From assembly GCA_963818475.1 (NCBI GenBank), contig CAWFSF010000006.1, forward strand, positions 640,001 through 704,000: a stretch of DNA of 64,000 bases, written 5' to 3'. Under the pieces are notes generated by a model that saw nothing but the letters and a program-made list of their open reading frames with translations, was not told the origin of the DNA and made no database searches. This document shows positions 1 to 64,000 of the stretch, piece after piece (position 1 is the stretch's first letter; every line of letters starts with the position of its first letter). The position numbers and the translations under genes were made by a program. The stretch is from Nitrospirota bacterium. Lineage in GTDB: Bacteria; Nitrospirota; UBA9217.

Positions 1-231
1 TCTGCATATCACTCACAGGGGCTTGGAATTAACATATCGGGAGATCAAAACACGGCCAGCGAAAGAAAACCCTAAAACACCGGCAGTCAATAAGAAACCG
101 ACAAGTCGGTATCAACCATCAGATCATCCATGGAAGAGACTCCGCAGAGCAAATGTACAATTTCCAATTGCTTCCTAAAAGCGGACATTTCTATCTTGGT
201 AAGAGTAGGACATTTCTACTTTGGGTTGACA
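1..231 (+). mobile_element. Right end (IRR) of an IS1202/ISNCY-like insertion sequence
   Basis: Duplicated GGACATTTCTA boxes at 183-193 and 208-218, terminal ...GGGTTGACA at 231, directly after the transposase stop. Confidence 0.7.
2..178 (+). CDS. C-terminal fragment of an IS1202/ISNCY-like transposase (truncated by window start)
   Basis: Frame 2 reads ...LTYREIKTRPAKENPK...YQPSDHPWKR...AS*; a basic Pro-rich tail ending in HPW(K/R) is typical of this transposase group, and an IS end follows immediately. Confidence 0.7.
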   Translation: MHITHRGLELTYREIKTRPAKENPKTPAVNKKPTSRYQPSDHPWKRLRRANVQFPIAS

Positions 232-247
232 TCCCACATGGGAATCT

Positions 248-276
248 TTGACATCGCCGCTGATTAGGCATATATT
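248..276 (+). promoter_or_regulatory. Putative sigma70 promoter for the AT-rich island
   Basis: TTGACA-17 bp-TATATT about 90 bp upstream of ATG 365. Confidence 0.55.
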
Positions 277-364
277 CATGGCAACGTATGCGGGAAAAGC
301 ATTTACATAATGGATTTGCTGGCGGTGCAGAAATCAAGGGCATCCGATAGACGCTGAAAAGGCT

Positions 365-2464
365 ATGTCCATGGATATTTTTAAAAGACTAAAAAAACAA
401 TTAGAAAATAATGAGATTAATAAAGCTGCGGAAACCTTGATTCAGATTCATGACAAATATAAAGAAAAATGGCTTACAAGTATAAAACTTAACGGCGTTT
501 TCCCGGAACCAATATCCCACAAATTTTCTTCTCGGATACTTGGCTATCTGTTAAAAACACTTCAAAAGATGTGGACTGATAGGCCGGATATTAATTTTCA
601 AGAAGAAGTTGTCGAGCTAATCCATTCCATATTAGTACTCCACCTAAAAATCGAGCAGATCAATCAACACTTGAATGCTTCCGAATTTTTCATGTTCGAT
701 CCAGTTAAACAAATGCAAATGCTATTTGTGTTTATAGAAGACCAATCTAGATTGGGTCAGGCAATATTATTAAAAAGTTTCGAAAAAAAAGGAAAATTCA
801 CTGGAATTGATTTGATAAAAAGTAGCTTCGATAATCCTCTAACTGGGGATTCTGTGTCCATTGTAGACAATCATGAAAATTTGGTCGATGCTGTTGATCT
901 TATCTTAAGATATATATATTGGAAGCATGAAAAAGTAGACGGAGAGCATCATGACAATGTTAGTCCTTATAATCTGAAGCAATTTCGCCTTCTGCTGGAA
1001 TTGGCGGTAATAAGAAACGCTATAGATATTATTTGGCAAAATACTAAATATAGAGAGTGGAAATGCATAGCAAGAGATAAGTCATTCTATTTTATGCCAT
1101 GCGATAGTGACGCATTTGTTAAAGAGAATGCAGCAGTTGATAGATATCGCCTATATGTCAACGAATTGTCTAGTCAAGCTAGATATGGTGAACTTTCAGA
1201 TTCTATTAATTTGTTTAGTAAAATCATTTCAGAAATAAAAGTTAACATTTCCGCCGCACCATGGGATTTAGATGTAAACGTTAGTCAGTTGCAAGAGTTG
1301 CTGTCATTGCCGATGCCAAGGGATATTGTGACAGAGAAACTGTTCGATGAGTTTTATAAGGAAAATATTGCTGATTTGTTATTCGGACCGCCAAGCATGC
1401 ACGTGAGAGGTGGCGATCTCTTGCTGGCCACCAAATATCTCTACATATTGGCTTCTATTTATCAAAATAACAGCTGGCCAGTAGCTGATCAAAAAGATGC
1501 CAAAGCTTATGATGTGTTAATCCCAACAATAAAAATAAAAACATTGATTGATTTATTATCAAAAGCATGCAATTGGCCTGAAGCGAGGTGTGAAAATGCT
1601 CTGGAGCTACTTTTTTTTAATGTCAATTATGCAAAATTAGACTTATCGTTACAGCCCTTGACACGGATCGGAAATGGTTATTGTTTATTAATTCCGATAA
1701 TAAGCTTGAGCATAAATATTGTGCGGCTCTTCGAATCTCATATGTTGCAATGGAACATTAGTCTAAAAGATCGGGGGAAATTATTTGAAAAAGAAGTCAG
1801 AGATAGAATTGCGGATCTCAATATTCCCGTCATTTCAAGTTCCATATGCTTTAAAGCTTCAGACAATAAAGATGTCGAATATGATGTAATCGCCTGGTTC
1901 AAAAATTATCTGGTTCTCATAGAAGCAAAATGCCTATGTACGCCCTATTCTCCAATCGATTCGTAGAATTGCAGGAGGAAATTGGCCAGCGGTGTTGAAC
2001 AATTGAAAGAAGACGAAAGATAGTTCACACCGATTGGGATAAAATTCGAAAACTATCTAATATTGATTTGCCGAGTAACCCACCTGAAGAGAATAAAGTT
2101 CTATGCCTAGTGCTTACAAATATCTTTCATTTTACTGGACTAGAAATCGATAATGTGCGTGTCGCCGATTTACATTGTTTTTATAGATATCTATCTGACC
2201 CTGATATCGAGGCAATTAACTTCGATGATGATGGTGTCAAGCGATCATCAGTAATAGATCGATTGTGGGCATCTACAGAACCTGACCCTGTTGAAATGTG
2301 GGACTACGTAGCATAATCCACTTGGTTTAAAAAATATCATTGAAAAGGCAACGTTTGCATTTTCTCCCATTTTGCCTTTTACTGATGAAGATAGTGTCTT
2401 ATTCATGCCTTATGTTAAAGTAATGGATAAATCTAGCAAAACTAAGATAGAGATGGTCAGTTAA
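365..2464 (+). pseudogene. Large protein with C-terminal PD-(D/E)XK (NERD-like) nuclease domain, interrupted by an in-frame TAG and two compensating frameshifts (pseudogene or sequencing error)
   Basis: Motif FEKEV...EYDVIAWF...LVLIEAK; coding continues past TAG 1964-1966 (GVEQL), through ORF 2068-2316, and back to the original frame with a stop at 2462-2464; AT-rich. Confidence 0.55.
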
Positions 2465-2647
2465 TAGGTGCCGTAACAAAGACAATAACGGTATAGCATC
2501 TTTTTTGTGACATTGATTAACTGGGAGATTTGCTGTAAAGACGTTTAAGTCAACTTACAGTCCATGTTCTGCATATTTGAGAGAGCTGGAAGAACTCGAA
2601 GAAAATAATATAAACGTAACACTTGAATCGCGTATTGAAAAAAAATC

Positions 2648-4186
2648 ATGATAATTCAAAACAAAGAAGTATGCAAGCTTTATAAACCATTGCGCAATCG
2701 CCTTCGTGAAATAAGCATTGAAGACTCATTTAAAGTTATCTGGGCATATGTTCAGTATTTGAAATTCGATAAACCACTCCCTTCTGACATAGAAGTTGAT
2801 ACACACTTATTAAATGCACCCTTACCAGAAAAAGGTGTCTACTTGTGGACTCTTGAATTACTCACGAGAGAGGTCATTATAAATTCAAGTAAGAGAGTGT
2901 CATATGACGAGACATTAAGAAAATATTCCTTTTTTGCTGAAACTATAAATGTGATTATAAAGCTTGAAGATAATATTACAAGAAAGTACGTCAACAAAGA
3001 TAATATCTCAGCAGAATTGTTTAGAATAGCACACAGGCAGTTTCCGTGGCAGACTAACGCTGATATCAAATTTCTGACCAGATATTTTAAAATTTTCAAT
3101 CAGGAAGCCTTGGACAAAATTATTCGAAATACGATAAATCTTTCTGTTGTGGAATTATATTTAATCGGGCATGCGTTTCTTGGCGCTTATTTTCAGAATC
3201 CCGCTATCCGGGATAATATTGACATTGGTTCTGAATTTCTGACTAAAGATAAATTTGAAATGTTTAATCAGGTTTTTGCTAAAGAGATAGGCCAAATGAA
3301 GGATGCGATTGTATCCGAACAGCAATTTAACGATAAATATGTCTACGCATATTCATCACTAAAAGAGTTTCCGGTAATTCGAATGAAATTTCAGGGAATG
3401 GCTTGTCTCGTTTGTCCATTGCCCCCTATGTTGTTTTGGAGAATAACGTCAGGGTTGTATTATCAAATAAACACCAAAGAAGGATTTGGCCAACCTTTCG
3501 GACATTCTTTCCAATCCTATGTGGGTGATGTAATTGCGAACGCGCGAAAAGGTGATAGATTAAAAGCATTTTCCGATGAAGAATATCACGTCGGGAAAAA
3601 AACGAGAAAAGATACAGCAGATTGGATAGTTAATGACGAGAAAAGTAATTCCGCAATATTTATTGAATGTAAAACTAAACGAGTGGTATATCCTGCCAAA
3701 ATTGATTTAACGATTACGGGACATATAACGGATGAATTCAAAAAAATGGCGGAGTTTATCGCTCAATTGTACCAGACGATAGGTGACTATAAAAATAATC
3801 GATATAAATCATTTAAGTATTCCGAAAGCCGAATCATCTATCCAATCATTGTCACTCTAGAAGGTTGGTATTTTATGAGCAAGCAACTGGACGATTTATT
3901 AAGAATGTTAGTTGAAAAAGAGTTTCAAAGATCGAACCTTAAAACGAGTTTACTCGATGAAATGCCCTACTCAATCTGCTCGATAGAAGAATTTGAAGAA
4001 ATGATTCAAATTATGCAAGAGACCGGTATCAATAATTTCATGAGTGATAAAGTTTTCGACAAGGACAGAAATAGATGGGCTTTTAAGGAGTATATCAGAA
4101 ATAAATTCCCTGACGAGTTAAGCAAAACCAAATTCCTTTTTGACGCTGATTATAGAAAGTTATCGTCCAATATCAACCTTATTTAA
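2648..4186 (+). CDS. Hypothetical protein with C-terminal PD-(D/E)XK nuclease-like domain (candidate anti-phage protein)
   Basis: 512 aa; FQSYVG...TADWIV...IFIECK...QLY motif; AT-rich island context. Confidence 0.6.
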   Translation: MIIQNKEVCKLYKPLRNRLREISIEDSFKVIWAYVQYLKFDKPLPSDIEVDTHLLNAPLPEKGVYLWTLELLTREVIINSSKRVSYDETLRKYSFFAETINVIIKLEDNITRKYVNKDNISAELFRIAHRQFPWQTNADIKFLTRYFKIFNQEALDKIIRNTINLSVVELYLIGHAFLGAYFQNPAIRDNIDIGSEFLTKDKFEMFNQVFAKEIGQMKDAIVSEQQFNDKYVYAYSSLKEFPVIRMKFQGMACLVCPLPPMLFWRITSGLYYQINTKEGFGQPFGHSFQSYVGDVIANARKGDRLKAFSDEEYHVGKKTRKDTADWIVNDEKSNSAIFIECKTKRVVYPAKIDLTITGHITDEFKKMAEFIAQLYQTIGDYKNNRYKSFKYSESRIIYPIIVTLEGWYFMSKQLDDLLRMLVEKEFQRSNLKTSLLDEMPYSICSIEEFEEMIQIMQETGINNFMSDKVFDKDRNRWAFKEYIRNKFPDELSKTKFLFDADYRKLSSNINLI

Positions 4187-4212
4187 AGCTTAACTTCTTT
4201 ATGAGGTAGACT

Positions 4213-4962
4213 ATGAAGCTGTCATGGCAAATTGAGAGTAGTGATATTGAAAAGTTCAAAACATTTTACGAGAAACACCAGAGCAATGCGTTTGTTCAAG
4301 AAAGAATTGAAAGAAATGTAAAGAAGAGTCTTCCTCCTTTATCAAATGAACATATTTGGGAAGCCATGATAGCATGTCTGCTGACTACGCAGCAACGGTC
4401 AGGCCCAGAGAGTTCAGTGACAAGATTCATTTGTGCAAAACCATTCCCGTTGCATTACTCAGAATGCAAATCGGTAGATAATCTTCAACGGACTGTAGAA
4501 GAAACCATAACTGCATTTGGGGGATTGAGAAGAGCTAAAACAATCGGAGAAGAGGTTGAATTCAACTTTCGCTGGCTGGAAGACGGCGGGTGGAAGGCAG
4601 TACAAGAAATAGTTAAAGATATATCCAATAATCAGACGATAGAGACTGAAAGAAAGTCCGCCGAAACAATTATAAGTAACCTAAAAGGATTCGGACCCAA
4701 ACAGTCAAGGAATTTACTACAATCCCTTGGATTGACTCAATATGAAATACCGATTGATAGCAGAATTGTAAAGTGGCTAATGGAGTTCGGATTCCCAATA
4801 AAATTATCAGCGACAGCACTTAGTGATAGCAATTATTACAATTTTGTATTGGATGGCTTTCAGTTTGTCTGTAAAGCCAGCGAAATATTACCTTGTGTAA
4901 TGGATGCCGCTATTTTTTCGAGTTTTGACGGCAAATGGACTAAGGATAAGATTGTTTGGTAA
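4213..4962 (+). CDS. HhH-GPD-like DNA glycosylase/AP-lyase family protein
   Basis: Helix-hairpin-helix LKGFGPKQSRNLL followed by IPIDSR (catalytic Lys/Asp pattern); RBS GAGGT. Confidence 0.6.
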   Translation: MKLSWQIESSDIEKFKTFYEKHQSNAFVQERIERNVKKSLPPLSNEHIWEAMIACLLTTQQRSGPESSVTRFICAKPFPLHYSECKSVDNLQRTVEETITAFGGLRRAKTIGEEVEFNFRWLEDGGWKAVQEIVKDISNNQTIETERKSAETIISNLKGFGPKQSRNLLQSLGLTQYEIPIDSRIVKWLMEFGFPIKLSATALSDSNYYNFVLDGFQFVCKASEILPCVMDAAIFSSFDGKWTKDKIVW

Positions 4963-5192
4963 CCCACCAATTGTCATGCTGCACCAGTGGCGATTCCCCA
5001 CTGCAGCAACCATGTTCACTCCGAGAAGTAACTGCGTCAGTTGATGCTTGTTGTGCGGCTAGCTATAAAAAATCTATCATACTCTCTTGCGATGATGGGT
5101 CTCCATGCCTTGTTCGTAGAGTTCGTCGAGATTGACATAAGAACCGCTTTACAATCACCGCCAATTGTTGTATCACTACGGTTCAAACCATC

Positions 5193-6509
5193 ATGCAGAC
5201 AAACATCCGTAAAAAAGTCTTTTCCCTGGCACTGCCGGTCGTGCTCTCGAGCCTGCTCCAGCGTTCGGTCGGCATCGTCGACATCTTCCTGGTCGGCGGC
5301 CTCGGCGCGTCCGCCATTGCTGCCGTGGGCATGGCGCAGCTCATGGTCTTCGTGGTCATGAGCCTGTCCTGGGGCATCAATATCGGGGTGACGGTGCTGG
5401 TCTCGCAGTTATGGGGGGCTGACCGCAAGCAGGAGGCGGCCAAAGCGGCTTATCAGGCGATGCTGCTGGTTATCGCGGCGACGGCGGTCATTACCGTTAT
5501 CGGCCTCATGTTCGGCGGAAAGGTCGCGGCGCTGCTCGGCGCTGACCCGGTTGTGCAGGGGATCCTCGCGGAATATACGACGATCCTCTTTTCGTTCATC
5601 CTGTTCACGATCGCGCTCAATGTTCTTTCCGGCATCATGCACGGCACCGGTGACACCAAAACACCGCTCTATGCTGTTCTGCTCGTGAATATTCTGCATG
5701 TTGTCGTGGCTTATCCGCTCATATACGGCCGTTTTGGATTTCCGGCTCTTGGCGTAAAAGGTGCAGCCATTGCCATCGGCATATCCGAATGCCTCGGTGC
5801 GACGTTCCTCTTGATGCGGTCAATGCATAAGGGCTATGTGGCAGTGAGCAGACATCTTGAGATGCGCTTAACGTCCATGACCGTGAAGCTGGGCTATCCC
5901 ATCTTTATCGACCGCCTGCTCCAGAACACCGGGTCTCTGCTCTTTGCTAAGGTGATCCTGCTGTACGGTACGACCGTGTATGCGGCGCACCAGGTGGGAC
6001 TTGCCGTCGAAGCTTTTTCGTTCATGCCGGGCTACGGCATTGCCGTTGCCGCGGCCACCCTGGTAGGGCAGAACCTGGGCGCCGGCAGAGAACAGGATGC
6101 CCGCATCTCGGCCTACGAAGCGAACCGCCTTGCCGTCCTTCTCATGGCTGCCATGGGCATGGTCTTTTTCTTTTTCCCCTATATATTGCTCCGGGCTTTT
6201 ACAAACGATCCGGATGTGATACAGTACGGCATCCTGTACATGAAGATCGTTGCTTTTGCCCAGGTCCCGCTTGCCATCACCATGGTCGTGGGAGGGGCGC
6301 TCCGGGGGGCAGGGGACACGGGCTTCATCATGTTCGGAACGATCGCGGGCATGTGGTTTGTCCGGCTGCCGCTGGCCGCGCTGCTTGCAGTGGTCGTGAA
6401 GGCTGAGATCCATTACGTATGGTCGGTCATGATCTTTGACTGGCTTATCCGGATGTCGCTGCTGATCTGGCGCTATCGGAAGATCAGTTGGGGCAGGCTT
6501 GAGGTATGA
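5193..6509 (+). CDS. MATE family efflux transporter
   Basis: 438 aa, about 12 TM; LALPVV..DIFLVG.LG, GTGDTKTP, GQNLGAG, RGAGDT motifs. Confidence 0.93.
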   Translation: MQTNIRKKVFSLALPVVLSSLLQRSVGIVDIFLVGGLGASAIAAVGMAQLMVFVVMSLSWGINIGVTVLVSQLWGADRKQEAAKAAYQAMLLVIAATAVITVIGLMFGGKVAALLGADPVVQGILAEYTTILFSFILFTIALNVLSGIMHGTGDTKTPLYAVLLVNILHVVVAYPLIYGRFGFPALGVKGAAIAIGISECLGATFLLMRSMHKGYVAVSRHLEMRLTSMTVKLGYPIFIDRLLQNTGSLLFAKVILLYGTTVYAAHQVGLAVEAFSFMPGYGIAVAAATLVGQNLGAGREQDARISAYEANRLAVLLMAAMGMVFFFFPYILLRAFTNDPDVIQYGILYMKIVAFAQVPLAITMVVGGALRGAGDTGFIMFGTIAGMWFVRLPLAALLAVVVKAEIHYVWSVMIFDWLIRMSLLIWRYRKISWGRLEV

Positions 6510-6532
6510 GGCCTGGATAACGAATATTTTAG

Positions 6533-6607
6533 CCGCGATAAGACGCTGAAGCGCTGAGAAAGTCATGTATAGTTACACGATCCCTCAGCGTTCTTGCAGC
6601 TCAGCGG
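6533..6607. repeat. Tandem-repeat-armed inverted-repeat hairpin element E1 (CGCTGAG units)
   Basis: CCGCGATAAGACGCTGAAGCGCTGAG ... CTCAGCGTTCTTGCAGCTCAGCGG. Confidence 0.6.
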
Positions 6608-6690
6608 TAGATTCATCTAGCTACGAAATCTGCGATTCATCTGCGAGCCATCTGGACCGATTTGAAGTTAAATCAATAGAAGGAGGCGCC

Positions 6691-6867
6691 ATGGCGGAAT
6701 TGTATACCATGATCGGCAAGGAAGTCGAGGTCATCGCGAACGGGACGGTGTATAAAGGGGTGCTGATCGAAGTGTCGGAATCCGAGGTGCATCTGAAAGG
6801 GCAGCTGCAGTGGATAGCGCTTCCTGCGTCAAGCGTGAGCCAGGTAAAACTGGCAGGACAACGCTAG
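6691..6867 (+). CDS. Small hypothetical protein, Sm/LSm-like beta-barrel pattern
   Basis: AGGAGG RBS; MIGKEVEVIANGTVYKGVLIEV...HLK pattern. Confidence 0.65.
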   Translation: MAELYTMIGKEVEVIANGTVYKGVLIEVSESEVHLKGQLQWIALPASSVSQVKLAGQR

Positions 6868-6892
6868 CAGGATCCACTGCCTTTTCTCTTGT

Positions 6893-7309
6893 TCACGTGG
6901 TGCCCGCAGCCAGTTCCGCCTGCAGCGTCTTGTGCATGCTTCCGGGCATGCGTTTTGCCTTCCCACGTTTTGAAACGCATACGAGCTTTGTGCTGCCCTC
7001 AGCAACCAGCCTGCCTGAATTCTTCTCTTTAATCCGATGTTCAATGGTCAGGGCTGCCGCAGCCAATTCCCTCAGCCTGGTTTCTACAACGAGCACGTCT
7101 CCGTATTGAGCATATGACCGGTAATGCAGTTCGAGGTCGGTGACCGCGAAGAGCTCCCCCTGCTCCATGAGCCGGGGAAGCGATATGCCGATGCTGTCCA
7201 GGTATTCCGTTCTTCCGCGCTCCATGTATTTAACATGGTTGGCGTAATAGATGATTCCCCCGGCATCCGTGTCTTCGTAATACATCTTGATTTCCATGCT
7301 ATGGATCAT
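6893..7309 (-). CDS. YbgC/FadM family acyl-CoA thioesterase
   Basis: YYEDTDAGGIIYYANH..YMERGRTE motif. Confidence 0.9.
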   Translation of the reverse strand: MIHSMEIKMYYEDTDAGGIIYYANHVKYMERGRTEYLDSIGISLPRLMEQGELFAVTDLELHYRSYAQYGDVLVVETRLRELAAAALTIEHRIKEKNSGRLVAEGSTKLVCVSKRGKAKRMPGSMHKTLQAELAAGTT

Positions 7310-7457
7310 GCCATGCTCCTCACGTTGTGCAGTGTAAAATAAATTGCAATCCTTGTCGAGTCAATTCGTGGCAGGATCTGAAAGCGAGTCAAACCAAAGA
7401 TAGTGGTCTGGATCTCAGGTTTCTTGTTGCTGAATATGTGCACGGGGTTGCACAACA

Positions 7458-7486
7458 TTGACACTGGGGCGGCAATATGTTACTTT
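7458..7486 (+). promoter_or_regulatory. Putative sigma70 promoter
   Basis: TTGACA-17 bp-TACTTT with extended TG, upstream of the radical SAM gene. Confidence 0.5.
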
Positions 7487-7559
7487 TTGAAAAAAATGAG
7501 CGGATACGTGTATTGCTGCCTGCACACTGTGCGGCTCTTTATTGCGCAGGATTGATATT

Positions 7560-8913
7560 ATGCACCAAGAGAGAATTCTATTGAAACTGGCCTTAATCAC
7601 ACCTAAAGGCGTCTTGTTCGGTTCGGATCCGGAGGTAGCCGGCTTTTTCAAGGATATTCTTTCCAAAACAGCGCGCGATCCTTTCATTCCAAAATACACT
7701 TCCTGGTCCGGCCCGTCACTGGGGCTCCTGATCGTGGCGTCCCTGACCCCTTCCGATTTCGAAATCGTCTACCTTGATGAAAATTACGAAGAAATAGACT
7801 TCACCGTGCGTTATGATCTGGTTGCGCTGTCGGCCATGACGCAGCAGGCCACCCGGGCATACGAGATCGCTGATGAGTTCAGACGCAGGAAGGTGAAGGT
7901 CGTTATCGGCGGGATCCATGCCACGGTCATGGAGGACGAGGCAGGAACACACGCTGATGCGGTGGTCATTGGCGAAGCGGAGAACACCTGGCCTGCCCTG
8001 ATCAGCGATTTTCTCCAGGGAAAAATGCAGCGGATCTACCGCAGCGCTGTTCCTGTTGATCTGACGCGATCGCCGCAACCCCGCTACGATCTCCTGAAAA
8101 AATATGATTACAAGATGATCTGGGTCCAGACGACGCGCGGCTGTCCGCGTGACTGTGATTTCTGCAGCGCTTCGAAAGTATACGGAAAGGCTTTCAGGCA
8201 CAAACGCATCGACCAGGTCCTCGACGAGATACGCGTTATCCAGAGCCTGTGGAGCAACCCGTTCATTAATTTCGCCGATGATAATATGTTCCTGGACAGG
8301 TCCTATGCCGGCGAGTTGGTGCACGCTCTTGCTGCGCTCAGGGTGCAATGGACGGCGCAGTCGGACCTGGCAATAGGTGAGGACGAGGCGCTCCTGGACC
8401 GGCTGAGGAGGAGCGGCTGCAAAGTGCTCTTTATCGGTTTTGAAACGCTCTCAAAAGGGAATACGCTTGACGTCCACGGGTGGAAGATGAAAAAGATCGA
8501 GGCCTATCCCGCGATCATTGAAAAGATCCAGTCGCGGGGCATCGGCATTATGGGGGCATTTATCGTGGGACTCGATGGTGATGATCGCACCGTCTTCGAC
8601 TCCCTCTATGCGTTCATCATGGAGAACCTGTCTGTATGCCGCTCAAGTGACTATCCTGACCCCCTTGCCGGGGACCCGATTGCGGCAGCGGCTGCTGGAG
8701 GCGGACCGCATCATAACCAGTAACTGGAAACGATATACCTTCGTCGATGTCAACTTCAGGCCAATGAAAATGTCGGCGGGGGAACTGCAGGCAGGAACGC
8801 TCGATCTTTATCAACGGATCTACAGCAAGGAATCACGCTCAGCAGTAATGAAGCACTTCAGGCAGCTCTACCGGTCCCTTCGGTGCTCACCGGCAGCAGG
8901 CAGCGAACCGTAG
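7560..8913 (+). CDS. B12-binding radical SAM protein (one frameshift near 8630)
   Basis: GGIHAT, GEAE, TRGCPRDCDFC (CxxxCxxC), FADDN; C-terminal LTPLPGT in ORF 8518-8913. Confidence 0.88.
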
Positions 8914-8938
8914 GTCCATTCCGTATTCCTCTCTCAGC

Positions 8939-10298
8939 CTAGGGCAGATCAACCTTCAGTTTTTTCAGCTTCCGGTACAGGGTCGCCAGGTCGACGCCAA
9001 GCGCTTCGGCAGTCGTCTCCTTGTTCCCCTTATGCTCGGTCAGGCTGCGTTTGATGTATTCCCGCTCGTAGCGTATCCAGCGCCTGGCGAAGTGATGAGG
9101 TGGGAACCCCTTCGAGGTCCAGGGTCCTGAACTTGTCCGGAAGATCGTGGATGGTGATCGTGTCGCCGTCAGCCAGAACAACCGCACGTTCGATGGTGTT
9201 CCCGAGCTCGCGGATGTTGCCCGGCCAGTCATAGGCGAGCATGGCCTGCATGGCCTCGTAGTCGATATCCTTGATGTTCTTGCAGGCCTCCTTGGCGAAG
9301 ATCGCCATATAGTGCTTGATGAGCACCGCAATATCGTCGCGCCGTTCCCGGAGCGGCGGCATTTTGATCTCGATGACGTTCAGGCGGTAGTAGAGGTCTT
9401 CACGGAAGCGCCCTTCCTTTACGCGCTGCGCCAGGTCGGCATTCGTGGCCGCGATGACCCTGACATCGACATTGATGACGCGGGTGTCGCCGACCGGCGT
9501 CAGCTCCCTGGTCTGGATCACGTGCAGCAGCTTGACCTGCAGCGACAGCGGCATTTCACCGATCTCGTCCAGGAACAGCGTTCCGCCGTTCGCCATGGTG
9601 ATGAGCCCTTTTTTGTCCTCATTGGCCGAGGTAAACGAGCCTTTCTTATGGCCGAAGAGCTCGCTTTCGAGCAGGTTCTCGGGGATCGCGCCGCAGTTGA
9701 TCGAGATGAACGGCTTGTCCTTGCGCGGACCGGACTCATGGATCGCCTGCGCGACCAGGCCTTTGCCGGTGCCGCTGTCGCCGGTTATCAGGATGTTGGT
9801 CTTGCTGGGGATCACTTTTTCCATGATGGCGAAGATCTTCACCATGGCGTCCGATGTCCCGATGATCGCTGAAAAGGCAGCCGGCCGCTGACTGAGCTCC
9901 TGGCGAAGGATCTGGTTCTCCATCTCGAGGTTCTTGCTGCCGATGATGCGTTTGACGGACAGGCGGATCTCATCGTTGATGAAGGGTTTGGTAATATAAT
10001 CGGTTGCGCCGGCCTTCATGGCCTCGACGGCTGAACCGACCGAGCCGAAGGAGGTCATCATGATCACCGACGTCACCGGACTGATCTTCTGGGTCTCTCG
10101 AAGGACTGCGAAGCCGTCCATTTTCTCCATCTTGATATCGGTCATCACGATGTCGAAATTTTCCTGCTTGATAAGGTCGATGGCCATTTCACCGTTATAG
10201 GCTTCCTTGACCGCATAGCCCTCTTTTGACAGGATGAAATTCAACGCCTTGCAAATATCTTTTTCGTCATCAACGACCAGGATGCTGGATTTCTGCAT
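8939..10298 (-). CDS. Sigma54-dependent response regulator, NtrC family (frameshift near 9070)
   Basis: REC domain, GDSGTGKG, ESELFGH, GSFTSA, LFLDEIG, FREDLYYRLN; Fis-type HTH in ORF 8939-9331. Confidence 0.92.
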
Positions 10299-10316
10299 GA
10301 ATAGTGGTCTCCTTTG

Positions 10317-12557
10317 CTACTTTTCCTGCTCGACCGGAATGATGATTTTGAAAACGGTTCCCCGGTTGACCTCGCTGCAGACGGTGATATCGCCCTTGAA
10401 CCGCTTGATGATATTGTAGCTCAGCGAGAGTCCCAGGCCGGTGCCTTTACCGATCTCCTTGGTAGTATAGAATGGATCGAAGATCTTTACCAGGTCGTTC
10501 TGGGGGATCCCGCTGCCGGTATCGGCGAACGCCACCAGGATGGCGTCCTGGTCCTGGTCGTCCCTTCCCTGCGAAGTGGAGATCTGCAGCGTGCCGCCGT
10601 CAGGCATGGCATCAAGCGCGTTCAGGATGATATTGATGAATACCTGGGCTGCCTGGCCTTCGTCGATCATGGTCTTGGGAAGCGCTGGGTCCAGGTTCAC
10701 CGTGATGTCGATGGTATGCTTCATCCGCTTGTCCAACCGCATCAGGTCGAGGGTCGACTGAAGAACATCGTTGATTTGCACATATTTGATGTTTGTTGAC
10801 GTGGCACGGGAGAAGGTGGACATTTGCCGGACGATCTCGGTGATCCGCTGGATGTGGTTATTGATGATGTCCAGGCTGTTCTGGGTAAATTCATCGGTGG
10901 CCATTTCGCGCAGCAGCTGGGCAAAGGTGGAAATGGAGGTAAGCGGATTGCCGATCTCATGGGCAACGCCTGCCGCCAGCCTGCCGAGGGCGGCAAGTTT
11001 TTCGGAGTGCATGACCTGCTGTTCGAGCTGCTTTGCCGTGGCGGTCCCCTTGTCGACCTTGTCTTCGAGCTCGACGGTGTACTGTTTGAGCGCTTCTTCG
11101 AGCTCCACGCGTTTGGTAACATCGGTGCTGGTCAACAGGATCCCCGGCGATTTGCCGTCGATAAGGAGGGGGCTCACGTTCATCTCAAGGTAGAGGGGAG
11201 CTTCACGGATGCTCGTGATCTTGTAGTCCTTTATCTCGAAGCTGCGCCCGGAAATGGCTTTTTGCAGGATCGTGACCATGGGAATGCCGTTGTAGGGGAC
11301 CAACTCATCAGGAAAGAGTGAGAAAAACGGCTTGCCGAGGATGTCCTGCTTGCGGTGGTTCAGGATGAGGGCCTGCGCGGTGTTCAGCGTTCTGACCTTA
11401 AGGTCCTTGTCCAGGACCATGAGGTTCGTTTTGGTATTTTCGACGATGTTCTCCAGATATTCCTTGGCGATCTCGATCTGATGCTCAAGATGCTGCTGGT
11501 TCTCGAGATGCTTTGTCCGCTCCTCTGCCTTGATCTTCTTCTTGTAGGTGATGATGGAGACTCCCGACGCCGCGACCGTGGTGACGAAGATGGACATGAT
11601 CAGGAGGGAGTAAAAGAGCATGCTCTTCTGCATGAGCGCGATGACGTCCGCTTTCGGCGCGGAGACCACGACGATCCAGGATTTTCTCGCCATGGGGAAC
11701 TTGTAGTACGCCGCGAGCATGTCCTTTCCTCCGGGGGCCGTATAATAGCCGAAGGTCTGCGACTTGCCTTCTATCATCTTTTTTTCGGTGTCAAAGGACT
11801 GGTGGCATTGGAAGCAGGTTGTATCGGAGTGATAAAGGTTTTTCCCGACCATGGACGGCTGGGTGGGATGGTACAGGAGGGTCCCCTCGCTGTCCATCAT
11901 CCACGCATATCCGCTCTGCCCCGATCTGATCGGGGAAAGATATTTCTGGGTGATGCCGTTCATGGACAGCACCGCCAGGACCACGCCGCTGAACTCATGC
12001 AGCGAACGTCCCGTCTGCAGATAGATGGGGGTGGCAACAATGAACTCTTTTGTTTCTTGCTCATTCGGGCTGTGGAGTTCCATCAGGTCTGTTACAAGTT
12101 TTTCATTCCGGGGCAGGACCCGCGCCTGTCGGAAGTAATCGGTTTTGGAAAGGTCCACCCGTTCCCGGCCGGGATAGGAACTGTCAAAGAGGAGAATGCC
12201 GTGCTTGTCGAGGACCCTGATGGTGATCAAGGCTTCGTTCTGAAGGCTGAAATTGATCGACTCCGCGACTTGTTTGCACGCGGGCTGAAGGTGGATGCGG
12301 TCGATCTGGGGGAGCTGGGAGATCACCCTGATGTTCTTGTACACATGGTCCACGAAGCTCTCGATGTTTATTGCCACTTCGCGGGCCAGCAGGAGCTGCT
12401 GTTTGTTGAACTGTTCAGCCATCTCATCCTGGAGCGACTGATGAAAGAACTGGCCGAGAATAATGATCAGGGAGAGAACAACGAGCAGGGAAAGGATGAA
12501 AACTGCCGGCGTGAGCAGCTCTCGCTGTTTTAGCGTGCGGATAAGTCGTTGAAACAT
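10317..12557 (-). CDS. Sensor histidine kinase with periplasmic Cache domain containing CxxCH, plus PAS domain
   Basis: 2 TM, GYAWMMD..G.LLYHP, CFQCH, PAS, AHEIGNPL H-box, GTGLGL. Confidence 0.92.
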   Translation of the reverse strand: MFQRLIRTLKQRELLTPAVFILSLLVVLSLIIILGQFFHQSLQDEMAEQFNKQQLLLAREVAINIESFVDHVYKNIRVISQLPQIDRIHLQPACKQVAESINFSLQNEALITIRVLDKHGILLFDSSYPGRERVDLSKTDYFRQARVLPRNEKLVTDLMELHSPNEQETKEFIVATPIYLQTGRSLHEFSGVVLAVLSMNGITQKYLSPIRSGQSGYAWMMDSEGTLLYHPTQPSMVGKNLYHSDTTCFQCHQSFDTEKKMIEGKSQTFGYYTAPGGKDMLAAYYKFPMARKSWIVVVSAPKADVIALMQKSMLFYSLLIMSIFVTTVAASGVSIITYKKKIKAEERTKHLENQQHLEHQIEIAKEYLENIVENTKTNLMVLDKDLKVRTLNTAQALILNHRKQDILGKPFFSLFPDELVPYNGIPMVTILQKAISGRSFEIKDYKITSIREAPLYLEMNVSPLLIDGKSPGILLTSTDVTKRVELEEALKQYTVELEDKVDKGTATAKQLEQQVMHSEKLAALGRLAAGVAHEIGNPLTSISTFAQLLREMATDEFTQNSLDIINNHIQRITEIVRQMSTFSRATSTNIKYVQINDVLQSTLDLMRLDKRMKHTIDITVNLDPALPKTMIDEGQAAQVFINIILNALDAMPDGGTLQISTSQGRDDQDQDAILVAFADTGSGIPQNDLVKIFDPFYTTKEIGKGTGLGLSLSYNIIKRFKGDITVCSEVNRGTVFKIIIPVEQEK

Positions 12558-12684
12558 GGAGTACTTTACTTCTAATGAGAGGACATAGTCAAGCGGGAAA
12601 AGGCGGGCTGGTGCAAAGCGTGCATGCGGAGCGTAATCGCCGCAATGTTTGCCGTCTTAGTCCTGAGCTCAGGCGAGAGGGCGC

Positions 12685-14502
12685 TCAGAACAGCTGGGAT
12701 TGCGTCTGGTGCTCTCCCGCGATGTTCCAGGACCGGTCAAGGGGCAGGGAGAAAATGAAGGTACTGCCCTGGCCTGGCGAGCTTTCAGCCCGGATCGTGC
12801 CGCCGTGGTATTCAACGATCTGCCGCGTGATGGCCAGTCCCAGTCCTGTCCCTTCGGCATCGTTCGTCAGCACGTCGCCGGACCGGTGAAACTTTTCAAA
12901 AATTAGATCCAGTTCGCTTTCAGGGATGCCGACGCCGGTGTCCGATACGGACACGACTATATGCGGTGCCGGCGTTGTCTCCAGATGGGCAGTGATCACG
13001 ATCCTGCCGCCCAGCGGGGTGAACTTGATGGAATTGGAAAGGATGTTCGTCATGACCTGAACGAGCCGATCCTTGTCTCCGAGAAAAGGAGGCACCGGAG
13101 CCTGCACGTTGGTGATGATGGCCAGGCTTTTGTTGTCCGCCAGCGACTGAATGCCGGACACGGAGGTCTGGATAACGTCATCCATGGTCAGCCTGACGAT
13201 GTTCCAGCTCAGTTTGCCCGCCTCGATCTTGGTGAGGTCAAGGATGTCGTTGATCAGCCGGGACAGCCGGTCGCTTTCCCGATTAATGATGTTCAGGAGC
13301 CTGGTTTTTTTCTCGATCGCCATCCGGGGCTTCATCAGGATGAGCTCGGTGAAGGCCTTGATCGAGGTGAGCGGTGTGCGCAGTTCATGGGAAACGATCG
13401 AGATGAAATCCGACTTGATGTGGTCGAGTTCTTTCAGCTTCAGGTTGGCCCCTTCGAGCTCGCGGTTGGCTATGGCGAGGTTCTGGTTGGAGAGCTGAAG
13501 CCGTTCGTAGGCCTTGGTGAGGTTCTCGGTCTTTTCGGTCACCCGGAACTCGAGGTTCCGGTTCAGTTCCTCCAGGTCGCTCCGGTTCTTCTCAAGCTCA
13601 TGCGCCATTTTGTCGAAGCTCTGGGAAAGCACGCCGATCTCGTCGTTCGCAATGAGGTTCACCCGCATGTGAAGATTGCCCTTTTCCAGCTCCCGGATGA
13701 CCTTTACAATATGTTCCAGCGGATTCGATATGCTCGTTGCAAGCAGGATGCCGATCCCGGCGGCCACGATGATCGCGATGACGATCACGATGATGATAAG
13801 CTCGAGAAAATCGGACATGATCGGCTGTACGATGGATGACGTTTGCCAGTGCGCACCGAATACCGTGCCCATGCGGTGATAGACGAGGGCCCCCAGAGCA
13901 AGCAGCGGGGCGATGATCGATGCAAGGAGGATGGAGAGCACCCGGGTGCGCGTATTGATCTGAATGACCCGGGAACTGTCGATGCGCACCGTCCTCGTTT
14001 TTTCCGCAAGGAACTGCCGCACCGGATAGAGGAGCCGTTCGGACAGAAAAAAGGAAAAAATCGGGAACACGGACATGCCAACGACGGCATAGATCATCAG
14101 CCTGATGTTCTCCGCCAGCGGCAGACCGCCGATGGCGCCCATGTACAGGCAGTCGACGAACACCACGAACTGATACCGCACCATCACGGAAACGGCATGG
14201 ACGAGCGGAAGGTTCAGTGCGCGGATTCTGGCCGCAGCCATGATATCGTCCGGCGGCTCGAGGCGTCGTTCCTGGTAGAAGGACAGCATTTCGATCGGAC
14301 GGCATTCCCACCGGTCCATGAAATAGAATGCCGAAGCGATCCCGAGGGGAGCGAGAATGAAGAGAGCGATGTTGATGTAGTGGACAAGAAGACGAGGCGT
14401 GAAATCCATGATCACGATCATGTAGGGGATCAGGGTCGTGAAAATGACGGCGATGATCACCAGTTCACTGTAGACGATCTTATTGGATACGTTTAGCTTC
14501 AT
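12685..14502 (-). CDS. Multi-TM HAMP sensor histidine kinase
   Basis: About 6 TM, HAMP (DEIGVL..SFDKM), SHELRTPL, N/G boxes; GGGAG RBS before ATG 14502. Confidence 0.9.
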   Translation of the reverse strand: MKLNVSNKIVYSELVIIAVIFTTLIPYMIVIMDFTPRLLVHYINIALFILAPLGIASAFYFMDRWECRPIEMLSFYQERRLEPPDDIMAAARIRALNLPLVHAVSVMVRYQFVVFVDCLYMGAIGGLPLAENIRLMIYAVVGMSVFPIFSFFLSERLLYPVRQFLAEKTRTVRIDSSRVIQINTRTRVLSILLASIIAPLLALGALVYHRMGTVFGAHWQTSSIVQPIMSDFLELIIIVIVIAIIVAAGIGILLATSISNPLEHIVKVIRELEKGNLHMRVNLIANDEIGVLSQSFDKMAHELEKNRSDLEELNRNLEFRVTEKTENLTKAYERLQLSNQNLAIANRELEGANLKLKELDHIKSDFISIVSHELRTPLTSIKAFTELILMKPRMAIEKKTRLLNIINRESDRLSRLINDILDLTKIEAGKLSWNIVRLTMDDVIQTSVSGIQSLADNKSLAIITNVQAPVPPFLGDKDRLVQVMTNILSNSIKFTPLGGRIVITAHLETTPAPHIVVSVSDTGVGIPESELDLIFEKFHRSGDVLTNDAEGTGLGLAITRQIVEYHGGTIRAESSPGQGSTFIFSLPLDRSWNIAGEHQTQSQLF

Positions 14503-14647
14503 ACTCCCCAACCCGGAACGGAAAGAACTGAAACAGCTGAGGGGCACTCAGGTGTTTTTCCTCAGGCCGCGGCCTGATTGCCACGGACAACACCTTACGG
14601 TGCGATGAATATCTGCCATCAATGATCGATGCTGCCGCTCGAGGGGC

Positions 14648-15812
14648 CTACGGGAACAGGGTCTTAATGGCCGCCTTGCGCAGAACGTTGACGTCAATGC
14701 CGGGGTGGCTAACGGACTCGATGGCGGCGGAGAGCAGGTCCTTGGCGGTATGGATGTTCGCCGAGCTCAACTTTGCCAGCGAGGCTTCCGTCACCGCTCC
14801 GATGCGGCTGAGCGGCACGTCATTCTTTGACGTGTACAGGACCACCAGCCTGGATTCACCCTGGATGATCGGCAAAAAGGAAATGTGCTTGATGCCGATA
14901 CGGTTGATCATTCCGTCTGCTTCTGTCCCGATAAAAAAACCGGTATAATCCGTAAAGAGCGTTGCGCACAGCACATCGACTGCGAGCGTCTGAATATTGT
15001 TGGCGGTCACCTGGTTGAAAAAAACACCGTACCGCGAGATGCGGATCATCTCCCGGATGAGCTGCTCCCGCTTGTTGACCGGAAGGAAGTGGAACACGTT
15101 GATGGCGTACACCCAGTCGACGGCGCCGTCCTTGATCCGTGACAGGTCGGTGACATCTCCCACCTGGAGGTCGATCTGGTCCTGGAGGCCGGCGTCGTTG
15201 TTCTTTCTCTTGCCGAGCTCGAGGGTATGGATGTTCAGGTCGATCCCCTTTGCACTAATGCCGGGGCAGACCTTAATCGGTCTCCCGAAGCACGGACCCG
15301 TCGCCGCAGCCCAGGTCCAGGATGGTGTGGCCCGTGGACAGGCCGGCCCACTTGAAGAACTCCGCTGCGGTTCGAGAGAGCTGCGATGCCACCTTCGGGA
15401 TGTAATCCCGGCTGATCTTCCCCTGGGTGATGCTGTCCAGGCCGACGCATTTCTGGTAGGCATCCCGTGAATATTGAACGGCTTTGGTAAAGTAGCTGAA
15501 CATATGGTGGAGGCCAAGAAGGTCAGGCGCCGGAGTCCCACGCCGAATCAGTGATCCCTTTGCGGTCAGGGTATATCCCCCATCCGCGTGTGCGACATAC
15601 CCGTTGGCTGCCGCAAAGCGCAGCCAGCGCTCGACCTTGCTGATGTCAAAGCCCATCTGACCCGACAACTCCTGTGCGGTCACGGCCTTGTCCAGGGGGA
15701 TCCAGTCGAAAAATCCGAGTTCGATGCCCTGAATAGTGCTCAGTGCCACGGTTCCCTGGATCAGCATATGCATGAGCTCTGCCGAGTTTTTCTTGATGTT
15801 TTCCTGGTCCAT
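14648..15812 (-). CDS. SAM-dependent methyltransferase with N-terminal wHTH dimerisation domain (frameshift near 15285)
   Basis: ILDLGCGDG motif, GIDLN, GDVTDL; N-terminus resembles O-methyltransferase wHTH. Confidence 0.8.
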
Positions 15813-15825
15813 ACCGGGGCCTCCG

Positions 15826-16501
15826 TTAATGGATCTGCAGCGCCGTCTTGATCATAACAATGGTATAGACTATCGTGATGACGATTAAAATTCCCCAGAT
15901 GGCGATGCTCATTCTTCTCGTTGCACTTTCATCAGAGCTGCGGTCGCTGCGTCTCATGCCCGCATCCTTGTGCTGAGCGCTGGTGTAAAAATCCTTGAAT
16001 TGCGGGTGTTGATCGGGGGCGAGTTCATAGAGTCTGGCGATGAGGACGGCGTCTTGGCGCAGAGAGAAGGGAAATCGATAATACACATCAATGTCCGGTT
16101 CCTGCGTCACTATCTGGTGCAGCGTTTTCCGGTCGATGAGCTCAAGTTTTTTCTGATAGCAGAACAGCATATTTTGCCGGAGCGTTTTCATGAACTCCTG
16201 AAAGGGTGTCTTTCTTTTCGAACTTTGCGTTGATCAGGCTGGTTTCATAAAGGAGTACGGCTTTTTCGTAATTGCCGAGGAACTGCCAGCATTGACCGCT
16301 CAGGGCAAGGGCGTTGGCGAGTCCGGAGACGCCGTTGGACAAGGGGATCGTGAAGGGGTGTCCGCGGGCATCCAGTTTTCGGAAAGCGTCTTCGGCGCGC
16401 TGGAGCTCGGAAAGCGCCTGCACGTATCGTTTTTCCAGAAACAGAGCGTAACCGTTTTCAAACATATTTTCAGCGGCGCGTCTTTTCAGAAAAAGTGTCA
16501 T
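15826..16501 (-). CDS. TPR-like hypothetical membrane protein (frameshift near 16200)
   Basis: TPR-like helices (ALALSGQCWQFLGNYEKAV) and a C-terminal TM, spread over two overlapping ORFs. Confidence 0.6.
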
Positions 16502-16508
16502 GCCTGCG

Positions 16509-16880
16509 TTATGTATCCAGGATGGTTTTGACCTTGGTAAGGATTTCCATGGGGCTGAAGGGCTTGACGATATATTCGTTCGCGCCTGCTTCTTTGCCGC
16601 GTTCCTGCTCGGCGACCTGTCCCTTTGCCGTCAGCATGATCACGTAGATATCTTTAAGGTCGGGGTCGGTCTTTATGGCGCGGCAGACGTCGTAGCCGTT
16701 CATGACCGGCATCATGATGTCGAGGAAGAGGATGTCGGGCCGGACCGCACGGACCTGCTTCAGCGCGTCCGCGCCATCCTTGGCAAGCCAGAGCTTGTAG
16801 CCTTCATCCTCAAGCAGGTAGGTGAGCGCTTCCCGGATGTTCTCATTGTCATCAGCTATCAGAATTTTTTTATTATTCAT
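16509..16880 (-). CDS. Single-domain response regulator (receiver)
   Basis: ILIADD, FLDIMMP, MLTAKG, KPFSP. Confidence 0.9.
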   Translation of the reverse strand: MNNKKILIADDNENIREALTYLLEDEGYKLWLAKDGADALKQVRAVRPDILFLDIMMPVMNGYDVCRAIKTDPDLKDIYVIMLTAKGQVAEQERGKEAGANEYIVKPFSPMEILTKVKTILDT

Positions 16881-17120
16881 ACATGCCATACCGCAACAAA
16901 GTGCGTTACCAGTAAAAAAATAGTAGCCTTTATTGAATGGTTTGTCAAGTTTGAAGTGGCGAGCCGCATGTCCGGGATTGCCGGGCAAAGTGGCTGCCTT
17001 CATGATAGTATGAAAATCGAACTATTCCTGCCGGTCCGCTTGTGACAGCAGGATATGGGAAGGTGAGAAGAGTTGCAAGGCATCGAGAACAAGTGTAGTA
17101 TAGCAGCCAGTGGAGGGAAC

Positions 17121-18514
17121 ATGATCACTGACATCGATTACGCCGCGGTCTTGAAGCGGGCGCTTGAAGGCGGCGGCGAGTTTGCCGATATTTTTATTGA
17201 ACGAAGTTCGCCATTCTCGATCCTGTGCGAGGATAACCGGATCGAAAAGGTCAGCTCGGGCCTTGATTGCGGCGCCGGTCTGCGGGTGGTCTCCGGAGGA
17301 CATGCGGCATACGCCTATACCAACGAACTGACCATGCCGGCGATGCTTGAGCTTGCCGATGCGGTCAGGCAGGCATCGTCAGGCGGGATGATCCTTCCCG
17401 GAAGGACCATCGATCTTACGTGCAGGCATCCCCGCGTGGACTTTCATATCGAAAAAGCGCCGGAAACGGTAAGCACAGCCCGTAAAGCGGACCTTGTGCT
17501 GCGGGCAAACAGGACCGCAGGGGCCGTCGATCCCCGCATCAGGCAGGCAACGGTCATGTATCGTGAAAACCGGCAGCAGGTGCTGATCGCAAATTCGGAC
17601 GGCGTCCCTGGTGGAGGATGAGCGGCTCTATCTTACCGCGTTTGTCCAGGTCGTGGCTTCAGACGGCGACGTGGTGCAGACGGGGTATGATGCCATAGGC
17701 GGCCTGACCGGCATGGAGCTCTTCGATCGCACCTCCTTCGAGAGCGTTGCAGAGACTGCGGCACGGCGGGCAGTGATGATGTTGTCGGCCCGCAAGGCGC
17801 CTGCCGGCAGAATGCCGGTCGTGCTTTCCTCCGCGGCCGGCGGCACAATGATCCATGAGGCGGTGGGGCATGGCCTCGAAGCAGATCTTGCGCAGAGCGG
17901 GCTGTCGGTCTACTCCGGGAAACGCGGACAACCGATAGCCTCGCCGCTGATCACGGTCGTCGATGATGCCACGCTGCCCGGCAAGCGAGGTTCGTTCCGT
18001 TTTGACGACGAAGGCAGCGACGCGGAGCGCACCGTGCTGGTGGACCAGGGAGTGCTTGCCACCTTCATGTATGACCGGGTGACGGCGATGAAGGACAACG
18101 CGCGCTCCACGGGCAACGGGAGGCGCGAATCCTACAAACACCGGCCCATTCCCAGAATGACGAACACCATGATCGTGCCGGGCGAGTCGGACCCTGCCGA
18201 GATCCTGCGTTCGACCCTGTCGGGGCTTTTTGTGAAAAAAATGGGCGGGGGCCAGGTGAACACCGTGAACGGCGATTTTGTGTTCGAGGTGAGCGAAGGG
18301 TATATGATCGAGAACGGCGCCATCGGCGAGCCGGTGCGCGGCGCCACGCTTGATCGGCAACGGACCGCAGGTGCTGATGTCGATCGACCGCGTCGGGTCC
18401 GATCTCGGCTATTCCATCGGGACCTGCGGCAAGGACGGGCAGGGCTCGCCGGTGAGCGATGCCCAGCCGACGCTCAGGATACCGGAGATCGTCGTCGGCG
18501 GCGAGGTTGCATAG
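17121..18514 (+). CDS. tldD: TldD family metalloprotease (frameshifts near 17610 and 18350)
   Basis: GGEFADIF, HEAVGHGLEAD, DDEG, TGNGRRESY..P.PRMTNT, CGKDGQ. Confidence 0.88.
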
Positions 18515-18557
18515 GAACATGTAGTGATGGCTGTGCCTCATTCATAAAAAGTCTTTT

Positions 18558-18642
18558 TTGCCACATAAGTCACAAAAGACACAAAAATAATCTTTTGTTT
18601 TTGCAGGTCTTGCTTATGTGCTTTATGTGAATTATGTGGCAA
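18558..18642. repeat. Hairpin element E2 (CACA(T/A)AAG 9-mer units)
   Basis: TTGCCACATAAGTCACAAAAGACACAAAA ... CTTATGTGCTTTATGTGAATTATGTGGCAA. Confidence 0.75.
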
Positions 18643-18727
18643 ATCTTGATTTCTTACGAGTTCATCATATCTGATTTTTTAGAAATCAGCAGGTGTGAAG
18701 CGTTCATCCGTTTGGGAGGGGAAATCC

Positions 18728-19219
18728 ATGATACGCACTGCCATTATCACCTTGAGCGATAAAGGTTCCATCGGGGAGCGTATTGACGAGAGCGGTCTTG
18801 TTATCCGCGAGATGTTGTCCGGTACGGGCGCCGTCGTGGATCATTATGAAATCCTCCCTGATGATAAGGTAAAGATCATCGGCGCGCTGACCCGCCTCGC
18901 CGACTCCGGAACGATAGATCTCATTGTTACTACGGGCGGGACGGGTGTCGCACCGCGGGACGTCACTCCCGAAGCCACCCGCGCGGTCATCGACCGGGAA
19001 CTCCCCGGCATGGCTGAGGCCATGCGCGCTGAGAGCCTTAAAAAAACGCCGCATGCCATGATTTCACGGGCCATTGCTGGGATCCGGAAGCAGACCTTGA
19101 TCGTGAACCTCCCAGGCAGCCCTAAGGCGGTCCGGGAAAATCTTGCTGTCATCCTGCCTGCACTGACTCATACCATAGAAAAGATCAAGGGCGACCCCTC
19201 CGATTGCGGCAGCCGGTGA
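18728..19219 (+). CDS. mog: Molybdopterin adenylyltransferase MogA/MoaB
   Basis: ITLSD, TTGGTG..PRDVTPEA, SRAIAG, NLPGSPKA. Confidence 0.9.
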   Translation: MIRTAIITLSDKGSIGERIDESGLVIREMLSGTGAVVDHYEILPDDKVKIIGALTRLADSGTIDLIVTTGGTGVAPRDVTPEATRAVIDRELPGMAEAMRAESLKKTPHAMISRAIAGIRKQTLIVNLPGSPKAVRENLAVILPALTHTIEKIKGDPSDCGSR

Positions 19220-19426
19220 TCGACGGGGGGCAATTTAGACCACCTATGCAGAAATACGATTGGCCCTCAAGAAGAATGGCAGGCCAGTCCCGGAAAACCC
19301 CCGTTGCCTGTTCCCCGCAACATCATTCTGCCTGCGTTGCGCCGACATCGGAGCGAAATCAGTTGTCTCCCTCTTTCCTCTGTGATACACTTCAAACCGT
19401 AATTACGAGAGTTCTATGGAGGTGGT

Positions 19427-20190
19427 ATGTTCTGTCCCCATTGCGGCAAAGAGATATCTGAAGGCCAGGCGTTCTGTCAGCACTGCGGATCGCAGATTTC
19501 CGAGGCCGCCCCGGTCCTGGCGGCGCCTGTTGCAGGGATGCGCGAGAAGACGCCCTGGGAGGACCGTGAACATGCAGGGTTTCTTCGGCGGGTTGTTCAA
19601 AACGCTGAAACAGGTCCTGTTCTCGCCTGGTGATTTTTTTAAAAAAATGCCCGTGACCGGCGGCCTCACCGATCCGTTGCTCTACGGACTGATCCTTGGC
19701 ATGACCGGCGCCATGTTCTCGTATTTCTGGCAGATCGCACTCCATGGGGTCATGCAGAACTTCATGACGAAGGAGATGCTGGCAGCATCGGAATATTCCG
19801 TGTTTCAGGGCGCCAGCCTGGCACTGCTTGCGGTCAGCACACCATTTCTCATCATCCTGTGGCTGTTCATCCTGGCAGGCATGCTCCATCTGTTCCTGCT
19901 TGATGGTGCAGGGCGCAAAGTCAGGTTTTGAGGCGACCTTCCGGGTCGTGGCTTACAGCGAGTCTCCCTATCTTTTTCTGGTCCTGCCGTTCTGCGGCGG
20001 ATTCCTGGCATGGATCTGGTCACTGGTGATCATTCTCATCGGCCTTCAGCATGCCCACGAGACTACGGGCGGCAAGGCGGCATTCGCGGTATTTTTTCCG
20101 CTCTTTATCTGCTGCGGGCTTGTTATTGCGCTGGGTGCGGTGTTCATGGGAGCCATGGTTGCCTCCTTCGGGTCGATGATGAATCCGTGA
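19427..20190 (+). CDS. Zinc-ribbon plus YIP1-family membrane protein (two frameshifts)
   Basis: MFCPHCG..FCQHCG, TPWEDR, VLFSPGDFF, FEATFRVVAYS. Confidence 0.75.
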
Positions 20191-20236
20191 ACGAAGAAGA
20201 AACCATGCCGGCAGCCTGCGGCAGGGAGGTCGGTCC

Positions 20237-20644
20237 GTGCGCATAAGGTACAAGGAGCGGCAGCCTCGGGATATCGAATTCGGGATTATCTACGGAGGGA
20301 TCGGCGTTCTGATCCTGCTGGCCCTGCGGTTCACGCCTGTCGCGCAGTTGTTGCCCAGCTGTGTCTTTAAGGGATTGACTTCCTTTCCCTGTCCGACCTG
20401 CGGTGCAACGCGGGCAGTACTGCTCCTGGCTCAGGGCGAAGCGGCGGCCTCCCTGAGCATGAATCCGCTGCTATCGCTCTTCTTTATGGGCGCCTGCCTT
20501 GTTTTTCCTTACAGCCTCCTTGCCTGCCTCCTGCACCTGCCACGGCCTTCCGTGGAAATTTCGGTGCGCGAGCACATTACCGCGCGGATTGCGATCGTAG
20601 TGCTCGTACTGATGAACTGGTCCTACCTCGTATATGCCCTGTGA
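20237..20644 (+). CDS. DUF2752-like membrane protein
   Basis: CVFKGLT.FPCPTCGATRA...MNPL motif. Confidence 0.8.
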   Translation: MRIRYKERQPRDIEFGIIYGGIGVLILLALRFTPVAQLLPSCVFKGLTSFPCPTCGATRAVLLLAQGEAAASLSMNPLLSLFFMGACLVFPYSLLACLLHLPRPSVEISVREHITARIAIVVLVLMNWSYLVYAL

Positions 20645-21010
20645 GGCTCCCTGAACTATCCCAACAAATCGGAAAAGCGACGAGCGTTTCGATGCTCAAA
20701 GGTCATATTTTGCGTGCTTCGATTTTTTCACCATATGCTGAATGCGCAATGGCCGGCATATCGGGATAATTAATAATATGTTTACATTTATACAGCAGTA
20801 TGTTATTATTCGCATTCGTCAATATTGCTAAACATTCTCGTCAGTTAGGGTTGGTACTGCGGGCGGGTAATGGTCTCATCCTCGGCCAGATTGCATTGGT
20901 ATGGAGCAGCGGGATGACCGGCGGGGTCGTGCAGGTGAACCTGCATGATAGCACCGGGAAGAGATCGTTTTTTTGGAGGAAACTGAGGCAGCAAGCACTG
21001 TCAGACTATC

Positions 21011-22822
21011 ATGATAAGCACGAATATCCGCAATTTCTGCATCATAGCACATATCGACCACGGCAAATCGACCCTTGCCGACCGCATCCTTGAGTTTACC
21101 GGAGCACTTTCAGACAGGGAAATGTCAGCCGCCGGCAGCAACCAGGTGCTCGATGATATGGACCTGGAACGCGAACGGGGCATCACCATCAAGGCCCATG
21201 CGGTGCGCCTTCAATACAAGGCGTCTGACGGGAAGGACTATATCCTGAACCTGATCGACACGCCCGGCCACGTGGATTTTACCTACGAGGTGTCGCGGAG
21301 CATGGCCGCCTGTGAGGGTGCTCTGCTTGTGGTTGACGCTTCGCAGGGTGTGGAGGCCCAGACGCTGGCCAACGCCTATCTTGCCATCGACCATAATCTC
21401 GAGATGATCCCGGTGATCAACAAGATCGATCTGCCGAGCGCGAATGTCGAAGAGGCGAAACACCAGATCGAGGACATCATCGGCCTCGATGCTTCCATGG
21501 CCATCCCGGCGAGCGCCAAGGCGGGGATCGGCATCCATGAGATCCTCGAATCGGTGGTGAAGCATGTTCCTGCGCCTGCAGGGAAGGCTGACGCTCCGCT
21601 CCGTGCGCTCCTGTTCGATTCCTGGTATGACACGTACCAGGGAGTGGTGATCCTCGTTCGGGTGATGGACGGGACCGTGCGGCCAAAACAGAAGATCAAA
21701 CTCTATTCGAACTCCGCCGTATATGAAGTGCAGTCCGTGGGAGTGTACACGCCCAAGATGCAGCCGATCGCTGAACTGTCGCAGGGCGAGGTGGGGTGCA
21801 TCATCGCCGGCATCAAGCGGGTCTCGGATGCCAAGATCGGCGATACGGTCATGGATGCTGACCGGCCGGCCGATGCACCGCTTCCGGGGTATAAAGATGT
21901 GAAGCCCATGGTCTTCTCAGGCATTTATCCGGTGGACAGCGACAGCTACGCAGACCTGCGGGACGCTCTTGAAAAACTCCGGCTGAACGACTCTTCGTTC
22001 ACCTATGAACCGGAAACATCGCTTGCCCTCGGATTCGGTTTCCGGTGCGGTTTCCTGGGCCTGCTGCATATGGACATCATCAGGGAACGGCTTGAACGCG
22101 AGTTCAAGCTCGACCTTATTCCCACGGCGCCGACCGTGGTCTATCGGGTGACGAAGAACGACGGCCAGGTCGTGCTGGTGGATAACCCGGCAAAGTTCCC
22201 GCATGTTCAGGAGATCCAGAAGATCGAAGAGCCGATGATCATAGCCTCGCTGATCACGCCGGAGCAGTATGTGGGGGCGCTCATTGCGCTCTGCCAGGAG
22301 CGGCGGGGTGTCCAGCGGGATATCACCTATATTACCAAGGACCGCGTGCGCATCAGCTACGATCTTCCGCTGAACGAGATCGTGATGGACTTCTATGACC
22401 GGCTCAAATCCCTGACCAAGGGATACGCATCGCTGGATTACGAGCTGTCAGGCTATGTCGAATCCGATCTCGTCAAACTTGATATGCTGATGAACGGCGA
22501 ACCGGTCGATGCCCTGTCGCTCATTACGCACCGCGATAAGGCCGCGGTCCGCGGCAGGCAGCTGGCGGAGAAGCTCAAGGAAGTGATCCCGCGCCAGCTC
22601 TACGAGGTGATCATCCAGGCCACGATCGGGGCGAAGATCATCGCGCGCGAAACGGTCAGAGCGCTCCGCAAGGACGTGACCGCCAAATGCTATGGCGGAG
22701 ACATCACGCGGAAACGCAAGCTGCTCGAGAAACAGAAAGAAGGCAAGAAGCGCATGAAGCAGGTCGGCAGTGTGGAACTTCCTCAGGAAGCGTTCCTTGC
22801 CGTTTTGAAAGTGGGAGAATAA
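21011..22822 (+). CDS. lepA: Elongation factor 4 (LepA)
   Basis: [53 protein letters not shown]. Confidence 0.98.
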
Positions 22823-22895
22823 CGCACCGATCGAGCCCGGCTTGGACGTGAATCCGGTATGGTGATATCACCTTACGCTACTTTTTGGAGGCTGC

Positions 22896-23606
22896 ATGGC
22901 AGAGGCACAGCAGGACAAGATCAAGAACAAGTCATTTTATAAAGAGTGGATCGAACCGTTCCTTATTGCTGCAATCGTTGCCCTGTTCATCAGGCAGTTT
23001 GCAGTCGAAGCCTTTAAGATACCGTCGGGGTCCATGATCCCGACGCTTACGATCGGCGACCACCTGCTGGTGAACAAGTTCGTGTACGGCCCCCGTATCC
23101 CGTTCACGGACATCAGGATCTTTACCGGGAAAGAGCCGAAACGAGGAGAGATCATTGTTTTTAAATTCCCGAAAGACGAAGGCAAAAACTTCATCAAACG
23201 GGTCGTTGGCCTGCCGGGCGACAAGATCGAGATCAGGAAGGGAAAACTGTTCATCAATGATGAACCGGTAGCGGTTGCGGCGAATGGTGCCTACGATGGA
23301 GATGATCAGCGATCGGGGCCTCCCTATTACGACAAACCCATGCTGTTCGATGAGCAACTGGGTTCCGTCAACCACGCTATCCTGTATCTGCATGACCAGA
23401 CAGAGACAAATTACGGGCCAGCCCTGGTGCCGAAAGATTCGGTGTTCGTCATGGGTGACAACCGCGATAACAGTCAGGACAGCCGGGTATGGGGCTTTGT
23501 AAAACAGAACAAGATCCTCGGCAGGGCGCTCATCATCTACTGGTCATGGGATGGAGAAAATGGCCGCTGGGTGCGCTGGGAGCGGCTCGGGAATCTGATC
23601 CGATAA
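22896..23606 (+). CDS. lepB: Signal peptidase I
   Basis: IPSGSMIPTL, FIKRVVGLPGD, GDNRDNSQDSR. Confidence 0.96.
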   Translation: MAEAQQDKIKNKSFYKEWIEPFLIAAIVALFIRQFAVEAFKIPSGSMIPTLTIGDHLLVNKFVYGPRIPFTDIRIFTGKEPKRGEIIVFKFPKDEGKNFIKRVVGLPGDKIEIRKGKLFINDEPVAVAANGAYDGDDQRSGPPYYDKPMLFDEQLGSVNHAILYLHDQTETNYGPALVPKDSVFVMGDNRDNSQDSRVWGFVKQNKILGRALIIYWSWDGENGRWVRWERLGNLIR

Positions 23607-23618
23607 AGAAAGAGGGGA

Positions 23619-23999
23619 GTGCATATGTCTATGCTTGCTAAGGAAGATGGCATGATCAGTTTTAAGGCGATGTTCTGGCTGACGCTCTTGTTCGTTGTTG
23701 TTCACGTTCTTATCAAGGTCGTGCCTATGTGGATGGATTATACCCAGATGAAAGACGCCATGCAGGGCAAGGCGAATTTTGCACAGATAGTGGGCAGTGA
23801 CCGGGAAATAAAAACGTCGCTCGAAAAAACGGCAAAAGAACTGGCTCTTCCGCTGACGCAGGATAGCTTTATCCTCGAACGGGATCCGAACTCGAACAAA
23901 ATAACAGGGATCAGTACCAATGACGGCTGGGATGTCGAGGTGCACTTCTTATGGGGCGCCTATGTCAGGACGTTCCATTTTGAACCGGTAACGGAATAA
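23619..23999 (+). CDS. DUF4845-like membrane-anchored protein
   Basis: N-terminal TM after a G-M pilin-like start; typical position downstream of lepB. Confidence 0.6.
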   Translation: MHMSMLAKEDGMISFKAMFWLTLLFVVVHVLIKVVPMWMDYTQMKDAMQGKANFAQIVGSDREIKTSLEKTAKELALPLTQDSFILERDPNSNKITGISTNDGWDVEVHFLWGAYVRTFHFEPVTE

Positions 24000-24021
24000 G
24001 AGCGGCCACCCGCCCGGTTGT

Positions 24022-24050
24022 TTGACAACGGGAGCGCTCTCGCGTACTAT
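24022..24050 (+). promoter_or_regulatory. Putative sigma70 promoter for yicC-remA-gmk-rpoZ-coaBC
   Basis: TTGACA-17 bp-TACTAT. Confidence 0.6.
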
Positions 24051-24075
24051 AACGAACTGAACGGGGTGAACTGCA

Positions 24076-24957
24076 GTGATTCGCAGCATGACAGGATATG
24101 GGCGGAAGGAAGCAAGTGGAGAAGCCGGCCATTTCTCCGTAGAAATCCGCTCGGTAAATAACCGCTATATCGACGTGCAGGTAAAAATGCCGCGCGGGCT
24201 TTCCCTGCTGGAGTTGCGCGTTAAAAAAACCGTTCAGGAACGGTGTTCTCGCGGCCGCTTCGATGTTCTGATAACCCGTAACGGCGACCGCGAAAAGGCC
24301 ACGCGACTGATTGTCGACGACGTCCTGGCCGACCAGTATGTGGGGCTCCTCAGGGACCTGAAAATGCGGTACGGACTGGCCGGAGAGGTTGATCTGTCGC
24401 TCGTGGCGGGCATGCAGAACATCATCACCATGACCGAGGTCAGTGAGGACATGGAGGCCATATGGGTTTTGCTGGCCACGGGGCTTGATGCAGCACTGGA
24501 TGAGCTTGACCGTATGCGGCTTGACGAAGGTGCGGCGCTGGTGCGCGATATCAGCGGACGGATCGACGCAATCGAAGGAATGGTACGTTCGATCGGTGCC
24601 CAGTCGCCGCTTACCGTGGAGAAAGCGCGGAAGCGGATGGCCGACACGCTGGCAAAGCTGCTGCAGGAGCAGCCTGATCCGGGCAGGCTGGCCCAGGAGA
24701 TAGCCATTCTTGCCGAGCGGACCGATGTCACCGAAGAGCTCACGCGTCTCGACAGCCATCTGGCCCAGTTCAGGGCAATGCTGACCGAAACGCCGGAAGA
24801 GGCGGTGGGGAGGAAACTCGATTTTCTGCTCCAGGAAATGGGCAGGGAAGTGAACACCATCGCCTCAAAATGCCAGGATGCCGCCATCTCGCTGGACGTG
24901 GTGCAGAGCAAGGCGGAACTGGAAAAGATACGGGAGCAGGTCCAAAATATCGAATAG
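24076..24957 (+). CDS. yicC: YicC/YloC family endoribonuclease
   Basis: MIRSMTGYG, SVNNRY, GRKLDFLLQEMGREVNT, REQVQNIE. Confidence 0.95.
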   Translation: MIRSMTGYGRKEASGEAGHFSVEIRSVNNRYIDVQVKMPRGLSLLELRVKKTVQERCSRGRFDVLITRNGDREKATRLIVDDVLADQYVGLLRDLKMRYGLAGEVDLSLVAGMQNIITMTEVSEDMEAIWVLLATGLDAALDELDRMRLDEGAALVRDISGRIDAIEGMVRSIGAQSPLTVEKARKRMADTLAKLLQEQPDPGRLAQEIAILAERTDVTEELTRLDSHLAQFRAMLTETPEEAVGRKLDFLLQEMGREVNTIASKCQDAAISLDVVQSKAELEKIREQVQNIE

Positions 24958-25011
24958 GACGTCTGCGGCCGGAGCGGGCAGTGTCGGGCAGGATAGGTTG
25001 GGAGCGCGGTC

Positions 25012-25263
25012 GTGCTGAACAATATCGTAAATATCGGCTACGGCAACATGGTAATGGCAGCGAAGGTCGTGGCCGTGCTGTCGCCGGACTCCGCTCCCAT
25101 GCGCAGGCTCAAGGACGAGGCCAAGGAGCGGAAGATGCTGATCGATGCCACCCAGGGAAGAAAAACACGGGCCATTATCATCACCGACAGCGATCATATC
25201 ATCCTGTCCGCGGTGCAGGTAGAGACGCTTATGCTGAGGTTTTCCAGCCGGGAGAACGAATGA
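25012..25263 (+). CDS. remA: DUF370 / RemA family protein
   Basis: [26 protein letters not shown]. Confidence 0.9.
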
Positions 25264-25901
25264 AGAGAACCGAGGGATTGGTCTTTGTGGTCTCCGCGCC
25301 GTCAGGGGCCGGAAAAACGACCCTGTGCCGCGCCATCACGGACTCTCTGGAGAACCTGACCCATTCGATCTCCTACACCACGAGGAAACCGCGGCCGGGA
25401 GAGATCGACGGGCGGGACTATTATTTCGTGACCGAAGAGCGGTTCCGCAGCATGATCGATGCCGGAGATTTTGCCGAATGGGCGCAGGTGCACGCAAACC
25501 TCTACGGCACGTCCCGGCGCGTGCTCGACGATATGGTGAACCGGGGGATCGATGTGATCCTCGACATCGACACCCAGGGGGCCAAACAGATAAAAACACG
25601 GGTCGAGAAAGCGGTGTTCCTCTTCATCATGCCGCCTTCCCTCGAGATCCTTGAAGAGCGTCTGCGGAACCGCAAGTCCGACGACGATGCGGAGATCAGG
25701 AAGCGGATGCAGCGGGCGCTCGATGAGATTCGCGACTATGCGATGTACGATTATATCATTGAGAACCGCGATTTCGACCGGGCGCTGTCCGAACTCCGAT
25801 CGGTCATAGTTGCCGAACGCTGCCGGACGCACCTGATCGATCAATCGTGGATAGAGGGAATGCTGAAAACGTCGATAGATAACACACCAGGAGGTGCAGA
25901 G
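25260..25901 (+). CDS. gmk: Guanylate kinase (reads in-frame into rpoZ in this assembly; end approximate)
   Basis: [36 protein letters not shown]. Confidence 0.93.
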
Positions 25902-26333
25902 ATGCAACAGATCGCACAAGATATTATTTCAATGCCGATAGAATTGACCGACAAGATTTCGGACACCAAGTTCCGCCTTGTCCATATCGCGGCGCAACGG
26001 GTTCGCCAGTTGTCTGCCGGGGCGCCGATGTATGTTTCAACCAGGTCCATCAAGGACACCACGGTCTCCCTGGAAGAGGCCCTGGCAGGAAAGTTCAAGG
26101 TGATCGTCGGCGAGGATGCCAAGAAGGCAAAGGAAGAATACCGGAAACGCGAAGAACGCGCGCGGATGGAAGAGCAGCTGTCTGCCAAGGAAGAAGAGAT
26201 CCGCAAGGAACTTTCCGCCTATCTGTCGGAAACCCAGAGCGAAGAGGTTGCCGAGGAAGATGCCGTGGTCGCCGATATGGGCGATGATGTGGCGGAAGAA
26301 GACGCCGGAGATGCTGAAGAATCTGAAGCGTAG
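25902..26333 (+). CDS. rpoZ: RNA polymerase omega subunit with coiled-coil and acidic C-terminal extension
   Basis: AGGAGGT RBS; KFRLVHIAAQRVRQL...K.TTVSLEE; located between gmk and coaBC. Confidence 0.85.
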   Translation: MQQIAQDIISMPIELTDKISDTKFRLVHIAAQRVRQLSAGAPMYVSTRSIKDTTVSLEEALAGKFKVIVGEDAKKAKEEYRKREERARMEEQLSAKEEEIRKELSAYLSETQSEEVAEEDAVVADMGDDVAEEDAGDAEESEA

Positions 26334-26355
26334 CGCCGCGGGGAGACAACGCGAG

Positions 26356-27564
26356 ATGATGTCCGGTAAGCGGATACTGCTCGGGGTGACCGGCAGTATC
26401 GCAGCCTATAAGGCCGTCGAGGTCCTGCGGAAGCTGCAAGAGCAGGGAGCAGAGGTGCGTGTCGTCATGACGCGCAATGCTTGCCGCTTTGTCTCAAAGC
26501 TGACCTTTGAGGCCCTCAGCGGATTCCCGGTGCTGACCGATGAATATGATCCTCATGAGCGCGGGCCCATCGGGCATATCGACGTGACCAGCGGCCTCGA
26601 CCTTGCGCTTATTGCTCCGGCGACAGCGAATATCATCGGCAAGATCGCCGCGGGAATAGCAGACGACGCCCTGACATCGGCTCTCATGGCAATAGACTGC
26701 CCGCTCATGATCGCACCGGCGATGAACGACCGCATGTATCAGAATCCCGTGCTCCGGAAGAACATGGCATCGCTTCGCGATCTTGGCGTACGGTTCATCG
26801 ATCCGGAGGTCGGCAAGCTTGCCTGCGGCACCACAGGACAGGGGCGTCTTGCAGAGACGGGCAGGATCGTCGATGCGGTCTCCGCTTCTTTCTTACCCCG
26901 TGATTTCGCAGGCGTGACCGTTCTCGTAACAGCAGGACCGACACGGGAACCGATCGATGCCGTGAGGTTCATCAGTAATCCGTCAACCGGGAAAATGGGA
27001 TATGCCCTGGCCCGCGTTGCCCGCGACCGGGGAGCGAAGGTGATCCTTATTTCCGGCCCGGTTGCGCTGACGCCGCCGGGAGGTATCACCTTTATTCCTG
27101 TCATCACTGCGGCTGACCTGCACCGGGCGGTCATGGAGCAGATTGGCGAGGCACAGGTTGTGGTCATGGCAGCTGCAGTCTCCGATTTCAGACCCGTTGC
27201 CGTTTCGGACCGCAAGATCAAAAAGGATACAGCACCTGACACGCTCGTGCTCGAGCGCACGGCGGACATCCTGCAGCAGCTGGGTGACATGCAGAGGAAA
27301 TGCCTGCTTGTCGGTTTTGCCGCGGAAACAGACAATGTTCTCGATAACGCATCGAGAAAGCTGCGTGCAAAGAATCTTGATATGGTCGTGGTCAATGACC
27401 TTTTGACCGCCGGCGCGGGATTCGGTTCAGATACGAATGTCGTGACGATCATTGATCGTACCGGCATGACAACGCACCTTCCCTTGATGGACAAAGCTGA
27501 GGTGGCAGACCGCGTGCTGGACAAAGTCTTGGAACTTAAAGTAAAATCAGGGAATTTGCCTTGA
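26356..27564 (+). CDS. coaBC: Phosphopantothenoylcysteine decarboxylase/ligase
   Basis: GVTGSIAAYK, PAMN, LACG, TAGPTREPIDAVRFISNPSTGKMG, GFAAET. Confidence 0.96.
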   Translation: MMSGKRILLGVTGSIAAYKAVEVLRKLQEQGAEVRVVMTRNACRFVSKLTFEALSGFPVLTDEYDPHERGPIGHIDVTSGLDLALIAPATANIIGKIAAGIADDALTSALMAIDCPLMIAPAMNDRMYQNPVLRKNMASLRDLGVRFIDPEVGKLACGTTGQGRLAETGRIVDAVSASFLPRDFAGVTVLVTAGPTREPIDAVRFISNPSTGKMGYALARVARDRGAKVILISGPVALTPPGGITFIPVITAADLHRAVMEQIGEAQVVVMAAAVSDFRPVAVSDRKIKKDTAPDTLVLERTADILQQLGDMQRKCLLVGFAAETDNVLDNASRKLRAKNLDMVVVNDLLTAGAGFGSDTNVVTIIDRTGMTTHLPLMDKAEVADRVLDKVLELKVKSGNLP

Positions 27565-27625
27565 CTTATAACCCTCGTATTTGGTACACTTTCGTCTATC
27601 AGTTTGATATGAAAAGATAATTCCT

Positions 27626-29369
27626 ATGGAAAAGGGATCCTCTGAAATAGCGAAGTTGACGGAGCGAATCTCGAAAGACCCCAAATCAAAGCTCTTCGTG
27701 CCGCTTGCCGAAGAGTATAAGAAGGCCGGGGATATCGAGATGGCAATAGCTGTGCTTACGGAGGGGCTCAAGAACAATCCCGGTTATGTGACTGCGAAGT
27801 CCTTTCTCGGAAGGCTTTTGCTGGAACAAGGGCAATCTGTCAGAGGCGCAGAAGGAGTTCGAGGAAGTAATAAAGGCGATCCCGGACAACGTGCTGGCCC
27901 AGCGTAAATTGGGCAATATTCACGTATTGCAGGGCAGGGCACAGGAGGCGCTGCTTTTCTTCAAGGCAGTGCTCGCGGTAAATCCCAAGGACCCCGAGCT
28001 CACGGCGCTGGTCGCAGATATTGAGGCCGGCCGTGATGTCCGGGAAAAGATCGCCGGTCAGAAACATCAGCCCGCAGCCGGTCGCGTGGCGCCGGTAGTA
28101 CCGACGCCGGCACAACCGCTTCGAGCCGCACCGCGCCCGCCGGTCAAGCTGTCAGCAGCTCCTGTTGTCCCACCACGGCCGCATACGGCCCCTGTCAGCA
28201 TTCCGCCATCTGTTGATTCCGAAGAGCCGGAAGAAGTGCTTGTTTTTGAATCGCTGGATGAAGCTGCTCCTGCCGGGGCGTTGCGGCCGCCGCAAGCAAC
28301 GCAGGATATGTTTGCTGACCTTGCCTCTGAAACGGATAGTGAAGAAGCGGCGCGAATGGATGACGGCTTAGGCTTAGCGGACGGCGAAGGCAGCCGCCCG
28401 GTTGATGCCGGGCTTACGGCAAAGCCGCAGCCGGTTTCCAGCAGTGACGCGGGCACGATGTCCGCGTTTGATCATCCCACAGCGGTCACGGAGCATGAAT
28501 TTGGTTCCATGGATGCAGGCCTGTCTGACACTAGTTTCTTTGACAGTGTGCCAGTGCAGACCGAGCCTCAAAAAACGGCTGATGCATTGGGTTTCGACCA
28601 TGAGCCTGCGCGCGAGGTCCCCGTTGGAGAGCTGAAGGAAACCGTATCTGCCGATGACATGTTATCGGAGGCGCTGTTCTTTGATGTGGAGCCGGTTGAA
28701 ACCGAAGCAGAACCAGAAGTCTCGAAAGACCTGGAAGCCGGCCAGGAACCGACGTCGGCCATGCTGGATGTCAGCACTCCCGGTCCCGTCGTTGGAGCTG
28801 ATGTCGAGGCAGCTCCTTTTGGTGGGATGCTTCCTGAGGCGGACGATTTCACAACGGATACACTGGCAGAACTCTACATCGCGCAAGGTTTTTACGAAAA
28901 GGCTGTTGAGATCTACGAGCGGATGCTTGCGGACAGGCCGAACAGCAGACTGCTGAAGGACAAACTGGCCAATGTGCGTGCCATGGGCAGCGCTTCCTTC
29001 GCTGACGAGGAGCAGGGAACGCCGGTATTGTTTGAAGAGCCGGAGGCTCCGCCCGCACCGTCGCCGCAACCAGAGTTCGCCGATGGGCCAGGGCAATGGA
29101 AAGCTCCCGGTGTGGAGGTGGAGGCGAAGGAATATATTCCACCGACATCGGATGATTTCGAGTCTACGGCATTTGATTCCGGTTTTGCGCCGGTAGAATA
29201 TGTGCTGCCCGAGGCGCCGGGGACCGAGCCGCCGCCCTCTGTCGGGCAGGAGTTGCCGGTCCAGGATGAAAAACCACTGTCAGCTTCTCCGAAAACAGCC
29301 CCTTCGGGAAAAGAGCGGGCGATCGTTAAGCTCGATGACTGGCTAAAGAACATCATGAAGGAGAAATAA
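27626..29369 (+). CDS. TPR protein with long acidic/Pro-rich linker (frameshift near 27835)
   Basis: N-terminal TPRs (FVPLAEEYKKAG), C-terminal TDTLAELYIAQGFYEKAVEIYERML repeat. Confidence 0.75.
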
Positions 29370-29726
29370 ATGTCCTTTGGCGAGATCTTAAAGAACGTGG
29401 TGGACGGCACCGAGGGGGCACTGGGCGCACTGGTCGTCGGGCTTGACGGCATCCCGGTGGACGAGTATTCCGTAGGCAGCGAACTGGATATCCAGTCCAT
29501 GACCGTGGAATATTCCTCGCTCATCAAGGAGATCGAAAAAGGTTCGCAGACCGTACAGCTGGGATCGACGAAAGAAGTCACGGTCATGGCGGAAAAGGCG
29601 ATGGTCATGCTGCGGCGGCTCAACGAAGAGTATTTTATCGTGCTGATCATCAAGCCCGAAGGCAACTTCGGCAAGGGACGGTTCCTGCTGCGGATGTCCG
29701 TGCCGAAGCTGCTGAAAGAATTCTGA
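29370..29726 (+). CDS. Roadblock/LC7 domain protein (MglC-like)
   Basis: GALGALVVGLDGIPV...GKGRFLLR; context upstream of aroQ-efp-accBC. Confidence 0.8.
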   Translation: MSFGEILKNVVDGTEGALGALVVGLDGIPVDEYSVGSELDIQSMTVEYSSLIKEIEKGSQTVQLGSTKEVTVMAEKAMVMLRRLNEEYFIVLIIKPEGNFGKGRFLLRMSVPKLLKEF

Positions 29727-29770
29727 CAAACCGTAAGGGAACACCGCAGCCGTCTCTTCCGGTGATGCTC

Positions 29771-29798
29771 AAACTGCCTCAGGCAGTTTTATTTTTTT
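29771..29798 (+). terminator. Putative intrinsic terminator
   Basis: AAACTGCC-TCA-GGCAGTTT followed by a T-rich tail. Confidence 0.5.
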
Positions 29799-29811
29799 AT
29801 ATGGGGGAAAC

Positions 29812-30246
29812 ATGAAGATTCTGGTGATCCATGGACCGAACCTGAACCTTCTGGGAAAACGCGAGCCGCAGATCTACGGCGCTGAAACGCTCGACGACAT
29901 CAACCGCCGCCTAACAGCGCTTGCTCTCGAACTCGGCGTGGAGGTTTCGTTTTTCCAATCGAACCACGAAGGTGAACTGGTGCAAAAGATCCAGGATGCC
30001 ATGGGAGCATATCAGGCGATTGTGATCAATCCCGGCGCTTATACGCACACGAGCGTCGCGCTGCGTGACGCCATTTCGTCGACCGGCATCCCAACGATCG
30101 AGACCCATATCTCAAACATCTATAAGCGCGAAGAATTCAGGCACCATTCATACATCTCGGGCGTGGCAGTCGGACAGATCGCCGGTTTCGGACCGGACAG
30201 CTACCTTCTTGCGCTCAGGGCAGCCGCGGGCCTCGTCAAAAAATGA
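29812..30246 (+). CDS. aroQ: Type II 3-dehydroquinate dehydratase
   Basis: [39 protein letters not shown]. Confidence 0.96.
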
Positions 30247-31342
30247 CCACGAAACGCCCCGAACTGAAACGGATCGCCGGGTTGAAGCGGCTCATGGCGG
30301 GAGCAGGCATTGATGCGCTGCTGATCACGAAACGAGAGAACGTCCGCTATCTCACGGGCTTCACGGGTTCGGCGGGATCGGTGCTGGTCGCATCGGGCAA
30401 ACCTTGCCTCATTACGGATTTCAGGTATGCGATCCAGGCGCGCAAGAGAGGCCGCAGGGGTCTCCGTCCTGATCCAGAAGAAGGACCATCTCTGCCGCAT
30501 TGCGTGAGGCAGCCGAACACGCGAAAGTGGACACCCTCTGGTTCGATGAGACGTCATTCACGATCGAGAGCCTGAGTAAACTGCGGAAACAGGGGTTGAC
30601 AGCTCAAAGGGCACCGGGACCTTGTCGGAGAACTTCGGCAGCAGAAAGACGCCCGTCGAACTTGCCTCCATCCGGAAGGCTATCCGCCGGGCGGAAGAAT
30701 CGTTCCGGGAATTGAAGAAGTTATATTCGGCCGGGGGTCCGCGAAAGCGCACTGGCGCTCATGCTTGAATTTCTGATGCGGGAAAAAGGTGCGCGCAAGG
30801 CCGCCTTTGACACGCATCGTGGCATCGGGCAGGAACGGGGCCATGCCGCATGCTTCGGCGTCACGACCGGCGGATCAAACAGGGTGATCTCGTGACGTTC
30901 GATTTCGGCGCCGAAGCGGACGGATATTTTTCCGATATCACCCGGACAGTTTGCGTCGGCCGGCCTTCCGCCCGTCAGCGCGAGATCCATGGCGCTGGTC
31001 CTGCAGGCGCAGGCAGGCGGCCATCGCAGCCGTCCGCCCCGGGGTCGCGTGCACGATCGTGGATGGGGCGGCGCGAGACCTGATCGGGGAGGCCGGTCAT
31101 GCAAAGCAGTTCGGCCATGGTACCGGCCATGGCATCGGCCTCATGGTGCATGAAGGGCCGTCGATCTCGCCGCTGTCCCGAGGACCGGGTGCAGCCCCGG
31201 ATGGTGTTCACGGTCGAACCGGGCATCTATATCCCGGGATGGGGCGGTGTCAGGATCGAGGACATGGTGCTGCGTGACCGAGACCGGCGCAAAAGTGCTG
31301 ACCACGCTGCCGCGAGGGCTGGAAGGCCCCGGAAAGCTGTAG
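30243..31342 (+). CDS. Xaa-Pro aminopeptidase, M24 family (multiple frameshifts)
   Basis: [47 protein letters not shown]. Confidence 0.85.
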
Positions 31343-31403
31343 CATTCGTACATAAATCAAAAAAATAATACGGCAGTCAATGACGAAAGGGAGGGTGTAA
31401 GAA

Positions 31404-31970
31404 GTGCCGGTATCTACAACAGAGTTCAGGAACGGATTGAAAATAGAGATCGATGGCGAGCCCTATGTGATCGTGGAGTTTCAGCATGTGAAGCCCGGCA
31501 AGGGCGGGGCATTCGTAAGGACCAAGTTCAAGAGCCTCAAATCGGGGAACGTGACCGATAAAACATTCAGGGCGGGCGAAAAAGTCGATGTTCCCAACCT
31601 TGAGGAAAAGACCATGCAGTATCTGTATGCCGCAGACAAGGACCGCGTCTTCATGGACACCAGCACCTATGAGCAGGTATCCATGAACGAGAAGCAGCTC
31701 GGCGACAGCATCAATTATCTCAAGGAAAATATGGAGATCAAGGTCCTCTATCACAAGGGACAGCCCATCAACATCGATGTGCCCATGTTCGTGGAGCTCG
31801 CGATCGCCAAGACCGATCCGGGCGTGCGCGGTGACACCGCATCAGGCGGTTCCAAGCCGGCGACCCTGGAGAGCGGTGCCGTGATCAAGGTGCCGTTCTA
31901 CCTGAACGAAGGCGATGTGGTCAAGGTCGACACGCGAACGGGCACCTTCATCGAGCGCGTCAAGAAGTGA
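31404..31970 (+). CDS. efp: Elongation factor P
   Basis: HVKPGKGGAFVR, PGVRGDTA, KPATLESG. Confidence 0.97.
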   Translation: MPVSTTEFRNGLKIEIDGEPYVIVEFQHVKPGKGGAFVRTKFKSLKSGNVTDKTFRAGEKVDVPNLEEKTMQYLYAADKDRVFMDTSTYEQVSMNEKQLGDSINYLKENMEIKVLYHKGQPINIDVPMFVELAIAKTDPGVRGDTASGGSKPATLESGAVIKVPFYLNEGDVVKVDTRTGTFIERVKK

Positions 31971-32011
31971 TCTCCGCCGCCAATCATTCGCAACCAGGAA
32001 AAGGAGCAGTC

Positions 32012-32482
32012 ATGAACCTTAAAGAATTGAAAGAACTGATAGAGATGCTGAAGGACACCGATATCTCGGAGGTGGAGATCGAGCGTTCCGGCGTGAAGGT
32101 GAGGCTCAGAAAGGGCGGCGACGTGACCTACCATCCCGCCATGCCGCGCATGGAGTATCCGCCCGCTGCTATCATCGCGCCCGCAATGCCAGGCAGCTCC
32201 GGCTCCGGCCGCGGAAAAGCCCGCTGAGCCGGTCAAGACGAGCCAGATCAAAGTGACCTCTCCCATCGTCGGCACGTTCTACCGGTCGAGTTCTCCGGAT
32301 AAACCATCCTATGTGGAGGTCGGCGATACCGTAAAGAACGGCCAGGTGCTCTGCATCATCGAGGCGATGAAGCTCATGAACGAGATCGAATCCGAGACCG
32401 CCGGAAAGATCGTCCAGATCCTTGTCGAGAACGGTCAGCCGGTGGAGTACGGCCAGCCGCTGTTCGTGATCGAACCGCCTGA
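32012..32482 (+). CDS. accB: Biotin carboxyl carrier protein (frameshifted)
   Basis: [28 protein letters not shown]. Confidence 0.92.
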
Positions 32483-32540
32483 TCGATTGCATTCGAATGA
32501 GAACGATTCCATGAAAAATCACGGTGTTGAGGTGAGCTGC

Positions 32541-33894
32541 GTGTTTAAAAAAATACTGATCGCCAATCGCGGCGAGATCGCGCTCCGCGTCATCCGGGCC
32601 TGCAAGGAGATGGGCATCAAGACCGTGGCCGTCCATTCCACGGCCGATGCCAATTCTCTCCACGTCCGTTTTGCCGACGAGAGCGTCTGCATCGGACCGC
32701 CGAAGAGCGCGGACAGCTATCTGAACGTGCCGAGCATCATCAGCGCGGCCGAGATCACGGATGCCGAGGCCATTCATCCGGGGTACGGTTTCCTGGCCGA
32801 GAATGCCAGTTTTGCCGAGATCTGCAACTCCACGGGCATCCGGTTCATCGGCCCCAGCCCGGAAAGCATCAAGCAAATGGGCGACAAGGCCAAGGCCCGG
32901 GAAACGGCGCATCAAGGCCGGCGTACCCGTGCTGCCGGGCAGCAACGGCGTCGTGACCGAAGAGAAGCAGCGCCATCGAGATCGCCCGCGAGCTCGGATT
33001 CCCGGTGATCGTCAAGGCGGCGGCCGGCGGCGGCGGCAAGGGCATGCGGGTCGTGATGGACGAGGCGGATTTCGCGAACGCCTTCGTCATGGCCCAGACC
33101 GAGGCGCTGGCGGCGTTCAGCAACGCCGATGTCTACATCGAAAAATATATCCTTCAGCCCCGCCATATCGAGATCCAGCTCATGGCCGACGAGAAAGGGC
33201 AATGCGGTCTATCTCGGCGAGCGCGAATGCTCCATCCAGCGCCGGCACCAGAAGCTCATCGAAGAGGCCCCGTCGGTCATCGTCGATGCGGCCCTGCGCA
33301 AGGAGATGGGCGAGATGGCCGTGGCAATCGCCAAGACGCGTGCGATACCGCAATGCCGGCACGATCGAGTTCCTCATGGATGAGGACCGAAGATTCTATT
33401 TCATGGAGATGAACACCAGGATCCAGGTCGAACACCCGGTGACCGAGATGGTGACCGGCATCGATCTGGTAAAGGAGCAGATCCGGGTTGCGGCGGGCGA
33501 GCCGCTCTCGTTCACGCAGGAAGGATATCAGGATCAGCGGGCACAGCATCGAATGCCGCATCAATGCCGAGGACCCGGAGAAGTTCACTCCGTCACCCGG
33601 CACGATCACGGCGTTCAATCCGCCGGGCGGGCTCGGGCGTCCGCGTGGAAACCGCTGCATATACCCAGTATGTGATTCCGCCCTACTATGACTCGATGAT
33701 CGCAAAGCTGGTCGTGCATGCGGACGACCCGGGACGATGCGATCATGCGGATGCAGCGTCGCTCTGACGAATTCATCATCGAAGGCGTCAAGACCACGAT
33801 CCCCATGCACAAGAAGATCCTCGATGACCCGGATTTCCAGAAGGGCGACATTTCGACGAAGTTCATGGAGCGGTACAATAACCCGCAAAAGTGA
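32541..33894 (+). CDS. accC: Biotin carboxylase (multiple frameshifts)
   Basis: [58 protein letters not shown]. Confidence 0.92.
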
Positions 33895-34505
33895 TCTGAG
33901 AGGTCTCTGCCTGATCCTGGACCAGGACCTCGCTGCCGTATCGACCCGGTGGCAGGCGGCGGCCCAGGCGCAGAGCGGGGGCGTGACGTTCTTTCAGTAC
34001 CGGAACAAGAACGGCACGCGGCGTGCAGATCTATGAAACAGCGCTTCGACCTGGCGCGGGTCATCCGCGCAAGCTGGAGCGCTGTTTCATTGTGAACGAC
34101 CATGCCGACATCGCCGCCGCTGTCGGGGCCGATGGCGTTCATCTGGGACAGGATGACCTTCCCATCGAGGCCGCCAGGCGCATTCTCGGCCCTGAAGCGC
34201 TGATCGGCATCTCGACACACAGCCTGGAACAGGCCAGAGCAGCGCAGAGCAGCGGGCGCGGATTATATCGGGTTCGGCCCCATCTTTCGGACCGCGACGA
34301 AGGATGCCGGGGCGGTCCAGGGACTTGAAAGCCTGGCAGCGGTCATCAGCAGGCGGTCTCGATTCCGGTCATTGCGATCGGCGGCATCACCCGGGACACC
34401 ATCGGTGATGTCATGAGAGCGGGAGCCGACGGAGCGGCGGTGATCGGCGCGATCTGTGCAGAACAGGATATTACGACAGCGGCTGCGGAATTGATCAGGG
34501 CATGA
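33880..34505 (+). CDS. thiE: Thiamine-phosphate synthase (frameshifted; start uncertain)
   Basis: [38 protein letters not shown]. Confidence 0.85.
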
Positions 34506-34542
34506 CGAGCAGGCAGTTACCAGAGAGTTCAGAGGGGGGATC

Positions 34543-35650
34543 ATGAAAAAATCTGCTATTCGATCATGGCAATGCTGGCGCTGCTGATCGGCTGCACTCA
34601 GCAGGACGACAACGTGATCAGGATCGGGGCCGCAGGCCCCATGACCGGCGACCAGAGCAAGATGGGCATCGATCTGAGGAACGGCGTGGAACTGGCAGTC
34701 GCCGAATGGAACGAAAAGGGCGGCGTTCTGGGAAAGAAGATCCAGCTGGTCCCGGGCGACGATCAGGCAGACCCCAAACAGGCCGTTTCGATCGCGAACA
34801 AGTTCATCAACCAGAAGGTAGTCGCCCTCGTCGGACACTGGAATTCCAGCTGCTCCATCAACGCTTCGCACGTATTACAACGACGCGAACATCGTATGCA
34901 TCAGCCCTGCCACCACCAATCCCCGGCTGACCCAGCAGGGGTTAAGAAGGTTTTCCGGGTGTGCGGCACCGACGACCAGCAGGGAGGAGTGGCGGCCGAA
35001 TTCGTTCTGAAGACGCTGAAGCCGAAGCGGGTGGCCGTCATCCATGACAAGACGACCTATGGACAAGGGCTTGCCGATTATTTCAAGAAGGCCCTCGAGC
35101 GACAAGGTGCAGGTCGTCTATTACGACGGCATCCAGACCAGAGGGACCCGGACTACAAGGCAGTCCTGACCTCGATCAAGGAGAAGAAGCCTGAGCGTCT
35201 ATTTCTTCGGCGGCGTCTATCCTGAAGCAGGGCAGGCTGGTGCGCCAGGCCAAAGAGGTCGGCATGAACATCCCCATGATCACCGGGGACGGCGTGTTTG
35301 ACCCGACCTTTATCAGCATCGCCGGCAAGTGCAGCTGAAGGGACCTATGTGACGTTCGGCAAGGACCCGTCAGGGCTGCCGTACGTCCAAAGCGTTCAAT
35401 GAAAAATACACGGCCAAGTACGGCGCACCGGGGCCTTACTCCATCTATGCCTATGATGCGGCAAACATCATTCTTACGGCGATCCAGAAGACCGGGACAA
35501 CGGACGGAACGGCAGGTCGCTGCGTATATATCGAAGAACACCTTCCACGGCGCTTTTGGCGACATTTCTTTTGACAAGAACGGGGATGTGACCAAGGCGC
35601 CCTATGTGGTCTGGAAGGTCAAGGACGGCAAATTCGTTGAAGTGAAGTAA
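34543..35650 (+). CDS. livK: Branched-chain amino acid ABC transporter substrate-binding lipoprotein (multiple frameshifts)
   Basis: Lipobox [38 protein letters not shown]. Confidence 0.85.
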
Positions 35651-35696
35651 ACGGGCGGAAACAATTCGGAACGCTTTCCTGCATCTCGGATCTATC

Positions 35697-36603
35697 ATGT
35701 TCACCCAACAGCTCATAAACGGTCTTGCCCTGGGCGCGGTGTATGCTCTGATCGCGCTGGGCTATACCATGGTGTACGGCATCCTCCAGCTCATCAACTT
35801 TGCCCATGGTGAGGTGTACATGCTCGGGCGCCTACCTGGGCATCATCGTCTTCGGCGTGCTGACCTACTGGGGACTTACCGCGTACAGCCTGACGCTGTC
35901 CCTCCTGATCACGGTCCTCGTGTCCATGGCGTTCTGCGCAGCTCTATGGCGCGGTCATCGAACGCGTTGCTTACCGGCCGCTCCGCAATGCCGCCAAGCT
36001 TACCCCCCTGATCAGCGCCGTGGGCATGTCGATCATTCTCCAGAACTTCGTGATGCTCGCCCAGGGCAAAGAGTACAAGAACCTGCCTCCCATGCTTCCC
36101 TCCGAGGGGTTCAACCTCTTCGGCGCGAATGTGTCTCCCGTGCAGATATTCATCCTGACCGCGTCCATCCTGATGATGATCGCTCTCCAGCTTTTTGTTT
36201 CAAAGACCAGGCTCGGGCAAGGCCATGCGCGCCACGTCCCAGGACCGGGTCATGGCAGGCCTGGTGGGAATCAATATCAATCAGGTCATTTCGATCACCT
36301 TCATGATCGGTTCGTCCCTTGCGGCAGTGGCAGGGGTCATGGTCACGCTTTATTACGGCGTGGTCCATTTCTCCATGGGCTATACTGCGCGGGCATCAAG
36401 GCCTTCACCGCGGCCGTGCTCGGCGGCATCGGGAGCATCCCCGGCGCCATGCTCGGCGGCTTCATGCTCGGACTGATCGAGAACTTCGGCGCCAGCTACA
36501 TTTCGAGCGTCTATAAGGATGCCTTTGCTTTCCTCGTTCTTATCATCACGCTCATCATCCGGCCTTCGGACTGTTCGGGCAGAAGACCATGGATAAGGTT
36601 TAG
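35697..36603 (+). CDS. livH: Branched-chain amino acid ABC transporter permease (multiple frameshifts)
   Basis: [43 protein letters not shown]. Confidence 0.88.
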
Positions 36604-36633
36604 ACAGTTACGATCAAATCGTCTTAAACAGTG

Positions 36634-36752
36634 AACCGCGAATGTACGCGAATGAACGCTAATCAAAAACAAGACTTATTGCATTCTATTCGCGTTAATT
36701 CGTGTACATTAGCGGTTAAATAGCTTTCTGCTTCCGGTTTGTCCGGGTCAGG
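36634..36752. repeat. Hairpin element E3 (CGCGAAT 10-mer units) plus flanking CTTCCGGTTTGTCCGGGTCAGG motif
   Basis: AACCGCGAATGTACGCGAATGAACGCTAAT ... ATTCGCGTTAATTCGTGTACATTAGCGGTT. Confidence 0.75.
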
Positions 36753-36779
36753 TTCATCATCAATTCCCAGGAGGTTTTC

Positions 36780-38070
36780 ATGTCTGACATCAAAAAAATG
36801 TACAAGACCATCATGGCGGACAATTTTCCGCCCGAAATGACCATCAGCTTCGGCGATCAAAAACTGGTGTACCGGAAACGGTCATGGAAGCTTGAGGACG
36901 GAGCGGGAGAAATGATCGAGAAGGGACTTCGCTACGGCGAGAACCCGGACCAGCAGGCAGCCATGTACCAGCTGGTGAGCGGGAATCTTGCTCTTGCCGG
37001 GGTCAAATTCATCGAGCCGGGGAACGGTCTGGTGAGCTCCATTACGGAAGAGCAGATGCTCCAGGCAGGCAAACACCCGGGGAAGACGAACTTTACGGAC
37101 CTGGACAATGCGCTCAATATCCTGAAGTATCTTATGGACCGTCCTGCAGCCATCATCCTGAAGCACAACAACCCCTGCGGCGCTGCATACGGAAAGACCG
37201 TGTTCGATGCCTACGACCGCGCGAACATGGCTGACCGCATCGCCGCTTTCGGCGGATGTCTCGTGGTCAACCGGGCCATGGACAAGCAGACGGCGGAGCT
37301 GGCGAACTCGAACTATCTCGAGGTCGTCGCTGCCCCGGATTTCGAGGAAGGCGCGGTCGCTATCCTTGCGAAGCGCAAGAACCTGCGGATCATCAAGCTC
37401 GAAAAGATCGCTGATCTGGCAAAGTACCGGGACATGAGCTTCGTGGAATTCAAGGCCTTAATCGACGGCGGCCTCATCGTGCAGCAGTCCCAGAAGAACG
37501 CCATCCGCACCAAGGCGGATTTCCAGGAAGCGAAGACCACGTATAAGGGGACCGAATACAAGATCGAACGGAAGCCGACGGACAAGGAATACGATGACAT
37601 GCTCTTCGGCTGGAACGTGGAGCAGGGGATCACGTCCAATTCCGTCATCTATGTGAAGGACGGCGTCACCGTCGGCATCGGCACCGGCGAGCAGGACCGG
37701 GTCGGTGTTGCCGAGATCGCCATCTTCAAGGCCTATACGAAGTATGCCGACGGGCTTTGCTTCAAAAAATTCGGCGTCCCCTATAAGACCTACGAGCTTG
37801 AGGCGCAGCCAGGGCAAGCGGGACAAGGGTGCGCTCAAGGAGATCGACGAGCAGACGAAGAAGGACAAGGGCGGCCTCATCGGTTCCACCATGGTCTCGG
37901 ACGCGTTCTTCCCGTTCCGCGACGGCGTGGACGTGGGGCTCAAGGAGGGGATCTCGGCGATCGTGCAGCCCGGCGGCTCGGACAGGGATTTCGACGCAAT
38001 TACCGCCTGCAATGAAGCAAACCCGAAGGTGACCATGGTGTTCACCGGGCAGAGGGTGTTCAAGCATTAA
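36780..38070 (+). CDS. purH: PurH-like AICAR transformylase lacking the N-terminal cyclohydrolase domain (frameshift near 37805)
   Basis: [44 protein letters not shown] terminus. Confidence 0.85.
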
Positions 38071-38093
38071 TTCACGCAAGGCGGATAGTAAAT

Positions 38094-38131
38094 AAAAAAG
38101 CCCTCAGACGATTCATTGGTCTGGGGGCTTT
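38094..38131. terminator. Bidirectional intrinsic terminator
   Basis: AAAAAAGCCCTCAGAC...GTCTGGGGGCTTTT between convergent genes. Confidence 0.7.
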
Positions 38132-38225
38132 TGATTTTAGTAGGGAATTGTTAAGTACACCTACTACTCTGCGCTGGCGATCTAGTGACAAGGGTAAAAA
38201 ATACCAGTTGTAACCTGTATATGAA

Positions 38226-38288
38226 TACGCCAGGTGAGGGGCAGCCGGAGCGGTGAAGCCGCTTCCCTCTCGAACGAACTGTTAGGGC
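38226..38288 (-). mobile_element. Degenerate integron attC-like site
   Basis: Minus strand GCCCTAAC-AGTTC-GTTCGAGAGGGAAGC...GCTGCCCCTCACC; the TAAC overlaps the stop codon; the distal R' box is degraded. Confidence 0.55.
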
Positions 38289-38743
38289 ACATTTCTTTGC
38301 TTCTCCCGCACGAGATATTCGATTGACACGCCCTCCAGGCTCGCAAGCTGACGACCTGGCTGGGTGAGCGGGTCAAGGAACACGCGGAGGTGGTGATCAC
38401 CTTCCCATTTAATCTCAGGTGGACGCCCCCTTTCATCATTGGTGGACAATGCATAGAAGGCGACGGACGAATCTGGATCTCCGTGCCGGAAAGAGGACTG
38501 ACTCGATGGGCTAACGTGAATTTCGTCATACAGTGCGCCCGCCCCGAAACCAAGCCCATTGTGAACAACCTCAACGGTGGCGACCAACGCGCCTGAGGGG
38601 TTAGGGAATTTATGGAACTCCATAACCTGCGGCTTCCCTTCTGAGCATGCCAAGATAAACAAAGCCGACATAATTGCGCTCAAGTATGCTGCAATTGTCC
38701 GGGCGCGTCGAAAGTTGAAAGTACCAGCTATAGTCATGTTCAT
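38282..38743 (-). CDS. Hypothetical lipoprotein (cassette-like gene)
   Basis: 153 aa, signal peptide with ILAC lipobox; bounded by TTAGAGC upstream and an attC-like site downstream. Confidence 0.6.
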   Translation of the reverse strand: MNMTIAGTFNFRRARTIAAYLSAIMSALFILACSEGKPQVMEFHKFPNPSGALVATVEVVHNGLGFGAGALYDEIHVSPSSQSSFRHGDPDSSVAFYALSTNDERGRPPEIKWEGDHHLRVFLDPLTQPGRQLASLEGVSIEYLVREKQRNVP

Positions 38744-38911
38744 GCGCTCTAAGTGATTATCTAGCCTCCCTGCTCAGCACACGCTTAGGCAGTTTAGCAA
38801 AGGGGATATCAACTTTTTTGACAACGTCTATGGACGGCTGGAACTCTTTCACTTCTTCAGGTTGTAACATGCAATCTGCTGCGTTTTCGTGGATTGCGCA
38901 GTACAGGAAAA

Positions 38912-38939
38912 AGTATATGCTATGCAGATTTATTGTCAA
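38912..38939 (-). promoter_or_regulatory. Putative sigma70 promoter
   Basis: Minus strand TTGACA-16 bp-TATACT facing the cassette-like gene. Confidence 0.5.
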
Positions 38940-39008
38940 TTGAAAGAAGAGAAGTAAAGAAAAAGCACTATTCGTGTGAAATGGTCGGTAGTTCCAGATA
39001 GGTTCACT

Positions 39009-39789
39009 TCATATCAATGCCCTCATCTCCTCCAGCTTTTCCTCAGCTGCCTTCTTCCCGCGCTTCAACAGCTCTTTCGCCTTGGAAAGGTCGTAGATCG
39101 GTATTCCCTTCGCATTCACGTGAATGGCCACGTCTGCCAGCTTTTCCTCTTCACGGGCGTTCTTCGATGCCCAGAGCGCGGACAGGTGCGTTGCGATGGA
39201 TATCATATTATTGTAATCATCCGATTCCATGGCCTGATAATTCACGTTCACGGAGATAACCTTCTTCATTCCCAGGTCTTCCCGAACAGCACGGACCGGT
39301 ATCTGGCTCGAAATGCCGCCGTCCACCAGGAGTTTATTATTGAGCTCGGTCGGGGTGAAGAGGATGGGCACGCTGCAACTTGCCTGGACGGCCTTTGCTA
39401 TGGAACCGCTCGTTATGACGACCTTCTCGGCTGTTTTAAGGTCAGTGGCTACGACTGCAAGGGGAAGGGGAAGTGCGGAGAACTTCTTGATCTGAAGCAC
39501 GGACTCCATGAACTCATAGATGCCGATCGCTTGATATCAGACCTTGCTTCGGTATCGTGAATTTGAGCACGTCCTTCCATTTCGTGTGCAAGAGGAGGCG
39601 TTTAATCTGGGAAAGGGGCATCCCGGCGCAATAGAGAGCGCCGATAACGCTGCCTGCGCTCGTGCCGGCGATAGCATGGATGGGGATGCCTTCCTGCTCC
39701 AGAGTGTCCAGAACCGCGATATGGGCAATGCCGCGGGCTGCGCCGCCGGAAAGTGCCAGTCCTATGGTCTGGGCAGGTGGTCGCGGCAT
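39009..39789 (-). CDS. Patatin-like phospholipase (frameshift near 39530)
   Basis: GGAARG, GTSAG, DGG motifs. Confidence 0.9.
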
Positions 39790-39903
39790 TGAGTCTCCCC
39801 CCGAACTATTTGTTAAAAAAGACCACAAATGAGTACCGCCATGACCAAAGGCCATGGCGGAGCGAAAATCCAGTGAATCGGCAATGCAGAACCGGTTTGC
39901 GTG

Positions 39904-40506
39904 CTACTTCGTTGCCAGTTTCGATGTGGCATCCTTGACATGAGCTGCCATGTCTTCGAAGGCATAGAGTACGCAGAGATAGGTCGATGATGATTTGGGG
40001 ATGCACTCGCCCGATGCGAGCCGGTCCTCATGGGCGGTGGCGTACTCGCTGGTCATGCGCTCGATGGTGTTGCTGTCGGCAATGACCGTTTCCACGGCAG
40101 CCTTGGCGCCCGTAACCGCTGCTTCGCCGGCCTTCTTCAGGACTTCCTTTGATTTCGTAAAGAGCTTTCCCGTCTCCATGATGGCCTTGTCGCTGAACAG
40201 CTGGCCTTCCTTGATCCGGGTCCTGCTGTTGTCGATGATCCGCCTGATCGCGGTGGCGATCTTCTCGATCTGGGCGGGCACGCCGAGAATGGCACGGGCC
40301 TCAGCGTTCGAAGCAGCCATTTTGGCGAGTGTTGCGGTCAGCGCATCTTCCCTCACATGGATCTCATTCGCGAGATCTTCCGCCTGGTCCAGGGACGCCA
40401 GCTTGCTCTTTGCAAAGCCGTCCTCGGTAAGCTCCAGCATTTCCTGCGCTTTATGCATGATCAGGAAAATTTCTTTTTTGACGTCTTTGATCGTCTGTTC
40501 CGGCAT
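39904..40506 (-). CDS. PhoU-like helical domain protein (resembles the Na/Pi cotransporter C-terminus)
   Basis: All-helical; LFSDKAI, HEDRLASGEC..SSSTYL motifs. Confidence 0.7.
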   Translation of the reverse strand: MPEQTIKDVKKEIFLIMHKAQEMLELTEDGFAKSKLASLDQAEDLANEIHVREDALTATLAKMAASNAEARAILGVPAQIEKIATAIRRIIDNSRTRIKEGQLFSDKAIMETGKLFTKSKEVLKKAGEAAVTGAKAAVETVIADSNTIERMTSEYATAHEDRLASGECIPKSSSTYLCVLYAFEDMAAHVKDATSKLATK

Positions 40507-40812
40507 GAGGTGGATCTCCTTTCAGTCGACCGTGCCCATTACCACGCAGGGCAGAGTCCGCTAAACCATGGAAACTATATCAGAAATCAGGCGCCCTGAC
40601 ATGTTAATTTTTTTTATATCAATATTGCGATGATTTATAGAAATTGCATCAACGCTCATCCCTTTCTCTGAGCAGGGAACGGCAATCCTAACTTTCCATT
40701 CCTTGATCTAATTGTAGCATATCAATGTGTTTTAACGGGTTTTTTCTTGACTTACACGGTGGGCTGGTATACTCTGCGTCCACTATTCCTACCCATACTG
40801 CCGGAGTGCCCG

Positions 40813-42078
40813 ATGCCCTTTTTTGCCGGAGAAATCTTTGTCAGCGAGATCATCAACAAGCCGGTGCTCGACCAGAAGGGCGAGGAGATCGGCAGGCTCA
40901 AGGACATCGTCATCGGTCCCGGAGAACCCTTTCCCGCGGTCTCGGCACTCGTTGTCGCTGGCGGCAGGACCACCTGCATCATCCCCTGGGACATCGTCAA
41001 TCTCTTCAATCGCCGCGTCATCTCCGTAAATGTGATCAGTTCACAGCTCGCCGCCGCCTCCGTTGTCCCGACCGACATCCTGATCGGCCGTGACATGCTG
41101 GACAAGCAGATCGTGGACATCAACGGCGCCAAGCTGGTGCGGGTGAACGATCTCGAACTGGGCGACGTTTCCGGGAAGCTTTGTCTCGTGGCTGCTGATA
41201 TCGGGCTGCGCGGCATTCTGCGGCGGCTCGGGATCGAAGCCCGAGGAGAGAAGTTCCTGTCCCTGTTCCGGTACCGGCTGCAGCACAAACTGATCGGGTG
41301 GAACTATTTGCAGACCATCGAGCCGCGCCTGTCGAAACTCACGCTGACCATTTCGGGATCCAAGGTGGCGAAGCTGCATCCGGCCGACCTTGCCGAGATC
41401 ATCAGCGAGGTCTCCCAGAAGGAACGGACAGCCATCTTCGGCAGCCTCGATGTTGAAACAGCGGCCGAAGCCCTGCACGAACTGGAACCGCAGGTCCAGG
41501 CCGATATCCTCGACGACATGACCAACGAGAAGGCTTCGGACATCCTGGAACAGATGCCGCCCGACGAGGCGGCTGACGTGCTGGGCGACCTGCCCGAGGC
41601 CAGGGCGCAGGAACTTATCCACCTGATGGACAAGGAAGAGGCCGAGGACGTCCAGGAACTGCTCGAGCATGAGGAGGACACCGCAGGCGGCCTCATGACC
41701 ACGGAGTACCTTGCCTTTACGCAGGACATGACCGTCGAGGATGCGATCAAGGAACTGCGGCTTGCGGCGCCTGATGTTGAAACGATCTACTACCTCTATA
41801 TCGTTGACGAAGAAGAGCGGCCGGTCGGAGTGCTTTCGTTCAAGAACCTGATCCTTGCCAAGCCGAATTCGATGATCAAGGACATCATGAACACGCCGGT
41901 GAAGACGGTCCCGCTCGATGCGGACCAGGACACGGTGGCGGAGTTCATTTCGAAGTACAACCTGCTCGCGGCGCCGGTGGTGGACGAGAACAATGTCATG
42001 AAGGGGATCGTCACCGTCGACGACGTCGTTGACTTCCTGCTCCCGACTGCGTCGAGAAAAAAACGAAGAAGATTGTAG
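40813..42078 (+). CDS. Soluble MgtE N-terminal/CBS domain protein with PRC-barrel N-terminus
   Basis: LHPADLAEI, MPPDEAADVL, TAGGLMTTEY, GIVTVDD; no TM domain. Confidence 0.88.
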   Translation: MPFFAGEIFVSEIINKPVLDQKGEEIGRLKDIVIGPGEPFPAVSALVVAGGRTTCIIPWDIVNLFNRRVISVNVISSQLAAASVVPTDILIGRDMLDKQIVDINGAKLVRVNDLELGDVSGKLCLVAADIGLRGILRRLGIEARGEKFLSLFRYRLQHKLIGWNYLQTIEPRLSKLTLTISGSKVAKLHPADLAEIISEVSQKERTAIFGSLDVETAAEALHELEPQVQADILDDMTNEKASDILEQMPPDEAADVLGDLPEARAQELIHLMDKEEAEDVQELLEHEEDTAGGLMTTEYLAFTQDMTVEDAIKELRLAAPDVETIYYLYIVDEEERPVGVLSFKNLILAKPNSMIKDIMNTPVKTVPLDADQDTVAEFISKYNLLAAPVVDENNVMKGIVTVDDVVDFLLPTASRKKRRRL

Positions 42079-42198
42079 CATACCATCAGCGAGAGCTCAT
42101 AACGGGCGCGCGCCGTCTCCGGTCACGCGCCGCTATCCGCGGCAGGCTTCCGTTCCGTTGACCAATCTCGGCAAAGATGCGGTGGGGTCCTTTGTATC

Positions 42199-43449
42199 GT
42201 GAAATTCATTGACCGTATAAAAAATATGAAGCATGCCCGATGGCTCGTGCTGCTGAGCGTTATCGGACCCGGGTTCATCGCCGGGAACGCGGGCAATGAC
42301 GCGGGCGGCATCGCCACCTACTCCATCGTCGGCGCCCGGGAGGGCTACGGCCTGCTCTGGGCGCTCGTGCTGATCACCTTCGCCCTTGCCGTGATCCAGG
42401 AGATGTCCGCCCGGATGGGCGTCGTGACCGGCAAGGGATTCGGCGACCTGGTGCGGGAGCAGTTCGGCGTCAAGGTGACGCTGGCCGTCATGGCGCTCTT
42501 TGTGTTTGCCAACCTCACGGTGACCATTGCCGAGTTCGCCGGCATCGCAGCCAGCATGGAGCTCTTTGGCGTGAGCCGCTATATTTCGGTGCCGATCTCG
42601 GCCTTCGTGGTATGGCTGGTCGTGGTAAAGGGGAACTTCAAGCAGGTCGAGCGTTTCATGATCGTCATCAGCATGATCTACCTGACCTACGTCTTCTCGG
42701 GCTTCATGGCGAACCCGCCGTGGAAGGAAGTGGCGAAGCAGATCGCGCTTCCGCATATCAGGATGGACAAGGACTACATCCTGCTCTTCATCACCATGGT
42801 CGGGACCACGATCACGCCCTACATGCAGTTCTACCTCCAGTCCGCCGTGGTGGATAAAGGCGTCCGGATCGAAGAGTACGGCTACGCCAAATTCGACGTC
42901 TATGCTGGATCGTTCATGACCGTCTTCATCGCCTTCTTTATCGTGCTGGCGACCGGCACGATCCTGCACCCGGCCGGTGTTGTGGTGGATTCGGCCGAGC
43001 AGGCGGCACTGGCTCTGGAACCGCTCGCCGGCGACTTTGCGTCCCACCTCTTCGCAGTCGGTCTGCTGAACGCCTCGTTCCTGGCCGCCTTTGTCCTGCC
43101 CCTGGCCACGGCCTACGGCCTGTCCGAGGCCTTCGGCTGGGAGTCGGGCATCAACAAGACCTTCAAGGAAGCGCCGCAGTTCCTCGGCTTCTATACCGCG
43201 TTCATCGTGATCGGGGCGGGAATGATCCTGGTCCCCACCATGCCGCTCATCAAGATCATGTTCCTGTCCCAGACCATCAACGGCATTCTGCTGCCCATCG
43301 TGCTTGTCATCATGCTCCGGCTGGTGAACGACAAGGAGCTCATGGGAGAGTACGTCAATTCAAAACGGATGAACATCATCACCTGGATCACCGTGGCCAT
43401 ACTTATATTGCTTACTGTGATGCTGGTTCTGACGAGCGTTATTTTTTAA
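42199..43449 (+). CDS. NRAMP-family divalent metal transporter (Mg2+-type clade)
   Basis: GPGFI..NAGNDAGGIATY, QEMSARMG.VTGKG, GTTITPY. Confidence 0.88.
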   Translation: MKFIDRIKNMKHARWLVLLSVIGPGFIAGNAGNDAGGIATYSIVGAREGYGLLWALVLITFALAVIQEMSARMGVVTGKGFGDLVREQFGVKVTLAVMALFVFANLTVTIAEFAGIAASMELFGVSRYISVPISAFVVWLVVVKGNFKQVERFMIVISMIYLTYVFSGFMANPPWKEVAKQIALPHIRMDKDYILLFITMVGTTITPYMQFYLQSAVVDKGVRIEEYGYAKFDVYAGSFMTVFIAFFIVLATGTILHPAGVVVDSAEQAALALEPLAGDFASHLFAVGLLNASFLAAFVLPLATAYGLSEAFGWESGINKTFKEAPQFLGFYTAFIVIGAGMILVPTMPLIKIMFLSQTINGILLPIVLVIMLRLVNDKELMGEYVNSKRMNIITWITVAILILLTVMLVLTSVIF

Positions 43450-43517
43450 AAAGAAGGGTTCGGTCTAAAAAACGGCAGGTTTCAATGACGGGTTTCTCTG
43501 TTTGAAATGGTTTTCGA

Positions 43518-44210
43518 CTATGATTCATAGGCGATCGGGTCCTTCACGCCAGCCTCAGTAAATCCCTTTAAACGCAAGGCACAACTCTCACATCTTCCGC
43601 AGGCCTTTTCACTGTTCTGGTAGCAGCTCCAGGTCAGGTTCAGCGGCGCGCCGAGATCGACGCCCTTTTTCACGATCTGCGATTTTTTCAGGTGGATGAG
43701 CGGGGTCTCTATGGTGATCCTGGTCTCCGGTTTCGTGCCCATCATGATGACCTGGTTGAAGGCACGGTAGAACACTTCTCTGCAGTCCGGATAGCCTGAG
43801 CTGTCCTCCTCGACCGCTCCGATAAAGATCTTTGTTGCGCCGATCACCTCTGCCCAGGAGGTGGCGATCGAGAGCAGATGGGCGTTCCGGAAGGGGACGT
43901 AGGTCGTGGGAATTGCGGATTTCGGATTGCGGATTGCGGATTGAGAATCGCTCGATTCGGGGACCGGGATGTTCGTGTCGGTCAGGGCTGAGCCGCCGAT
44001 GACCTTCAGGTGTTCGATGCTCACGGTCAGGCGCTTCTCAGCTTTATAAAAATCGGCTATCTCGTTGAATGCCTGAAGTTCCCGGGCTTCGGTGCGCTGG
44101 CCGTAATTGACATGCAGGAAAGCAAGACGGTACTTCTCGTTCGCAATGGCAGCAGTGACGCAGCTGTCCATGCCGCCGCTCACCAGGATGATCGCAAGTT
44201 CATTTTTCAT
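43518..44210 (-). CDS. queC: 7-cyano-7-deazaguanine synthase
   Basis: SGGMDS, YGQR, TYVPFRN, GYPDCR, TWSCY..CGRCESC. Confidence 0.96.
43912..43946. repeat. ATT(G/T)CGG heptamer tandem repeat in-frame within queC
   Basis: ATTGCGG ATTTCGG ATTGCGG ATTGCGG ATTGAGA encodes [12 protein letters not shown]. Confidence 0.75.
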
Positions 44211-44267
44211 GGCGGCAGTTTACCAGCATCGGGAGGAAAATTCCAGATTATTTGCCGGCAGCAGGAC

Positions 44268-44316
44268 AAAAAAGTCCCTCGATGATGTCAACCGGGGGAG
44301 GAGTTCATCGAGGGAC
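44268..44316 (-). terminator. Intrinsic terminator-like hairpin with C-rich loop, upstream of queC
   Basis: 12-bp perfect stem GTCCCTCGATGA/TCATCGAGGGAC followed by T6 on the minus strand. Confidence 0.65.
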
Positions 44317-44329
44317 CGGGGGGAAAGAC

Positions 44330-44470
44330 TTAACCGTACAAGCCTGAACCAAAAGGCATCTCTCGCAAAGGCGCAAAGAGCGCAAAGGAAACCTTTGATT
44401 CAATATCTTTGGTTTAAAACCAGAAAGCCACGTTTTTTGATTTCTTGGCGACCTTTGCGCCTTTGCGAGA
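44330..44470. repeat. Hairpin element E4 (CGCAAAG units) with flanking ACAAGCCTGAACC motif
   Basis: TCTCGCAAAGGCGCAAAGAGCGCAAAG ... CTTGGCGACCTTTGCGCCTTTGCGAGA. Confidence 0.78.
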
Positions 44471-44649
44471 AAATTATTGCCGTTTTAAAAGAAGTTGATC
44501 CGTAAGGCCTAATGCGCCCCGTGGATCAGCATCGGGAGGCAGCGGGTGCAGACGATCTTTTCTTTTCCTTCCGAGTAGCAGGGGAGATAGACCCTGGTCT
44601 TGTCGTCTGTTCCGCAGACAAAACACTTTATTTCCTTCTCAGCCATGTG

Positions 44650-44862
44650 TTAACCCTCCAGTGCGTTGATTTCGTCGACGATCTTGTTCGGATCGAGATT
44701 ATGCATCATTGCCCCGAACGAGATCGATTCCACGTTGATCCCCGCACAGGTGAAACAGCCGTTGCCGAAGTACTTCTGGATCACCGCTTTAGCCTCGGGG
44801 CTCATGCGGATCACCTCGCCGATGTTCGTGTCCTTGGTCACTTTCTTCTTTTCCGTTATCAT
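44650..44862 (-). CDS. DUF1858 domain small protein
   Basis: TKDTNIGEVI...GCFTC....ESI..GAMMH. Confidence 0.8.
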   Translation of the reverse strand: MITEKKKVTKDTNIGEVIRMSPEAKAVIQKYFGNGCFTCAGINVESISFGAMMHNLDPNKIVDEINALEG

Positions 44863-44948
44863 GGCAGCCTCCTTGTTTGATCGTTGAACATACTATAGCA
44901 CGGACCGGTGGAACCGGTTATGACGTAAATCATAATCCTGAAAAAACA

Positions 44949-45039
44949 CTGGACACGGATTTACACGGATGCAAGACGGATAACGGCGGAAGTTTTTATC
45001 CGCTTTTATCCGCCCTTTATCCGCCTCTTCCGTGTCTAG
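44949..45039. repeat. Hairpin element E5 (four CGGAT units)
   Basis: CTGGACACGGATTTACACGGATGCAAGACGGATAACGGCGGA ... ATCCGCTTTTATCCGCCCTTTATCCGCCTCTTCCGTGTCTAG. Confidence 0.75.
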
Positions 45040-45137
45040 GGTTTTTCTAACGTCTTTTATCTCTACCGTATAAACCTTTACATCCACCCGTTCTTTTGTT
45101 ACTATGACCGCCTTATCCTACCAGAAAAAGGACACCC

Positions 45138-47411
45138 ATGACAATAGAACATATCAAGATGATCGCTGCTGAACTGAAAGTCGGCGAAAGGCAGGTACAT
45201 GCCTGCGTTGAGCTGCTTGACGAGGGTTCCACCGTGCCCTTTATCTCCCGGTACCGGAAAGAGGCCACCGGTTCGCTCGATGACGTGGCAGTCACGGCCG
45301 TCCGCGACCGGCTTGCCCAGCTCCGGGAGCTGGATAAACGGCGCGAGGCGATCCTGAAATCCCTCGAAGAGACCGGCAAGCTGACCGACGAACTGAAGGC
45401 AAAGGTCCTGGCAGCAGAGACCATGACCGTGCTGGAGGACATCTATCTGCCTTATCGGCCCAAGCGGCGCACACGCGCGACCATTGCCCGGGAAAAAGGG
45501 CTTGAGCCCCTTGCCCAGCGCCTGTTCTCGCAGGAGGGGGGCATCGACCTCCTGGCAGAGGCTGCTCTGTTCGTGGATAAGGAAAAAGGCGTCGAAACCG
45601 TGGAAGACGCCCTTGCCGGCGGCCGGGACATCATTGCCGAGTGGGTGACCGAGGACCAGAACGCCCGGGTAAAGATGCGCGAACTGTATACGTCAAAAGG
45701 GACCCTGAAGACCAAGGTCCTGAGCAACAAGGAAGAAGAGGGGATCAAGTACAAGGATTACTTCGACTGGCAGGAACCGCTTGCAGCAGCCCCGTCGCAC
45801 CGGATCCTGGCCATGCGCCGGGGAGAGAAGGAGGGCTTCCTGATCCTGCGCGCTGCGCCGCCTGAGGAGGATGCGATCGCCCTTCTGGAATCGCTCTTTC
45901 TCAAAGGCGACAGCCCGGCTTCGCAGCAGGTGAAGCTGGCGCTCCATGACAGCTACAAGCGCCTTCTTTCCCTGTCCATGGAGACCGAGATGCGCGTGGC
46001 GACCAAGGAGCGGGCCGATGCCGAGGCAATACGGGTGTTCGCCGAGAACCTGCGGCAGCTCCTGCTCTCGCCGCCTTTGGGCCAGAAGAACGTTCTGGCC
46101 ATCGATCCCGGCTTCCGCACCGGCTGCAAGGTGGTCTGCGTGGACCGCCAGGGCAAGCTGCTGCATCACGATGTTATTTACCCTCATTTTTCCGATAAGA
46201 ACGTTTCCGAGGCAGGGACGAAGGTTATCGAGCTCTGCAAAAAATACCAGATCGAGGCGATCGCCATCGGCAACGGCACGGCGGGCCGGGAGACCGAGGC
46301 CTTTGTACGGCAGCTCGGCCTGCCTGCGGCGATCCAGATCGTGATGGTGAACGAGAGCGGCGCATCCATCTATTCCGCTTCAGACGTGGCGCGCGAGGAG
46401 TTCCCTGACCAGGATGTGACCGTGCGCGGATCGGTTTCCATCGGCAGGCGGCTCATGGACCCGCTTGCCGAGCTCGTCAAGATCGACCCCAAATCCATCG
46501 GCGTGGGCCAGTACCAGCACGATGTGGACCAGACCGCGCTCAAACGGAGCCTGGACGACGTGGTCATGATCTGCGTGAACGGGGTCGGCGTCGAGGTCAA
46601 TACGGCAAGCAAGCAGCTGCTGACCTACGTTTCAGGGCTGGGCCCCCAGCTTGCCGGCAGCATTGTGGAGTATCGGAACCAGCACGGTCCCTTCCCGTCG
46701 CGGGACAAGCTGAAAGAGGTCCCCAAGCTCGGGCCCAAGACCTTTGAGCAGGCGGCAGGGTTCCTGCGCATCCGCGACGGCCGTAATCCGCTCGATGCCA
46801 GCGCGGTCCATCCCGAGAGCTATCATCTGGTCGACGCCATGGCAAAAGACCTGAACTGCACCGTCCTGGACCTGATGAAGAGCGAGGAACTAAGGAAGAA
46901 GGTCGATCTTACGAAATATGTGACCGAGACGGTCGGCCTGCCCACGCTCAAGGACATCATGGCCGAGCTTGCCAAGCCCGGCAGGGACCCCCGGGAGCAG
47001 TTCGAGTCCTTCAGCTTTACCGAGGGCGTTGAAAAGATCGAGGACGTGCTCCCGGGAATGAAAATGCCGGGGGTCGTGACGAACATAACCGCTTTCGGCG
47101 CCTTCATCGATATCGGCGTGCATCAGGACGGTCTGGCCCATCTGAGCCAGCTTTCGGACCGGTTCATAAAAGATGCGAACGAGGCTGTGAAGGTGAATCA
47201 GCATGTGATGGCGACGGTGCTTGAAGTGGACGTGAAGCGGAAGCGGATATCGCTCTCGCTCAAGAAGGACCCGCAGAGCGCGCAGCGGCCGAAGCAGGAA
47301 AGGTCACAGCAGCAGGAACCTCAGGGGGCGAAGCAGCAGCCGAAGCCTCAACCGAAACCGCAGAACGATATGAATGCTTTGAAGCAGGCGTTCATGAAGA
47401 ATAGGACATAG
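45138..47411 (+). CDS. tex: Tex (YhgF) RNA-binding transcriptional accessory protein
   Basis: TVPFISRYRKEATG, LEDIYLPYRPKRRTRA, DPGFRTGCK, HhH and S1 domains. Confidence 0.96.
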   Translation: MTIEHIKMIAAELKVGERQVHACVELLDEGSTVPFISRYRKEATGSLDDVAVTAVRDRLAQLRELDKRREAILKSLEETGKLTDELKAKVLAAETMTVLEDIYLPYRPKRRTRATIAREKGLEPLAQRLFSQEGGIDLLAEAALFVDKEKGVETVEDALAGGRDIIAEWVTEDQNARVKMRELYTSKGTLKTKVLSNKEEEGIKYKDYFDWQEPLAAAPSHRILAMRRGEKEGFLILRAAPPEEDAIALLESLFLKGDSPASQQVKLALHDSYKRLLSLSMETEMRVATKERADAEAIRVFAENLRQLLLSPPLGQKNVLAIDPGFRTGCKVVCVDRQGKLLHHDVIYPHFSDKNVSEAGTKVIELCKKYQIEAIAIGNGTAGRETEAFVRQLGLPAAIQIVMVNESGASIYSASDVAREEFPDQDVTVRGSVSIGRRLMDPLAELVKIDPKSIGVGQYQHDVDQTALKRSLDDVVMICVNGVGVEVNTASKQLLTYVSGLGPQLAGSIVEYRNQHGPFPSRDKLKEVPKLGPKTFEQAAGFLRIRDGRNPLDASAVHPESYHLVDAMAKDLNCTVLDLMKSEELRKKVDLTKYVTETVGLPTLKDIMAELAKPGRDPREQFESFSFTEGVEKIEDVLPGMKMPGVVTNITAFGAFIDIGVHQDGLAHLSQLSDRFIKDANEAVKVNQHVMATVLEVDVKRKRISLSLKKDPQSAQRPKQERSQQQEPQGAKQQPKPQPKPQNDMNALKQAFMKNRT

Positions 47412-47443
47412 AATATGGCTGATTGTATGTCTAATTTCAAGCT

Positions 47444-47493
47444 TAAGCCGGAACCGAAAGGCGTCTCTCGCAAAGCTCGCAAAGGACGCAAAG
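47444..47493. repeat. Half hairpin element E6 (left arm only, same type as E4)
   Basis: TAAGCCGGAACCGAAAGGCGTCTCTCGCAAAGCTCGCAAAGGACGCAAAG. Confidence 0.7.
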
Positions 47494-47525
47494 GAAATCC
47501 TTAACAGAAGCAAAATCTTGTTATG

Positions 47526-48470
47526 TCAGCGCCTGTCTTTAGAACGCCGTAGCAACAACACCGACGGCTCACACGCTATGACAACCTCGCACCCCGTCCT
47601 GGGATGGCGAAAACTCAATTCAGCGGCATGAAGAAGGTAGCCCGGGTCGCCGGGCAGGGCGTGCGTATCCGGCGCGGGTTGTCCGCCCGCGACATACAGC
47701 AGATCGCCGACCAGCGGGTGGCCTGCTGATGCCAGATGGATCCGGATCTGGTGGGGCCGGCCTGTGGCGATACGAACATCGCAGAGGAACGAATCTGTAC
47801 GGCGTTCGAGAACCATCACCTGTGAAAGGGACGGTTTGCCGCTTGGAGAAGCGGCATGTACTGAACCGAGCAGTGCGTGCGGCACCGGGCCGATGGGCGT
47901 GCTGATGGTCATCTCATCCTCAGCAGGGTTCCCGCTGGCAAGCGCGCGGTACCGTTTTCCTACCTCTTTCGCTGACCATTGCCGCATCAAGTCTGTCCTG
48001 GCATGATGGTTTTTGGCGCAGAGCACCAGACCCGATGTCCAGCGGCCCAGTCGGTGGAGCGGGGAGGCGTCAGGCGCATACGTGTGTACGAGATGCAGCA
48101 GCGTTGCCTGCAGAAAATTAGCACCCGGAAGCGTCGGCAGTCCGGCCGGCTTGTCAACAGCGAGCAGGTCGTCATCTTCGTAAAGAACGGTAAATGACCT
48201 CGGTGCATCGGGCTCTATCCAGGGCGGCCGCTGCCAGACAAGTTCACATCCGCTTTTTAATAGAGTGTCGGCATGCGCAGGTTTGGAGTCGATCAGCACG
48301 AGACCGGATGCAATGCGCTCTGCCCACTCTGTCGAGGAGGAATGACAATAGCGCTGGCTGAGATACATAAGCAGCGTCCGGTCGTCGGCATCTTGGCCGA
48401 GCAGTTCCCGGTATTCACAGCCTTCGTTAAGAGTATTCCCGGAGGGTACGTGAGCTGGTGATGAGGTCAT
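47526..48470 (-). CDS. RluA family pseudouridine synthase-like protein
   Basis: VDKPAGL, HRLGRWTSG (usual HRLD), TGRPHQIRIH, GHPLVGD, LHA. Confidence 0.85.
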   Translation of the reverse strand: MTSSPAHVPSGNTLNEGCEYRELLGQDADDRTLLMYLSQRYCHSSSTEWAERIASGLVLIDSKPAHADTLLKSGCELVWQRPPWIEPDAPRSFTVLYEDDDLLAVDKPAGLPTLPGANFLQATLLHLVHTYAPDASPLHRLGRWTSGLVLCAKNHHARTDLMRQWSAKEVGKRYRALASGNPAEDEMTISTPIGPVPHALLGSVHAASPSGKPSLSQVMVLERRTDSFLCDVRIATGRPHQIRIHLASAGHPLVGDLLYVAGGQPAPDTHALPGDPGYLLHAAELSFRHPRTGCEVVIACEPSVLLLRRSKDRR

Positions 48471-48574
48471 ATCGTTTCTCAATGCTTCCTGCCCCGGCCA
48501 GTATAATCCCTGATCATGCAAACACCCATGAAACCCCGCCTATAACTCCCCGTGAAGTAAAAACTGTATTCGCT

Positions 48575-49094
48575 TCAAGCTCTTCTTCTCGAATAGTTCA
48601 CCTGCACCAGTCCGCTGTCAAAAGTCGTGCTGTCCCGGAAGATCAGCTTTTGTTGAGGCAACGGGGAACGGAACAGCGGGATGCCGGTCCCGAGGATGAG
48701 GGGATGGATCGAGATCACGTACTCATCGATCAGGTCTGCCTGGACAAAAGCCTGAATCAGCTCCGAGCCGCCGACGAGCCAGATTTTTTTCCCCGGCTTT
48801 TTCCTGAGCTTCGGCAATGAACTCCGCGGGATCGCCTGAGATGAATTGCACATGCTCGTCCTGCTGCCCCCTTCGCGTACGCGAGAACACGTAGCCTGTT
48901 CTGCCGGGATAAGGATATTCGCCGAAGGTAAGCGACTGCTCGTAGGTCTTTCTGCCCATGACCACTGTGTCCACGCACGAGAAGAACTCCCGAAAGCCGT
49001 AGTCCTGGTCGGTGAACAGCCAGTCGATGCCTCCGTCCGTGCGGGCTATAGAGCCGTCAAGGCTCGTTGCGATAAAGAGGATAACTGATCGCAT
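48575..49094 (-). CDS. Dihydrofolate reductase/RibD C-terminal family protein (frameshift near 48810)
   Basis: IATSLDG.IA, MGRKTYE, IWLVGG, LIDE..I.P..LG.GIPLF. Confidence 0.85.
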
Positions 49095-49110
49095 AAGATG
49101 TTCTCCTTGC

Positions 49111-50124
49111 TCAGTCGATGTTCCCCCTGCCGTGGAATGCGCGCGAAGGCAGGCGTCCGTGCCAGACGATCCCCGCGTCTTTGAGCTGCCCTGCTGCCTC
49201 TGCAGAGGGAGGCTGGTAGATGATGCGGAACCGTTCGTTCCAATCCAGCGCGCCAGTTTCGGTGAGGACATTGTTCAGCAGAACCTGCCACTGCGGTTCG
49301 GCAAGATCGATATCGTAATACCGGGATTCTTCAGGCTGCAGCACCAGCACATCACCGTCCGTCGCCGCAAGACCGATACATGCGGACCTCTCTGGCACGG
49401 TTGCTTTCTGGCCGGGTGATAGGGGCTCAAGGGAGAGCGAGCAGAACGACGGCAGGTTCACGAGTGCGAGGGTTTTCTGCGAGCTGTTCTTGAGCACAAG
49501 CCTGAGCCGAGCGCTCCTTCTTGCCAGAAGATTGTCTGGCCTCGGGCTTTCGACCAACTCAAGACCGATGCTGAGAGGGCTCCAGCGATAGCCGCGGATC
49601 ACAGGCGTACCGTCGCTGCCGATGGCGACCTCCATCTCAAGGGGCGTTTGGATCGTCGTCCTCGTGCCCTGCTGCTTCTCGATCTCCAGCCCCTTTCCCT
49701 GCTGAACGTAATACGCTTCGATGCCGTACTCAACCGCAACGGTTTCCGGCGCGGCGATCCCGAACTGCCACGACTGGGCGAGCCTGCCTTTGAGGTAAAG
49801 ACCGCCGGAGGGTTTTATAGTTGAGAGCCTCATAACTTCAGCCAGGCCGCCATCCTTGATCTCGATCACTGCGTACACGGTGTCGCCAAAGGCATATTTT
49901 TTCACCTTCTCAGCAATGTCGGCAGTGGACTGTGCGAGCGGCACGATCGATGCCTCGTATTTAAGCCGCACATAATCGCCGCGGAAAAGGTCCCGGGGGT
50001 CGATCGGCGCGGTGCGGAGATAAGCAACGGTTCCGGTTGCGGCAATGTATTCGCGTTTGCCAGCCATAAAAGCGAGCACCAGAACCTGGAACGCGATTGC
50101 CATGATCAGGAGCGTGCGTCTCAT
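49111..50124 (-). CDS. GDYXXLXY domain protein with C-terminal extension
   Basis: PIDPRDLFRGDYVRLKY, YGIEAYYV. Confidence 0.88.
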   Translation of the reverse strand: MRRTLLIMAIAFQVLVLAFMAGKREYIAATGTVAYLRTAPIDPRDLFRGDYVRLKYEASIVPLAQSTADIAEKVKKYAFGDTVYAVIEIKDGGLAEVMRLSTIKPSGGLYLKGRLAQSWQFGIAAPETVAVEYGIEAYYVQQGKGLEIEKQQGTRTTIQTPLEMEVAIGSDGTPVIRGYRWSPLSIGLELVESPRPDNLLARRSARLRLVLKNSSQKTLALVNLPSFCSLSLEPLSPGQKATVPERSACIGLAATDGDVLVLQPEESRYYDIDLAEPQWQVLLNNVLTETGALDWNERFRIIYQPPSAEAAGQLKDAGIVWHGRLPSRAFHGRGNID

Positions 50125-51413
50125 CGCGACACCTCCTTCAGTTCCTTGCGCGAGCGAGCGAAGAAGATGCCTACGCCGAGCATCATCCCTCCGACGAGCA
50201 GAAATATCGCGGCCCGGGCAAGCAGGCTCTGGAACAGGTCCGTATAGCGCGCGATGGCGAGCGCCGAGAGCAGGACGCTGCCCATGATTGCCGCACGGAG
50301 GTTAAGGTCGCGGAAGCCGCGCTGCATCAGCATGACTGCCGAGAAGAGTATCAAAAGGTTATACGGCGCGGTTGCAAGGAAGCCCCGCAATTGCAGTATT
50401 CCGAAGAACTGAAGCGCGTAGATGATGAGCGCGATCGGAGCTGCGAAGTAATCCCGGCGAATGCCGTGCACGAGCCGGTCACGCATATTCCGGAACGGCC
50501 AGAGCGCTGCGATCCAGAGACCGGCGGCAATAACGAGAAAGACCGGAAACCAGATATCAGGAGCTTTTTCCCGGGACAGGAACGACAGTGCTTCTCGAGC
50601 GCCACGGAAGGTCAGAATGTAGACCAGAACGACGGAAAGGGTGTTCCCGAAGAAGAAGCAGGTAGACGCAAGCTCCGGAGCAAGCTCGTTCTGTTCCATG
50701 ATCAGGCCGACAGCAATGAGGGCTGCGGCAACCGAGAGAAACAAGGGGATGCCCAGATGCGAGCTTACTTGTAAGAACAGGGAGAAGAGCGTGAACAGGA
50801 ACGCAGCCAGACCCGCAGACAGGAGAACTCTGGACCTCATGATCCAGGCGAGCGGAAGAATACCGAAAAATATCACTATTGGCGCGGCGTAGTTTGCATT
50901 CTGGAAACCGTAGGACTCGAATCCATTCCAGAGGACCAGGAGGAACGTTGCCATAAGCGCCTGGGGAAGCGACGGCAGGACCCAGGCCAGTGCTAACGCG
51001 CCCGCACCCCATACCAGGAAAGCATTCGGGTAATGCTCGTTGATGTGATAGGTCTGTGCGACGAGCCATATTCCGGCGCCAAAGAACATGCTGCCAAGCA
51101 CATGCAGGGTCTGGCGGGTTGTGGTTCGCTTGACAATAAGGGCTGCTCCATGAGCAGAAATGAGCGCACAGAAAACGATAGCAAGCTTCGCGAACTTGTG
51201 CATCTTGTCCCAGTTGTAGGCAAAGAGCAGGATCACTCCCAGACCGATCAGGATCGCGCCGAACGCGGCAAAAGCAATGCGGCCCCAGGTCCCCGCCTGC
51301 TCCGGAGCGGAGTAGCGGCCGCGTATCGCCTGCGCCTGCGCATCGTTGATGATCCCCTCCTGCACCCAGGTTTCCAGTTCGGACAATAGCCAGTGGATGT
51401 GTTTTTTCGTCAT
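50121..51413 (-). CDS. DUF2157 membrane protein
   Basis: W..EGII, GVILLFAYNW, GAGIWLVAQTYHI; many TM. Confidence 0.88.
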   Translation of the reverse strand: MTKKHIHWLLSELETWVQEGIINDAQAQAIRGRYSAPEQAGTWGRIAFAAFGAILIGLGVILLFAYNWDKMHKFAKLAIVFCALISAHGAALIVKRTTTRQTLHVLGSMFFGAGIWLVAQTYHINEHYPNAFLVWGAGALALAWVLPSLPQALMATFLLVLWNGFESYGFQNANYAAPIVIFFGILPLAWIMRSRVLLSAGLAAFLFTLFSLFLQVSSHLGIPLFLSVAAALIAVGLIMEQNELAPELASTCFFFGNTLSVVLVYILTFRGAREALSFLSREKAPDIWFPVFLVIAAGLWIAALWPFRNMRDRLVHGIRRDYFAAPIALIIYALQFFGILQLRGFLATAPYNLLILFSAVMLMQRGFRDLNLRAAIMGSVLLSALAIARYTDLFQSLLARAAIFLLVGGMMLGVGIFFARSRKELKEVSR

Positions 51414-51465
51414 AGCGTCATTACCATGATTACCTCGGATAGATGGGATACTTGATACGCTGATA

Positions 51466-52107
51466 TCATTGACTGGTTTCTTTTTCAGTCTTTCTGATCA
51501 GCAGTCCTGTTGTCGAAACCATTACCCTGAATTCTTCCGTGCTGTTCGAGTTGATGAACGTTGCGGATCCGTACTCAGCATCCAGCAGGGGATTAAGGAC
51601 CGCGAACCTGCGCCGGAGATCGAACAGGTCCAGGGGTTTGTCCTTGGACAGCGAATATACCGTACGGACCTTTGTCGTTTCATCGTCGAGGATCGCGTAG
51701 CGGCCTGCCACACGATCGAGTTCATAGGAGGTGTGCAGCCCGAATATGTTTGCCAGCGGTTTCCATTTGAGAATGTGGGCGTCAATATAAAGCTGATCGC
51801 CGGTGAGAGAGAACTCTTTTTTGCTGCCATCCGGCAGGGAAAACCGGGCGATGAACTTCTGCTCACCGGCCGGCTCAATGTTCACGATTGCCGCAAGGTC
51901 TTCTCTGGTCAATGCGTGGTACCCCTGGATGGCAATGCTTATGGTGCCGAACAGGGTGGACAAGGAGAACATCAGTAACGCGAACACGAAGGTCATGGCC
52001 GTGCCGAATAACTTCCTCTGTTTCAGGGCCGCCATGGTCATGAGGAGAAAAATAAGGCCGAGAAGGGCAAAAAGGATCGAGAAGACGAGCAGCGGGTTCA
52101 TCATCAT
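51466..52107 (-). CDS. Hypothetical membrane protein
   Basis: Two N-terminal TMs; GDQ..IDA.ILKW, LDAEYGSATF. Confidence 0.7.
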   Translation of the reverse strand: MMMNPLLVFSILFALLGLIFLLMTMAALKQRKLFGTAMTFVFALLMFSLSTLFGTISIAIQGYHALTREDLAAIVNIEPAGEQKFIARFSLPDGSKKEFSLTGDQLYIDAHILKWKPLANIFGLHTSYELDRVAGRYAILDDETTKVRTVYSLSKDKPLDLFDLRRRFAVLNPLLDAEYGSATFINSNSTEEFRVMVSTTGLLIRKTEKETSQ

Positions 52108-52217
52108 GTTTTTCCTTTCTCCAAACGCTCCGTCATTCTTTTACATCGGGCAAACTGCGACATTCCACGCTTCAGACGCCCGTCGGGCATGCGTAGTCGC
52201 TGGCAGCTTCTTTCGCA

Positions 52218-53580
<1,363 letters not shown>

Positions 53581-53607
53581 ATTCCCTCTGTTATTTACTA
53601 CTTAGAT

Positions 53608-53737
53608 CCTAACCTGGACAAACCGGAACAAATTTGCCACGAAGGCACGAAGACACGAAGAGAGGCTTGAGCGTCCTTGAGATCTTTATTCGCTCGATGA
53701 TTTAAAGACGTTCTTCGTGTCTTCGTGCCTTCGTGGC
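53608..53737. repeat. Hairpin element E7 (CACGAAG units; perfect 25-bp inverted repeat) with flanking CCTAACCTGGACAAACCGGAAC
   Basis: GCCACGAAGGCACGAAGACACGAAG (53636-53660) and its exact reverse complement (53713-53737). Confidence 0.85.
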
Positions 53738-53754
53738 GGTAATGTTCTCTTGCC

Positions 53755-55271
53755 TCACTTCATCGGCAGCCGGATCAGGAACGTCGTGCCTTTGTCCGGC
53801 TGCGCTGTCCACGGCGATGCAGCCGTCGTGCTCCTCGATGATCTCGTGGACGATGAAGAGGCCCAGGCCCGATCCCTTGCCCACGTCCTTGGTCGTGAAG
53901 AAGGGGTCGAAGATCTTGGGAAGCAGCTCCGGCGGGATGCCCGGCCCGGTGTCGTGGATCTCGATATCGACGGTATCCTCTTCGAGCGTGCATTTGCCGC
54001 GGTACTTGAGGTAGTTGTAGATGCTGTTCTCATCGCCGGCAGCTTGTCCAGGGCGCTGTGCTTCGCGCGGTCACCGTGACCACGCCGTCTCCCTCCACGG
54101 CCTCGATGGCGTTCTTGATGAGGTTCAGGAAGACCTGCTGGATGCGCTGCTTGTCGGCAATGATCATGATGTCCGCAGGAACATCGATCCTGCACCGAGA
54201 CGTTCCCGGTGATCTGGCCTTTGACGAACCGGATGGTCTCTTCGAACAGCCCGTTCAGGGAGAGCTGCTGCTTTTTGAATTCCTTGTCGCGCGAGAACTC
54301 CAGGAGCGAGCGCACGATGTTCCGGGCGCGGTCGGTCTGGTCGTTGATCTGGGCGATCAGTTCTTTTTTGAACTCTCAGCGCTGCCGTCATCGAATTCCT
54401 CGGACAGGATCTGGCTCGATGACGAGATGTTCGACAGCGGGTTGTTCAGCTCGTGCGCCACGCCCGAGAGCAGGGTGCCGAGGGACGCCAGCTTCTCCGA
54501 CTGGACGAGGTGGCGCTGGCGCAGCTCCAGCTCGCGCAGCATCTTGTTGAAGGCATTGGTCAGGGACAGCGATCTCGCGGTCCCGGGAGTCGATGCGGAT
54601 GTTCTCGAACCTGCCGTCGGCGATCTTTTCCATGGTCCGCTCCATGAGCTTCAGCGGCTTCACGACGACCTGGGCCATGATCTGGCCGATGACGAGCACC
54701 ATGAGCCACCAGGACGGCAATGGAAAGGATCAGCACGCGCCGCGAACTGTTCAGCGTGGCCTGCAGGCTTTTCCGCTCGGTTTTCGACGATATCTTCGGC
54801 GACTGGTGATGATGTCCTTGCCGTACTTCCTGATGGTCTTTTCGATGGCTGCTATGGATGAACCCTCCGCCGGCGGCCAGGTGGGAGGCCCTCTGCCGGT
54901 TCAACTTCTCGTAGCGTTCCATATGGTCTTTGTATTTTTCGAGATTGGACGCAAGCGCGGGGAGCTGGTCCTCGGACGTGACCGCAGCAAAGGCAGCGCT
55001 GTTCGCGGCAAGCAGCTGCTGCGCCTTGGTCACATACCGGAGGTTCTCGTCGAAGTCGGACCGCTTTTCGTACAGGAAATAGTTCTTCTCGAACCGTCTG
55101 ATCTCGAGGGTCGTGTCGAAGAATTCGGAGATCGCCTCGCCGAACATGATCTTCTTGTTCGAGAAAGTTGAGCTCCATGTAGGTGAATATGGACAGCCCC
55201 ACGATCATCACCACGACCGCGTAATAGCCGAACCGTATCTTCTGCCGTATGCTTGGCTGGTAGTTGAACAT
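53755..55271 (-). CDS. HAMP sensor histidine kinase (many frameshifts)
   Basis: TM, LEIRRFEKNYFLY periplasmic domain, [20 protein letters not shown]. Confidence 0.85.
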
Positions 55272-55278
55272 GGTTTAT

Positions 55279-55418
55279 CCTGAATCCGGACAAGCCGGAA
55301 CGCAGATATTGCTGCCACGAATGACACGAAGGCACGAAGAAATGCCTGAGTCTCACGGGTTGTCTATAAACAATAAGTTATTACAGACGTTACTTAGCGT
55401 CATTCGCGCCTTCGTGGC
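55279..55418. repeat. Hairpin element E8 (CACGAA units) with flanking CCGGACAAGCCGGAAC
   Basis: GCCACGAATGACACGAAGGCACGAAG ... CTTAGCGTCATTCGCGCCTTCGTGGC. Confidence 0.78.
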
Positions 55419-55443
55419 AAAATGGTCTGATCGTTTTGAGATC

Positions 55444-57442
55444 TTATCTCAACACTGCCTCAGCTGCCTCGGCCACCGTATCGACCAGTTTGATCGTGAT
55501 GCCGCGCCTGATCTCTTCCGAAAGCTCCTCCACGTCGACCCGGTTCTTTGCCGGCATGATGATGGTGGCCACCTTCGCGCGCTTCGCCGCAAGCACTTTT
55601 TCCCTGATGCCGCCCACCGGCAGGATCCTGCCGGTCAGCGTGATCTCGCCGGTCATGGCCACATCGCGCCGGGCAGGCCGTTTGGTCAGGAGCGACAGGA
55701 GCGCCACGGCGATCGTGATGCCTGCCGACGGGCCGTCCTTCTGGATGGCGCCGCCCGGCACATGGATATGGATGTCCTGGCGTTCGAAGAAGTTCTCGTC
55801 GATCCCGAAGGCGGCGGCGCTGCTCCTGATGTAGCTCAGCGCGGCCTGCACGGATTCGCGCATCACCTCGCCGAGCGAACCGGTGATGATCAGCTCCTTG
55901 TCGCCCTTCATCCGGGCCGCCTCGACGAAGATGATGTCGCCGCCGGCCCCGGTCCAGACCAGGCCGGTGGTCACGCCGATCCGGTCCTGCTCCTCGATCA
56001 CCTCGAATTGGATACTTCCGTTTGCCCAGAAAGTGCTCGACCTGATCGGTCGTGACGCGGACCGCGCCGTCAGCCTCGCCCTGGAGCGACTCCTTGGCGA
56101 TCTTGCGGCAGATCGTGGCGATCTTCCGCTCCAGGCTCCTGATGCCGGCCTCGCGCGTGTATTCCTGGATGATCTTCTGCACCGCATCGGCGGCGAAGCC
56201 GACCCGGTTCGTTGACAGGCCTTTTTCCCTGATCTGCTTCGGCACCAGGAACCGCGCCGCGATCTGCGCCTTCTCCTCCTGCGTATAGCCCGGGAACTCG
56301 ATCACCTCCATGCGGTCCCGGAGGGGAGCGTGGATGGTGTCGAGCAGGTTGGCGGTCACGATGAACATGACGCTCGAAAGGTCGAAGGGCACGTCAAGGT
56401 AGTGGTCGACGAAGGCCTGGTTCTGCTCCGGGTCGAGCACCTCCAGGAGCGCCGAGGCCGGGTCGCCCTTGAAGTCGTGGCCGATCTTGTCCAGTTCGTC
56501 CAGCATGATCACGGGGTTCGCCGTCTCCAGCCGGCGGATCTCCTCGATGATGCGGCCCGGCTTGGCGCCCACATAGGTCCGGCGGTGCCCGCGGATGTCG
56601 GCCTCGTCCTTCATGCCCGCCCAGTGCGATGCGCGTGAATTTCCTTCCCAGCGCCTGCGCCACGGCCCTGCCGACGGAGGTCTTGCCGGTGCCGGGAGGG
56701 CCGGAGAAGCAGAGGACCGAGCCCTTGGTGCTCTTGACCACGGCCTTTTTCTCAAGCGCCTTGCGTACGGCGCTCGCGCACCTCGTCGAGCTTGAAGGGC
56801 TTGGCAATGTAATCGAAGGCGCCTTTCTTGACCGCCTCAATGGCCGAAGAGATCGAGGCAAAGCCGGTCACCACGATCACTTTGATGTCCGGGTAGCGGC
56901 CGCCGATCTTCTCGAGCAGTTCCATGCCGTCCAGGGACGCCATCTTCAGATCGGTAAGGACCACATCGAACTCGTGGGCTTCGAGCTTTCGGAGCGCGTC
57001 AGCGCCGTCCAGCAGCCGTGACCACTTCATACTGTTCCCTGGTCAGAACGTGTTCGAGGTTCTTGCGCGCGATCTCTTCATCGTCGACCACCAGGATGAG
57101 CGGTTTCCGGTTCAGCCGCATGACCTTTACGGCCAGGTGCTCCATGATGCGTTCTTTGACCTTGTTCAGGCCGTAGTGGTTCTCGTTCAGGAGCCGCTCG
57201 GCGCGCGCCAGGTCGAGGTTGTCTTCGGTCTTTTTGTTCCAGGGCAGGGTGACCAGGTAATCGATGTAGGTGAGGCCGATGGAATATTCGGCAGAGGCAG
57301 GGCTGATCTTGGTGAGCATCTCCAGTTCCTGCTCAGCGATCTTCTCGACGCCTGCAGGCATTTTTGCGTCAACGACCTTGCGCCGCAGATCGGCAACATT
57401 TGACTGCTGTTCACTGTCCTCGGATTTTTTGAAAAAACTCAT
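55444..57442 (-). CDS. lon: Lon (endopeptidase La) lacking the N-terminal domain, with an inserted response-regulator receiver domain (frameshifts)
   Basis: [14 protein letters not shown], then REC (ILVVDD..LTDLKM..KPF), [44 protein letters not shown]. Confidence 0.88.
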
Positions 57443-57644
57443 GGTCCACCGCCGTCTTATTGGAGTGTTACAAAATACAACGTTTTCAGTTCCGATGCAA
57501 CACTTAAATTAATCCTTACAATACAACGGTTAACAATATCAGAATGAATATCCTATTGCAAAGTAAAACATTTCGGTCAGGAGGCCAAATAGGAATGGCC
57601 GATAACTTATCTCTGTTATCAACATGTTATGAGTTTATCTCTCT

Positions 57645-57661
57645 TTGGCACGGGAAATGTA
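57645..57661 (+). promoter_or_regulatory. Putative sigma54 (-24/-12) promoter
   Basis: TTGGCACGGGAAATGTA: GG-N10-GT (non-canonical -12), 37 bp upstream of ATG 57698; two bEBP genes are in the cluster. Confidence 0.55.
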
Positions 57662-57697
57662 ATAAGAGAAGTATCTTACCACACAGGAGGCAACAAA

Positions 57698-57874
57698 ATG
57701 AAAAGCTTACTTAAGAAGTTCGAAACAACCATGGTGGCAGCAGCCTTTGCCGAGGAAGGCGAATTCGAGACTGCACGGCAGATCATGAAGGAAGAGACCG
57801 TACGGAAGACCGACCGGCCTGCAACGCGCGACCAGAAGCGTCCGACCGCACGCAAGGAGCTCCGCGCCAACTAA
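57698..57874 (+). CDS. Small hypothetical protein with AAAFAEEG motif
   Basis: AGGAGG RBS; MKSLLKKFETTMVAAAFAEEGEFETARQIM. Confidence 0.7.
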   Translation: MKSLLKKFETTMVAAAFAEEGEFETARQIMKEETVRKTDRPATRDQKRPTARKELRAN

Positions 57875-57901
57875 CGCATCGATGTTCACTGAGGTCCGAT
57901 C

Positions 57902-58413
57902 ATGGGGATGGACAGATTGAAGAAGATGATGAAGCAGATAGAGGACGTGATGGCGGCAGCGACCTTTGCGGAAGAAGGGGTGCCGGATGCTGCCCGCTCC
58001 CTGCTCGGTGAAGGGCGGCGGGTGCTGCTCGGCCTGAAAGAGGGCCGGATCGATGCCAGGACGCTCAAGTACGCCTTGAACACGTCAAAAAGGATCAATG
58101 CCCAGCTCGACATCCTGTTCGTCACGTCCGGGGCAGGGCCGTCAGACAGTGCTGTCGTTCCTGATGCGGACCTCGTGCGCTTCCAGGAAACATTGAGGAA
58201 GGAAGGAGTTCCTTATCGCCTCATCCGCGAAGCGGCTGTCTCAAACAGCAGATCATCGAGCATACCCAGAAGGACAAGGAGATCGCCTTCGCGATCATCG
58301 AGTCCCCGAACAGCCTGGAGAGGGACTGCAACAAAAAGGATAAAACGCTTTCGGAACTGTGGCAGAAACTGAAATGCCCGCTCGTCGTGGTCATGGACGA
58401 AGCGAGGGTGTAG
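57902..58413 (+). CDS. USP-like protein with N-terminal AATFAEEG motif (frameshift near 58230)
   Basis: RVLLG..LKYALN..LDILFV; C-terminal CPLVVV. Confidence 0.65.
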
Positions 58414-58418
58414 CACGG

Positions 58419-58465
58419 AATTCGGATTGCGGAATGCGGAATGAATGACAAAAGATCGAAGATAG
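58419..58465. repeat. Intergenic heptamer tandem repeats (A(T/A)TGCGG; AAGAT(C/A)G)
   Basis: AATTCGG ATTGCGG AATGCGG AATGA; same unit as the queC insertion. Confidence 0.6.
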
Positions 58466-58507
58466 AAACATAACACATCGTTAGTCATCATATAAGGAGG
58501 AATTACA

Positions 58508-58760
58508 ATGGCACACAGCACTACCAAGAAGAAGCCGGTGGCTGCAATGATCGTTATGGGTATCATCTCCATAGCGCTCTATGCGACACTCCTGCTGAAG
58601 CAGGACCTGATCAACGAGCACCTTCGCAAAGGGCGGCATGTACGCGTTGCTGCCGATCATCACGGCATTCGTATTTTCGTACTTTCACGGCGGGTTCACC
58701 GGTCATTTCTGGACCGTTCTGGGCGTCGAAGCAGCACGCAAGAAAAAGGAGGTAAAGTAA
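58508..58760 (+). CDS. Small two-TM membrane protein (frameshift near 58620)
   Basis: AAGGAGG RBS; LPIITAFVFSYFHGGFTGHFWTVLG. Confidence 0.65.
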
Positions 58761-58761
58761 C

Positions 58762-59845
58762 ATGCACGACATAGCGACGAGTTTCATCAATCTTGATGCG
58801 ATCACCATCCTTTATCTCTTCGGCGTCGGATTCGTAGGCGGTCTGGTCAGCGGCTTCATCGGCTCCGGCGGCGCGTTCGTGCTCACGCCCGGCATGATGA
58901 GCCTCGGCGTCCCCGGTCTCATGGCCGTGGCGAGCAACATGTGCCACAAGTTCCCCAAGGCGCTCGTGGGCGCCATGAAGCGGTTCAAGTACGGCCAGGT
59001 CGACGTGAAGCTCGGCGTCGTCCTCGGCGTATCGGCTGAAGCAGGCGTCCTGTACGGCGCAGGCATCCAGGAGAAGATCAAGGCGGCCTACGGCGACGCA
59101 GGCTCCAACCTCTATGTGAGCGTGGCCTTTGTCGTGATCCTGGCGACCGTCGGCGGCTTTGTTCTCTATGATGCCTGGAAGACCTATAAATCAGGCAATG
59201 CCAACGACGGAAGAGAAGGCCGGCAAGCTCGCAAAATGGGTGCAGTCCATCAACATCCCCGGCACCATGGTCTATTTCAAGAGCATCAATGCCCGCGTTT
59301 CGGTCCTGTTCACCATCCCGCTCGGCTTTGCAACAGGCATGCTGGCCGCGACGATCGCGGTCGGCGGTTTCGTCGGCGTTCCTGCGATGATCTATGTCCT
59401 CGGCGCACCGAGCCTCATGGCCTCGGCCACGGAGCTCGTGATCGCTTTCGTCATGGGTCTCGGCGGTTCGTTCAAGTATGCCATGCACGGCATGGTCGAC
59501 ATCCGGCTCGCCATGATCATCCTGGCCGGTTCGCTCTTCGGCATCCAGCTCGGCGCCATCGGCACCACCTATGTGAAGCCCTTCATGATCAAGGTCGTCA
59601 TGGGCGTGATCATGGTGATCGTGCTCTTCAGCCGCGGACTCATGGTTCCGGTGTATCTGTCCCAGCTCGGCCTCATCGACACGCTCGGCGACGCCACCGT
59701 AAAGTTGCTTAAAAACACCAGCTTTGCTATAATGATCTTCGCATTGCTGCTCGGCGCCTTCATCGTCCTTCGGGCCATGTGGCAGGGGAAACAGGCCGAG
59801 AAACTGCTGCACGCGTCAGGAGCACTGGAGCATGGGGAAGTATAG
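58762..59845 (+). CDS. TauE/SafE (TSUP) sulfite-exporter family protein (frameshift near 59210)
   Basis: SGFIGSGGAFVLTP, GQVDVKLG, AVGGFVGVPAMIY. Confidence 0.85.
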
Positions 59846-60690
59846 AAAGATCCTGGTAGCAATCGACGGTTCGGAATCCAGCCGGAACGCGCCTTCACCA
59901 GGCGTTCAAGCTGGCGAACGAAGAAAAATGCTGGATCACGGTCACCTCGGTGGTCCCGCCCTACGACGGGCGAGATCGAGATCGTGGGCGTCAAGGACAT
60001 CCGGGCGGCCCTCAGGAAACCCTGCGAGGACGCCATTGCGGAAGTGGAGCACATCGCCAGGACCGAGCGGATGCTCGATCAAAACGGTCTGCGAGGAAGG
60101 CGAGGTCTACGAGCGCATCGTAGATCTGGCCGATGCCGAGAACTGCGATGTCATTATCATGGGGCGGCGCGGGCGTCCATCATGTCGAACGCAGCCTGAT
60201 CGGGAGCGTGACGGCCCGGGTCATCGGCCATACCCAGCGCGATGTGCTGGTCGTGCCGAACAACACGGTTATCGGGTGGAAGACGATCGTTCTCGCGACC
60301 GACGGTTCGAGGTACAGCTCGGTGGCAACTGAAAAGGCGATCTCCTTCGCGCAGTCCTACGGTGGAGAACTGAGGGTCGTTTCCGTTGCTGATGTGCCCG
60401 CGGAATTTTACGCTGAAGCGCCCCAGGCGGTCGACGACCTGGTCAAGAAGGCAAAGGGCTATGTTGCCGGCGTAAAAAAGCAGGCTGAAGCTGCCGGCGT
60501 GAAAGCGGAAACCTTTGTGGGCGAGTCCGAAGCCTTCGAGGCCATAACCAATCTCGCCAAAGAGCAGAAGGCGGACATGATCGTTATCGGCTCTCATGGC
60601 AGGACAGGCCTCCGGAGGCTGCTTATGGGGAGCGTGGCGGAGAAGGTCATCGGTTATGCACCCTGTCCGGTGCTGGTAGTGAAATCGTAA
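59832..60690 (+). CDS. Tandem universal stress protein (frameshifts)
   Basis: ILVAIDGSE, GSVTARVI, LATDGS, GSHGRTGLRRLLMGSVAEKV, CPVLVV. Confidence 0.9.
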
Positions 60691-60709
60691 GCATACTCTT
60701 GGTATTTGA

Positions 60710-60741
60710 GGCTGAAGGAGAGAATCCTTCAGCCTTTTTTT
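60710..60741 (+). terminator. Intrinsic terminator
   Basis: GGCTGAAGGA-GAGAA-TCCTTCAGCC followed by T7. Confidence 0.8.
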
Positions 60742-60785
60742 ATGATTGCACGAGACTTATAACTTGTGATACTGTGGAAACAGTT

Positions 60786-60917
60786 AGCCACAGAAAGCAC
60801 ATAAGTCACATAAGTAAATCAAGAAGTTGAAGCGAATGTCGTTTTCACATGAGCCACTGAGGCAATTTCAAAACGAGTGGGCTAGCTTTGTATGTGCTTT
60901 TTGTGCATTTTGTGGCT
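60786..60917. repeat. Hairpin element E9 (CACA(T/G)AA units; same type as E2)
   Basis: AGCCACAGAAAGCACATAAGTCACATAAG ... TATGTGCTTTTTGTGCATTTTGTGGCT. Confidence 0.75.
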
Positions 60918-60940
60918 CAACTGCTCTTTTAGGGTAAACC

Positions 60941-62521
60941 ATGTCGCTTAAAAGAAAAATCGTCCTCAGCTTTTTCATCAGCGCCTTCATCATCGCCATC
61001 CTTGCGGCCTTCGAGTATCTCAGTTTCGTGGAGATCAGGAAGGAGATCCGCTACCTCGAGATCACCGACACGATCAGCAGAAAGTCACTCCAGCTGCGGC
61101 GGCATGAAAAGAACTATTTTCTGTACAGCCCGGAGCAGATGGAAGAAGAATCATCAGCGGTCCATACCTATCTCGGCGAGCTCAAAGACCTCCTTATCCA
61201 AGAATCCCGGCATCGACCGGGCGGACAATCTTTCGCTGCACAAAAGCATCATCGAGTATGAACAGCGGTTTACGGCTATTGAGAGCGAAGCCAGGCGTCT
61301 GTCCGGTCTCTTTCAGCAGATAAAGGCAACGTACCAAAAAAGCGAAAAGAAGTATTTCCCGCTGGTGGAGGCGACGTTTCTCGAACGGCCTGTCCGGTCC
61401 GCTGAGTTCCTGGAAACCCTGTTCCTTCTGCCCCGCGGCCATGCCCTGACCAGCGGCCTCCGGTCCCTTGGCGAGAATATTGTCTCGCTCAGAAAGACGG
61501 GTGAGGACATCCTGGTGATCTCCAAGGACCTCGACAAGATCGCCCGCGAGAAGGCCGAGACCGTGATCCGGGTGTCGCAGATCGCCATTCTCGTTTTCTT
61601 TCCCTTGTTCTTTTTCGTCGGCATCGGCATGCTGTTCTTTATCAGCACGAACGTGGTGCGAAGGCTCATGCTGCTGATCAATGTCGTGGAGCGGACCGGA
61701 AAAGGCTCCTATCCCCATCTGACGGTCCCGCGCGAAAAGGGCAGGGCCAGGACGAGGTGGGCGTGCTGATCGACAAGTTCAACGATATGGAAGACCAGCT
61801 TGCCGTGCGTGAGGCGGAGCTGGAGCGTAAGAACCAGGAACTGATGCAGACCAAGAAACTCGCCGCCATCGGCACGCTTGCCGCCGGCGTAGCGCATGAA
61901 CTGAACAATCCCCTGAACAATATTTATCTCTCGACGCAGGTGCTGGCGCGGGAAGTAAAAGATACCTGTCCGCCGGAGATGAAAGAGGTCTTTAGCGACA
62001 TTCTGTCCCAGACCGATCCGGGTCAAGAAGATCGTCGGCGATCTGCTCGAATTCGCACGGGGAAGGGAGCCGCACTTCCAGGATGTCGAACTGGCCGGCC
62101 TGATCCGCGGCCTCTTCAAACGCCTCCGGAACGACGGGCAGAGCGTCGCATGCACGCTCACGTCGGACCAGGCAGGAAGTCATGGTACGGGCCGACCAGG
62201 GACAGATGGAGCAGGTCTTCATCAATCTCTTCACGAACGCCATCGAAGCCATGGCCGGCCGGGGAGAGCTGCACGTGAACCTTTTCTCAACAGGCGATCT
62301 CGTAACGATCCAGGTCGCTGATTCCGGCGCCGGCATGCCCCGGGAATCGCTGGAAAAGATCTTCGAGCCTTTTTTTACCACCAAGGACAAAGGCACCGGC
62401 CTCGGCCTTGCGATCGTTTACAGTCTCATTAAAAAGCACCACGGCGACATTGCTGTTGACAGCGAAGAGGGCAAGGGCACGACGTTCACGATCACGCTGC
62501 CGAAGAAGGGGACCGCGGACC

Positions 62522-62532
<11 letters not shown>
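60941..62532 (+). CDS. Sensor histidine kinase (several frameshifts)
   Basis: [40 protein letters not shown]. Confidence 0.87.
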
Positions 62533-63853
<1,321 letters not shown>

Positions 63854-64000
63854 ATAGTCCTGCCAGAAACCAACCTTTCGTTCACCATGGCCGCAGCCCT
63901 ACTGCGTGTCAACTCCCCAGAATGAAACATTTTGCAATACCCCGAAAATACCCTGAATGGCAGTCTTTTTTTAATTGAATATATGAAACTTTTCTGATAC

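Follow-up and report, generated by a model that had tools for sequence, protein, structure and literature searches.

A receiver domain inserted in the AAA+ module of a conserved Lon subfamily suggests a phospho-gated protease

The locus described here belongs to a Nitrospirota contig (CAWFSF010000006.1), of which a stretch of 64,000 nucleotides was analysed and is referred to as the window. Its central gene, REC-Lon, occupies positions 55444..57442 of the minus strand and comprises 664 codons and a stop if read across four single-base insertions. The ORF listing and the three-frame translation give a single coding path on this strand, which runs from an ATG at 57442 to a stop codon at 55444-55446 through five ORF pieces. 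A tblastn search with the intact ortholog P0001 tiled all 664 residues with 92-98% identity per piece. The same strand also carries a histidine kinase gene (HK1; 53755..55271), present here in several pieces, and a sigma-54 activator gene (bEBP1; 52200..53600, both ends approximate), present in at least two pieces. According to Pfam, the intact ortholog of HK1 in locus L023 combines a membrane helix with HAMP, HisKA and HATPase domains, and an intact ortholog of bEBP1 has REC, Sigma54_activat and HTH_8 domains. On the plus strand, a divergent conserved unit (57698..60690) encodes two small Usp-like proteins, a TauE/SafE-like permease (58762-59845) and a tandem Usp protein (59832-60690).

Comparison with two intact orthologs from the same genus identified the four frameshifts of REC-Lon as +1 insertions on the minus strand, located at approximately 57010 (within REC, the position being ambiguous in a repeated base), 56776 (at the end of REC helix alpha5), 56618 (in a GGG run downstream of Walker A) and 56011 (in a CC at the start of the protease domain). 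No other indels were found relative to these orthologs, the gene measuring 1999 nt here against 1995 nt. The dN/dS ratio of REC-Lon against the two orthologs is 0.097 and 0.092, the value between the orthologs themselves being 0.098. Six genes in the neighbourhood are also fragmented. HK1, bEBP1, TauE, Usp and HK2 are split in the same manner, and the HK1 region alone has at least six more single-base insertions. In a same-genus assembly of few contigs (G003) the gene is broken at different places, and in two short-contig assemblies (G002 and G004) it is intact. The intact same-genus orthologs, the dN/dS values of 0.09-0.10 and the similarly broken neighbours point to assembly noise rather than to decay or chimerism; most likely, the four frameshifts are assembly errors and the gene of the source organism is intact. 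A true but very recent pseudogene, in which four real frameshifts inactivated a once-functional gene, would also account for the assembled sequence, and none of 24 public sequencing runs covers the source strain, the best of them containing 0.14 of the sampled words. We consider this scenario very improbable, as the exclusive occurrence of +1 insertions, the unchanged dN/dS ratio, the damage to the surrounding genes and the state of the gene in the three other assemblies all argue against it.

The encoded protein consists of four parts, assigned by Pfam, tblastn, structure modelling and conservation. The N-terminal helical region (residues 1-112; 57107..57442) corresponds to the final helices of the N-region of LonA and the AAA+ helix alpha0, the latter carrying the HYGL motif. 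It is followed by the receiver (REC; residues approximately 116-236; 56733..57097), the AAA+ alpha/beta subdomain with the lid (residues 242-456; 56072..56717) and the Lon_C protease domain (residues 462-663; 55450..56056), all on the minus strand. In Pfam searches with the ORF pieces, the Response_reg match is spread over two pieces (E-values 0.0018 and 9.3e-22), AAA is likewise matched by two pieces, and Lon_lid and Lon_C are recognized at 7.8e-20 and 3.8e-79, respectively. In P0001 the receiver scores 104.3 bits with PF00072 (residues 116-225; gathering score 30.2) and Lon_C scores 277 bits. The LON substrate-binding domain (PF02190) was matched neither by any ORF piece nor by P0001, P0025 or P0090. 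The receiver contains the DD pair 120/121, the acceptor Asp164 (56950-56952), Thr192, Tyr211 and Lys214-Pro215. Mapping with P0001 by tblastn also located Walker A, GPPGTGKT (56679-56702), the Walker B DE pair (56495-56500), and the Pro570-Ser571 pair (Ser571 at 55726-55728) and Lys614 (55597-55599) of the protease.

The AlphaFold2 model of the protein (mean pLDDT 82.5, pTM 0.69) has N-terminal helices at residues 6-25, 30-45, 51-65, 78-88 and 93-111, the last of which is alpha0. Residues 115-236 adopt the (beta-alpha)5 receiver fold with five strand-helix pairs (pLDDT approximately 81-91), from beta1 at 115-119 through alpha5 at 218-236, and strand beta1 of the AAA+ module follows at 242-246; residues 231-240 are of low confidence (pLDDT 57). 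The receiver sits between helix alpha0 and strand beta1, the strand that leads to Walker A. The top Foldseek matches of the model are LonA chains, with TM-scores of up to 0.89 (normalised by target length). In an alignment with the Bacillus subtilis Lon fragment 3m6a, residues 15-107 and 234-660 of P0001 pair with 9-101 and 102-527 of the chain, respectively, so the receiver and its linkers, about 126 residues, form a clean insertion at a single point of a region that is contiguous in canonical LonA. The original prediction of a Lon protease that lacks the N-domain and carries a receiver directly before Walker A was therefore exact, and its placement of the acceptor Asp agrees with the tblastn mapping.

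Among the known Lon types, REC-Lon is closest to LonA (MEROPS family S16; for example B. subtilis 3m6a, Meiothermus taiwanensis 4ypl and Escherichia coli 6u5z). Solved bacterial LonA chains match it with E-values of 1e-157 to 1e-168. The genome also encodes its own canonical LonA of 876 residues, which shares 51% identity with the AAA+ module and A-type protease of REC-Lon (residues approximately 234-663), and whose residues 335-439 align to the N-terminal helices with 39% identity. This LonA contains PF02190 at residues 102-294 and only a short loop where REC-Lon has its receiver, in accordance with the contrast to canonical LonA drawn in the original prediction. REC-Lon differs from LonA by the lack of the first 330 or so residues, which hold PF02190 and the coiled coil, so that its start nearly coincides with that of the crystallised N-truncated LonA constructs, and by the 126-residue receiver insertion between alpha0 and beta1. 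The TIGR00763 model (endopeptidase La equivalog) matches it in two stretches split by the receiver, with scores of 729.2 and 754.6 bits (cut-off 608.05), whereas the cut-off of NF008053 is missed (584 versus 891).

According to PMC9569914, the catalytic Ser of A-type Lon proteases is preceded by a Pro and lies 42 residues from the Lys, as in REC-Lon with Pro570-Ser571 and a spacing of 42 residues to Lys614. In LonB, as described in the same article, a membrane anchor separates Walker A from Walker B and an Asp precedes the Ser; LonC has degenerate ATPase motifs, and LonBA has an N-terminal anchor. These types provide a precedent for elements added in or beside the Lon ATPase domain; as described there, none of them carries a receiver, and the terms 'receiver', 'response regulator' and 'CheY' have no occurrence in that article. 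REC-Lon is not a LonB, since Walker A and Walker B are contiguous as in LonA and the residue before Ser is Pro, nor a LonC, since its ATPase motifs are intact in all 150 sequences compared; assignment to LonBA was rejected as well. It is not an enhancer-binding protein either, as PF00158 and PF02954 are absent from P0001, P0025 and P0090 and both are present in neighbouring genes. Lon-like proteins of anti-phage defence were rejected, PADLOC giving domain-level matches only (BrxL, 1.5e-14, residues 502-659; DolB, 2.4e-14).

The homolog search returned 2390 matches at E<=1e-3 among 4401 candidates. Among the best 120 of these 2390 relatives, 117 combine PF00072 with PF05362 and 109 are 660-680 residues long. 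Within the same family, 14 of 24 genomes encode an intact full-length copy and four more a partial or broken one. In a sample of the phylum, 63 of 400 genomes, representing eight of 44 families, have a match at E<=1e-200, and 58 of these 63 matches extend without stops from residue 1 to at least residue 657. The 31 named loci comprise 17 from Nitrospirota, 13 of Desulfobacterota type and one unnamed; among them is a cultured strain, Desulfobacter vibrioformis DSM 8776 (locus L038). Canonical LonA always co-occurs with REC-Lon in the genomes searched. A profile of the N-terminal helices and receiver, run against a library of 1.84 billion representatives, was dominated by multi-receiver proteins; among its best 150 representatives, 17 match helices and receiver in one stretch and 11 more partly cross the junction.

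An alignment of 150 distinct full-length sequences demonstrated complete conservation of the receiver pocket (D120, D121, D164 and K214), of the AAA+ residues K253/T254, D314/E315, N364, R376 and R434, which we take, after the LonA literature, to be Walker A, Walker B, sensor-1, the Arg finger and sensor-2, and of P570, S571 and K614 in the protease. Position 192 is Thr in 147 sequences and Ser in three, and position 211 is Tyr in 146 and Phe in four. The AAA+ and protease parts look LonA-type and catalytically competent, and the claim of the original prediction that Walker B and the Ser-Lys dyad are intact is borne out. Both linkers of the receiver are short and of fixed length: of 70 sequences measured from LPW to GKTS, 69 span 191 residues and one spans 192, and the spacing from HYGL to DD is 31 in each of the 126 sequences that could be parsed by pattern (13 of 139 were unparsed). 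An assembly chimera, in which a response-regulator fragment was joined into a Lon gene, is suggested by nothing except the noisy assembly. With identical architecture and junctions in hundreds of independent assemblies and one isolate genome, and with invariant junction spacing, this explanation was rejected and its probability is negligible; chimeric borders or a lack of homologs, named at the outset as grounds for abandoning the idea, were not what the search revealed.

On these comparisons, REC-Lon is a distinct, conserved Lon subfamily, and a widespread but apparently unstudied one. Its rarity had been overstated in the original prediction: the proteins score above the TIGR00763 cut-off and are named 'endopeptidase La' in databases, a name that hides the family. 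No account of a Lon with a fused or inserted receiver was found in open-access PMC and bioRxiv; response-regulator census tables may mention one.

In 23 of 27 loci, genes similar to HK1 and bEBP1 both lie in the fetched flanks of REC-Lon. Three further loci have only the kinase, at the locus edge, which brings the HK1-like genes to 26 of 27, and one (L041) has neither gene. The order lon-HK-bEBP on one strand, proposed from the window as an operon, recurs in 11 of the 27 named loci; in four loci the kinase/activator pair is 4.5-7.5 kb away, and in four it is convergent. In addition, 13 same-family genomes have a same-strand REC match about 2 kb downstream of REC-Lon.

Judged by its sequence, the Lon receiver is a canonical receiver of the NtrC lineage. 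Its best matches among solved receivers are the NtrC1 entries 1zy2 and 1ny5, and those among NCBIfam models are AtoC, NtrC, NtrX and ZraR. In a phylogenetic tree, which samples only receivers inside the fetched loci, the 27 Lon receivers and 23 bEBP1 receivers fall into one clade with support of 97/87, to which bEBP2 and the other receivers of the same loci do not belong, making the bEBP1 receiver the closest relative of the Lon receiver in this set. The two do not separate into clean groups, each requiring two changes. They also have in common the helix alpha1 motif IA(R/L)(K/R)NLxH, in which bEBP2 differs. The conserved alpha4-beta5-alpha5 motif of the Lon receiver is a general trait of the NtrC family and is not by itself proof of coupling to an AAA+ domain.

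Two kinds of known systems resemble this arrangement. In the REC-AAA+ enhancer-binding proteins NtrC1, DctD and NtrC, a receiver is likewise fused to an AAA+ ring ATPase, and its phosphorylation controls ring assembly or activity. Their receiver is N-terminal to the AAA+ domain, whereas that of REC-Lon follows alpha0 inside the AAA+ module, and REC-Lon has neither Sigma54_activat nor HTH, its output being a protease. The ClpXP adaptors RssB and CpdR use a receiver to couple two-component phosphorylation to regulated proteolysis; they are separate proteins that act in trans, whereas REC-Lon carries its receiver within the protease polypeptide, and this protease is a Lon. At the level of the receiver, REC-Lon has weak matches to the NCBIfam models for RssB and CpdR.

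The conserved residues, the fixed linkers and the gene context together suggest that REC-Lon is phospho-gated and that HK1 phosphorylates the receivers of both bEBP1 and REC-Lon, a reading to which we assign a probability of roughly 0.6. HK1 would transfer phosphoryl groups to two receivers, that of bEBP1 and, at Asp164, that of REC-Lon. Phosphorylated bEBP1 would turn on the neighbouring operon of Usp/TauE type, while phosphorylation of Asp164 would alter the alpha4-beta5-alpha5 face of the Lon receiver. The rigid connection from alpha5 to beta1 could pass this change to nucleotide handling or ring conformation, and the outcome would be a switch in the ATP-dependent breakdown of a few specific substrates. 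As to the sign of the effect, activation by phosphorylation comes close to an even chance, and inhibition is rather doubtful.

It is unlikely that the receiver serves chiefly for recognition, taking the place of the lost N-domain and docking a substrate or adaptor to a constitutive motor. In one variant of this explanation, the partner may be, for example, the bEBP1 receiver, bound through the alpha4-beta5-alpha5 dimer face in a phosphorylation-dependent or independent manner. The absence of the LonA N-domain and the close kinship of the two receivers would suit such a role, and receivers are known to regulate AAA+ proteases or to be degraded by them, RssB and CpdR being examples. FixT is reported as a Lon substrate in PMC7078487. 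Short linkers of invariant length, however, fit a mechanical link better than a docking domain on a tether. Roles other than activation, inhibition or docking are improbable. The related receivers with similar alpha1 helices may also compete for one kinase, in which case the Lon receiver could divert phosphate from HK1, as a sink or decoy, and tune the phosphorylation of bEBP1 without controlling the protease. A sink would hardly need a fixed-length insertion in a catalytically intact AAA+ protease, and the fact that the three modules are strictly conserved together in all 150 sequences argues that they work jointly; we therefore see little chance for this explanation.

Control of AAA+ proteases is normally exerted in trans, by adaptors, anti-adaptors and substrate modification. 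Under the phospho-gating reading, protein degradation is probably under the direct control of the adjacent sensor kinase via REC-Lon, which would link two-component signalling to proteolysis within one polypeptide and would provide a natural experiment on the control of an AAA+ ring by an insertion between alpha0 and beta1, beside the P-loop. More tentatively, and with somewhat less than even odds, REC-Lon could be the first AAA+ protease to contain a two-component receiver of its own; it and the sigma-54 activator would be the two output arms of a single kinase, making up a self-contained synthesis-plus-degradation switch. One phosphoryl signal would then turn on a small stress/transport operon and simultaneously switch a protease dedicated to that circuit, whose substrates could be the operon products or the activator itself, perhaps caught via pairing of receivers. 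The conservation of REC-Lon in anaerobic Nitrospirota and sulfate-reducing Desulfobacterota, with at least one cultured strain, makes the gating hypothesis directly testable.

We also searched the locus for transcription signals. Between positions 51900 and 58000, a scan for sigma-70 promoters yielded nothing above shuffled sequences, and a terminator scan detected none on the minus strand between lon and HK1. The strict sigma-54 consensus TGGCAC-N5-TTGC, with at most one mismatch, has one match in the window, located elsewhere, against 4.6 expected by chance. In Desulfobacter, a GG-N10-GC element precedes lon. A relaxed, position-specific comparison across loci is more telling than the strict consensus. 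A -24/-12-like element, TGGCAC-N5-ATGT, lies on the plus strand at 57646..57663, facing the Usp/TauE unit approximately 50 nt before its ATG at 57698, and TGGCAY-N5-TTG occurs at the matching place and in the same orientation in 12 of 27 related loci.

The gene at window positions 55444–57442 (minus strand), REC-Lon or lon, follows a single path from the ATG at 57442 to the stop codon at 55444–55446, as traced by ORF listing and translation. This path changes frame four times (reverse-strand frames 2, 0, 1, 2, 0). Pfam searches of the five resulting ORF pieces recovered Response_reg and AAA, each on two pieces, as well as Lon_lid and Lon_C (3.8e-79), with no match to the LON substrate-binding domain on any of them. 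The entire path is covered by P0001, an intact 664-residue ortholog from a public collection, at 92–98% identity per piece. Tiling with P0001, whose residue numbers we use throughout, placed the acceptor Asp164 at 56950–56952, Walker A at 56679–56702, the Walker B residues DE at 56495–56500, Ser571 at 55726–55728 and Lys614 at 55597–55599, all on the minus strand. The original prediction of a Lon protein with an inserted receiver (REC) is thereby confirmed together with its motif coordinates, and the architectural part of its interpretation is supported. Additional receiver (and AAA) matches to P0001 with 32–33% identity at 9642–10295 and 16515–16865, both on the minus strand, probably belong to other response regulators in the window.

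In P0001, Pfam delimits REC at residues 116–225, AAA at 243–383, Lon_lid at 405–456 and Lon_C at 462–663. Residues 15–107 align to residues 9–101 and residues 234–660 to residues 102–527 of the solved Bacillus subtilis Lon fragment 3m6a; therefore, REC and its linkers form a clean insertion of ~126 residues into what is an unbroken stretch of LonA. The insertion follows AAA+ helix alpha0 (...HYGL..VKERILEHLAVK) and precedes the strand leading into the P-loop. REC-Lon begins approximately where N-truncated LonA crystallisation constructs begin. The canonical LonA of the window genome, which has 876 residues with PF02190 at 102–294, aligns to P0001 only from LonA residue 335 onward, with 39% identity in the helices and 51% in the combined AAA+ and protease part, thus REC-Lon lacks ~330 N-terminal residues. 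A third Lon_C gene of this genome (G000:C6:1846461–1847573, locus L001), with a P0001 match only from residue 293 and a 457-residue open frame, may be a further Lon paralog that the assembly noise described below has split. In the AlphaFold2 model of P0001 (70-sequence alignment, mean pLDDT 82.5, pTM 0.69), alpha0 at 93–111 is followed by three residues, a five-fold strand-helix receiver at 115–236, five residues and AAA+ beta1 at 242–246, with low confidence near the junction confined to 231–240 (pLDDT 57). The best Foldseek matches of this model were LonA chains (target-length-normalised TM-score up to 0.89), none of which contains an inserted domain.

At the DNA level, the window lon was compared with the intact genes of L008 and L009, two loci of the same genus whose proteins are 96% identical to P0001. 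Relative to both, it carries exactly four additional bases, each a single-base insertion, at ~57010, ~56776, ~56618 and ~56011, and no further indels (1999 vs. 1995 nt), and after frame correction the terminal stop is the only stop. With the inserted-base columns left out, dN/dS was 0.097 and 0.092 against the two orthologs and 0.098 between these intact orthologs. The kinase HK1 and the sigma-54 activator bEBP1 downstream of lon, a TauE-like gene, Usp and the second kinase HK2 each occur in two or more pieces, and, compared with L009, the HK1 region has a minimum of six more single-base insertions, plus two single-base deletions. The lon gene is broken at different places in the few-contig assembly G003, from the same genus, and intact in the short-contig assemblies G002 and G004. 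We read the frameshifts, along with the similar damage in the neighbors, as insertion-rich noise of a long-read assembly, and consider a real pseudogene in the window genome very improbable. The source strain was not found among public sequencing runs (best share of words 0.14). Across 52100–63900, single-base indels split nearly all genes (bEBP1, HK1, lon, TauE-like, Usp and HK2), with more insertions than deletions relative to the same-genus locus, and only the second activator (62522–63853) retains an uninterrupted frame.

A homolog search with the N-terminal piece as query against longer proteins gave 2390 matches at E ≤ 1e-3 among 4401 candidates. PF00072 and PF05362 occur together in 117 of the best 120, the remaining three being fragments of 272–473 residues, and 109 of the best 120 are 660–680 residues long. 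We counted 31 loci in named species-representative genomes that cover the N-terminal helices, REC and Walker A together, including 17 labelled Nitrospirota, Nitrospirae or Thermodesulfovibrionales, 13 of Desulfobacterota type (Desulfobacter, Desulfobulbus, Desulfocapsaceae, Desulfacinum and others) and one unnamed; the single isolate is Desulfobacter vibrioformis DSM 8776. Judging from its closest named relatives, the window's organism probably belongs to Nitrospirota. The Lon-REC-AAA-LonC architecture, for which homologs were to be sought, is thus found repeatedly, and this recurrence refutes the rival reading of REC-Lon as an assembly chimera. Among 24 further genomes belonging to the window's family, the copy is intact and full-length in 14, partial or broken in four and absent from six, and a canonical-Lon-type match, i.e., one starting only after REC at query residue ~234 or later, is also present in all 41 genomes searched. 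In a phylum sample, REC-Lon matched at E ≤ 1e-200 in 63 of 400 genomes and eight of 44 families, 58 of these matches running stop-free from residue 1 to at least 657; large families of this sample had none (0/76, 0/40 and 0/28 genomes). The family scores above the NCBI TIGR00763 cut-off, hence the label 'endopeptidase La'; other database names, where given, are 'ATP-dependent Lon protease' and 'response regulator, partial'. No description of a receiver-bearing Lon was found in open-access full text (PMC and bioRxiv). REC-Lon is real, conserved and apparently uncharacterised, and already stands in databases under a generic name.

Residue conservation was counted in 150 distinct full-length sequences. 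The receiver pocket (D120, D121, D164 and K214), Walker A K253 and T254, Walker B D314 and E315, the residues N364, R376 and R434, and P570, S571 and K614 are kept in all 150, whereas residue 192 varies between T (147 sequences) and S (three), and residue 211 between Y (146) and F (four). In 69 of 70 sequences, which come from both phyla, LPW (residue 66) through GKTS (residue 256) spans 191 residues; the remaining one has 192. HYGL and DD are spaced by 31 in each of the 126 sequences parsed (13 of 139 escaped the simple pattern). A canonical, strictly conserved receiver is set rigidly into the AAA+ fold beside the P-loop strand. The joint retention of three catalytic modules and the constant linker lengths argue for REC-Lon being a working, mechanically coupled unit, and against a rival reading of REC as a phosphate sink, which seems unlikely.

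In the intact locus L023, Pfam identifies HK1 (HAMP, HisKA, HATPase) and bEBP1 (REC, Sigma54_activat, HTH_8) downstream of lon, and a small Usp-like protein, a TauE/SafE-like permease, a tandem Usp, a second kinase and a second activator on the divergent side. HK1-like and bEBP1-like genes occur together in the fetched flanks of 23 of the 27 loci in which lon is complete. The order lon-HK1-bEBP1 of the window is shared by 11 loci, supporting the operon originally proposed; elsewhere the pair is divergent upstream (three loci), convergent downstream (four), 4.5–7.5 kb upstream (four) or downstream past three other genes (one), while three loci have a kinase alone, at the locus edge, and one has neither gene. 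Thirteen genomes from the window's family show a receiver match on the lon strand, ~2 kb downstream of the gene. The divergent unit conserved beside REC-Lon (57698–60690, plus strand) encodes two small Usp-like proteins whose N-termini carry an AAxFAEEGE motif (57698–57874 and 57902–58372), the TauE/SafE-like permease (58762–59845) and the tandem Usp (59832–60690), and ends with HK2 and the second activator bEBP2 (60941–63853, plus strand), a pair also found in L020, L023, L034 and L044. Of the 27 loci, 20 contain the TauE-like gene; Desulfobacter loci, L046 and L049 have a ~600-residue membrane protein in its place. In L027, L031 and L035, HK1-bEBP1 is divergent upstream, and lon is followed by small Usp-like, TauE-like and Usp genes on its own strand. 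In D. vibrioformis, a 662-residue protein convergent to lon (L038:10825–12813, minus strand) has a receiver first and a kinase-like part.

The nearest solved relatives of the Lon receiver are the NtrC1 receivers 1zy2 and 1ny5, and its top NCBIfam receiver matches are AtoC, NtrC, NtrX and ZraR. In a maximum-likelihood tree of 65 receivers from the loci, all 27 Lon and 23 bEBP1 receivers form one clade (support 97/87), with five bEBP2 and ten other receivers outside; within it the two groups are not cleanly split, forming an open polytomy with two changes needed per group. Receivers dock their kinases mainly through helix alpha1. The 12-residue alpha1 of Lon shares the pattern IA(R/L)(K/R)NLxH with that of bEBP1, DDE(R/K)IAL(K/R)NLEH, unlike that of bEBP2, EDEEITLKHL. 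Since the shared clade and the alpha1 comparison fit both proposals, HK1 may serve as one kinase for the Lon and bEBP1 receivers, and the inserted REC may derive from the lineage of the partner activator.

Judged by its residues, REC-Lon is a LonA-type motor and protease with a complete catalytic set. It lacks a general substrate-binding domain, is adjoined by a conserved kinase and a sister receiver, and coexists with canonical LonA. HK1 would phosphorylate Asp164, the Thr192/Tyr211 switch would alter the alpha4-beta5-alpha5 face, and alpha5 could relay the change across a five-residue stretch to beta1 and Walker A and so affect the ATPase or ring state; the output would be breakdown of a narrow, circuit-linked substrate set. 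For such gating we estimate activation by phosphorylation at about 45%, with inhibition a clearly less favored possibility. That REC is mainly a docking site or module seems unlikely, slightly more so than inhibition, and any other effect is more doubtful still. Similar logic is seen in RssB and CpdR, from which REC-Lon differs in acting in cis and on Lon. bEBPs also place a receiver on an AAA+ ring, whereas REC-Lon lacks sigma-54 and HTH domains and carries its receiver at a different place. Motor and protease are alike in LonA, but its defining N-terminal region is absent from REC-Lon. By the class criteria of PMC9569914, REC-Lon falls outside LonB (no membrane insertion, Pro not Asp before Ser), LonC (ATPase motifs intact) and LonBA (N-terminus hydrophilic as read from the sequence); the text of that article never mentions a receiver.

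The promoter-like sites beside lon are predictions from pattern matches. In 12 of 27 loci (L020, L022–L026 and L041–L046), TGGCAY-N5-TTG, resembling a -24/-12 element, matches on the divergent strand no more than 600 nt upstream of lon, ahead of the divergent unit, against a chance expectation, by our own arithmetic, of ~0.005 per strand per locus, the loci being related. It may represent a putative sigma-54 promoter with T or A replacing C at -12. The window has TGGCAC-N5-ATGT, with ATG in place of TTG, at 57646–57663 (plus strand), ~50 nt before the ATG at 57698, and in L027 a -24/-12-like element is oriented toward lon. All three complete Desulfobacter loci match the pattern GG-N10-GC on the strand of lon ~100 nt upstream. 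In the Desulfobacter loci L036, L038 and L040, GG-N10-GC occurs on both intergenic strands, ~100 and ~390 nt upstream of lon.
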